From NCBI GenBank assembly GCA_951406725.2, contig OX597822.1:116808001-116872000 (forward strand): a stretch of 64,000 bases of DNA, written 5' to 3'. Of this stretch, positions 1 to 64,000 are shown one piece after another. The notes under the pieces were generated by a model. The model saw only the letters and a list, made by a program, of their open reading frames with translations. It was not told the DNA's origin and ran no database searches. A program made the translations under genes and the position numbers. The first letter of the stretch is position 1, and the number at the start of each line of letters is the position of its first letter. The stretch comes from Octopus vulgaris. Lineage: Eukaryota.

Positions 1-492
1 GCACAGAGACAGACTGACAGATAGATAGGAATACATACATATACATAGACAAAACAGTTATTGGCCAAATCATTAGTGATCTAAGCACCGTTTGTTTGCA
101 GGGAAGAAGAATTATGGAAGAAACAAAAAAATTTAACCAATTCCAGAACCAAGAACCTTTGTTCACTTTACACTTTAGCTTTACTCTTTGATTTTCACCA
201 TTCTAAGGATTCTAAGGAGCCTTTGGTTGTAGAAGACAATGTACCCAGTTATACCCCTGGGTACTGGGTCCCGACTTGCTTAGTCGCCAGCCAGGCTCTC
301 GACTGACAGACTCATATCGAGAACCCCACCGCGCTTCCATACCCAGGTGGCCCATCCACGGGGGATGAGCTCGGACCTGCAAGTTCGGATTCTTCCTGTG
401 GATTTCAGTGGAATTCTGGTAAGAGATATATTAGACGTGTTTTTGTTGTTATTTTCAATATCATTAGAATTCTTAGTTTCCCTAAAAATTTC

Positions 493-523
<31 letters not shown>

Positions 524-2120
524 TAGCAGTAGTAGTACTAGAAGTAGTTGTGACAATAATAAAAAGGATGATGATGCTAATAATAATAATAATAATTAAA
601 ACTAAGCATAGAGACTAAAATTTATAATATAAAATTGGGACATTGATGGTTTTACAACAGGCAGTAAGCAAAATAGTCCAAAGTGAGGATTGAAACCTGT
701 TCAGAAAATTAGTTTATGAAGAACATACCACAACACAACAGTCTCTGCTATGATGATGACGATGGTAATAATAATAATAATGATGATGATGATGATCCTT
801 TCTACTATAGGCACAAAGCCAGTGATTGTGGGGGAGGGGCTAAGTCAATTACACTGACCTCAGTATTCAACTGGTACTTATTTTATCCACCCTAAAAGCA
901 TGAAACGTAAACTCAGCCTTGCCAGAATTTGAAGATGAACAGAATGTCATTAAGTATTTAGCCTGGTGTGCTCACGATTCTGCCAGCTTGCCACCTTAAT
1001 AATAGTAATAGTAGTAGTAGTAATAATAATAATGATGATAATAATAATAATGATAATAGTAATAATGATGATGATTTCTTACATATAGATACAAATTTCA
1101 AAGCAGGGAGCAGCTGATGATGTTGAACCCCAGTACTTGACTGGTACTTTACCCAATTAACCCTGTTAGGATGAAAGGCAAATGTAATTTATTCAACCCA
1201 GTTTGGTCTTAGCATTGATTGTCGTTAGAAGGGTCATGTGTCCCAATATAGGTAGGATTAATTAGATTATTTTGAGTAAACCGCTAAATGAATAGCATTA
1301 AAAGAAAAATGTCTAGTCAGTAGGGATACACTGTTAGTTACAAAACATTAAGGAAAGATAAATAATAAAGTAATAAATATATTTAAAGGGGCAACTAATT
1401 AAAGCGCAAATTAATAATTTTAGTATAAAGTTTCACAAACACACACACACTCATAGATTTCTGAATCAAAGATAAGGGAGACCAAATGGCTAAAATGGGT
1501 TCTTTATGAGTTAAAGACAGCTGTAGAACAAATAATTATATTTCACAGATATAATGCTTTAGTAATAAAACAACAAATTTTGTTGATTTGTTAGCTCATC
1601 TGAGACAAAGAATATTTAGTTTCAGGTGAGCTATTGAATTAGCGAAAGCAGAGTTTCTTATCCAGCCATCCAAATGCTTTCTCTACCCATTATTCCTAAG
1701 AGGGTCATGAGAGTATACCCAACATCTCATTCTTAGTCAAGCCTGAGGTCTCTTCTTGGTTGGCTCAGCTTCAAAAATTTCTCTTGCAATTCTTCCCTGT
1801 GAACATTCTAATCTCATGTACATAATACTAGAGCTGTGACCGCTCAAGGCAGAAAAGTAGAAGCTTGACCTAAAGAGACTCCTTCATCGCCAAGTTACAC
1901 ATCGTGTTGAGTAACGTAATTCCAGAGAACCGGAAGAACCCCATTTCAATCAGTTGCATTCACAATTGCACGCTATTGGTTATTATCCAACATTTTATGA
2001 GAAGAATGGAAACCGAATTGTAGACAGCAAGTTTGGTTACTTTACCAATCTATCCTCTTTATACACACTCACATATGTATGTATATGTATAAAATAAATA
2101 TATACATATAAATATGCACT

Positions 2121-2159
<39 letters not shown>

Positions 2160-2247
2160 CATATTCACATATACAAATATAGATAAATAGGCATGTATAT
2201 ATACTTATTTGCATGTAAATGTATATATATTATACATATACCGACAT

Positions 2248-2453
2248 ATCATCATCATCGTTTAACAACCGTTTTCCATGCTAGCATGGGTTGGACGGTT
2301 CGACTGGGGTCTGGGAAGCCAGGAGGCTGCACCAGGCTCCAGTCTGATCTGGCAGAGTTTCTACAGCTGGATGCCCTTCCTAACACCAACCACTCCGAGA
2401 GTGTAGTGGGTGCTTTTACGTGCCACTGGCACAGGTGTCAGGCGAGGCTGGCA
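2248..2453 (-). mobile_element. RTE 3'-tail fragment
   Basis: Matches 28448-28650. Similar tails lie at about 20281-20525(+), 21340-21600(+), 41120-41330(+), 42183-42475(-), 48385-48560(+) and 62887-63190(-). Confidence 0.85.
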
Positions 2454-3322
2454 ATATATATATATGTATACAGATAAACACACACATACATATATAAACA
2501 TACACATAGCAATACACAAACACACATATATGATCTAAAACCATATGTGTCTTGGTTTTACAATGGCTATTGTATGGCTGCATGTTGTAAAAGTCAACTA
2601 AAATGTTTGGTAACAGGCAGAGAATCCATCCACAAAACACTACCTCAGAAAAACTTGCCTAACCTATGATAGTAAGGAAGAAATTGAATGTAAAACGATG
2701 GCGATGATCATTTATTATTCGCTTTCATTTTCCACAGATTGTTGACCAAGATCACCTTTGGAAACATGGGTGTTTCGTTCAACATCCTTAAACAATCTTT
2801 ATTCAGGGACCTTTTGAGTAGGGTGGGCTACTTGACCTGAAGAAAATTCTAACTGGGCCCCACCTGCAAGGTCATGCGCTGTTTATCTTGATATGAGATC
2901 ACCATGTCATGCACATATGGTTGTGATGCATGTGCCTGGTGTACCCTTATCAAACGGGTAGTACTGACGGGTATACTGGGCTTTGTATATTTTACCCCAG
3001 TGTCACTTTGATGGCATGCACTGCTCTCTCACTCAATATTAATAATAATAATGATGGACTCTCCTATTGAATATGATTTATGAGTGTTTGGCTTTTGCTG
3101 AATAACCTGCACAAATGGTTTGTTTATAGTAATCAAATGTATATGAGGTATATTAGCGCACTCCCTCCATCAAATCAATGTTGCCTGAACAGGTGTACCA
3201 CGCGTCAGGTATCTAAGTGATTCCAGATGAAGCGCTTTGCTCAAGAACACAATGCATCGTCTGATCAAGGAATTGAAACCTTGAGCTGGCAAATATGAGT
3301 GCAAAAATCTAACCACTAGGCC

Positions 3323-3355
<33 letters not shown>

Positions 3356-3959
3356 TGATGATAATAATAATAATAATTAGCCATGTGTTGAGAGGGATTC
3401 TTTGGGGTTTGAATAATTCACCTTTGGAAACATGGATGTTTCGTTCAACAACCTTAAACAATCCTTATTCAGGGACGTTTTGAGCGGAATAGTTTATTCG
3501 ACCAGAAGAAAAATCTAACTGGGCCCCACCTGCAAGGTCATGTGCAGTTTATCTTGATGTAAGATCACTATGTTGCGCACATGTGGTTATGATGCATGTG
3601 CCTGGTGTACCCATATCAGACAGGTAGTCATGATGGGTATACCGGGCTTTGTATATTTTACCCCAGTGCTCTCTCACTCAATAATAATAATAATAATAAT
3701 GATGATGATGATAATAATAATTAGAATAATAGTTTCAAATTTTGGAACTAGGCCAGCAATTTTACTGGAGTGGGTAAGTCAATTAAATCAACCCCTGTGC
3801 TTAACTGGTACTTATTTTATCAACTTCAAAACAATGAAAGGTGAAGTTGACTTTGTCGGAATTTGAACCCAGAATGTAAAGAGCTGGAAGAAACATTGCC
3901 AAGCATTCTGTCCAACAATGATGATGAACAGGAAGGGCATCTGACCACAGAAAATCTGC

Positions 3960-4235
3960 CTTTCCCATGCAACACTGAACACCTTTTTGATCTTCATGTG
4001 TCTAACACACGTGGACATGCCTACAAAGTCAGAAAACAACACAGCTCCCATGACTTTCGGAAACATTTTTTCACGCTCAGGGTTGCTGAAGCGTGGAATA
4101 AACTGCCTGCGTCAGTTGTTGACTGCCATGACACTGCATCCTTTAAGGCCCTCATGCTTCCCGAAATCCGCCGAAACTACACCTGATTATATATGCACTT
4201 TAGATGAGTTGTAGTGCACCTGAGCACTTTACACA

Positions 4236-4267
<32 letters not shown>
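3960..4267 (+). mobile_element. CR1-group LINE 3' end
   Basis: TRGHAYKV...RKHFFTLRVAEAWNKLP C-terminal motif followed by an (ATT)n tail. Confidence 0.8.
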
Positions 4268-4268
<1 letters not shown>

Positions 4269-5847
4269 TTAAGTATGGAAGAGCATACGTTAAACAATAA
4301 TGGTGATGATACAATTCAACTTTGCCTTCCCTGTTGTAAATCCAGCTGCAGATTTCAAGAAATAAATCCTCTACATTAGCCAAGTTGCACTAATTAGCAG
4401 AAAGCATGCCAAAAAACTAAACTAAAATAACTTGAAATAATTTACAGAGAAATAAACAACCTTGTTTGTTGCTCAGGAGTAAGATTTATGAAGACAGTTT
4501 TTACGGTAAAGAGAAACAAACAACTTTGATATGCGTCTAAAAAAAGCAAGATTACATAATATGCTTAAAAAGATTTACCAATAACACCAGACATTGGCAC
4601 AAAATACCAAGGCTGTTTCCTAGTTCATGTTATTATTTTCGTTAGTACCAGTTAAATACGGGAGTTGATTTAATCAAGTGGTAACCTCCTGTAATTCTTT
4701 GGCATCGTGCCTAACATAAAAACCATCACTACCAGACTATTTCGTGTAGCCAAGGTCTCTAAAAATCTTTGGGGGTTACATTTTCTGTGTCTATAGGTAT
4801 TCTAGTTAGATCAGTAAATAGATAGATACATTTATGCATACATTATAGATATATATACATATATACATACATACACACACACATACAAACGCATACACAC
4901 ATATAGATATACATTTTATACATTTACAGAAATATATGTATATGTGTATACACACACACACATACATGCATGCACACACACATACACACATGATGATTAA
5001 AGACCATATCACTTCACAGGCTTGGGAAAGATAAACGAAGTTGCGTATCTCAAAGTTGAAAGACATCTAATTAATTATCTCACTTCAAAGATATCTAATT
5101 AATTATCTAGCTTGAAAGACATCTAATTATCTCGCTAAAATTATGTGAAACACTAAGAGTAGAAATACTTTTAAAATTGAAAGACTAAAAAACTGCAAGA
5201 TACTCCTAAATGACACTCAGAGTACTAATTAAATAAATCATACTCCTATATAACTGTAAGTGTAATAATTATATAGGATACTCCTATAAGTCTGTCAGAG
5301 TAGCAAATATATAAAGTATACGCTTGTGTGACTGATGAATAGTATATATAGATGTGTGTGTGTATACAGGGTGACACAAAAGTCACGCACCACCCTAATA
5401 ATGAGGAAAAGTGTGATCAAGGAGGAACATCAACAAACATGAAGATGTTATGGCAAAGGATTATTTTACTGGTGTGCGGCTTTCGAACTACCATATACAC
5501 ACACACACACACACACTCATATGTATTTTAGCAAGTCAAATGTTATACCCAGTCATAGAGTGACCACTAATTTTGCACCTATAAGTGCTTATCAGTACAG
5601 GTGATGCAAAACCAAGAATCATTCTATGAGCAGCCATAACTTTGCCATCCTAAAAAATATATATTACTGCTCTAATCCTTTAGAGTTTGTTTCTTTTTGG
5701 GGGTCGATGAACTACTGATGATAAATATATATATAAGTGGACAAATGAAAGAAAGGTCACTTAACACATTTATTGGGAGTTACATGTACAATTCAAAACA
5801 GTTTTATTTGGAATCTGAAATCAAACTGCTCTGAATTATACAATATA

Positions 5848-5894
<47 letters not shown>

Positions 5895-5900
<6 letters not shown>

Positions 5901-6345
5901 ACCCCTGTAGTAAATATATATGAAACCCCAATATGATTGTACGAGTAGTAGAGTAATAAATATATGAGACACTCATATATATTTGACTATAGCAAATATA
6001 TGATACTCTTGTGTGAATGATGAGTACTAAATGTATGACGCTCCTATATGACGGTAAGAGTAGTTAATATATGATACGACTATATGATGAGTAGTAACTA
6101 TTTAAAAGAACAGCCGTGTATGACTGTAAGAGTACTAAATACATGATACTATTATATGACTGATGAGTAGTAAATGTATGACAATCATATATGGCCAATG
6201 AGTAGTAAATATATAAGATAGTCCTATGTGTCTGTAAGAGTAATAAGTACAGAAGACAATCATAAATTGGTTCTATGATACTCATATATATGACTTTAAG
6301 AGTAGCAAGTTCATAAGATATACATAAATGCGACTACAACAGTAG
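5895..6345. repeat. degenerate minisatellite (about 35-bp unit)
   Basis: Recurring gagtagtaaatatatgatactc.tatatgactg; also at about 5200-5345. Confidence 0.65.
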
Positions 6346-7133
6346 CAAAGACGTAAACTTGTTCAGGCGGAGGAAGTTAGAGGGGGGGGGGGAAGAAATT
6401 GGATTAAAATTGTTATGACTAACTGCTTTGTTTATTTAATTGTTTGTAAACAATTAACTTTGACAGATCCTATTGTAATTAGACATTCCACTGAAGTTTC
6501 TGTCACTCTCTCCAGAACCACTTTCATCCACAGGAATGAGGGTACTTCTCAAAATACAGAAGGGCTTTTATGAGTGATTGGAGAACCATGCATCATCGCA
6601 GCAACACGCAGAAGAAATATTCTTCAGATTTGGGAGAAAAAAAAAAGATAAGGCAAAGAATAAAATAAAATAGAAATTAAATGTATTAATAGCTAGAAAT
6701 AGATATTTAACATTTAATAAATATTATTGGCAAATTAAGATTTTTTTTTTTTAAATAACTGATGTAAATAGAATCTTGATTCCCCGCCAAAAAAAAAAAA
6801 AAAAACAACAACAGAAATCAAAACAGCAATACAAACAAACAAAAAGAAGAAGCCGGGAAAGATTTGAGGGAATTGAAAGTTGAAGAAAAGAATTTCAGTT
6901 GAGGTTGGACGATGGAGTTAAGCAGGGTTTGGAGAAGATGATGGACTGGAAGCAAGAGAATGTGGGACGGAGGGAAAAGTATTGAGTGTTGAAGATTAAG
7001 AAAGGGGTAAGAATGAGGGTAAGCTGCTCAGGGAAGGGAAGTAGCTGGGGATGAATATGCAGAGAGGGGGGGATGGGAAAAGAAAACCCAGCAAATTTAA
7101 GAGACAATGTGAACAGAATGAGGGTCAACTTAC

Positions 7134-7197
7134 TGTTATCTCTGCATACTGTGACTATAGCAGAAGAATGGATGGTGTTACGGAGAGCACGCTGCAT
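7134..7197 (-). CDS. ATP13A3: P5B ATPase coding exon (start of actuator domain); gene continues left of the window
   Basis: 64 nt, ctctacag/gtaagt, phase 0-1. MQRALRNTIHSSAIVTVCRDN. No following LVPGD exon was found in 1-7133. Confidence 0.88.
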
Positions 7198-7368
7198 CTG
7201 TAGAGAAAGAAAACAAAAACAAAAATAAATAAATAACAAGAGTTTTACAATAAACAATTACCTCAGCTAATTGATATTCACTTCTTCCTTAATTAATCCA
7301 GAACATTCAAGGAAGGGATAGCTAACCCCCACAACTAGAAACACCTAGCATGTTACTAATGTCTGAAA

Positions 7369-7600
7369 GGCAGTGAGCTGGCAGAGTGGTTAGCACGCTG
7401 GACGAAATGCTTAGCAGTATTTCATCTGCCGTTACGTTCTGAGTTCAAATTCCGCCAAGGTCAACTTTGCCTTTCATCCTTTCGGGGTCGATTAAATAAG
7501 TACCAGTTACGCACTGGGGTCGATATAATCGACTTAATCCGTTTGTCTGTCCTTGTTTGTCCTCTTTATATTTAGCCCCTTGTGGGCAGTAAAGAAATAG
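7369..7600 (+). mobile_element. tRNA-derived SINE with Deu/Nin-like domain (family A)
   Basis: A box tggcagagtgg, B box gagttcaaattc, and a gcctttcatcctttcggggtcgat..agtacc core. Further copies at about 830-998(-), 9856-10055, 10538-10755, 22420-22735(-), 45500-45880(-) and 57110-57272. Confidence 0.8.
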
Positions 7601-7900
7601 GTATTATAGGAGTTCAAATTCCAGTGAAGTCAACCTTGCCTTTCAATCTTTCAGGGTCAATAAAACAAGTACCAGTTGAACAATGTAATCGACCCATCCC
7701 CTCCCCTAATATGGCTCCCTTGTGGCAAAATTTGAAACCATATTACTAATGCCTGGACACCATGTCTGCATACAGGACAAGAGGCTGCCAAAGCAGCTCT
7801 TCTACTTGTTCATGTGAAGGAAGTTAGCTAAGGGAAGCAAACTGTAATAAAATTGTTAGGAATAACTGCTTTGTTTATTCAATTATTGGTAAAAAATTAA

Positions 7901-8008
7901 CCTTTAGCACACTTCATTCCCTCTAGAATTGTTTCTCCTGCCACTGCTCTGTTACTACAGGGGAGAAAACACATATGGTGACAGGATGCACCTACAGTGT
8001 GCTAAAGG
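7901..8008. mobile_element. piggyBac-type MITE
   Basis: Perfect 13-bp TIR CCTTTAGCACACT with TTAA on both sides. An empty site exists at 6454-6457. Confidence 0.85.
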
Positions 8009-8989
8009 TTAATCTTCACAGATCCTATTATAACAGACATTCCACTGATGTTTTTGTCACTCTCTCCAGAACCACTTTCATCCACAGGAATGTGGGAACT
8101 TCTCAAAATACAGAAAGGCATTTATAAGTGAGGGCTTCTTTCAGTTTCTATCAATGAAATCCTCTCACAAAGCTTCAACTGAGAGAGTCAGTGTACAACA
8201 TATGTATATTTTGTTCCTTCTTGAGCCACGCCTGGCTCATAAGGGCCACTTTCCCGGTTTCCTTGGACAGGATGCTGGTCCGTCGCAGGTGAGCTGCAAG
8301 ATGCAGGAGAAAAGAGTGAGAGAAAGTTGTGGCAAAAGAGTCAGCAGAAGTTCGCCATTGCCTTCTGCCAGACCCGCATGGAGCTTAGGTGTTTCGCTCA
8401 TAAATACACACATCGCCCGGTCTGAGATTCGAACCCGCGATCCCTCAAGCACGAGTCCACTACTCTAACCACTAGGCCATGTGCCTCCACAACATATGCA
8501 TACATTGGAACATTTACATAGTCTTACTGAGATTGGGAAGTGGTCTTACTCAGTCGCAAGGTGACATCCACCAAGTGTGAGTGTGGTCTGGAGTGATAAG
8601 GGCTGAATGCAAGAAGCCCAAACTTCAACTGTCTGAAAACTCAGAATATCAAAAGATTTGAATAACCAAAAACTCAGAACACCAAACTCTGAAATATTTT
8701 AAGAGAAAATGTGGAAAAAAAAAGTGATCTTAAAAGTCATTTAATTACAGTTTTAAAAGAGAGTTTATTTGAGAAAAATATTATAAAATATTTACTGAAA
8801 AAAAAAATTAAAACTATTACAGAGATATGAGATCAAGCTAAAATCTAAATAGTTTACTTATCAAATATTTCTTCTTTAACTTCTGTAATTATTGAATGTT
8901 TTCCTTTTTCATTTTCATTAAAAAAAAACAGAGGAAGTGAATAAAAGGTCCGAATTTAAGACTCGTGCACTTGCTTATCTCCCTTTGCA

Positions 8990-9290
8990 TTTCACTTCCA
9001 ATAGCATCAAATTCCATAACATCGGTTCAATTTACTCTTCCAATACTGCAACGCCACCTCAAGCATATGCACGACTATACCACTCCTGGTCTCGATAGTA
9101 TTGCTTATCTACTTCTCAAACTCTCAGATGTAGTGGGCTCTTTCACTACTTTTCAAATGTTGCCTAAACAACTGTGTAACCCCCAAAATGTGGAAAATGA
9201 CTAGCATTATCCTCTGTTTAAAAATAAAGTGAGCTCATATAATCAGCCAATTAACTAAAAACAGCTCATGATTTTATAAAGTTTTTTTCA
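8990..9290 (+). mobile_element. degenerate LINE RT N-terminal fragment
   Basis: TPGLDSI...PQ.WK..SII.LFK-like motifs across frames. Confidence 0.4.
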
Positions 9291-9621
9291 AGCTCAGAAA
9301 GGTCAAAACATGGAACGAACTACTTGCATTGGTTGTCAGCAGTCAAGGACACTACACCCTTCAAAAACTTCTTGCCTCCCAAAATTCACCAACACTGCTC
9401 CTCATATACTTATGCACGCTTTCCTCTTTATGGCTTTCTCTTTTACTCTGTATTTTTCTGTCTCTCTTGATGGTTTATTCTGTGTACTGTGCAGGCCCTT
9501 TAGGTTTTCAGTGCTGTCTTTATTTTCGTAATCTATCGCTGCTTTTTGCTCCCCTCGACTACAAACATCTATTTAATATCTGACAGAATTATAAGAAGGG
9601 AAATAAAAAAGGCAAATTTAC

Positions 9622-9756
9622 TTTTCTTGTTTGGTAAATGGCAGTACTTATGGACACAACAGAGATGATGAGTATACTGGAGGCATAGTAGACGTATTCA
9701 TCTATCATCCACAGGATGATGCTGAATAACTGGAATACATAGAATGGACTGAGGAT
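9622..9756 (-). CDS. ATP13A3: P5B ATPase coding exon (TM1-TM2)
   Basis: 135 nt, ttttag/gtaaat, phase 0-0. [45 protein letters not shown] carries the hallmark P5B PFY.FQ.FS..LW..DEY.YYA. Confidence 0.95.
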
Positions 9757-11255
9757 CTAAAAAGAGAGAAAGGTTATAGTGAGAACATTAAACAACGGCA
9801 GTAAGAATAACAACTTCATTGCTATCATCATTATTATTATTATTATTATTATTAAGGCAATGAGCTGGGGGAATCGTTAACACGCTAGACAAAATGCTTA
9901 GTGGTACTCCGATCTGAGTTCAAATTCTGCCAAGGTCCACATTGCCTTTCATCTTTCCAGGGTCGATAAAACAAGTACCAGTTATACACTGGGGGTCAGT
10001 GTAATCGACTCATCCCCTCCTTCAAAATGGCTGCTCTTGAGGCAAAATTTGAAACCCTTTCTTTTTTCTTTTTTTGCTACACAACAATAGCAGCAAGTTG
10101 GCAGAATCCTTGTGCCTTGGAGTACTTCTTCTAGCTCTTTATGTTGTAAGTTCAAATCACGCTGAGACCAACTTTACCATTCATCTATCCAAAGGTGATA
10201 AACTAGCAGACAAGTACCGGAGTTGTATTAATGTCAAATTAATATTAACATATTTAATTCTGACAGCAATAAAGAACAATCTGGAAATAAATAGTACTAT
10301 ACTAAATTGTAAGAACATTGTGCTAGACAAAAAGATTGAATATATAAACTATAGCCATCAAATTCCTCACAATCTCTCAATTTCAAATTCAAAATTCTAA
10401 TCTGATCACATGTTGTGAGGAGACAGTTAACTTGCCCATATAAACGGTTAATGCCAGAGGAAAACCATACGTGTTTTTTTTTTTAAATGATGATAGTCAA
10501 TGGCTGTTATTAATGTCAGTATTTCTGGCAAGGATAAGGTAGTGACTTGCCAAAACTATTAGCATGCCAGACAAAATGTTTAGCAGCATTTCATCTGTTT
10601 ACACATTCTGAATTCAAATTCCATTGAGGTTGACTTTGCCCTTTTATCCTGTCAGAGTCAATAAAATATGTACCAGTCAAATACTGGGGTCAATGTAATT
10701 GACTAACCCCCACCCAACACTCAAAAACTGCTGGTCCTGTGCCAAAATTCGAAACCCTTATTTCTGGCAAGGATGGAAGGCAACTCTAGACAGGTTTCAG
10801 TTTTATTTCACCTCCTCAGGAAAGCACAGGCTAAATTGTATTTGTCAAAATTGTGATGAATGACTTGCTAAGTAAAATATCTTCAAACTGCAGATCTGGC
10901 TTGAATGATGCTTGCAACAGAATGAAACCTACAATGGGTACCCAGGGGCTAAGGGATAGCATTGGAACTTATCGCTAAGTGTACCACATATGTAGACCAC
11001 AGCACAATTTGAACTCAGCAGGCAAAAAGCTGCAGCAGGTAGTATAATGCATCTTGTCCAATGCTCTACTGATTCATCGACCCCCTAGAAGGATGAAAAG
11101 CAAAGCTGACCATGCCATAATTTGAACTCGGAACACACTGAGCCAAAATAGAAGGCATTTTATCTGATGCTCGAATGACCCAACCAATTTATTGCCCTGT
11201 TGAGTATCAAAAACATAACTGGAGCTTTTATTCGAGGTTATTACATGGAACTTCA

Positions 11256-11483
11256 TTAATCTTTAAGCTTTCGGATTAATCAGTCAGATGTGAGGCTTAT
11301 TTATTCACATTGTTATAAATCAATCATGCATTATCTCATAGCTTCGAGATTTCAATGAGGTGATAGTTTATTTTTAGAATGACATTGTAGGGTAGGTGTG
11401 AGAGGCCAGACCTGGACAGTTTGACCATAAAACAAGTAGACTATCCGAGCTGAACATAGCCAGCTTAAATGCTAATGGGATAA
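11256..11483. mobile_element. degenerate piggyBac-type MITE
   Basis: Eroded ttaa-(cc)ttt(a)agc...gcta(a)tggg-(t)taa ends. Confidence 0.4.
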
Positions 11484-12147
11484 ATCATGTTTAAATCACA
11501 CAAGACATTTTGTATCATAGAACGAGAAGTAGTCTCAGGTGGTTATCAAAAGGGCTGATTTTTTGATAATTTTTCTGACACATTATATGACATACTTGTA
11601 ACTATCGTTAATGATAACAAAAGGAAGGAAGGAAGGAAGAAAGAAAGGGAGGGAAGAAGGAAGGAAGGACGGTTGGTAGATAGACACATAGGAAGACAGA
11701 CAGACAAATAGACAGACTGATAGAAAGATGGATATATTCAAATGCAAGAAATAAGTAGTGCTAGTGTTGTATTATTAAACACATAGTCAAAGTAAGCGTC
11801 TTGGTTGTTTGCTGGTAGGCTGCGAGATGGCACGGCGGAGATGACTCCATGAAAGTGTTTAAAACACCTGAAAGCCACAGACAGACAAGACAACATCACC
11901 CTAAATCCCATTCAGAAGTGATGGCCATCAATATTTCACCAGTCCATGACTATAGCAAATAATGTGAAAAAAACAACATTTGCTGGTATGCCCCAGTGAT
12001 ACATACACAAGAATAAATCCAAATAGGAACTAGAAGCAGTGCTAGGGTTGTAAATATGGTCAAACACACAAACTCAATGTACATGCTTTGCTTGTTTGCC
12101 TGCAAGCTGCAGTTTGGCATTGTGGAGAGAGAGAGAGAGAGAGATAC

Positions 12148-12217
12148 CTCTTTAAATAATAAAACGATGATGGGTGTTACGTGGATAGGAATTGAGTTTT
12201 CACCATACAAATTGCGA
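12148..12217 (-). CDS. ATP13A3: P5B ATPase coding exon (cation ATPase N-terminal motif)
   Basis: 70 nt, ctttcag/gtatct, phase 2-0. RNLYGENSIPIHVTPIIVLLFKE (YG.N.I...V.P...LL.KE). Confidence 0.93.
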
Positions 12218-12270
12218 CTGAAAGAGAGAGAGAAAAAATAGAATAAGTCATATATGCGTAAGTACAAGTA

Positions 12271-12307
<37 letters not shown>

Positions 12308-12314
12308 ATGTATT

Positions 12315-12698
12315 GGGCACCGTTTTTGAATTCCATATGTCTAACAATCGTAGACATGTTTACAGAATAAAAAAAAAACAACACAGCACCGATGACTTTC
12401 GAAAACATTTTTTCTCAGGCTCAGAATTGCTGAAGCATGGAATAAACTACCTGCATCAGTTGTTAGCTGTCAGAACACTGCATCCTTCAAAACCTTCATG
12501 CTTCCTGAAATTTGCTACCAGTATACCTGAGGCTCCGACCCAAACCCCATCTTTATAATTTTTTTTCTTAAACAACTCATTCACTGTCCACATCCTGTCC
12601 ATTATTCTATCTACTGTTCATGCACTTTTTGGCTACTTTTTCTGGTGAGTTGTTGCACATCTGAGCATTGTATACAATGAATTCATTATTATTATTAT
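12315..12698 (+). mobile_element. CR1-group LINE 3' end (same family as 3960-4267)
   Basis: Nucleotide similarity to 3980-4260 and an (ATT)n tail. Confidence 0.75.
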
Positions 12699-12801
12699 CA
12701 TTCTTCACTGATGCTTAAATCCTTTGTCAATCTCTAAATCTTTCATTGAAGGCTATATTTTTTTCTTAAGTATACATCCTTCACAAATGTGTTTATATTT
12801 T

Positions 12802-13817
12802 GTCTGGTAAGTACGCGACAGAGTGTAAGTACCTTGAGAGATAAGTTGGACCTAAGAAGCATCAGTTGTGGTGTGCAAAAGAGACAATTGGTCATGTGGC
12901 GAGAACGGATGAGGATAGCTGTGTGAAAAAGTGCCACACCCTAGTGGTTGAGGGAACCTGTGGAAGAGGTAGACCCAAGGAAACCTGGGATGAGGTGGTG
13001 AAGCATGACCTCCGAACATGAGGCCTCACCGAGGCAATGACTAGTGACCGAGACCTTTGGAAATATGCTGTGCGTGAGAAGACCCGGCAAGACAAGTGAG
13101 ACCATAACCCGTGGCCTTTACCAGGGGTGTAGCCAGCCTACTTATGAGTTCCTTTCCTTTGGACACAAAACTCTGCTTGCGAAGACCTGTTGAGGTAAGT
13201 GAAATCAAAATCGAAATTGAATTTGAAATCGAACCAAATTTGACTGGCACCAACCTTCCTTCTTTGGGCTCTAAACTCTGCTTGCAAACACCTGTTGGGG
13301 CAGGTGAAATCGAGATTGAACCAAATTCGATGCCAGTGGAGCTCTGTGGATCCATCCGAGCGGGATCACTGCCAGAGCAGATGTTTGGCACATAAAAAGC
13401 ACCATTTGAGTGTGATCGTTACCTGCGTCGCCCTACTGGCACATGGACAAAACATTCGAGCGAGGTCATTGCTAGTGCCACTGGACTGACTCCTGTGCAG
13501 GTGGCACTTAAAAACCACCATTTGAGCATGGCCGTGGCCAGTACCGCCAGACTGGTCCTCATGCTGGTGGCACATAAAAGCACCCACTACATTCTTGGAG
13601 TGGTTGGCGTTAGGAAGGGCATCCAGCTGTAGAAATTCTGCCAGATCAGATTGGATCCTGGTGCAGCCATCTGGTTCACCAGTCCTCAGTCAAATCGTCC
13701 AACCCATGCTAGCATGGAAAGCAGACGTTAAACAATGATGGTTCACCAGTCCTCAGTCAAATCGTCCAACCCATGCTAGCATGGAAAGCAGACGTTAAAC
13801 AATGATGATGATGATGA
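12802..13817 (+). mobile_element. 5'-truncated RTE copy with a 31-bp target-site duplication
   Basis: RT C-terminus, 3'UTR and (GAT)n, flanked by tatacatccttcacaaatgtgtttatatttt at 12771-12801 and 13818-13848. Confidence 0.88.
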
Positions 13818-14329
13818 TATACATCCTTCACAAATGTGTTTATATTTTTTTCCTAAGTCTACATCATTTTCCCACTCACATAATACTGGTTCACCCAAAG
13901 CTATAATACAAGAGTCACTTGTTGTTCACCCACAACTAAGGATTGTGAAGGGAACACTTAACCATAATCATGCCTGATAAACAGTAAAATTAAATTTCCA
14001 TCACTAATTACAGTCAGAGACAAACTAGATATTTTAAAATATAAAATATAACAGATAAATATATATTGCAAAAAGGAAAACGTTTTGCTTAAGTCCTTAA
14101 AATAGCGATTTTACGAAGGGATGTAACATTTCCCACCTAACATTGAATATAAAGGGAGATAATATTTTTTTTAATTCTTTTTAAAAAATTACATAAATTG
14201 AGTAAAGTGTTTAGCAGAGTGGAAAGTCAACTGTTAAAATTATTTTCATACAGTTCTATATTTAAGAGATGAGGAATTATGTACATTATTTACAATTGAC
14301 AGATATTTGTCATCATCTTGTTTGTTGTT

Positions 14330-14375
14330 AACACAACGTTTCGGCTGATATACCCTCCAGCCTTCATCAGGTGTC
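14330..14375 (-). ncRNA. type I hammerhead ribozyme motif (minimal, palindromic stem III)
   Basis: GACAC-CTGATGA-A-GGCTG(gagggtatat)CAGCC-GAAACGTT-GTGTT. Confidence 0.75.
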
Positions 14376-14533
14376 TTGGAGAAATTTTGAACCTGGGTTC
14401 TCATTCCTAAGGTATTTTTCGATATTATTATTATTATTATTCAGGTCACTGCCTGGAATCGAACTCGGAATCTTGGAGTTAGTATCTCACACTCTTAACC
14501 ACAACACCATATGCCCACAGGCATATGGCATAG

Positions 14534-15034
14534 TTTTCTATAGTTACCTAATTCTGAGTCTCAAATGTATTTTAACTTTTTAATTATAAAAAACTGGACT
14601 GATTGAATGTGCTGCAAAAAAACGAAGAAAATAGTAATTAAATAATTAAATTTTAAAAAAAGAAAATACTGAAAAAATACCATTTAAAATTGGCCCAATC
14701 CTAAAATAATCTCATCTCTTAAATATAGGAAAAAAATGTATTTAAACTGTATTAGAGAAATAGATTTCTGCTATTTGCCCCAAGGACATAAAAGAAAAAC
14801 AGTATAAACACACACACCCAAATATGGTAGGATAATTACATTAAATATAGAAACGGAAATATGAATAAGATTCCTTTCTGGAATGGTAAATCTCGAAGCA
14901 GACAAAACTATAAAGAATAGCATGGACGTATTGGGTTAAAAAATCCTTTGGATAAAAATGTTGAAGGCTGCCTGAAGTTTCTAAATTCTTATGGCAACAA
15001 CATAAAAATCTTGCTGGTAAGAATGAAGTTTCTA
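14534..15034 (-). pseudogene. local duplicate of 17301-17771 carrying a pseudo-exon (14534-14611)
   Basis: Near-identical to the source. TGG is changed to TGA (14561-14563), the donor end is missing and the acceptor is intact. Confidence 0.85.
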
Positions 15035-15067
15035 AATTTATTTTGTTTTGAAATATCTGAAATCCTC

Positions 15068-15450
15068 CAGGAGTGGCTGTGTAGTAAGTAACTTGCTTAC
15101 CAACCACATGGTTCTGGGTTCAGTCCCACTGTGTGGCACTTTGGGCAAGTGTCTTCTACTATAGCTTCGGGCCAACCAAAGCCTTGTGAGTGGATCTGGT
15201 AGACAGAAACTGAAAGAAGCCCGTCGTATATATGCATATGTGTGTGTTTGTGTGTCTGTATTTGTCCCCGCAACATCGCTTGACAACCGACGCTGGTATG
15301 TTTACGTCTCCATAACTTAGCGGTTCGGCAAAAGAATCTGTAGAATAAGTACAAGGCTAACAAAGAATAAGTCCTGGGGTCGCTTTGCTCAACTAAAGGC
15401 GGTGCTCCAGCATGGCCACAGTCAAATGACTGAAACAAGTAAAAGAGTAA
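15068..15450 (+). mobile_element. tRNA-derived SINE with CORE-like ttgggcaagt segment and internal microsatellite (family B)
   Basis: tggctgtgt(g)gt A box, ggttcagtccc B box and gaaacaagtaaaagagt end. Copies at about 19018-19175, 20590-20830(-), 21652-22070, 24200-24350(-), 37085-37455, 42009-42680, 48131-48330(-) and 50680-51058(-). Confidence 0.8.
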
Positions 15451-15839
15451 TACATTAAATTGTACAAATTTTTAAATGAAGAACGAAGCTCGAAAATCAA
15501 TAACGGCAGTTAATATATACCCAGATATCCAAACAATATCCAAAGTTTGTTCCATCTTTAATGGAGAATGGATCCTCACCATCATTATCGTTTAACGTCC
15601 ATTGTCCATACTGGCATGGGTTGGATGGTTTGACCAGGGCTGGTAAGCTGAGAGGCCGCACCACATTCTAGGCTGATTCGGCATGGTTTCTATGACTGGA
15701 TGCCCTTCCTAATGCCAACCACTCCGAGAGTATATATAAATAGGTAAACGAATTTAAGAAAACAAAAAAAAAATCTCCAAAATTTTCTACCTTAGAATTT
15801 AGTTTGATTTCGAATAGAAGCAGCGAAAAGGAGGTTCCT

Positions 15840-16186
15840 CTGAAGTGTCTCCAGGGTGATGTTACTCAACAGAGTATGTAGCCTGGAGAACAGGAACCTC
15901 TCCAGACCGAGCTGGAACTTCTCTGCATTGAGATCGCAGCCCTTGTGTTACAGACATAGAATTAGAATGTCTGAGGACAGGTTTTTCAAGCTGAGCTAAC
16001 TGGCAGGAGACTTAGGGATAGACCACAAACGAGATGGGTGGATGACATCCATAATCTCAGTTGGTCGTGCTTTAGAATCCAGCTGGAAAGTCTAATGGGG
16101 ATTGTTTCTGGCAGGACCATATGGAAGAGGTGCCTGGAGATTCTAATCCCATGACTGTCCCAAGAATAGTAGATGGATGGATGGAT
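15840..16186 (+). mobile_element. old RTE-type LINE 3' fragment (different family)
   Basis: RMSEDR...RPQTRWVDDI-like remnants and a (GGAT)n tail. Confidence 0.5.
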
Positions 16187-16420
16187 TATTATGAATTTGG
16201 GGAGAAAGCGTCAGTTTTGAGAAGTTCAGAATATCAAGACATGAAGTTGGAGTTTTTCAAAAATAGAACATTCTTGCAAAATCTTAATTGAAAGAATGGT
16301 TAAAAAAAAAAAAAAAAGAATTTTTGAAAATGCTGAACTGAAAGAATGGTAAAAAGGAAGGATTTTTAAAAATCTGAACTGAAAAAATGGTAAAAAAAAA
16401 AAGGAGGAATTTTTACTTAC

Positions 16421-16495
16421 CGTTGAATGACCTCATCTGATGTAAGACCTTTGCAATCATGGAAGAATACCAAAGATGTATCTTCTTCCAATCCT
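16421..16495 (-). CDS. ATP13A3: P5B ATPase coding exon
   Basis: 75 nt, tttctcag/gtaagt, phase 2-2. GLEEDTSLVFFHDCKGLTSDEVIQ(R). Confidence 0.9.
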
Positions 16496-17295
16496 CTGAG
16501 AAATAAAATGAGAAGTGAGAGATGTATGTTACATAAAATCCAAAGTTTTCTTAGACAACACTATAACTCCCGCCAACATTAACTGTGCTTTTAATACAGT
16601 ATGCCCATAAGAGACATTATCTCGGGACAACTATTACAATAAGCTGGCCTATCAATGGTGTATATACATTACACTACAGGGACGGAAATTATAACTAGTG
16701 CACCTTTCCTGAATGGTAAGTTTTACTATGAAAGGACACTACAATTGATGTTTCAATAAACCTTGTCTTCTTGAATAGTGTGCTACAAAATGACAAAACA
16801 CAAAAATATTTCCTTCCTATTTGGTGTTTGGGAAGCGACAAGACTGGCTGATGCAAAGAAAAACTGCTGCTGAAATAATAGTAGAAAGGGTATCCTAGAT
16901 AACCCACAAAAATTGAAGTGGATTTTATGAAGGCACTGGAACTAGAAAAGTTAAACCCAGCTACACTAAAGGGTCCTCTTTCCTCTGGTCCTTCCTGCTT
17001 TATTGTTCATCATTTTATTGGTGCATTTTGTCACGGCACCAACAATGGTAACGTTTCTTTCTGCACTGTATAACTAAATGGGCCTCACAACTTTAAGCTG
17101 TGTCCAACTGCCCAATACAACGTGACTGAGAGGGTCAATTCAATGTAGGATTTGAAACCAAGACCATCAGTCAGGCATTTGACATGTTGCTTTGTGAACA
17201 AGTTTTGATTGTAAACTATTACATTGTAAGAGAAAAAAAGAGAAAAAAAAGGGCAGAAATAGAGCATCATCACCAAAAATGTTTCAGAATCTTAC

Positions 17296-17378
17296 CTTAA
17301 TTTTCTATAGTTACCTAATTCTGAGTCCCAAATGTATTTTAACTTTTTAATTATAAAAAACTGGACTGATTGAATGTG
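17296..17378 (-). CDS. ATP13A3: P5B ATPase coding exon
   Basis: 83 nt, tttgcag/gtaaga, phase 0-2. HIQSVQFFIIKKLKYIWDSELGNYRKL(R) matches the F....KY.W motif. Confidence 0.88.
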
Positions 17379-18097
17379 CTGCAAAAAAACAAAGAAAATA
17401 CTAATTAAATAATTAAATAAAAAAAAAAGAAAATACTGAAAAAATACCATTTAAAATTGGCCCAAGGAAAAAAATGTATTTAAACTGTATTAGAGAAATA
17501 GATTTCTGCTATTTGCCCCAAGGACATAAAAGAAAAACAGTATAAACACACACACCAAATATGGTAGGATAATTACATTAAATATAGAAACGGAAATATG
17601 AATAAGATTCCTTTCTGGAATGGTAAATCTCGAAGCAGACAAAACTATAAAGAATAGCATGGATGTATTGGGTTAAAAAATCCTTTGGATAAAAATGTTG
17701 AAGGCTGCCTGAAGTTTCTAAATTCTTATGGCAACAACATAAAAATCTTGCTGGTAAGAATGAAGTTTCTAGAGTGGAGAAATTCAAAGGATTGCTTTGG
17801 TCCAGTGGTACAACAGCTGTCATGTCTATAGGAGACGTGGGTGCAAGTCCTACAAGCAGCCTTTGACATTTTCTATCAAAAAAGGATTTTTTAACCAAAT
17901 ATTTACATATTATTTATTTATAGCTTTGTCTGCTTCAAGATCCACCACTCAAAAATAGAATTACTTCATGTTCTCTCAAAGTTTATCAATTTTTATGACA
18001 TCAACTATATATAAAAATATAATGCAAAATAAAAAAAATTAGTAAAGTGTGACATGTGAGATACCAAAAACAATACCTATACACATAAATATATTAC

Positions 18098-18181
18098 CTG
18101 GCTAATTGCATAATCAATGCTTATATTTCTGCTGTTAGTTTCACCATAATTTGGTTCTTCATATAACGCTTTGTAATCTGC
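18098..18181 (-). CDS. ATP13A3: P5B ATPase candidate (cassette) exon in the variable linker
   Basis: 84 nt, ccttttaattag / CAG|gtaata, phase 0-0 and open: ADYKALYEEPNYGETNSRNISIDYAISQ. It is frame-neutral, so it is not required by phase. Confidence 0.62.
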
Positions 18182-18793
18182 CTAATTAAAAGGAACAATG
18201 CAAACAGAAGGTGGATCACGAAGCATTGCCTGAACAACAAAACTGTGGTGAAACTAACAATAGTAATACTTAAAAGAACAAAAAAACCTGGCACTCCATC
18301 GGTTGCAACAGGGGTTCCATTTCATTTGATCAACGGAACAGTTCCATTCCGTTTGATCAATGGAACAGCCTACTTGTGAAATTAACGTGCAAGCGGCTGA
18401 GCACTCCACAGACACATGTACACTAAACATGGTTCTCAGGGAGATTCAGCGTGACACAGTGTGAGACAAGGCTGGCCCCCTTGTGAATTACAGGTACAAC
18501 TCATTTTTGCCAGCTGAGTGGACTGGGGCAATAAAGTGAAGTAAAGTGTCTTGCTCAAGGACACAACGCATCGCCAGGAATTGAACTCATGACCTTACGA
18601 TCATGAACTGAATGCCCCAACCACTAAGGCTTTCACTAGGTAATGTAACAAAGGATTATCCAACAAATGAGAGAGAGAGAGAGAGAAAGAAGAGGAGATA
18701 TGGACAGATAGATGGATGGACCAACAGACAGGCAGGCATGCAGACAAACAGACATGGAGAGATACATGAAATGGTCGGGTTGTGTGCACCTAC

Positions 18794-18890
18794 CGATTGT
18801 TCCATGGCTGAATCTTGTAAATATGCAGCAGTGGAAAGTTTGCCTTTATACATGGAAAAAGATGCATCTGCAAGTTTGGTAAGTTGGGTG
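18794..18890 (-). CDS. ATP13A3: P5B ATPase coding exon (variable linker)
   Basis: 97 nt, long pyrimidine tract + cacag / gtaggt. Phase 2-0 bridges the neighbouring exons exactly. (S)TQLTKLADASFSMYKGKLSTAAYLQDSAMEQS. Confidence 0.78.
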
Positions 18891-19204
18891 CTGTGAAGAA
18901 AAGAGAAAAAGAAAGGAGGGAAATTCCAATAAACACAACAGGTTTAAAGAGTCAAGTTTTAATACAATTTAACGAGTTATTATAGCAGTATCCCCCCCCC
19001 ACTCACACACACACACAGGCATGGCCATGTGGTAAAAAGCTTACTTCCCAACCACACAGGTCTGGGTTCAGTCCCACTGCATGGCACCTTCGGCAAGTGT
19101 CTTCTACTATATACCCTTGGGCTGACCAAAGACTTGTAAGTGGATTTGGTTGATGGAAACTGAAAGAAACCCATTGTATGTATGTATATAAATATATATA
19201 TATA

Positions 19205-20031
19205 TTTCTCCTCGTATTAATCAACATTCGTATCTTCGCGCCATCTTGAAGCCTTTTCTCTCTAATTCACATGTACTATCTCTCTCTCTCTCTCTCTCAT
19301 CTACAAGCTGTGAATTTCCGTTTGCGAACAAGATAGGTGTTTTGAATTGCTATTTTCAACTCTTTACCATAATTTTATCAAATTTTTCTGTCTATCTTTG
19401 ACCATTCATAATTGTATCAAATTTCTCTATCTTTCTATCTTATCTAATCTTATTCATTTCATATCATTTCTGCTCGTATTAATCAACATTCGTATCTTCG
19501 CGCCATCTTGAAGCCTTTTCTCCCTAATTCACATGTACTATCTCTCTCTCTCTCTCTCTCTCTCTCATCTACAAGCTGTGAATTTCCGTTTGCGAACAAG
19601 ATAGGTGTTTTGAATTGCTATTTTCAACTCTTTACCATAATTTTATCAAATTTCTCTGTCTATCTTTGACCATTCATAATTTTATCAAATTTCTCTATCT
19701 GTCTATCTTATCTAATCTTATTCATTTCATATCATTTCTCCTCGTATTAATCAACATTCGTATCTTCGTGCCATCTTGAAGCCTTTTCTCTCTAATTCAC
19801 ATGTACTATCTCTCTCTCTCTCTCTCTCATCTACAAGCTGTGAATTTCCGTTTGCGAACAAGATAGGTGTTTTGAATTGCTATTTTCAACTCTTTACCAT
19901 AATTTTATCAAATTTCTCTGTCTATCTTTGACCATTCATAATTTTATCAAATTTCTCTATCTGTCTATCTTATCTAATCTTATTCATTTCATATCATTTC
20001 TCCTCGTATTAATCAACATTCGTATCTTCGC
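19205..20031. repeat. tandem array, about 3.1 units of about 260-270 bp
   Basis: Units start near 19205, 19465, 19734 and 19994 and differ mainly in (CT)n length. Confidence 0.92.
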
Positions 20032-21822
20032 GGTGCACCCGCCCTACCCACCCCCACCACCAATACTGGATATCTATATTTTTGCTCCATCTATACCGGA
20101 TGTCGCTTCTCCCACCACCATTATAGGTGTCTACTCTTCGAACCCCCCTCTTCAATACGCTATTTCACCATGCATTACCCCTCTCTCAATATCCTACGTT
20201 CTACTTGCCTAGAACCTGTCATCATTTCTCTGAACCACCCCTCCCCACTGGTGCTTCCCTATATTTCTGCACCCCCCCCCACATAAAAAGCACCATCCGA
20301 ACGTGGCCGATGCCAGACCCCTCTGGCACCTGTGCAGGTGGCACGTAAAAAACACCCACTACACTCGCGGAGTGGTTGGCGTTAGGAAGGGCATCCAGCT
20401 GTAGAAACACTGCCAGACTAGACTGGAGCCTGGGGCAGTCCCGAGCTCCCCAGATCCCGGTCGAAACCGTCCAACCCGTGCTAGCGCGGAAAACGGACGT
20501 TAAACGATGATGATGATGATGATGATGTGTGTGTGTGTGTATTTATATATGTGTGTGTGTATGTGTCTGTATCTCTTTACTCTTTTATTCTTTTACTTGT
20601 TTCAGTCAGTTGACTGTGGCCATGCTGGAGCACTGCCTTTAGTCGAGCAAATCGACCCCAGGACTTATTCTTTGTAAGCCCAGTACTTATTCCATCCGTC
20701 TCTTTTGCCGAACCACTAATTTACGGGGACGTAAACACACCAGCATCAGTTGTCAAGCGATGTTGAGGGGGCAAACACAGACACACACAAACACATATAT
20801 ATATACGACGGGCTTCTTTCAGTTTCCATTTACACATACACATTTTTATTGAAGCTGCAAAAACATCACAAAAAACTGTGACTCAGAGTTTCACATTCCC
20901 ATTCGTTGGAGAGTTGTGATCATTTTCAATAAAAAAGCAAACCTTCAGTAGTCGAGGACTATTTTGTTGCATCTTAATAATAATATAATGAAATTATTGT
21001 GTACAGTGCTCAGGTGCACCACAACATGAAATCACATTTGCATTTATGGGCTTACTCAAGTGTGTGTGTGTGTGTGTCTTTATGCTTGTTTGTCCCCCAC
21101 TACTGCACTGGTGTTGGTTTGTTTATGTCCATGTAGCTTAGTGGTTTGGCACAAGAGACCGATAGAGTAAGTACTAAGCTTAAAAAGTAAGTCCTAGAGT
21201 CGCTTTGTTCGACTAAACCCTTTTAAGGTGGTGCCCCAGTATGGCCTCAGTCAAATGGCTGAAACAAATAAAAGATAAAAGACGCACTCACACTTCTGAT
21301 TCCAGTGACAGACCCTCTCTCAAAATTCTTACAAATGCCAGTAGCACGTAAAAAGCACCAACCAATCGTGGCCGTTGCCAGCCCCCTCTGGCCCGTGCCG
21401 GTGGCATGTAAAAAGCACCCACTACCCTCATGAAGAGCATGGGGTGGTTGGCATTAGGAAGGGCATCCAGCTGTAGAAACACTGCCAGATCAGACTGGAG
21501 CCTGGTGTAGCCTCCTGGTTTTCCAGACCCTGGTCGAACCATCCAACCCATGCTAGCATGGAAAGCGGACGTTAATCGATGATGATGATGATGATGATGA
21601 TGGTGAAACATGTAATCATAGAAAACAAGAAAATAATTGTTTGTGTTTTAGGCATGAGACATGGCCATGTGGTAAGAAGTTTGCTTCCCAACCACACAGC
21701 TACGAGTTCAGTCCCACAGCATAGCACCTTGGGCAAATATCTTCTGCTATAGCCTCTAGGCTGATCAAAGCCTTGTAAGTGGATGTGGAATACGGAAACT
21801 GAAAGAAGCCTATCATATATAC

Positions 21823-21864
<42 letters not shown>

Positions 21865-22738
21865 CTTTGTGTCTATCCAATTACTGCTTGGCAACTGTTG
21901 TTGGCTTGTTTATGTCCCTGTAACTCAACGGTTCAGCAAAAGAGACTGAAAGAATAAGTACCAGGCTTTAAAACAAAAAGGGATCAATTCATTCGACTAA
22001 TATTCTTCAAGGCGGTGCCCCAGCATGGCCGCATTCTACTGACTGAAACAAATAAGAGATAAAAGATAAAGTAAGCAATTTTGAGGTTTGTAGATTACAT
22101 CAATCATAAAACTTGGGAAGTTTTGTGTTTTCACGGCCCCAGAGCCATGGAGGTTAAAATTGACCTCAGTGGGACTTGAAACCAGAATGCCAAGAACTGT
22201 AACTGAACCAAACCATGTAGAATTTTATCCAATACCCTGACAATTCTGCCAAAGGGCGAAGGCTCAACATTATGAGGATCAGCTCCACAAGGATGAAAAA
22301 CAAAGTTGATCATGGCAGGATTTGAACTCACAACATAAAGAACTAGAAAAATGCCCCTAAGCATTTTGTCTGATACCCAAATGATTCTGCCGGTTTAATA
22401 ATGGTAATATTTCTTTCTGCTAAAGGCACAAAGCCTGAAATTTGGTTGGAGGAAGCTAGCTGATTATATTAAACCCCAGTGTTTAACTGGTACTTATTTT
22501 ACCAACCCCAAAAGGATGAAAGGCAAAGTCACCCTCAGCAGGATTTGAGCTCAGAATGCAAAGACAGAAGAAATGGCACTAAGCATTTCATCCAGTCTGC
22601 TAATGGTTCTGCCAACTTGAAAGGGTGGAAGGCAAATTCGATCTCGGCAGAATTTGAACTCAGAACGTAGCAGCAGACAAAATACTGCTAAGCATTTTGC
22701 TCAGCGTGCTAACAATTCTGCCAGCTCACCACCTTCTT

Positions 22739-22767
22739 GATGATGATGATGATTATGATGATGGTGG

Positions 22768-22798
<31 letters not shown>

Positions 22799-22818
22799 GA
22801 TGATTATGATGATGGTGG

Positions 22819-22849
<31 letters not shown>

Positions 22850-22850
22850 G
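22739..22850. repeat. (GAT)n microsatellite with a higher-order duplication
   Basis: The block gattatgatgatggtggtgatgat... occurs twice. Confidence 0.85.
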
Positions 22851-22854
22851 CAGT

Positions 22855-23395
22855 ACCAGGCAGTGGCTTTCATGGCTTCTGATCTTAACTGATTGGAATT
22901 GTTATCACATACATTGTTTTATCTTGGTATAAAAGATGGGCTACAGTAAATATTCTGCTCAATACCACAGATTTGCTTGTCAGTTGAGCAGGTCCCTTAG
23001 TGGCTGATGATATGTGCATCTCTGATCATGAGCAGACATAGCAGGGGAGCATCATAGCCGTGTGTTGAGAGGAATTCTTAGGAAGTTTGAATAATTCACC
23101 TCTGGAAACATGGATGTTTCATTCAACATCCTTAAAGAAACCTTACTCAGGAACCTTTTGAGCGGGATGGGTTACTCAACCTGAAGAAAATACTAACTGG
23201 GCCCCACCTGCAAGGTTATGTGCTATTTATCTTCACATGAGATCACCATGTCGTGCACATATGGTTGTGATGCATGTGCCTGGTGTACCCTTATCAGACA
23301 AGTAGTTATGATGGGTATAATAAGCTTTGTATATTTTACCCTAGTGTCACTTTGATGGCATGCACTGCTCTCTCATTCAACAACAACAACAATAA
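22855..23395 (+). mobile_element. dispersed repeat ending in (AAT/AAC)n, probable retroelement 3' end
   Basis: Colinear with 2752-3050 and 3378-3700. Confidence 0.7.
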
Positions 23396-23682
23396 GTAAA
23401 AAATAAATAAATGTGCCCTTTTAAAGCCTAGCCAGGCTCATGGGCCCGATTTCCCGGTTTCAATGGCGTATGTGTTCCCCAGCTGGATGGGATGCCAGTC
23501 CATCACAGGTTACTCATTTTTGCCAGCTGAGTAGACTGGAGCAACATGAAATGAAGTGTTTTGCTCAAGAACACAACACGTCGTCCGGTCCAGGAATCGA
23601 AACCACAATCTTACGATCATGATGCTGACACCCTAACCACTCAGCCATGCACCTCCACAATAATAATAAGTAGAAAGATAAA

Positions 23683-23835
23683 TTTTTTTTCAACACGTAA
23701 ATACTGAACGGTATTTATAAAGGATAAAATCCTTTTAAGGGCAGAAAAATTTGCCAGCAACCAACAAATTCTTCTGCTCTTAAAAGGATTTTATCCTTTA
23801 TATATACTGTTCAGTATTTACGTGTTGAAAAAAAA
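23683..23835. repeat. about 70-bp-arm inverted repeat (foldback/MITE-like)
   Basis: ttcaacacgtaaatactgaac...aatttg versus caaatt...gttcagtatttacgtgttgaa. Confidence 0.85.
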
Positions 23836-23908
23836 AAAAGTCTTTTTATTTGTTCTACAACACATTTCAACGCTTCAAAAACAAACTTATGTTTGTTTAC
23901 ATATGATG

Positions 23909-23948
<40 letters not shown>

Positions 23949-24629
23949 CCTTTGGTTGGAAGACAAGGTTGATTTGCTGACTGCTGTTGGAATAAGATTC
24001 TACACAGAAATCCAGTGAAAAATAAGTTTTTCATATCCTGATGCAGACAAAACAAACAAAAAACAAAGCCAGACTAAAAAAATAGTAGACTTATCTAGTG
24101 CTAGTGATAAAGTGAAAATATTCAGAAGATGACTCCAAGATGCTGTCCCCTCTCTCTCTCTTTCGGAGAGGCACTGAGCAGCTATACGCACACATACACA
24201 CACGGCAGTAACTTCCACCTACCGAATTCAATCACAAAGCTCCGGTCGGCTCGAGGCTATAGCAGAAGACACCTGCCCAAAGTGCCACGCAGTGGGACTG
24301 AACCCGAAACCATGTAGTTGGGAAGCAAGCTCCCTAACCACACGGCCATAAATGAAATTTATGAAACGAGATAAATTTGTGTGCCATAGAGGGAGACAGA
24401 TGTGGGGGTGTGATATTTATTGTCAAAGAAATTAGAAATGTCTTGTTGCTCTGTCAGAAGATTTTTCACCAAAGCCCATACATCAATAGTATAAACTAGA
24501 GAAATTCAAATGAATTTTCACATTATCACAGAAAAAGTAAGATTTTTGGTTTTCATTTTACAATGAAATATTTACTAAGGAAAAATGTTATTTATTGTTT
24601 ATAAACAGGAAAGTAGCAGATAAACAAAC

Positions 24630-24688
24630 CTGACTCCATCTGTGGCTATTATGCGAACTTCTGCCACAAACCATTGCTTGTATTGGTC
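24630..24688 (-). CDS. ATP13A3: P5B ATPase coding exon
   Basis: 59 nt, ttttaag/gtttgt, phase 0-2. DQYKQWFVAEVRIIATDGV resembles DEFKMWFCAKIR of ATP13A3. Confidence 0.88.
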
Positions 24689-25979
24689 CTTAAAAAGAAA
24701 TAAAAGGTATGTTAATCATAATTACATACATACACACACACACACACATGTATAGATATATATATATATACACACAGAGACTTTTGGAAATGACAAATTC
24801 ACAGGAATGTGGTGATACCATTTAGAATAAAGAACTGAAAACCAGTGGCCAGAGTGTCAATAAGTTTAAATCCATAACTGTGAGTTCGACAAAATATAAT
24901 TTGTCAGACTCATTATTATGGATTAAGCATACACATGTATGTATGTATGTATGTACGTAGGTAGGTAGGTAGGTATACAAAAATGTGAACAAGCAGGATA
25001 TCAGATGTTGTTACACACTGCTGGCCACAATGTGCTTTTGCATTGATTTAACCTTCAAATGACGCCACCCTGCCCTCATCAAAAGCGGGGAACTAGAGCA
25101 ACACAAAATGAACTGTTTCGCTCAAGAAACCGCCCAGTCAAGGAACTGAACCCACAATCTGTCAATCATGAGTGAAACACACACACACATACATACATAT
25201 GTATATAGATTAATTATAAGAATTATTAGAATGTAGGGACATCAACATGTAGGATGCCAGAATTGGCAATGTACAATAACATGAGATTCACAGTGAGGCA
25301 AAACAACCCTGAAGGCATTGCGTTGGTAGGGTACCGTAGATATGTAAGTAACAAATCCAATTTAAACTGTAGATCTGACACAAAATTGATTCTAGGAGCA
25401 GCATAGGTAAAAAAACAGAAGAGCACAAATGGGATTTAAAATTGACAACAGCTGTTTCGGTAGAAGTATTTTGATGTATTCATAGATGACATCATAGCAT
25501 AAACCAACCATCTTCAAGTACAATTTTAAACAGGTGTAAACAGGTAAGGTAAAGCCCTAGTTGGTGACATATCCAACAACATATTGGATAAATGGTATTT
25601 TAAAAGAGAACATTCAAATCAGAAGTATAATGGGCATTCAAAGAAGTAAAGCGATCAAACACTTGTATTATTTTGAACAGTTATCTTTATTGGTTTATAG
25701 TCATAACTTGCTATGAGGTAAGTGGGGAAAAAAATATAGACAAACCGTTGCCAAGGTATGTCCTTAAGATCATCAAAACCAGAAAGATATCTTGTTGGTT
25801 AAGTGAGATAAAAGAAAGCAGGCCTCGGGGCAGCAGAAAGTCATAGAACTGCCATCCCCTTTCCACACTTGTACACACACACACACACACACACAGACAC
25901 TCACATTCATACACACTTATACATATGTATACATACATATATAAACATACGCGTCTGCATGGATGATGGTGTACTTGCT

Positions 25980-28075
25980 TTTAATGAGTCTGCAAAGAAA
26001 GAAAGAAAGAGGCTTGGAGATGCCGTAATGAAAGACTGCTGAATGTGGAGAATGAATGAGAGGAGAAGAGTCTGCCAAATGTTGACCCAAATGAGGGACC
26101 AGCTACCCGAATCGACAGAAGCCTGGTAGTTAAAGCAATTAAGGATATGAAGACAGGGAAAGCCTCAAGCCCATCAGGAATCACCGCTGAGATGCTTAAA
26201 ATAATTGGCGGTGTGGGTTATAGCCTAATCACCTGTATTTTAAATCAGGTGGTTCGTGAATGAATCATACCCAATGACTGGTATTGCAGCACAATAGTCA
26301 ACTGCTGCAAAAGTAAAGGTGATGCCTTAGACAGAAATAATTACAGAAGCATCAAATAGTTGATCAGGTGATGAAAGTTACGGAGCTCAGCTAATTAGGG
26401 AGAAAGTTAGTCTAGAAGGAGAAATACCTAGCAAAAGATAAGCATCTGTACTTAGCTTTTGTTGACTGGGAGAATGCTTTTGACAGAGTCCCCCATCCCT
26501 TATCTGGTGATCAGTGTGGAAACTAGGGATAGACGAGTGGTTGGTGAGAGCCGTACAAGCCTTGTACAGGGACGCTACCAGTAAGGTGAGGGTAGGCAAC
26601 AAGTACAGTGAAGAATTCAAGGTAGAAGTAGGGGTTCACCAAGGATCGGTGCTCAGCCCCTTCTTGTTCATCATAGTTCTCTGGGTAATAACAGAGGAAT
26701 TCAAGACAGGCTACTCCTGGGAGCTCCTCTATGCTGATGACCTTGCCCTTATAGCTGAATCACCACCTGAACTAGAGAAGAAGTTCCAGGTATGGAAGCA
26801 AGGTCTAGAATCATAGGGACTTAGAGCTAGCCTAGCAAAAACCAAAGTTATAGTAAGAAGGAAGTCAGACAAATCACAAATCCCTTCAGGTAGAAAAGGT
26901 GTAGGTAGAATCTTCATAAGATGCACCCAGTGTAAGCTTTGGACACAAAAGGTGCAGCAACATCAGAGGAAGGTTAACAGGGAAACTAACTTTTGTATGT
27001 TGAAGGTGTACATGTGCAATAAATGCTGAAAATTCACAGAAAATAGACTTCCTGCAACTGCCAGTGGGGGGAGGGGGCAAGCTAGAGGTAGTAGATAGCT
27101 TCTGGGTGACCAAGTTAGTAGTGGAGGTGGATGCTCCAAGAGCATAGCTGTGAGAATAAGATTAGGCTGGGCAAAGTTCAGAGAGTTCCTACCCCTGCTG
27201 GCAACAAAAAAGGCCTCTCCCTCAGAGTGAAAGGCAGATTGCTTGATACCTGTGTGTGAACAGCTATACTGCATAGCAGCAAAACATGGGCTGTGACAGC
27301 TGAGGACATGCATAGGCTTGAGAGAAATGAAGCCAGTATGCTTCACTGGATGTGCAATGTCAGTGTGCATGTTCAACAGAGTGTAAGCATCTTCAGGGAA
27401 AAGTTAGGCATAAGATATGGTGTGCAAGAGAGATGACTGTGCTGGTATGGTCATGTGATGTGTATGGATGAAGACAGCTGTGTAAAGAAGTGCCATCTCT
27501 AACCGTGGAAGGAATCTGTGGTAGAGGAAGACACGGTACAAGGCAGTTAAGCATGATCTTTGAACTTTGAGCCTCACATAGGCAATGACTGGTGACCGAG
27601 ACCTTTGGCAATGTGCTGTGCTTGAGAGTACCTGTCAAACCAACCACACCTGTGCTGGTGGCATATAAAGAACATCCTTTGAATGTTGGGCCTCATGAAG
27701 GCAAAGTGGATGAGTTCCTTTTGAGTGTTGGGCCTCATGGAGGTACTGACCGAGACCTTTGGCATTATGTCATGTTTGAGAAGAAGATCCATCAATCCAA
27801 GCAAAATCACAGTCGTGGCAGATACTGGTGTCATGCAAACTGGCACCCATGCTGGTGACATGTAAACGCACCCCAGGGTCATGCAGATGGCCCCTGTACC
27901 GATGGCACGTAAAAGCACACATTACACTCTTGAAGTGGTTGACATTAGGAAGGGCATCCAGTCATAGAAAACCACACCAAATCAGACTGGAGTCTGGTGC
28001 AGCCTTCCATCATGCCAGCCCAGTCAAATCGTCCAACCCATGCCAGCATGGACAATGGACGTTAAATGATGACGA
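25980..28075 (+). mobile_element. decayed RTE LINE copy (same family)
   Basis: Stop- and frameshift-broken RT (QGSVLSP, YADD), 3'UTR and gatgacgat tail. Confidence 0.9.
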
Positions 28076-28447
28076 TACACAAACACAATATATATATAAA
28101 CACACATACATACACATGCACATATAAAAATGCACACGCACACACAGCACTATATTCATATAGTTATATAGAATATTGAGATATAAACCAAACAATATAT
28201 CATAAAGATAGAAGCAGAGGGTCATCGGCCTTCTGGTTATGTAATCTCATTATACTTGTTTGTAACCTCAAAATTCTTTAAATAGTGAAATATTTGATAA
28301 TCAGGTTTATGACCAAGCTCTCTGTCGATGAGTGCTTATATATATTTCTTATAATTCTTCGTTTATATTAAATTACTTGCTTTATATCTCTATATTCTAC
28401 AATTATTATAAAAATATAGGGCTATGTGTGTGTGCGTATATATATAT

Positions 28448-31400
28448 ATCATCATCATCATCATCGTTTAGCGTCCGTTTTCCATGCTAGCATGGGTTGG
28501 ACGGTTCTACTGGGGTCTGTGAAGCCAGAAGGCTTCATCAGGCCCAGTCAAATCTGGCAGTGTTTCTACGGCTGGATGCCCTTCCTAACGCCAACCACTC
28601 CGTGAGTGTAGTGGGTGCTTTTTACGTGCCACCCGCACTGGTGCCAGACAGAGCTGGCAAACGGCCACGAACGGATGGTGCTTTTTATGTGCCACTGGCA
28701 CGAGGGCCAGGCGAGGCTGGCAACGGACACAAAACGGGGCGGTGCTGGCAACGGTCGCGAAACGGAAAGTTCTCTTACATGCCACCGGCACTGGTAACAC
28801 ATCTGCAATTTCCATTGATCGATTTCCATTGATCGATTTCGATTCTGATCCTCACTTGCCTCAACGGGTCTTCACAAGCAGAGTTTTGACATGCCACCGG
28901 CACTGGTAGCACATCCGCAATTTCCATTGATCGATTTCGATTCTGATCCTCACTTGCCTCAACACGTCTTCACAAGTAGAGTTTTGTGTCCCAAGAAGGG
29001 AAGGTATGCATATGTAGGCCGGCTCCATCCCATGTAGAAGGCCACGGGTTATGGACTCACTTGTCCTGCCGGGTCTTCTCGCGCACAGCACACTTCCAGA
29101 GGTCTCGGTCTCTAGTCATTTCCTCAGTGAGACCTAAAGTTCGAAGGTCGTGCTTCACCACCTCGTCCCAGGTTTTCCTGGGTCTGCCTCTTCCACAGGT
29201 TCCCTCAACCGCTAGGGTGTGGCACTTTTTCACACAACTATCTTCATCCATTCTCGCCACATGACCATACCAGCACAAACGTCTCTCTTGCACACCACAA
29301 CTGATGCTTCTTAGGTCCAGCTTTTCTCTCAAGGTACTTACACTCTGCCGAGTGTGAGTACCGGCATTACACATCCATCGGAGCATACTGGCTTCATTTC
29401 TAGCGAGCTTACGCATATCCTCAGCAGTCACGGCCCATGTTTCACTGCCATGTAGCATGGCTGTTCGTACACACGCATCATACAGTCTGCCTTTCACTCT
29501 GTGCGAGAGGCCTTTTGTCACCAGCAGAGGTAAGAGCTCTCTGAACTTTGCCCAAGCTATTCTTACTCTAGCAGTTACACTTTCAGCACACCCGCCCCCG
29601 CTGCTGACTTGGTCACCTAGGTAACGGAAACTATCAACTATTTCTAGTTTTTCTCCCTGGAAAGTGACGGAAGTTGGTCTCAGAGCATTTTCAGTGTTTA
29701 TTGTTCCTGAGCATCTGCCACATACAAAAACCATCTTCCTAGTTAGCCTTCCTTTGACATTGCTGCATCTCTTATGTGTCCATAGCTTACACTTGGTGCA
29801 TCTTATAGAGTTTCTACCTACACCTTTTCTACAGATCGAGCAGGGCCATCTACCTGAAGGTGTTTGTGATTTGTCTACCTTCCTACTGATTACGACTTTG
29901 GTTTTAGCTAGATTGACTCTGAGGCCCTTCGATTCTAATCCTTGTTTCCACACCTGAAACTTCTCCTCCAGTTCTGATAGCGACTCAGCAATTAGAGCAA
30001 GGTCATCAGCATAGAGGAGCTCCCAAGGGCATCCTGTCTTGAATTCCTCCGTTATTGCCTGGAGGACTATGATAAATAGGAGGGGGCTGAGTACTGAGCC
30101 TTGGTGGACTCCTACCTCTACCCGGAATTCTTCACTGTACACATTTCCAACCCTCACCCTACTAGTGGCGTCCCTATACATGGCCCGCACAGCTCTCACT
30201 AACCATTCATCTATCCCTAGTTTCCTCATTGCCCACCAGATAAGGGATCGGGGGACCCTGTCGAAGGCTTTCTCCATGTCAACAAAAGCCAGGTACAGGG
30301 GCTTATCTTTGGCTAGGTATTTCTCCTGCAGCTGCCTTACCAGGAATATAGCATCAGTAGTACTTTTCCCTGGCACAAACCCAAACTGCATCTCATCTAA
30401 ACTAACTCTCTCTCTAATTAGTTGGGCTATGACCCTCTCCGTAACCTTCATCACCTGGTCCAACAGCTTGATACCTCTGTAGTTATTTGTATCTAGGGCA
30501 TCACCTTTACCTTTGTAGCAGTTGACTATTATACTGCTACACCAGTCATTGGGTATGACCCCTTTGTGTATCACCTGATTAACTATACGGGTGACTAGGC
30601 TATAGCCGACACTACCAGACATTTTGAGCATCTCTGCAGTGATTCCTGATGGGCCTGGGGCTTTCCCTGTCTTCATGCTTCTAATTGCCTTAGCTACCAC
30701 GGAACTATCAACTCGGATAGCTGGTCCCTCTGTTGGGTCAACATTCGGCAGACTCTCTTTATCCCATTCATTTTCTTCATTCAGCAACCTTTCATAGTGG
30801 CATCTCCAAACCTCTCTCTTTGCATCCTCATTTAGCGCAAGTGAACCATCTTCCATGCGAACACACTTCTCTCCTACCACATCACGATTCTCTCTCACAC
30901 ACTGTCTTGCAACACGAAACACCTCCAGTCTTTGGTCCTCACGGCGCAGAACATTGGCAAATTTTTTCTTATCTGCTTCCCCTCTGGCTAAATAAACCTG
31001 TCTCCTAGCTTCTCTTTTGGCAGTCTGATACAATCCCCTGCTACCCCCATTTTTCCAGACCTTCCAAGCCTGTCTCTTTTCTCTAATAGCCCTGTCTACA
31101 ATATTGTTCCACCACCACGTTATTCTAGGTCGAGAGGGGACTTTGCACCAGCCACAGATCTGGTCAGTGGCTCTCAGCAGGTTGTCCCTTAGAAACGTCC
31201 AGCTGTCTTCTACCCCCTGTGATGCTCTATCCCCTTCTACTTCGTCAGAGGCTTCAAGTAATATGTCCCTAAATCTCTGTCCATTTGCAGGATCTTTAAG
31301 CTTCCAGATCCTTCTTCTCCATATTTGTCGTCTTCTGGTTGTCCTCCTAGTCCTGATCCTAAAGTCACTAACTACCAGTCTATGTTGTGGGGTACATTCT

Positions 31401-31867
31401 TCACCTGGGAAGGTTTTGGCATTTATAAGCAGCCATCTCTCCCTTTGCCTTGTAAGGATGTAGTCAATTTGGCTGGTATGTTGGCCCGATTGGTAAGTGA
31501 CTAGGTGGCTGGTAGGTTTCCTGAAGTTAGTGTTGCAAATCATAAGATTATTTGCATCGCAGAACTCCAGCAGCCTGGTTCCCTCCTCGTTGCGGGAGCC
31601 ATAGCCATAGCCTCCATGTACGCCATGGAAGCCCCCAGCATGTCGTCCAACGTGACCATTGAAGTCACCAGCCACAAAGATAAGGTCTCTGTCATTCATC
31701 AACGAGGTAGTCTGCAGTAGAGTGTCATAGAATCGGTCTTTCTGTCCATCGGGTAGCCCCGACTGAGGAGCATAGGCTGATATAATGGTTGCTAAACTAT
31801 GATGAAGCACTAATCTAATCTTAAGTATTCTGTCACATACTCTGATTACCTCAATTACTTTATCTAC

Positions 31868-31870
<3 letters not shown>
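28448..31870 (-). mobile_element. RTE-clade LINE, 5'-truncated, young
   Basis: APE+RT ORF, a repeat-containing 3'UTR and a (GAT)n tail. Both ends abut (TA)n. Confidence 0.95.
29057..31870 (-). CDS. RTE ORF: partial AP endonuclease + reverse transcriptase with an internal C4HC3 zinc finger
   Basis: 937 codons with no stop. Motifs YAPQ, GDFN, IDY, QHRLV, QFGF, DMEKAFD, QGSVLSP, YADD, YLG and GRGRP..W. The listed N-terminal MHICIYIY derives from the microsatellite. Confidence 0.93.
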
Positions 31871-31904
<34 letters not shown>

Positions 31905-31911
31905 TGCATAT

Positions 31912-32220
31912 AAATGGTATTTTTATAAGCTTAAAGCTTATAGCAATCATTGTGCAAAGGACTAAGGAAAATAGTCTAATAATGGGGCATAGAAGCCCTC
32001 GCCAGAAAAAAGTAGGCTTTCCTGTATGCATAGAACTCGAACACACATTTTTTTGTTAACATGACTCAGTGTGTCACCAATTACACCAGTGAACCAGCCT
32101 GCTCCTTTCTGTCAAATAACAGGCTGGTTCGCTGGTGTAATCGGTAACACAGTCGCGTTAACAAAGGGATGTGCATTCGAATCCCACACATTCAGTAAAG
32201 CTTATAAAAAATACCATTTT
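31912..32220. repeat. palindromic element with head-to-head tRNA-like heads
   Basis: 31-bp inner stem 32071-32101/32120-32150 and outer match aaatggtatttttataagctt / aagcttataaaaaataccattt. Confidence 0.7.
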
Positions 32221-32462
32221 TATTGTTTAATGAATTGTAAAATGACACCACTTAACAAAACCATTCATATACATATATATATATAGACACACATATGTAT
32301 GCATGCACAAGCATGTGCTTGTATATATATGAGCGTGTTTGTATATATGTGTGTGGGTGTGTATGTATGTATATGCGTGTATATGTATGCATGTATATAT
32401 ATGTGTATATACACGTATATATATATATGTGTGTATATACATGTATGTATATATATATATAT

Positions 32463-32910
32463 ATCATCATCATCATCATTTAACGTCCGCTTTCCATGCT
32501 AGCATGGGTTGGACGGTTCAACTGGGGTCTGGGGAGCCCGAAGGCTGCACCAGGCCAGCAGATCTGGCAGTGTTTCTACAGCTGGATGCCCTTCCTAACG
32601 CCAACCACTCCGAGAGTGTAGTGGGTGATTTTATGTGCCACCGACACAGGTGCCAGACGAGGCTGGCGAACGGCCACGCTCGGATGGTGTTTTTTATGTG
32701 CCACCGACACAGGTGCCAGACGAGGCTGGCAGACGGCCACGCTCGGATGGTGTTTTTATGTGCCACCGACACAGGTGCCAGATGAGGCTGGCGAACGGCC
32801 ACGATCGGATGGTGTTTGTTGCGTGCCCACAGCACGGAGGCCAGTCGATGCGGTACTGGCTACGGCCACATTCGGATGGTTTTCTTGTGTGCCACCGGCA
32901 CTGGTACCAC
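32463..32910 (-). mobile_element. RTE 3'UTR fragment with about 62-64-bp tandem units
   Basis: (GAT)n tail and repeated gtgccaccgacacaggtgccaga...cggatggtg units. Both sides are (TA)n. Confidence 0.85.
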
Positions 32911-32914
32911 AAAG

Positions 32915-32952
<38 letters not shown>

Positions 32953-33229
32953 GTGTATATACATGTATGCATGTGTATACATATGTGTGTATATATATAT
33001 ATACATATATATACATCATCACCATCATCATCATTTAATGTCCATGTTCCATGCATGGGAAGGACAGTTGACAGGAGCCAGCCAGGTAGAAGACGACCCA
33101 AGGCTACTGTATCTGTTTTGGCAGGGGTTTTATGGCTGGATGCCCTTCCTAACACACAGACATTTTTTTCCCTTTTTTGAAAGCATTCGATTGTTACAAA
33201 GTCCTTAGACTACCGAAAACATAAAGAGC

Positions 33230-33500
33230 TACTAGGATAAAATGGATGGTAGACTGAAGTCAACAGGTTATGATGTACATTAGACTTAAAAGACTGGAGG
33301 TCTTATTAAAGAGGAAAACAAGACTGTGGAAGGAAATTCCAAAGTTCAGAAGTGCGAGGGAAGAAACTGGTAGTGTAAAGTGCTTTACAACACTTAGGAG
33401 CTTACAGAGTGTACTGATGAGAATTGGATGCAAGTCTAGTTGATTGCTGATAAGTTCTTAAAGGAGGAACCAGAAAAGAGAGCTCAGCTGAACAACGTCC
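33230..33500 (-). mobile_element. CR1/Jockey-group LINE 3' fragment
   Basis: FFPRTSELWNFLPQSCFP on the minus strand. Confidence 0.5.
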
Positions 33501-33501
33501 A

Positions 33502-33551
<50 letters not shown>

Positions 33552-33960
33552 TGTGTACATGTTGTTGAATATGTTATCATCAAGGCCTTACTTCACCTGT
33601 TTATACCTGTTTAAAATTTTACCTGAAGATGGTGGATTTATGCTATGATGTTCAGGGAGCACTGGCATCAGCCATGTTCGAATGGTGCCTTTTACATGCC
33701 ACTGGTTGAGTCATTGAGATCAAATTTAGATAAGTGCCGAGTAGTGATGTTAAACCAAGTGGACAACTCCGAGTTGACAAAATATGTTGCATTCCTTAAA
33801 AACCGTGAGGTTAGCAAGAGAAATGTGACCCAGCTGTAAAACTAAATGTTCTGGTGACAACCAACAGTGTTCCATACTAACATGGAGGTAAAAAAAAAGG
33901 GGTTGCAATAAAGTTTATTTAAAAAAAACAAAAAACAGAAGTACATAGAATACAATTTAC

Positions 33961-34128
33961 CTGGAGTAGAACGTTTTCAGCCTCCTCTAATGAACAAGTG
34001 TCACATGTTAAATAAAGATAATATCTAGGCAACCAGTAGCAGAAAAGGTGCAGAAATCCTAGAGAAAGCACTGTCAGAATCCAGTAGAAAAACTTTTTCT
34101 TTTTGTTAAGGCGGTACCCAATAATTTC
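33961..34128 (-). CDS. ATP13A3: P5B ATPase coding exon (N-terminal P5 domain)
   Basis: 168 nt, tttcag/gtaaat, phase 0-0. EIIGYRLNKKKKFFYWILTVLSLGFLHLFCYWLPRYYLYLTCDTCSLEEAENVLLQ matches the EIYGY...YW.P...C.....A..VLL pattern. Confidence 0.92.
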
Positions 34129-35119
34129 CTGAAATAAATAGAATAATGGAATGAGAAATTCTGAAAAAGTAGCAAGAGATGAAATTAACAGCTGAGGTTT
34201 TACTATAAATGATTGTAGATATTACAAACACCAGTTTCAGAGAGAAAAGAGAGAGCAGTTTATGAATGGGACTCAAACTGTGTGTGTATTATATGCTGAG
34301 TGACCATGTTCTTGATTATGTTGTCGAGGGTTAAGTGGCTGATTAAGATAATAATGTAGACAGAAAGGAGGGAAGAAAGGACATATAGTTCTGAGAAGGT
34401 CAAGGACCAGGTGTTCTCTGTTATGTCTTCAGTAATGTGGTCAGCTGGCAAAAGATCGGTACATCACTTGAATAAGGTCGGTAAGTGGTAGGACTCAATG
34501 ACCAAAACAAACTGCAAATATGGCCATGGCCAAAGAAAGCAACCAGACTCACTCATACTTCATTCTGTCTCTCCATGTTCTGTCTTCGACCAGCCAAACT
34601 CTGGTCCCTCTCTCCCTCTCAGTTTCTTCTCCTAACATTTTACCTCCACACCTTCCACCCCACCCTATATAAACCAGTTCATTCAGATTCCACTACCTTA
34701 TATTTTAATACCCCACCACATGGAGTAGAAACCAGAAGATGTTCAGATAAGCAACATGTTTTCCAACCTAGTACACATCTAAAACCTCTTTTCAGCGCAG
34801 ATTATAATTACTTTATTATTTCATTTCATTATCTCTCAATGTAAACACAGTTTCATCTTCCAATCCATATGTTTAGAGGAAAAAACTCAAGATCCCTTCG
34901 CTCAACCCAACCTTCCCTCTTCCTCCCTCTCTTTCACACTCATTTACTATTGTCATTTATCTAATTTTGTCACAGTTTGGCTGACCAAAAACTCTTGGTT
35001 GTAGCTCTAGTTAAGAATTCAAAAGCCCAATTCTATCTCATTATTATTATTAATGTTTTCTATGCTGGCAGCCTGAGTTTTTGCTGTTTCACAGTGCACT
35101 CGCCCTTCCCACAACTGGA

Positions 35120-37032
35120 GATTCCTATGGGACAACCTGACCAGATCCATGGATGGTGCAAAGTCCCCTCTCACCCCAAGGTAATGTGGTGGTGGAGCAA
35201 TGCAGTTGACAGGGCCATTAGGGAAAATAAACAGGCATGTAAGGACTAGAAGAACGGTGGCAGCAGGAATTGTATCAGACTGCCAGAGGGAAAGCTAGGA
35301 GACAGGTTTATTTAGCCAACTAATTAGGGAGAGAGTCAGTTTAGATGCAGTTTGGGTTTGTGCCAGGGAAAAGCACCACTGATGCTATATTTCTGGTAAG
35401 ACAGCTGCAGGAGAAATACTTAGCCAACGATAAACCCCTGTACCTGGCTTTCTTTGACATGGAGAAAGCCTTTGACAGGCTCCCCCAATCCTTTATCTGG
35501 TGGTCAATGAGGAAACTAGGGATAGATGAGTGGTTAGTGAGAACTGTATAAGCCATATACAGGGATGCTGTCAGTAAGGTGAGGAATTCCAAGTGAAGAC
35601 TTCCAAGTAGGGGTCCACCAAGGATCAGTCCACAGCCCCTTTTGTTCATCATAGTCCCCAGGCAAGAACAGAGGAATTCAAGACAGGATGCCCCTGGGAG
35701 CTTCTCTATGCTGATGACCTTACTCTAATAGCTGAATCACTATGAGAACTAGAGGGGAAGATTCAGGTGTGGAAGCAAGGTCTAGAATTGAAGGGCCTTA
35801 GAGTCAGTCTAGCAAAAAACAAAGTCTTAAAAAGTAGGAAGGCAGACAAATCACAAATCCCTTCAGGTAGATGGCCCTGCTCGATCTGTAGAAAAGGTGT
35901 AGGTAGAAACTTCATAAGATGTACCCAGTGTAAGGTATGAACACACAAGAGGAGTAGCAATATCAAAGAATGCTAACTGGGAAGATAGTTTTGTGTGTGG
36001 CAAATGCTCAGGAGCAATAAACACTGAAAATGTGTGAGAAAACAGCTTCCATCACATTCCAGGGGAAAAAACTACAAGTAGTTGATAGCTTCTGTTACCT
36101 AGGTGACCAAGTCAGTAGCAGGGTTGGATGCTTTGAGAGTGTAGCTACTAGAATAAGAATAGCCTGGGCAAAGTTCAGAGAGCTCTTACCTCTGCTGGTG
36201 ACAAAGGGCCTCTTGCTCAGAGTAAAGGTAGACTGTATGTCGCATGTGAGCAAACAACCATGCTACATGGCAGTAAAACATGGACCATGACTGTAGGGGA
36301 CATGCTTACATGGAATGAAGCTAGTATGCTCTGCTGGATGTGTAATGTCATTATGTATACACAACAGAGTGTAAACACCCTGAGAGAAAAGTTGGACTTA
36401 AGAAGCATCAGATGTGGTGTGCAAGAGAGATGATTGCGCTGGTATGGTCATGTTTTGCATATGGATGAGGACAGCTATGTGAAAAAGTGTCACACCTTAG
36501 CAGTAGAGAGAACCTGTGGAAGAGGTAGGCTCAGGAAGACCTGGGATGAGGTGGTGAAGCATGACCTTCGAACGTTGGGTCTCATGGAGGCGATGACAAG
36601 TGACTGAGACCATTGGAGATATACTGTGCTTGAGAAGACCCAGTAAGCCAAGTGAGACCATAACCTTTTGGCCTATGCCAGTGCAGCGTAACCAGCCCAT
36701 TTAAGAGTACCCTTCAATCTTTGGGCAATAAACTGAGCTTGTGAAGACCTGATGAGTCAAGTGAAGCCATTGATTTGGCCGATGACAGTACCGCCTGATT
36801 GGCACCTGTGCCAGTGGCACATAAAAAGCACCATCCGAACTTGGTCAATGCCAGTGCTGCCTGACTGGTCCCATGCTGGTGGCACGTAAAAAGCACCATT
36901 TAAATGTGATTGTTGCCAGTGCCACCTGACTGGCTCCCATGCCAGTGGCACATAAAAAGCACCCACTACACTCTCGGAGTGGTTGGCATTAGGAAGCATA
37001 GAAAACAGGCGTTAAACGATGATGAAGATGAT
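35120..37032 (+). mobile_element. decayed, internally deleted RTE LINE copy
   Basis: WCKVPS, QFGFVPGKSTTDAIF and YLGDQVSS fragments, then 3'UTR and tail. Confidence 0.9.
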
Positions 37033-37043
37033 GAAATATATAC

Positions 37044-37080
<37 letters not shown>

Positions 37081-38084
37081 TATGGATATAGCTGTGTGGT
37101 TGAGAAGCTTGCTTTCCAAGCAAGTAGCTTCAGGTTCAGTCCCACTGTGTGGCATTTAGGGCAAGTGTCTTCTGCTATAACCTCAAGCCAACCAGTGCTT
37201 TGTCAGTGGATTTGGTAGACAAAAACTTAAAGAAGACCATTGTGTGTATGTGTGTGCCTGTGTTTGTCTCCCGACCATCACTTGACAACTGGTGTTGGTG
37301 TGTTTATATCCCTGTAACTTAGCAGTTCAGCAAAAGAGAGTGATAGCATAAGAACTACGCTTACAAAAAATAAATCCTGCAGTTGATTTCTTCGATTAAA
37401 ATTCTTTAAGGCAGTGCTCCAGCATGGCCACAATCAAATGACTGAAACAAATAACAGAATATAACCATTGCATTTGACAGAGTAATTTGAATGGCAAATG
37501 GTTAAAATACCTGTTATGTCTTGTTCTGCACAATGGAGTAAAATATCAAAATAATACCCAATCCAGAATTATCCCATATCTTTGTGTTCAAAAAGACAAT
37601 TCATATTTCAATATCCCTCACCCTTGTATTCACAATAAACATATAGTTTTCGTCATCATGATCATCATTTAACATCCTCTTTTCCATGCTGGCATGGGTC
37701 AGACAGAATTTGTTGAGGCAGATTTCTAACAGCTGGATGCCTTTCCTGTTGCCAAGTATATATCCAGTTATATATATATATATATACTACTTATTTCTTT
37801 ATCCCTTCTCTTCCTATGGTCTGCCTTTGACGTCAGATCTATTAACGTTTTTTTTTTAAATACTTAATAATGTTCTGTTTATCATTTATGCAGTCATCAA
37901 AATTGTTATAATGTCTTGTTGTTGGGATGGGTTCTCTTTCTTTCTTGATGAGAAGATTACATTATTTTACACCGTTTATTCCTTTGGAATAAAACCAATG
38001 TTGTCTTCGAAACATATGTCAAAAGTAAAAGAAATTGAATAACACCTGCATTCAACACCATTTATTTATATATATATATATATA

Positions 38085-40345
38085 TCTTATTATAAAAGCA
38101 GATTTTATCTGCCTCCCTTTGTCAGTTATAGAAATCTACAATATAGGATTTCTTCAATTACAATTTACTTAGCATTTTTAAGAGTAGAATGCATCGGGTT
38201 TTGCCAGGTCCACTTTTTAAAATTTAAATTCCAATTAAGCAAAATTTACAGAAAACTCACATTCTGGTGTGTATGTCAAATGCTTTTCTTAATGTGTTTT
38301 ACACCACACGCACACGCACACACACAGTGTGCAACGAATAAAATGAAAGTAATTCACCTTTTGTAGTGAGTGACTCTTTCAGTCTGCCACTTCCTCTTTA
38401 CACACATAGACACGCAAATATATAAATAAAATTGTAAGCTAACGTGCGTGTGTGTGAGTGTGTGTGTGCATGTGTGTGTGTGAGGGTGCGTGTGTGCGTG
38501 TGTGTGTGTGCGTGCGTGCGCGTGCGTGTGTGACAGGAAAGTATTTTAGGACGAATATAAGACCTATATCGGCGATGTTTCGCTTGTCGTAGCACAGGTT
38601 TCCGTCGATTTCCGTAAAAAAATTATTTTTTTTACATAAGTAATGAGAGCGAAAGAGACTAAGAGAAAGCGATTGTATGACAAGGGAAGTTCTTTTGAAG
38701 TTACCGTGCATGGGACGCATTAATGTACATGTATGTGTGTGTGTGTGTTTGATGGAGTGTGGGAGACAGACAGTATGTTGTGTAAGTGAAGTGCTTCTGT
38801 TAGTGTGTGTGAAGAGACAGAGAGAGTAATGTGTGAAAGAGAGAGATAACTGAAATTTTTTACTCGGTTTATGTGTATATGTATGTATGCATGTATGTGT
38901 GTGTGTGTGTGTATGTATGTGTGTGTGTATGTATGTATGTATGTATGACCGATTCAGTGTTTACATTTTTTACGGAAATCGACGGAAACGTGTGCTACGA
39001 CAAGCGAAACATCGCCCCTATATCCAAGTAGCAGAAAGATCGCCCAAAAGTGTATATAGATATTTAAATGTATTTATATATTCAATACACAGATGTATGT
39101 ATAATGTGTGTATATATTTCCATACACGTAACCATTCACTCCGCACAAAGTTTTTTAGGATGAAAATAAGATCTAAAGTTATCTCTAAGAAACAGAAAGA
39201 TCGCCCAAAAGTGTATATAGATATATAAATCTATTTATATATTCATCTATGCACACATGTATGTATAACGTGTGTGTATATATTTCCATAGAGGTAACCA
39301 TTCACTCCATACAAAGTTTTTTAGCACGAAAATAAGATCTAAAGTTATCTCTAAGAAACAGAAAGATCGCCCAAAAGTGTATATAGATATTTAAATGTAT
39401 TTATATATTCATCTATACACACATGTATGTATAATGTGCGTGTATATATTTCCATAGAGGTAACCATTCAATCCATACATAGTTTTTTAGGACGAAAATA
39501 TTTATATATAAAAGAAAGGTTGTGTGTCTGTCTACTCCGATTTAGATTCCTAACTACTCCCACATTTTGCGATGCAGTTTAACCAAAACCGGGTATCTTA
39601 TAGTCGTGATTCATATCGAGCCCTTCTGGGTATTAGCGCGCGTCTACGATGAGTCTATGATTTTACAAATAATTTACCATCATTTTTTCCCATTTTAATG
39701 CATATTTTTTTAAATAAACGGAAGTAACTCTCAAACTTCACACCAATATGCGTGCTCATATGCGACGTAATATCACATCAGCAGCATTTCCTCACACCCT
39801 CCTTGCACTTGGCGAAGGCAAAATACCAGGGGATGAAAATGGTAATATTGCCATCGATTCCATTTGTACCATTGTTAAGACGCCTTCTGATCTCAGAGAT
39901 GCAGTGTTCCCAGATCTACAAGCTAATTATCAGAATATGGATTGGATTGGCAAAAAGGCTATACTGGTCCCGAGGAATAAAACTGTTCACCATATTAATG
40001 ATGAAATGCTAAAACTCATTCCTGGGGAAGTCTATGTATATCAGTCTATCGATACAACTCCTGACCCAGAGGACGTCATCAACTATCCAATAGAGGTACT
40101 CAATTCCTTTGAGCACCCCGGACTACCACCACACTTTCTCAAACTTAAAGTTGGTGCCCCTATAATGCTCATCAGAAATTTGGTTCCCCCAAAACAATGC
40201 AATGGCACACATTTGATCGTTAAGTCCTTATCTCCCACCGTAAGCTTATATCAATATTTGCCTGAATAATCATCATAATTCAGTGCAATCATTAACAGTA
40301 CTTTCAAGCAATTCAGCCCCGAGCAATGCCGGGCAATTCTGCTAG
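38085..40345 (+). mobile_element. composite non-autonomous Helitron
   Basis: A|TC 5' end and a CCCG-agcaatgc-CGGG hairpin followed by CTAG|T at the 3' end. Contains a helicase fragment, about 160-166-bp tandem units (39033-39500) and a second 5'-end module near 39500. Confidence 0.75.
39748..40269 (+). pseudogene. Helitron RepHel PIF1-like helicase fragment
   Basis: NMR...AILVPRN...HHIN...EVLNSF..PGLPPH.LKLKVGAPIMLIRNL....CNGT. Confidence 0.88.
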
Positions 40346-40372
40346 TACATATATATTTTCTAAGCTATATCC

Positions 40373-40414
<42 letters not shown>

Positions 40415-41483
40415 TATTTATTTCCCCCATAGCTAGACATATTTTTCACATAAGACTGGAATCAAACAACCTTGCTTGTATGGTAATGGTATGATGAGGT
40501 GCTTAAGAAAGGGCACACACAAACACACATATACATATGTGTATGTGTGTGTGCACGCGTGCACCAAATCCACTGACATGACTTTGGTCAACCTGAGACT
40601 ATAGCAGAAGTCACTTACCCAAGGTACCATGCACTGGGACTGAACTCAAGACCACAAGATTTGGAAGCAAGCTTCTTAACCACATAGCCATGCCTGCACC
40701 TAATACTATGTATTAATATTAGTTTCTATTTAATCAAATTTATATATTTGTTGGTGTGTGTGTGTGTGCAAGAGGACGGAGGGTGGGGGTCACCTGTGTT
40801 GGTAAGATTATGGACAGATGATTAATGTTTCAGCAGTTATAATCAGTGAGGAAAGTCTGTCGTTTTATATTATTTAAAATCAATATCATTTAAAAATCAA
40901 TATTTGTCTCACTAAGACAAACCATTAAGTTTCTGGCAAATCTAGTCTCTAACCTAGTTTCAAATCATAGCTGAGAGCAAGACATAATGAAACACAACGA
41001 TCTTGTTCCTCAAGATGATGTAGAGTTATGCAATATGGTAGGCAGAGGATCTGTCCTCCACAACGGAATGGTTAATGCCACTCCCTGCCACTGAAGATGA
41101 TTGGCCTGTGAGAGCCCTGTGCTGGTGCCACATAAAAAGTACCCATGCTGGCACCATGTAGAAGCACCCAACACACCCTGTAAAGTGGTTGGTGTTAGGA
41201 AGAGCGTCTTGCAGTAGAAACCAAGCCACATCAAACTGGAACCTGATGCAGCTGTTTTGCTTGCTGGCTCTGGTCAAACAGTCCAACCCATGCCAGCATG
41301 TAAAATGAATGTTAATTGATGACGATGATGACAGTGAGAAATCATGCAACATAACAACAACATGTAAACAAATAACACCCTTCTGAGAAGCCATTGTTTA
41401 CATACAGCGAACACACACAAAGACTAGGGAAAACATGAACTTACACTTGTTATAGGTATAGCTATGTCTTGCTTTATAATATA

Positions 41484-41873
41484 TTAGCAGTATTGCCCGG
41501 CGTTGCTCGGGTTCATTTCGATCCTTTAGAATTGGAATTTTTGAAAAGTAAAAATTTTGCATTATGTAGCTTGTCATTCTCTTTAAGGGAACATTTTTCT
41601 GGTTGAAATACACCGAAAAGTGGCAACACAGCAGTGAAAAAATCGTAAAAAATAGGGATTTTCATAGAAAAAAAAGCATTTTTTTGATGTAAATAATTTT
41701 TTTGGTGTTAACATGGTCCAATTTGAATTTTATCTTCTACGGAAGGCAGAGCAAGCCTTCTTCTATCATACTCTCAATTTTGGTCAACTTGCGCCACAGG
41801 GTCTCAGAGATAGTGTTAGTTGAAGGCTACCAAACCTGCGACACACAGACAACTTCAGCTTTATATATATAGA
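41484..41873 (-). mobile_element. short non-autonomous Helitron
   Basis: TCTATATATATAAAG 5' end, cccgagcaacgccggg hairpin and CTAA (from CTAG) 3' end. Same family as 54308-54651. Confidence 0.8.
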
Positions 41874-42915
41874 CAATGTATAGTATAGTTAAACACACAT
41901 GTTGTGGTCATGTTGTATATTTATATATATGAATATTTTATACATGTTAAGAAATTCACTTTGGAAATACACAGTAATGAGTTTGCTCCTGCTGCAAGAA
42001 TGTTGTTAGGTGCAGGAGTGGCTTTGTGGTAAGTCGCTTGCTTACCAGCCACATGGTTCCAGGTTCAGTCCCACTGGGTGGCACTTTGGGCAGGTGTCTT
42101 CTACTATAGCTTCAAGTCAACCAAAGCCTTGTGAGTGGATTTGGTAGGCAGAAACTGAAAGAAGCCCATCATATATATATATATCATCATCGTTTAACGT
42201 CCACTTTCCATGCCATGGGCTGGATGATTTTTCACATAAGACTGGAATCAAACAACCTTGCTGCACCAGGCTCTAATCTGATCTGGCAGGGTTTCTACAG
42301 CTGGATGCCCTTCCTAATGCCAACCACTCCAAGAGTGTAGTGGGTGATTTTACATGCCACTAGCACGAGGGCCAGTCAGGCAGTACTGGCAATGGCCATG
42401 CTCAAATGGTGCTCGTTATGTGCCACCTGCACAGGAGCCAATCCAGCGACACTGGCAACGACCTCACTCGAATGTTTGTGTCAGTGCTTGTTCCCCCACC
42501 ATCGCTTAACAACCAATGCTGATGTGTTTGTGTCTCTGTAACTTAGTGGTTCAGCAAAAGAGACCGATACAATAAGTACTAGGCTTAAAAAGAACAAGCC
42601 CTGGGGTCGATTTGTTTGACTAAAGGCGGTGCTCCAGCATGGCCACCACAGTCAAATGACTGAAACAAATAAAAGAATACTATACTGTATATAGTATACT
42701 ATAGCCATGGGTTGAGCGAAACCTTCTCAGTGAAACTGGTAGACAGGTATATATATACATCTACATCAAATATCATCATCATTTTATGACTGCTTTCCAT
42801 GCTGGTGTGGGTTGGACAGTTCAACAGGGAAACAGCAAGCTGCAAGGCTTTGCTGATCTCCAATGTCATCTGTCTGTTTGTCTGCCTCTCTCTCTCTCTC
42901 TCTCACTCCATACAT

Positions 42916-43196
42916 TAATAATTATAAACTTAAGTTTATAAGCACTCACTGTATATTGGTTGTAGAAAATAGTTTAATAATGGGACCTATAAGCCCTTGA
43001 CAAAAAAAAAAAAATGGATATTAATACTTGTGGGAATCGAACCAGCATTTATGAAAATAAGAGGTGGGGGTTCAATTCCAACATGTACTAATAACAACTT
43101 TTTTTTTTTCTATCCAGAGCTTATATGCCCCAGTATTAAACTATTTTCCATAGCCAATACACAGTGAATGCTTATAAGCCTAAGCTTATAATTATA
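42916..43196. repeat. imperfect palindromic element with divergent tRNA-like B boxes
   Basis: Arms of about 128 bp, with ggaatcgaacc / ggttcaattcc next to the centre. Related to 31912-32220. Confidence 0.75.
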
Positions 43197-43928
43197 TTTA
43201 CAGAATTTTCATTCATAACCATTTCTCAACTTATGTAGAACACACACATCCATATTATACATGAATGTATGTGTGTGTATCCTGCATGTATACATTTCTG
43301 TGAATGAATTCATATTGTTTGCTTCGTCATTATGTGCATTTGCAGTTTGTAAACAAAACAAGAGCCTCACCAGCAATACAGGTCATGTTGTATGCTTGCA
43401 GTCAACCATGAAAGCACAACTGGGTTTCTTACACTGAATTGACATGTTGCCTGAGCTTTCTAAACAAAAAGGCTTGTAACTATGCTGCTCAGATCATTCA
43501 CTCTTTGACTGACTTGCTTGGAAACAGGTGAGGGTTAGTAGCAAGAAGGGCATCTGGCCATAGAAAAATCTGTCTTGACAAATTCCGTCTGTCTTATGTG
43601 AGCATAGGAAAGTGAAGGTTAAAACAACGATAAACCATCATCATCATTTGTTCATGCTGGTATGGGTTGGACGGAGAGCTTCACCGGACTCCAGTCGGAT
43701 TTGGAATGGTTTCTATGGATGGATGTCCTTTCTAATGTCAACACCTTTACAGAGTGTGCTGGGTGTTGTCATGTGACACCACATGAACACTTGTATGTGG
43801 CACTGCCCAAGCGCTTTTACATGACACCAGAGTACAGGACTTTTGCAGGCCAGTCCTCTTCACCTGTAGCCCAGCCATAACACTTCTGCTGTGGAATCTG
43901 GGTCTTCTTAAGTTATAGCAAGGCTCCA

Positions 43929-43978
<50 letters not shown>

Positions 43979-43983
43979 TATAC

Positions 43984-44350
43984 TCTTTTACTTGTTTCAG
44001 TCATTTGACTGTGGCCATGCAAGAGCACCGCCTTTTAGTCGAGCAAATTGACCCCAGGACTTATTCTTTGTAAGCCTAGTACTTATTCTATCGGTCTCTT
44101 TTGCCGAACTGCTAAGTTACAGGGGCGTAAAACACCAGCATCGGTTGTCAAGTGATGTTGGGGGGACAAACATATATACACACATACATATATACGACGG
44201 GCTTCTTTCAGTTTCCATCTACCAAATACACTTACAAGGCTTTGGTTGGCCTGAGGCTATAGTAGAAGACACTTGCCCAAGGTGCCATGCAGTGGGACTG
44301 AACCCAGAACGATGTGGTTCATAAGCAAGCTGCTTACCACACAGCCACAT
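43984..44350 (-). mobile_element. SINE family B, full length
   Basis: Reverse complement of 15068-15450. Confidence 0.8.
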
Positions 44351-44778
44351 GCAAGTTGTAGACATAGCTAGGTCATGTTTTACAGTTATACCATGTTGTA
44401 TAGTTATATACACCAATTCCAACAGCCCTAAGCAAGCATGGAAAAGTAAATGTTCAAACAATGGTGACAGTATAGACCTTGTTAAGCAAAACATAAAAAT
44501 TAATCACAAACGAGAATGTGTTAAAGTGTTGTTTATTCTCTGTGTTAATCACCTGCAATATGAGAGAGGACTTGATCTGCCATTCAACCCTAGGCCTTGT
44601 TTGCCACCTAACTGGAAGTCCCTTTTTTCTGCTGACCTGTTCAATAACTAGTCTGCAGTAAAAGTCCTCCTCATCTACAGTCCGTCTCTTATGAGTTCAC
44701 AGGAAATGGATAACAATAGTTATATATTATACCTGTTGTAGACATAGCTAGGTCATGTTGTACAGTTATATTACATTG

Positions 44779-44822
<44 letters not shown>

Positions 44823-45934
44823 TATACGCACACACACACTTTGTGGACAAAAATCATGTTGTGACGTTATATGTACCTACATATTGTAGACCAAGATATG
44901 TCAAGTTATAATGTAAGGTAATATAGCATATATTTAACTGGATACTAATCTTAATAATGGAATTCTTGACAACCAAGGCCATTCTGACACTAAAGAAGAA
45001 CAATAATACAAGGAGGGAGTTGAACAAAAAAGAAATATTTTATTGAAGTCGTCCTAGAGTTTTGGTCATAAAATGCGTGTGTCTATTTGCCGGCCTATTG
45101 ACTAGTACAATGATTGAATAGAGTGGTATGTGACTAATGAACACCGAATTAGCCATTCTCATACACAAACAGATAATAACAGTAATTAATCTGTCAGTAA
45201 ATGAACAGCTGCTCTGGGTTTCTCGTTAATAACATTTGTTGAACTTTTTAAATAAATATACCGTGAAGATGATGGTGGTGATGATGATGATGAGCTAACA
45301 ACAATAAAAAGTGCAAAAATTCTGTTATAGAGAGGAAAGGCTTTAATGTGTCTACAACAGAGTAGAAGGGCTCCTGTTGCAGCCTTGAATACATTATCAG
45401 AGATTTTTAATAAGAATATCTTCTCAAATAAAATGTTGGATAAAACAACTTGCAGTATTTGCTCTGGATCTTTGCATTTTGAGTTCAAATCACAACAAGG
45501 TAAACTTTGCTTAACTGGTACTTATTTTATCAACCCCACCAAAAGGATGAAAGGCAAAGCTGAACTCAGTGTAATTTAAACTCAGAATATAAAGACAGAC
45601 AAAATGCCACTAAGCATTCTGCCCGGTGTGCTGACAATCCAGTTAACTTGCCATTTTGGTGATTCCATTATATTGATTTCAAATTTTGGCACAAAGCAAG
45701 TTCAAGAAAGGGGTTAAGTCAATTACATCAACCCCAGTATTTCACTGGTACTTATTTTATCAAATCCAAATGGATGAAAGGCAAAGCTGACCTCAGTCGA
45801 ATTTGAACTCGGAACATAAAGATGGACGAAATGCCACTAAGCATTTTGCTCAGCATGCTAACGATTCTGCCAGCTTGATGCCTTTGTGATTTCATAATAT
45901 TAATGTGACATGATAATACATATGTGACTTGAAG

Positions 45935-46165
45935 GGCAGTGAGCTGGCAGAATGGTTAGCACGTCGGGCGAAATGCTTAGCGGTATTTCGTCTGTCGCTA
46001 CGTTCTAAGTTCAAATTCCACCGAGGTCGACTTTGCCTTTCATCCTTTCGGGGTCGATAAATTAAGTACCAGTTAAGCACTGGGGTCGATGTAGCTGACT
46101 TAAGCCCTTTGTTTGTCCTTGCTTGTCCCCACTGTGTTTAGCCCCTTGTGGGCAATAAAGAAATA
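45935..46165 (+). mobile_element. SINE family A, full length
   Basis: Near-identical to 7369-7600. Confidence 0.8.
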
Positions 46166-46924
46166 AATACATATGAGACTTTTTCTGTTTGGGTTTTCGA
46201 TATTTTATTCCAAGTGAAATTTATTCATAAAATTGCAAAAGTATTAAAACTGAGGAATAATTAAGGCTGCAGATTACAAAAGCCAAAGATTAAGATTGTT
46301 GGGCACAGCAATTTCTTTGTGTTCTTTACTAGGTTAAGATGTTGTGCTTGCTTCTGCCAATACCTAAGAGAAAGATAAGTACCACTTGTAGCCTGGATGT
46401 TTGTTGTGTGCTAAAAATAGCACCTGAGCTCCCTCAATTGTAACAAACTGAAACATTTCTAGAACTCTTCACGACAAATGTAAGATCGCTAAACAAATAA
46501 ACATTTTGATATAATTCTGTGGGAGACAAGTAATGAGAGGGGGGGGCAGGGGGTAAATACTGCTATAATAAACAGCTTCTCTTAGAGTTGTCTTGGCACA
46601 TTACAATCCTGCTCCATAGTTTGGTTAGAGGCGAATATTCAGAGATTTTTGATAAGAATATCTTTGTTTCAATAAAATTGGAACCAAAACAACTTGCAGT
46701 TCTCAACTATTTTTGTTTTTTTTATCTATAAACCCCTTTGATTACTATTTTATTCAGGTGGACCCCCAAAGCTGCTTTTTTGTTTCAAAACTAGTTTTAT
46801 AGAAACTTCTTTAAAACTTCCTATTTTCTTTTTCACTCATTAACTTGTTTGAGTTGAATTATGCAAAACTTTCGAGAAAGAAATCTAGCTGTTTCTTGCA
46901 ATATATACTAATAACGATAAACGT

Positions 46925-47483
46925 CGCCCTTTCCAAGCCTAGCCAGGCTCATGGGCCCGGTTCCTATGGCGTATGTGTTCCCCCCAGCTGGACGGGATGC
47001 CGGTCCATCGCAGCGTTACTCAAGAAACAAGAAGAGAGAGTGAGAGAAAGTTGTGGTGAAAGAGTACAACAGGGGTTGCCACCCCCCACCCCCCGTGGGA
47101 GCCTCGTGGACCTTTTAGGTGTTTTCGCTCAATAAACACACACAACGCCCGGTCTGGGAATCGAAATCGTGATCCTCCAACTGTGAGTCCGCTGCCCTAA
47201 CCACTGGGCCATTGCACTTCCACATATAAATAAATGCACCCTTTTAAAGCCTAGCCAGGCTCATGGGCCCGGTTTCCCGGTTTCAATGGCGTATGTGTTC
47301 CCCAGCTGGACGGGACGCCAGTCCATGACAGCGTTAGTCATTTTTGCCAGCTGAGTGGATTGGAGCAACGGGAAATGAGGTGTTTTGCCCAAGAACAGAA
47401 CACGTCGCCCAGGCCAAGAATCAAAACCACAATCTTACGATCATGATGCTGACATCCTAACTACTAAGTCACGTGCTTCCACA
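46925..47483 (-). mobile_element. two tandem tRNA-derived SINEs (family C variants)
   Basis: Heads gtggaag..ca.tggc..agtggttagg...ttcgattcc and a shared tail aagcctagccaggctcatgggccc. Relatives at 8225-8490 and 23413-23658. Confidence 0.75.
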
Positions 47484-48805
47484 ATATATACTAATACATA
47501 CATCTAAAGCAAAATATTTTCAGGGGCTCTTAGAATATCACTGTGGATTCCCAGTTTACTATTTTGATGTGTGGACTCCACAAAAATCTTATATGAACTC
47601 TCTGGGCCCTGGTTGAAAACCACTGCCTTAATCCCTTTGATTACCAACCCAGCTAAGACCATTCCTGGTTCTATGATACAAACTAACAGTTTTAGTGATC
47701 TAAATTGAAACTTTCTGTCGAAATCTCATGTCATTTTAAGTTCTAAACAAACAGCAACTTAATAGTGACAAAGCTATTTTACTAAATTCTTTATTATTTG
47801 CAAAATTAATTAAAACAAAAGCAGTACATTTCAACAGAAATATGGTAACTGATCTAATTACTCCTGGCTATGAATATAAAAACTACATCCCTCTGCCAAG
47901 CCACGTTGAGCCAGTGTGAGAGAGTAGGCTCATCAAACCAATAGGATCTCAAGCTCAAATTTTCAAGTCTCCACATGGTTAGTGGAGAGAACATGTTGAG
48001 GCCCTTGTCCTGCACTGGCCTGTACATGGACAATCAAATCCTAAAGCACCAGTATATGATGTTCATATTTCCAAGAGATATTAAGAATATGGTGTTTCTA
48101 ACAAAAGTCACCAGGGATAGTAAAATCTACCTTTTACTTGTTTCAGTCATTAGACTGTGGCCATGCTGGGGCATTACCTTGAAGAATTTTCAGTCAAATG
48201 AATCAATCCCAGTATTTTTGTTAAGCCTGGTACTTATTCTATCAGTGTCTTTTGCTAAACTGCTAAGTTACAGGGACATAAACACACCAACATCAGTTGT
48301 CAAGCAGTGGTGGGGGACAAACAGACACACTCCACACCAGAAATGTTAAGCCCAATCCTTCTGGTGGCGTAAGGCACTTGTAGTGGTGCCACATAAAAGC
48401 ACCCAGCACACTCTGTAAAGTGGTTGGTGTTAGGAAGGGTGTCCACCCGTAGAAATCATGCCAAATCAAACCGGAGTCCGGTGCAGGCCTCCAACTTGCC
48501 AGTTCTGGTCAAACTGTCCAACCCATGCCAGCATGGACAATGGACATTAAATGATGATAATGATATATATATATATATCAGTGTCCGTCTACCAAATCCA
48601 CTCACAAGGCTTTGGTTGGCCCAAGGCTATAGTAGAAGACACTTGCCCAAGGTGTCACACAGTGGGACTGAACCTGGAACCATATGGATGGGAGTTTAGG
48701 AAATTTTAAGGACTGCAATAATTTATTTTTCTCTTTCTTTAAATTTTTATTTAAAGCAAACGACTGAAAATTTGTGAAAGCTAAACTAATGAATGAAATA
48801 CAAAC

Positions 48806-48853
48806 CATCTGGTCTTCCTCATTGCCATTGATATAGTCTCTGTCGGGCAGCAT
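48806..48853 (-). CDS. ATP13A3: P5B-type ATPase (ATP13A3-like), likely first coding exon (exon spans 48806-48891)
   Basis: Acceptor tttcattacag before 48891 and donor gtttgt after 48806. MLPDRDYINGNEEDQM resembles the ATP13A3 N-terminus (INxGQEDEM). The start codon is uncertain because the frame is open upstream. Confidence 0.8.
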
Positions 48854-49047
48854 TGGGGGCAGCCCGAATAAAGCCTGATTAACCTTGACATCTGTAATGA
48901 AATAAAAAAAAACAAACATGAAACAAACTAGACATAAAAGGAAACAAAGGAAGACATTATAAAACGTTGTGCTGTAGCTTGGCCATCACTTGCAAGCGAG
49001 TATGACTTAATAGCTCATACTGCACTTTTGCTTGTTGTTTTAGGTAC

Positions 49048-49119
49048 CTATGTAGATAGAGACACACCCCTGTTGTGCGCTCCAGCCCTTGACTCGGAAG
49101 AATATGCAGAATGTGGCAG
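49048..49119 (-). other. possible upstream (5'UTR or coding) exon of the P5B ATPase
   Basis: (CT)n tract + cttctag acceptor and a weak AG|gtacct donor. 72 nt, phase-compatible with the 48891 exon. No homology support. Confidence 0.3.
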
Positions 49120-49128
49120 CTAGAAGAG

Positions 49129-49165
<37 letters not shown>

Positions 49166-49624
49166 GAGAGATAGAGAGTAGAACTTCACCAGCAAAAAAA
49201 AAAAAGCATGGCTGTGTGGTTGAGAAGCTTCTTTTACAACCATTGTAGTCTTAGGGTGAGTCCCTTGGCATAGTAGCTTGAGCAAGTATCTTCTACTATA
49301 GCTCCAGACTGACAAAAAGCCTTGAGAATGGATTTATCAGAGAGAAACCGAAAGAAGTGTGTCACATATATACACATCAGAATCGAAATCGATCAATGGA
49401 AATTGCAGCTGAGTTACCACTGCTGGTGGCACGTAAGAGAACCATCCGTTCGTGGCCATTGCCAGCGCCACCCTGACTGGCCTCGTGCTGGTGGCACGTA
49501 AAAGGCACCATCCGTTCGTAGCGGACGCTAAATGTTGATGATAATGATGTATGTATGTATGTATTACTCATATCAGACAGGTATGTTCGATTTTTAATGC
49601 TCTCAAATCCAAACCTAAAGAAAT

Positions 49625-49688
49625 CTTGGGCTGATGATGGAAATGTTGATCTCTTTATCCAACTAATCCAGAAACGGCCGTTCTCAGG
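49625..49688 (+). ncRNA. type I hammerhead ribozyme motif
   Basis: CTTGGG-CTGATGA-TGGA(25 nt)TCCA-GAAACGGCCGTT-CTCAGG, with palindromic stem III ACGGCCGT. Confidence 0.72.
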
Positions 49689-49876
49689 TAATCTTATATA
49701 CGTGTGATCTTTTGCTATTTTTCCCTCTATACCTGTGTGAATTATTTTTGAGTATACATTCTCTGGGAGACTTTTCTTATAGTAGAGGAAATAGCTAAGA
49801 TCTTTTGGCTGCTATTTCTAAAAGTTCGGTGTGTGGTAAAGTAAATTATTTTACTGAACCCTAATTATATAACGTT

Positions 49877-49924
<48 letters not shown>

Positions 49925-49925
<1 letters not shown>

Positions 49926-50654
49926 TAGCAGTATCGCCCGGCGTTGCTCGGGTTTGTAAGGGAAATAACTATATAAGCATTTTTAGAGATGTAAAGCATA
50001 ATAGCCATCTCAATATGGCTAACCACAAAGGGAGGGTGTTACTGTAGCTTTTTACGTTCTGAGATTTAATAATAAATTTTTAGAAAGTTACTTCCCTTAT
50101 ATATGCCAAAAATGCATTAAAAATGGGGAAAATTGATGGTAAATTTTTTTTTTAAATCGTAGACTCATTGTAGACGCGCGCTAATACCCAGAAGGGCTTG
50201 ATATGAATCACGACTATAAGATACCCGGTTTTGGTTATATATATATACTAGCAGTATATATATATATATACTAGCAGTATCGCCCGGCGTTGCTCGGGTT
50301 CGTAAGGGAAATAACTATATAAGCATTTTTAGAGAGTTATAGCCAAAAAATAGCAAAAAAATGCATTAAAAATGGAAAAAAAATAATGGTAAATTTTTTA
50401 AATCGTTGACTCATCGTAGACATTTTTAGAGAGTTACTTCCCTTATATAATAGCGAAAAAATGCATTAAAATGGAAAAAAATGATGGTAAATTATTTTTT
50501 AAATCGTAGACTCATGCTAATACCCTGAAGGGCTTGATATGAATCACGACTATAAGATATCTGGTTTTGGTTAAACTGCACCGCAAAATGTGGGAGTAGT
50601 TAGGAATCTAAATCGTAGGAGACAGACACACAACTTGACTTTTATATATAAAGA
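49925..50654 (-). mobile_element. non-autonomous Helitron with duplicated 3' ends
   Basis: TC 5' end at 50654. Hairpin+CTAG ends at 50271 and 49925, plus a stub at 50248. Inserted in (TA)n. Homologous to 39500-39710. Confidence 0.82.
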
Positions 50655-52445
50655 TATATACACACATACACATACCTTTTATCCTTTACTTGTTTTAGTC
50701 CCATGCTGGGACCTCACCTTGAAGGGTTTTAGTTAAATAAATCGACTCCAGGACTTATTTTTTAAAGCCTGGTACTGATCCTATCGGTGTTTTTTGCCAA
50801 ACCACAAAGTTATGAGGATGTAAACACACCAACACCGGTTATCAAGTGGTGATGGTGGGGAAGAAACACAAACACACACACATGCACATACATACATACA
50901 TACAACGGGCTTCTTTCAGTTTCCATCTACCAAATCCAGTCACACGGCTTTTATCAGCCTGAGGCTATAGTAGAAGACACTTGCTCAAGGTACCAAGTAG
51001 TGGTACTGAACCTGGAACCATGTGGATGAGAAGAGAGCTTCTTACCACGAAGCCATGCTCGATATAAGGACAGATTTAATGTAACCTATAAAGCATTCTT
51101 CTTCATTAAAGATATAAACATCATCATCATCATCATCGTCATTCAATGTTCACTTTCCCATGCTTGCTTGGATTAAATGGAATTCACAGAGGCAGATTTT
51201 CTGTAACTAGATGCCTCTCTTGTCATCAACATTCACTTGTTCCCAAGCAAGGTAATATTCCTCCCTGGTCAAACACATTTACAGAGGGAATTAGACACCG
51301 CTTAAATCACTTACGACTATCATATGTTTGTTTGCATTAAGTGGCAACATTTGTCTCCACTTAAACACAGATGTTCTGTTAGAACAAACTATACTGTGGT
51401 AGATGTCGTGAGAAAAACCCAGACATTGGTTTTTGGTGCAAAATGCACTCTTGTTTATATCACTAGCGGGGAGGAAAATCCCCACCACCTCGAGCACTGA
51501 GACCATCTGATCATGTGATCTCAACCTTCCTTGATATTGTCAACGATGGATACTCTAGTGCTAGAAATAGCAGCAATATGCAGAACAGGTACTAGTGTTG
51601 CAATCAGCTAGTAAGCCTGTTAAAAAGTATTTATTAGTGACAGAGGCAGTATTGATACTGAGTATGCAATGTGAAGACAAGGGAATACACACACACAAAC
51701 ATGCATGCATACATACATATACGATGGGCTTCTTTTCAGTTTCCATCAACCAAATTCATTCACAAGACAAGACACTTGTCCATGGTGCTGCGCAGTGGGA
51801 CTGAACCTAGGACCAAGAGCTGCAAAGTGAATTTCTTAACCACATACCTATGCCTGTACCATAAAGTATGTTCTTATCTGTGTATCTAAAACATCGACCA
51901 TGTTTAGACAAACAAATATGGCTACTTTCTATCATTTTCTGATAAGAATTCTTTCAACCAGCTTCTTCAGGTAAATGAAAATTCCATTGTTTCTGGCAAC
52001 TGGTTCTGACCTAACAGACTCTATGACGATGCTAATGGTGTTAAGTGTTAGGAGTTTCTAGTTTTTATTTCCATCCCTGTCGCCGCCTCCATCTGTATAT
52101 TCTTGGCAATGTTGTTGTTGTTGTTGATTATCCTGATTAACGTATTCATCACATGACCACGAAATAAATTACAACACAAACAAGAGAAAACGCCTCGTTA
52201 ATGTATCACTTTCACAGAAACAAATACAATATTGTGTTTTAAATGAAACCACTTAATGTTAGTTCAGTTATCCACACACACGTTTGTATATACACATATA
52301 TACACACACATGAATATATATATACAAGGTGGTACTGAATAGATCCTGGTTTTAAGGGTATTATGAAAGGCCTGGTTGGAGGCCCAACTACCCACATTTC
52401 CATTTATCTACAGCCAGGAACTTTTCAGCATCCCCTCATGTGTGT

Positions 52446-52509
<64 letters not shown>

Positions 52510-52518
52510 CGCGTGTAT

Positions 52519-52822
52519 ATACATCAGGTCCTTAAGAATGAAATGTCTGATTTTGAACTGAAAGCTTATTTTACTTTATCTCAACAAAAACCAATGCAGG
52601 TAGTCAAAGTATGCACCTAAATCTTCAACACAATTTTGCCATTTTATTGGTAGCTTATTTATGCCGGCAGCGAAGAATTCTGGGGAGCAAGAGGTGATGA
52701 AAACCACAAAAAGGCTGTTTTTGCATCTTCTTCAGACTTGAAGTTTTTTCCTTGCAAAAAGTTGTCTAATGCCTGGAAAACGTGAGAGTCAGTTGGTGCA
52801 AGGTCAGGTGAATATGGTGGTT
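52519..52822 (-). mobile_element. mariner transposase 3' fragment
   Basis: PPYSPDLAPTDSHVFQALDNFLQGKNF (mariner YSPDLAP motif). Confidence 0.8.
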
Positions 52823-53337
52823 TTCGCTAGGTTGATTCTGAGGCCCTTCGATTCTAATCCTTGTTTCCACACTTGAAACTTCTCCTCCAGTTCTGATAGT
52901 GACTCAGCAATTAGAGCAAGGTCATCAGCATAGAGGAGCTCTCAGGGGCATCCTGTCTTGAATTCCTCTGTTATTGCCTGGAGGACTATGATGAATAAGA
53001 TGGGGCTGTGGACTGATCCTTGGTGAACCACTACTTCTACCAGGAATTCTTCACTATACTTGTTGCCAACCCTCACTTTACTGACAGCATCCCTGTACAT
53101 GGCTTGCACAGCTCTCACTAACCATTCATCTATCCCTAGTTTCCTCATTGACCATCAGATAAGGGATCGGGGGACCCTGTCAAAGAAAGCCAGGTACAGG
53201 GGCTTATCTTTGGCTAGGTATTTCTCCTGCAGCTGTCTTACCAGAAATATGGCATCGGTGGTGCTTTTCCCAGGCACGAAACCAAACTGCATCTCATCCA
53301 AGCTGACTCTCTCCCTAATCAGTTGGGCTATGACCAT
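52823..53337 (-). mobile_element. internal RTE RT fragment
   Basis: QFGFVPGKSTTDAIF...QGSVHSP...YADD, homologous to 29900-30435. Confidence 0.88.
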
Positions 53338-53357
53338 AAACACACGCACACATGTAT

Positions 53358-53388
<31 letters not shown>

Positions 53389-54307
53389 TCATATATAATT
53401 CATAGAAGTGTTTTTATCCTTTTCTTCTTGGCAATTAAAGCTGTGAAGTAGAGTTTTGGGTGTGCAATTTTAAGTAAACATACATTTGTATGCAAAAATG
53501 TGTTGAAATTAGTGAAGCCAATCCTCGTTATCAAAGGTAAGTCAATTTCACATCATTATTTGAAACAAAAACAGAAAACAAAACACAGTTAATTGCTTCG
53601 GTCAATTAGTTAATTAGTGATACCAATACTTGCCATGCAATGTATACTTGGGCAAACCAATTCACTTCTATTTCAGTTTGTTTATACTTTAAGTAAACTA
53701 AAAACTGCTGTTTGTTATTTTATCTGGAGTCGGTAAAATGAGTAATTGATCCCTGATGAAGCAGTAAAAGATACTGAAACAAGTTGGCTTAATCTCCTTT
53801 CTCTGGTCAAATCAGAAGGAAACATGGTTTAACCACAGTCTCAACTTTGCACAACAATATTAAAAGCGTGTGTTTACTAAAAACAGCTTACATCTTTGCT
53901 TTATGGCTCTCCATTTCTGCCTCCTCCTCCTCATCATCATCATCATCATCATTGTTGTTGTACTTCTATATCCACTTTTCAAACTGGTATGGGTTAGGAG
54001 GGTTATTGCTGCTCTTCTAGAAAGGTTGGGGGAATCACATCTCACTCATAAGCTTCACTTTTGGTTCAGTTTCTACAGCTGGATGCCTTTCCTAACACCA
54101 ACTTCTTTTTTTTTTTATTATGACACTAAAAAGGTTTGTTTTTATGTACGACACAAAAACAAACTTTGAATCAAATGTTCATTCAATACCTTTCAACAGA
54201 GTAAAATTTATTTTTACAGGGAAAAAGTTGACAGTATTTTGAAAGTTTTAGCTATGTAGCATTCATGAGATAGTAAATCACTTTCATTTTCCAAATTTTA
54301 TACTTAA

Positions 54308-54651
54308 CTAGCAGTATCGCCTGGCATTGCTCGGGTTTGTTTCGACCCTTTAGAATAGGAATTTTCGGAAATTAAAAATTTTGCATTATGTAGCTTCTTA
54401 TTCACTTTGAAAAATGGTGACACAGTAGTCAAAAAATCCTAAAAAATAGGGATTGTTTACACCTTTTTGATGTAAATAATTTTTGGTCTTAACATGGTCC
54501 GATTTGAATTTTATCTTCTACGGAATGAAGAGCAAGCCTTCTTCTATCATACTCTCAACTTTGGTCACCTTGCACCGCAAGGTCTCAGAGGAGTTAGTTG
54601 AAGGCTACCAAACCTGCCACACACAGACAACTTCAGCTTTATATATATAGA
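54308..54651 (-). mobile_element. short non-autonomous Helitron
   Basis: TC...hairpin...CTAG termini in an A|T site. Paralog of 41484-41873. Confidence 0.82.
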
Positions 54652-55448
54652 TTATTATGGAGTTAGTCCTGTGGAAAGAGCAATATAGCTGCAAAGTAGA
54701 TAAGGATGTAATAGTCTACTTTTTTGTGATATATCAAGAAATATCTTTATGGACGATTTGTTAAGAGGACAGAAGAAAGAGCTTGTAGGAAGAAAGAAGT
54801 AGCAGAATGAGGAGGAGGAGAGGAAATGCAGATGAGGAGAAAACAAAGAAGAAAGCAAACATTTAAGATTAAGATTTGGAAAGGATGGGATGGTAGAGAG
54901 ATTTATTCTGGTTGGATAGTAAAAGCTACATTGAAACTATTTCGGTGGTTAAAGGAATTACTGATTATGTTATTGTTAAGGTTCATTTTTGCACGTTTGT
55001 AAATACAGGTGTATATAATCAGATTAGTAAAGGAATACAGGTGGCAGATGATGAGACAGACCACATTCACTGGTTTGAGTTGGGAGCATTGTTGAGTCAC
55101 TTCATTTTATTTCCATTAAACTGGTTATTTTTAGTGTTGGAAAATGAGCAGTTGGTTTTATTTAATATTACGGTTCATTCAAGCATGTTTGTAGACATTG
55201 GTGGAACAGGTTGGAGTTGTACTGGAGTGTAGGTTACAGATAGGTCAAATTTCATGCTTTATGCTTTATATGAGTGTTGCTTTCATTGAAGATGAGTGCT
55301 GTTTTTTAAATTTGGGATTTGTAGATAAATATGAGCATTATTGAGATTAATACAGATTTTGATGTGGATATAAATTTTTCACTAATGTTTGCTGTGTAGA
55401 TGCATCGAGGAGGTCTTTTTGTGGTTGGGCAGATGAAACACTGTGCGG

Positions 55449-55678
55449 AGAGCTGGCAGAGTGGTTAGCACGCCGGGCGAAATGTTTAGCGGTATTTCAT
55501 CTGCTGTTACGTTCTGAGTTCAAATTCCGCCGGGGTCAACTTTGCCTTTCATCCTTTCGGGGTCGATAAATTAAGTACCAGTTACGCACTGGGGTCAATG
55601 TAATCGACTTAATCTGTTTGTCTGTTCTTGTTTGTCCCCTCTATGTTTAGCCCCTTTTTGGGCAGTAAAGAAATAAGA
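55449..55678 (+). mobile_element. SINE family A, full length
   Basis: Near-identical to 7369-7600. Confidence 0.8.
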
Positions 55679-55679
55679 G

Positions 55680-56240
55680 GAAACACTGTGCTGACAACCA
55701 CCAAGTCATGTCCTGCACAAGTCTTCAGCACTAGGTGATCATTGCTGTTGTTCTTGCCAACTCCATTTCTTCCAATGATTCCTTCCGAAGCCTGGTAGAC
55801 TATATGAACTCTGACACTGAAGTTCACATGAAGTGCTTGAGAAAGCAGTTGAAAATCACCCAGCAAGACAAGGTCCCAGACACAGAGGCCCTCTCTTGAG
55901 TGATCTGCCAAGCATTTGCATAGAACACAAGCCAGGTGTGCTCCCCAACAGACTGTTTTATAGCAAACTGGTGGAAGGCAAGCACATGCAAGGTGGACAG
56001 AAAAAGCACTTGAAGGGGGATATGATCAAGGCCTCATTTGAGAGCTTTGAAATCAAGTCTGAGGCCAGGGAACTGCAAGCACAAGAGCCAACTCCTTGCC
56101 CTCAGTCCTGGCTGACCACCAGTGCCTGACCTACAGCACAGCCTTCCAGGCATGCAGTGGACTGATTGGCCACAGCTGGACACCACCAAGCTTCATCTCC
56201 TCCTCCCATGTGATGTCCTTGGTCTATGTCAACAGCAACC
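55680..56240 (+). mobile_element. old RTE/BovB-like LINE fragment
   Basis: QDKVPDTE and LPNRLFYSKL.EGK...GGQKK.LK remnants. Confidence 0.6.
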
Positions 56241-56291
56241 GATGAACCAACATATGTACAACTAGTATACACACAACACAAATACTAACAG

Positions 56292-56341
<50 letters not shown>

Positions 56342-56469
56342 GAGTGTATACATACATATGCATGTGCATATGAATGTATGTTTGTACAGAGCAGATAGAT
56401 ACGTGTGTGTGTGTGTGTGTGTGTGCATGTGTGTGTCCTACCCATGCCAGCATGTAAGGTGGACATTAA

Positions 56470-56501
<32 letters not shown>

Positions 56502-58379
56502 GGTGGTGATGGTATATGGATAAGGCTGCTGTGAGAGATCATCTAAGATTGTGAGCTTTTAGCATTTCTGGCAACATAGAAGATTTTATCATACTTAAGA
56601 CTTTCTTTTTCGACAGTGAATCAGAGTAACTTTAGTCGCTGGTGAAACCTATTTTTGAAAATAATACTTACAATGCAACTGAGATTGTAACAGCAAGAGA
56701 TAGACTGAAATTAACAGTGGCAATTGCTAGCGCTGGTGAGTGGGGAGGAATAAATGGTGTTTATCATCTTGATTTTACTGCCTGAGTAGAGAGTGACTAC
56801 CTGTCTGATATGTAACAGAATATTTGTTTACAAAAAATGGCTGAGAAATATCTCTGGTTTAAAATTTTACGCATAACACGGAAAAACAAACCACAGACAC
56901 ACACACACAATAAAATAATAAACAGGCAAACAACTGGATTCAGGTCAATTTATGATATGTGTTTAGACATGAAGGCAAAACTGAATATTACAAGAAAAAA
57001 CTTCAAAAGAGATAGATAAAAGATCAATTGAGGGATGTTCAACAATGCTCATGGTATATGCTAGTAATCTCCCGGAACAGTTTATACTGGTATTAGGTAA
57101 AGCTGGACACATTCTGAGTTCAAATTCTGCTGAGGTCGACTTTGCCTTTCATCCTTTCGGGGTCGATAAATTAAGTACCAGTTACGCACTGGGGTCGATA
57201 TAATCAACTTAATCCGTTTGTCTGTCCTTGGTTTTCCTCTGTGTTTAGCCCCTTGTGGGTAGTAAAGAAATAGGTAAAGCTGGACATCATAAGTAGAATC
57301 CAAAGGTGAATGAGAAGAAAAGAGAAAGGTAGGAAGGTGTGCAGATACTTCCTTACAGCTGTTTCAAGAACAGATGTGCAGAGATGATGCATTTCCCTGC
57401 AAATGATCAGCATCCAACATTGTCGTTGCTATCTATTCCATCATCAGAGGGAGAATGAGATAGAGCCTTAATAAGAAGTAATGATATACTAATAACAGGA
57501 GGTAAACAAAGGTGAACTTAAAAATAAAAGAGAAGCACAGAATACACGGTCATAATAAGCGGGAGATAGAAAGTAACAAACACGACAAGGAACAGATATG
57601 TAAAATTCAAGAGTTAGAGGAATGTATAGAGAAAGAAGTGGCCAGTGTCTATACAGGTATGGAAGCAGGATGCTAAGTGGGATGGTGTGAAGACCATGGG
57701 TGGAATAGCAATGGCATGATGAGCTCTAGCAGCAAAGACAAGGAATAAATGTTAGCATTTGCCCAACAACCTTCGCAAAACTATTTGTTTATAGTGATCA
57801 AATGTATGTGCCGTACATTAGCTTGCTTCCTCCATCAAGTTGAAGTTGCCTGAGCAAGTGCATGGTGTGCCATGCGTAACGTGTTGAAGTGGTTATGGAG
57901 CAACGTGAGATGTTTTGCTCAAGAACAGAACACACCAGCAGGTCTGGGAATAGAAACCACAATCTCAGGATTGCGACTGCAGCACCTTACCCGTTCGGTT
58001 AGAGTGTTGCAATAGCATAAGAGGTAAGTAAATTACAATTAGCAGAATGCTAGACTTTCCACCAGGGTGAATTGATGGGAAGTATGTGAAAGGTGAAAGT
58101 CTTTCTTTTTCGGGGGGGGGGGGGGGCATATGAGATAAAGTATAGCCACATGGCACTAGCTGCATGGCATGGTGGCCGATGGGTGTGAGGAGGGAAAGAG
58201 TGATGCTAAGCAGAAGAGAAGAGAGGCAAGAGGTCTGAGAGATATGGTAAGTATATAGTCATGAATCTGCTGACTGCAATGGGATTCAGGTTTATAAGTT
58301 TATAACCTATATGATACGTATAACATATACATATACACCAATAAGATATCTATATATATATATACACACACACACACAC

Positions 58380-60571
<2,192 letters not shown>

Positions 60572-62154
60572 CATCATCATCATCATCATCATCATTTAGC
60601 GTCCGTTTTCCATGCTAGCATGGGTTGGACGGTTCAACTGGGGTCTGGGGAGCCCGAAGGCTGCACCAGGCCAGTTGAACCGTCCAACCCATGCTAGCAT
60701 GGAAAACGGACGCTAAATGATGATGATGATGATGATGATGTATATATATATATATATACATATATATACATACATATATATACATATACACTGCATTGAC
60801 AGGTGTGCACAGACATATAGGCAGAATAGTTGGTGGAGGTTCGTTAAATTGGTATGGAGCTTTCTGGAATATACGTATAGCTTTCGCTAGTGGAAGCAAA
60901 ACTCTTATTTAAAGGTTGATTCTTTGGAACAATCATATGTGATTGTTTAAAAAAGGCTGGAACGACAATGCTAAAACATATTTGAAACAAAGCACAAAAC
61001 AGCATAACGGATGGGTAAATAAGCATCCCTTAAAGTGAAACAACGCATTGGCAGGTAAACAAAGGCCTCAACAAATAGAAGAGAGGGAAGGGAACATCAC
61101 CTTTCAAGTAATTCAGAATTGGTAAAGGTAAGCTTGCCAAAGTTTAATGCTGATTAAATATGGAGATCAAGATTGTTTGGTATTGGATATTCATTGCGTA
61201 CAGTTTTCCTAGTCAATTAATCACAGTGGCAGGTGGACAGACAAAATATATGAATAGACAAAATCTTTTCCCTTTTAGAAACAGGATTAAAAAATTATGG
61301 AACACCCTACATACAAAAGAACTATGTCCATTTACGTCCGTTTATGCAGGAAGTTTGGAGAAAACATTTGGAGCATGACCATCTTGGGGGCATAAGTAAA
61401 GTGTGTGTAAAGTTTGGTGAAAATTGGTTGAGAATTGTGGAAATGTACGTGTTCAGTATTCCTAATCAATTTAATCACCACTGCTGGTGGTGGACAGTGG
61501 AAATAAATGAATAGAGAAAATCCTTTCACTTTTATAAAAAGATTAAGAAAGTATGGAAGACCCTACAGATTATAAAACAGCTGAGTAATGCAAATGAATA
61601 GGAACCATCTACTGTTGGTTTCCTATTGCTCTAGAGACCCCAATATTGATTTTTTAAAAAAATCTAAGTAGCCTGTGTTTGGGTCTGGGATATGAAACAG
61701 CTGTGTATAAAATTTTAAAGAAATTGGATGAAAGATGTATGTATAGGATACTGAGGTACATTATATTTTTATAGACACACACTCACAGAAAACTTCAATT
61801 TTATAGATATTAGATAGACACACACACACATATATAGATAGATATATACATATACATATATATATAGATATATACATATACATATATATAAATAGATATA
61901 TACATATACATATATATATATAGATATATACATATACATATATAGATATATACATATAAGCATTAATAAATCTCCGAACGAGGTGTAAACAGTAACCGCT
62001 CGACAACGTAAAGTGTACTAGCCACTGGGGGTGGGTGTTACTGAAGCTTATAGCCCCAGGAGATCATCGTCTCCAGCTGGCTTTAGACACACTTTCTGTG
62101 CCCTTCTGGTATTTGCAAAGGGAGGTCATCTCCTCTTGAAAACCTAAGTGATAC

Positions 62155-62197
62155 ATACGGACTATAGTTTCGAGGTATTTGCCTCTCGTCAACGTAC
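62155..62197 (-). ncRNA. hammerhead ribozyme motif (U3 variant), left arm of palindrome
   Basis: GTACG-TTGACGA-GAGG(caaata)CCTC-GAAACTATAGTC-CGTAT. Confidence 0.65.
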
Positions 62198-62374
62198 GGT
62201 AATCACCGATTTTCGATTAGGGAGGCCTGTTTGCGAATATCTATTTAATGTTTTTCTCAGCAACCACTGTCACTGATTCAGACAGTTTTTCTAAATCAGT
62301 GACAGTGGTTGCTGAGAAAAACATTAAATAGATATTCGCAAACAGGCCTCCCTAATCGAAAATCGGTGATTACC

Positions 62375-62417
62375 GTACGTTGACGAGAGGCAAATACCTC
62401 GAAACTATAGTCTGTAT
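62375..62417 (+). ncRNA. hammerhead ribozyme motif (U3 variant), right arm of palindrome
   Basis: Same motif with stem I GTACG/TGTAT. Confidence 0.62.
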
Positions 62418-62751
62418 GTATCACTTAGGTTTTCAAGAGGGGATGACCTCCCTTTGCAAATACCAGAAGGGCACAGAAAGTGTGTCTAAAGCCAGCTGGA
62501 GACGATGATCTCCTGGGGCTATAAGCTTCAGTAACACCCACCCCCAGTGGCTAGCCACATTCAGATGGCTAGTACACTTTACGTTATATACATATACATA
62601 TATAATATATACATATACATATATATATGATATATACATATATATACATACACACACACACACACATATATATAAACATACATACATACACACACACACA
62701 CACATATATATAAACATACATACATACACACACACACACACATATATATAA

Positions 62752-62784
<33 letters not shown>

Positions 62785-62809
62785 TATATATAAACATACA
62801 TACATACAT

Positions 62810-62852
<43 letters not shown>

Positions 62853-64000
62853 CATATAAATATATACAGATATACATATATATATATCATCATCATCATC
62901 ATCATCGCTTAACGTCCAATTTCCATGCTGGCAGAGGTTGGACGATTTGACTGAGGACTGGCAAGCCAGATGGCTGCACCAGGCTCCAATCTGATCTGGC
63001 AAAGTTTCTACAGCTGGATGCCCTTCCTAATGCCAACCACTCCAAGAGTGTAGTGGGTGATTTTACATGCCACTAGCACGAGGGCCAGTCAGACAGTACT
63101 GGCAATGGCCATGCTCAAATGGTGCTTTTTATGTGCCACTGGCACGGGAGCCAGTCAGCTGCCCAGGCAACAATCACGCTCGGATGGTGCTCTTAGCTCT
63201 CCACTAGCACAGATGCCAGTCATGCGGTGCTGTCATCGAATTGCCTCAACAACAGGAGTCTTCTGTGCCTTATGCATTACATCCGGTGTTACTGCATTGT
63301 TCCACACCCACAAGGGAGCAGTGCATCTTGAAGAGGAAACAATTGTGGTAATATAAACTTTTTTGTTGGAACATTCTGTCTTCTCTTTTTACCTTTAATA
63401 TATGTGTGTGTGTGCTTGTCCACCAACATCGCCTGATAACCAATGCTGGTGTGTTTACATCACCATAACTTAGCAGTTCAGCAAAAGAGACTGATAGAAT
63501 AAGTGCTGGGCTTACAAAGAATAAGCACACACATATATATATACACAACACATATGCACACATATATAGACACACACACGGATATATACACACACACAGA
63601 TATATACACACACACACACATATATATATACACAGCTTAACATGGATGTCTTGCTAGAAGACCAAATACTGCACCATTAGCCTTTAGAGATCCTTTCATA
63701 TGGGTGCTTGGTGCACATGCATAGATAATGTCAGATAAGAATTGTCTGTCGTGGGCAGCAGAACTTACATGTCCCATGTCTACTGGGAATTATCCGTGGG
63801 AGGTGTGTGATTACTATATGCTACTCAAATCTTGATACTACAACGTATAGAATACAATCATCTTTTCAGAGATAGATATCACAATTAGCCAGCAGGTTTA
63901 TTAACAATTAATAATTAGTGATGAAAGCAGTATTAATACCCAAAAGGTAAGTTTTATATCCAACATGCTCATGTGTGTGTGTGTGTGTGTGTGTGTGTAT

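What the first reader, a model, noticed from the sequence alone, without database searches (positions are those of the whole stretch)
62005..62585. Young giant palindrome carrying two outward-reading hammerhead ribozymes
Seen: arms of about 270 bp are almost identical. Each contains stem I, UUGACGA, a 4-bp stem II, GAAA, a palindromic ACUAUAGU stem III and a GUC site, and both read away from the centre. Known: Penelope-like elements and retrozymes carry minimal hammerheads with palindromic stem III that are thought to cleave as dimers, and they often insert as inverted terminal repeats. Inference: this is a non-coding ribozyme retroelement. Read-through RNA from either strand would form a long hairpin that competes with ribozyme folding. 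The C3-to-U core change is shared by both arms.
Basis: partly seen in the sequence, partly recalled or inferred. Interest (0 to 1): 0.72.

Follow-up and report, generated by a model that had tools for sequence, protein, structure and literature searches.

The report
Ribozyme repeat inserted head-to-head, Penelope-style
This 630-base palindrome is two near-complete copies of an abundant non-coding repeat joined head to head, each with a hammerhead-ribozyme motif that has one unusual core base; it is likely the insertion scar of a retrozyme moved by Penelope-like retrotransposon enzymes, a partnership proposed before but not well documented.

Summary
There are 265-bp arms and a type I hammerhead motif in each arm, reading outward, with C3 replaced by U. 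The palindrome is not the element itself. Contigs from four public runs (2110, 1797, 759 and 138 laid) show a high-copy family. In other copies the 46-nt stretch outside the left arm runs into the base where the right arm starts, which implies a head-to-tail unit of about 355 nt with no ORF: retrozyme-like. The right arm is unit 1-309 and the left arm is unit 18-355. A head-to-head pair with a one-sided tail in an AT-rich target is the published Penelope-like insertion signature. A second small insertion at 49990-50075 has nearly the same two ends. U3 is the family state (no C3 at 5% depth or more in any run), and a paired change keeps stem III palindromic. Most likely two cDNAs were primed from both strands of one break, on template uncut at the ribozyme site, and joined by microhomology. 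Cleavage, expression, the partner element, the host species and the central junction in independent reads are not shown. Verdict: a new variant of a known kind, moderate interest.

The parts
62277..62585 (+). Right arm: unit positions 1-309 of the repeat, sense on +, no tail
   Evidence: start fixed by loose ends before 62277
61959..62278 (-). Left arm: unit positions 18-355, sense on -, lacking 18 nt between 7-nt direct repeats (gap placed at 62017/18 to 62024/25)
   Evidence: loose ends at 62018 and 62024 carry the missing letters in other copies
61959..62004 (-). 46-nt one-sided tail (unit 310-355); part of the family, and in other copies directly followed by unit position 1
   Evidence: depth continuous across it (table 2); X3 loose end matches it 26 of 30
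62154..62198 (-). Type I hammerhead motif, U3 core; predicted cut after C17 at 62160
   Evidence: RF00163 28.3 bits, E 1.4e-5 on 111 nt; numbering
62374..62418 (+). Type I hammerhead motif, U3 core, G-U as first pair of stem I; predicted cut after C17 at 62412 (unit 136)
   Evidence: RF00163 25.5 bits at 62375-62417
62277..62282 (.). Inversion junction: 2-nt exact, 5-of-6 imperfect microhomology between the arms
61947..61958 (+). Left copy of a candidate 11-12-bp target-site duplication in TA/CA microsatellite (weak)
   Evidence: background 8-13% of position pairs
62585..62596 (+). Right copy of the candidate target-site duplication (weak)
49990..50075 (.). Second, older two-ended insertion of the same family (antisense unit ~247-306, then sense unit ~333-352) between 9-bp direct repeats at 49979 and 50076, inside a Helitron-like repeat
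   Evidence: 49 of 60 nt identical to the right-arm end; tail match beats 2000 of 2000 shuffles

Best explanation
The palindrome is two near-complete copies of a high-copy, non-coding repeat joined head to head, and it is likely a single insertion of a ~355-nt retrozyme-like unit made by the enzymes of a Penelope-like retroelement. Shown: arm structure, hammerhead motifs, high copy number, a tail that belongs to the family, no ORF. Inferred from loose-end consensus of 6 and 3 contigs: the unit is head-to-tail. Inferred mechanism: an endonuclease cuts both strands of an AT-rich site; each 3' end primes reverse transcription at one of two preferred start points 46 nt apart (unit 309 and 355). 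Both cDNAs read through the ribozyme cut site, so the template was uncut or religated (tandem or circular). The two cDNA ends are joined through a short microhomology. The hammerhead is predicted to cut only as a dimer in tandem RNA and probably weakly (U3-G8 wobble, or U3-A8 in 20-41% of depth). At this locus it is predicted to be silenced by the long hairpin, so this copy is likely a dead end.
For: High copy: 2110, 1797, 759 and 138 contigs laid at 80% or more in four runs from three organism labels. Head-to-tail: letters before 62277 in X3 (6 contigs) match the tail end 26 of 30, next best window match 20; in X7 (3 contigs) 18 of 30 overall, the last 12 letters agreeing with X3 at 11. Unit 355 nt, 44% GC, longest ATG frame 30 codons, circular fold z -2.7, 0 of 100 shuffles as good. 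Hammerhead has canonical helix sizes, as in retrozymes, rather than the minimal form of PLE repeats (PMC7229834, PMC4209133). A head-to-head inverted copy with a 30-40-bp tail on one end is the described PLE signature (PMC8557442; PMC3846280). A purified PLE nicks and extends both strands, starts at two sites bounding the tail, prefers AT-rich DNA and uses uncleaved RNA (PMC11167929). A second insertion in the window ends within 3-4 nt of the same two points. Both arms share 4 states that are rare in the family (62050, 62137, 62209, 62225; each 9% of depth or less in the 3 larger runs), so one source. Stem III: changes at 62164 and 62165 have matched depth in all 4 runs and keep the palindrome. 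The predicted best two-copy fold is the double hammerhead for 18 of 24 palindromic and 0 of 156 other arrangements of the six central bases.
Against: No autonomous partner was found: no genome is held and no PLE ORF appears in the window's ORF list. The head-to-tail join rests on 2 of 24 loose-end rows shown, with 360 rows not shown; no tandem array was seen whole. No contig or joint confirms the central junction (table 5: none), and no run holds half the words (best 0.40). The tail (46 nt) is longer than the 30-40 bp in the papers read. The target-site duplication is weak (8-13% background). At the 50-kb site the neighbouring Helitron copy has the same 9-mer twice at the same 97-nt spacing, so that duplication may be older than the insertion. 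Selection on the stems is weakly shown: all 5 listed stem I/II changes keep a pair, but two lie in a G-U pair, so this is expected about 1 time in 8. G8-to-A lies in a CpG and could be decay. The dimer energy gain itself was not special (91 of 180 permutations as good). In Xenopus 8 of 9 tested retrozyme dimers did not cleave.
Confidence: 0.6

Rival explanations
1. Same family, but the inversion arose by self-priming or fold-back of one strand (the antisense self-priming idea of Arkhipova et al. 2013), with later trimming of one end, and not from two primers.
For: The 17 nt unique to the right arm would form the loop, with a 5-of-6 microhomology. Shared rare states are expected if one arm is copied from the other. 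The model is proposed in PMC3846280. A nearby 69-nt-arm palindrome of another repeat looks like a fold-back.
Against: The arm that would be the copy (18-355) is 46 nt longer than its template (1-309). A cDNA primed at the right flank and folded back would copy flank, not tail, and the 100 nt outside the arms are not mirrored (18 of 100). The 50-kb insertion has two non-overlapping pieces with the same two ends, which fold-back cannot make.
Confidence: 0.15
2. The arms are two 5'-truncated pseudo-LTRs of an autonomous Penelope-like element: an ordinary PLE scar with no separate retrozyme.
For: The architecture is that of Pen2a_Av and other PLEs. Depth falls towards the unit's 5' end as with 5' truncation. 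U3-A8 cores occur in Schistosoma PLEs.
Against: The only listed loose ends upstream of unit position 1 are tail-like, not coding. The hammerhead has canonical helix sizes without the extra base after A9 typical of metazoan PLE motifs. The tandem of the unit has no frame over 53 codons.
Confidence: 0.15
3. The palindrome is itself a functional or mobile unit: a two-ribozyme element or a hairpin/small-RNA locus (closest to the first reader's reading).
For: Near-perfect 265-bp hairpin predicted; both motifs nearly intact.
Against: The family has one hammerhead per unit. No strand-changing joint was listed in four runs. Youth alone explains the intact arms (0.7% divergence).
Confidence: 0.05
4. 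Assembly or library fold-back artefact.
For: No independent contig spans the junction; best word share 0.40.
Against: Each arm has family sequence the other lacks (17 nt, 18 nt, 46 nt). The arms differ by 2 substitutions. The flanks are not mirrored. Both ends match those of a second insertion.
Confidence: 0.04

Closest known systems
Metazoan non-LTR retrozymes (Cervera and de la Pena 2020, PMC7229834: parts 2-3 of 6 and passages read; Li et al. 2026, bioRxiv 10.64898/2026.07.22.740005: parts 1-3 of 5 read)
   Same: Canonical-sized type I hammerhead with short palindromic helix III; unit of 150-450 bp (mussel 350-390 bp); GC under 50%; no ORF; many copies; proposed to be moved by PLEs.
   Different: Core has U3 throughout the family (G8 or A8 as partner). 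This copy is a head-to-head pair with a one-sided tail; the words 'inverted' and 'opposite' do not occur in the main text of the 2020 paper. Circular RNA and cleavage are not shown here.
Insertion units of endonuclease-positive Penelope-like elements (Pen2a_Av, PMC3846280, passages; PMC8557442, passages; PAc, PMC11167929, parts 1-2 of 4 read)
   Same: Head-to-head 5'-truncated inverted copy, tail on one end only, AT-rich or microsatellite target, 8-10-bp duplications, hammerhead in the repeat, two reverse-transcription start sites bounding the tail.
   Different: No RT/GIY-YIG ORF; tail 46 nt; the tail leads back into the unit start instead of into an ORF; hammerhead not of the minimal type.
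Twin and dual priming of L1 (PMC2837659, passages read)
   Same: Both strands of the target prime cDNA, giving two inverted pieces inside one duplication; the 50-kb insertion has the classic inversion-plus-deletion form.
   Different: No poly(A) priming; on a repeated or circular template the product would be a palindrome, not a non-overlapping inversion.
Hammerhead core variants U3-A8 (PMC3088659 section 8; PMC4209133)
   Same: U at position 3; A8 in 20-41% of family depth gives the known natural pair.
   Different: This locus and most of the family depth have U3 with G8, a wobble for which my searches found no paper.

Membership tests
Type I hammerhead (RF00163) | Three stems around the core, open stem I | tested here: met
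   All 45 model positions aligned, no non-standard pair marked
Type I hammerhead (RF00163) | Conserved core including the C3-G8 pair; Rfam gathering score | tested here: not met
   U3-G8 here; 28.3 and 25.5 bits against 34. It is filed as a core variant, not a canonical member
Type I hammerhead (RF00163) | Self-cleavage after C17 | not testable with these tools
   Needs an in vitro assay
Non-LTR retrozyme | Head-to-tail repeat unit of 150-450 bp | tested here: met
   355 nt, inferred from loose ends of 6 and 3 contigs; no whole array seen, so support is modest
Non-LTR retrozyme | No ORF, GC under 50% | tested here: met
   Longest ATG frame 30 codons, GC 44%; no tRNA
Non-LTR retrozyme | Many genomic copies | tested here: met
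   759-2110 contigs in each of three large runs; depth is not a copy number
Non-LTR retrozyme | Target-site duplication longer than 4 bp | tested here: inconclusive
   11-12 bp candidate in microsatellite, background 8-13%; 9 bp at the 50-kb site with a caveat
Non-LTR retrozyme | Expression as linear and circular monomer RNA | not testable with these tools
   No holder is on record as RNA; only contigs could be laid
Autonomous Penelope-like element | ORF with RT and GIY-YIG endonuclease between the repeats | tested here: not met
   No ORF in or beside the insertion; a partner elsewhere in the genome could not be sought
Penelope-type insertion unit | Head-to-head inverted 5'-truncated copy with a tail on one end | tested here: met
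   Arms 1-309 and 18-355; same two ends at 49990-50075

The most novel reading that the evidence does not exclude
This insertion is a snapshot of twin priming on one uncut tandem or circular retrozyme RNA by a Penelope enzyme. One cDNA began at unit 309 and stopped at unit 1, within a base of where the other began (unit 355), a coincidence of about 5 in 355 if stops were random. Because the template repeats, the product is a palindrome. If this holds across the family's thousands of copies, it would explain how Penelope head-to-head inversions and one-sided tails arise, give insertion-site evidence that animal retrozymes are moved by PLE enzymes, and show a very successful retrozyme family with a non-canonical U3 core. 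The same adjacency would also follow from a unit-length linear RNA with ends at 1 and 355, which I cannot exclude; the other arm also stops near position 1 (at 18).
Probability: 0.3. Interest if true: 0.62.

Novelty: new variant of a known kind. Interest (0 to 1): 0.42.

Why it matters
PLEs are named as the likely helpers of animal retrozymes, but in the parts of the papers read this rests on co-occurrence and sequence kinship. How PLEs make tandem and inverted structures is listed as open. A short, abundant, repeated unit that lands with the PLE signature makes both questions countable in one genome: where the two ends fall, and whether one arm stops where the other starts. The family-wide U3 core also offers a natural test of whether cleavage matters for spread. 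The palindrome as such is an ordinary PLE-type scar.

Tried and rejected
No genome is held, so no copy count or partner search was possible. Pattern scans found nothing: viral contigs 0, metagenome contigs 0 twice. No RNA holder was listed; X11 is only guessed to be RNA, and its 138 contigs are not used as evidence of expression. The host was not identified: the LINE protein at 29057-31930 has no named close relative (best 54% identity); 'octopus-like' is my recalled impression of the repeats. The miRNA-family Rfam hits over the centre are far below their gathering scores and reflect the hairpin. No tRNA head. A Helitron origin of the arms was rejected: the 60-nt match at 49991-50050 is a family piece inserted in a Helitron-like repeat, absent from the neighbouring copy. 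Dimer energy gain was not discriminating (91 of 180). Lunse et al. 2017 on dimeric hammerhead variants is not held and may list this motif or core. One supplementary file of PMC4209133 could not be searched, and the supplements of the 2026 preprint were not seen. No earlier scan finding matches by sequence or genome.

Full report
Observation. The palindrome is real in the sequence: arms 62018-62282 and 62290-62554, 265 nt, 99% complementary. Over 274 aligned bases they differ by 2 substitutions, and the left arm lacks 18 nt between 7-nt direct repeats. Each arm holds a type I hammerhead motif reading outward. Rfam RF00163 scores 28.3 and 25.5 bits, below its gathering score of 34, with full-length alignment, consensus loop II and one core change, C3 to U. 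A strict descriptor gives 1 hit per strand in the window, against 0 of 20,000 arm shuffles and 0 in 20 window shuffles.

Setting. The window is animal DNA rich in TA/CA microsatellites, with an intact APE-RT-PHD LINE frame and a Pif1 fragment. I take it for cephalopod DNA from recall only; a protein search did not name the host. If it is an octopus, Penelope-like elements cover 6.83% of the O. vulgaris genome and 31 families are recently active (PMC13282606, passages and supplement search). No genome is held.

The family. Twenty listed runs hold part of the stretch, none half of its words (best 0.40). I laid four runs, all contigs, on 61956-62312: 2110, 1797, 759 and 138 contigs at 80% identity or more. 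Depth is continuous over the 46 nt left of the left arm, so this tail belongs to the family. Loose ends at 62018 and 62024 carry the 18 nt that the left arm lacks, so that is a deletion. Loose ends before 62277 in X3 (6 contigs) match the tail end 26 of 30 and stop one base from it. In X7 (3 contigs) the match is 18 of 30, concentrated at the junction end. So in other copies the tail runs into the base where the right arm starts. This implies a head-to-tail unit of 355 nt, 44% GC, longest ATG frame 30 codons, circular fold z -2.7. Only 24 loose-end rows were shown and 360 were not; no whole array was seen. In unit terms the right arm is 1-309 and the left arm 18-355, joined at a 2-nt exact, 5-of-6 imperfect microhomology.

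The ribozyme in the family. The A-to-G rows listed at 5% depth or more number 5, 7, 7 and 5, equal to the totals of table 1, and none is at 62192. So C3 is under 5% in all four runs and U3 is the family state. G8 becomes A in 20-41% of depth, giving the U3-A8 pair known from nature (PMC3088659 section 8; PMC4209133), but it lies in a CpG and may be decay. Of 13 listed variant rows in 62150-62200, 4 are in loop II, 5 in stems I and II (each keeps a pair with the reference partner, expected about 1 in 8 by chance), 1 is A8 and 3 are in stem III. Two of the latter have matched depth in all four runs (1, 23-24, 13 and 64%) and together keep the palindrome. The third alone would break it; it may belong to a shorter-palindrome subfamily seen in loose ends. 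Sixteen further rows were not shown. A monomer folds best as a non-hammerhead structure. Two copies fold as a double hammerhead, which holds for 18 of 24 palindromic and 0 of 156 other arrangements of the six central bases, although the energy gain alone was not discriminating (91 of 180). In a transcript of the whole palindrome stem II has pair probability 0.0. All of this is prediction; cleavage is untested.

How it landed. A head-to-head 5'-truncated copy and a 30-40-bp tail at one end are the described signature of endonuclease-positive Penelope-like elements (PMC8557442, passages; PMC3846280, passages). Purified PAc protein nicks and extends both strands of AT-rich DNA, starts at two internal sites bounding the tail, and does not need ribozyme cleavage (PMC11167929, parts 1-2 of 4). 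Here the insertion sits in a TA/CA microsatellite with a candidate 11-12-bp duplication that is weak evidence (background 8-13%). An older relative at 49990-50075 consists of antisense unit ~247-306 and sense unit ~333-352 between 9-bp repeats. Its two ends lie within 3-4 nt of the two ends of the palindrome. The neighbouring Helitron copy has the same 9-mer twice at the same spacing, so that duplication is uncertain. Both arms of the palindrome share four states rare in the family, so they come from one source, and both run through the predicted cut site at unit 136. I infer two cDNAs primed from the two strands of one break at unit 309 and 355 on uncut or religated template, joined by microhomology. 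The right arm stops within a base of where the left arm starts, as twin priming on a tandem or circular RNA would give (PMC2837659, passages); a unit-length linear RNA with those ends would give the same. Simple fold-back cannot supply the tail or the non-overlapping 50-kb insertion.

Artefact. No contig or joint confirms the junction. But each arm has family sequence the other lacks, and the flanks are not mirrored (18 of 100).

Known and new. It works like a metazoan non-LTR retrozyme inserted with a PLE signature. It is not an autonomous PLE (no ORF) and not a canonical RF00163 member (U3, below cut-off). PLEs were proposed as helpers of retrozymes (PMC7229834; 2026 preprint). Full-text searches of the open library for 'retrozyme + palindrome' (0 papers), 'Penelope + twin priming + inverted' (2, neither on this by their listing), 'octopus + hammerhead ribozyme' (5 papers, 4 listed, none on such a family by their listing) and 'hammerhead + U3-G8 + wobble + cleavage' (0) found no description. 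Subscription papers, notably Lunse et al. 2017 (not held), were not seen. Earlier AI notes of this scan report the same head-to-head, one-sided-tail form as common for PLEs in other genomes; they are leads only and lower the surprise of the palindrome itself.

Verdict. Real, a new variant of a known kind; interest 0.42. The value lies in the countable test it offers of how retrozymes and PLE inversions are made.

Noticed in passing
window 49979-50086: 86-nt two-ended insertion of the same family inside a Helitron-like repeat. An X7 loose end (7 contigs) is identical to part of it, so the Helitron may have spread this piece further.
   Followed up: partly
window 60573-60739: Perfect palindrome with 69-nt arms (69 of 69) and a 29-nt loop, made of two ends of a common repeat with (CAT)n/(ATG)n pointing outward, in microsatellite; looks like fold-back or dual priming of another retroelement.
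   Followed up: partly
window 62428-62460 (+) and 62112-62144 (-): A decayed second half-hammerhead inside the unit (5' core half plus a 4-bp stem II with 6-nt loop, then an 8-nt palindrome but no GAAA). Family variants at 62137, 62139 and 62140 would restore the core half in up to 11-24% of depth.
   Followed up: partly
window 62064-62111: This part of the unit has about 5-10 times the summed contig depth of the hammerhead region in all four runs and conserved small hairpins; it may be shared with a larger repeat family.
   Followed up: no
window 29057-31930 (-): Uninterrupted 957-codon LINE frame with endonuclease, RT and PHD matches; best relatives 54% identical.
   Followed up: partly
window 39718-40269 (+) and 39480-39735: Pif1 helicase fragment next to a Helitron-like end related to the repeats at 49925-50660.
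   Followed up: no
window 45694-46124, 42918-43195, 23683-23835: Three older inverted pairs of other repeats (77-89% identity).
   Followed up: no
window 58350-60570: About 2.2 kb of continuous TA/CA microsatellite.
   Followed up: no
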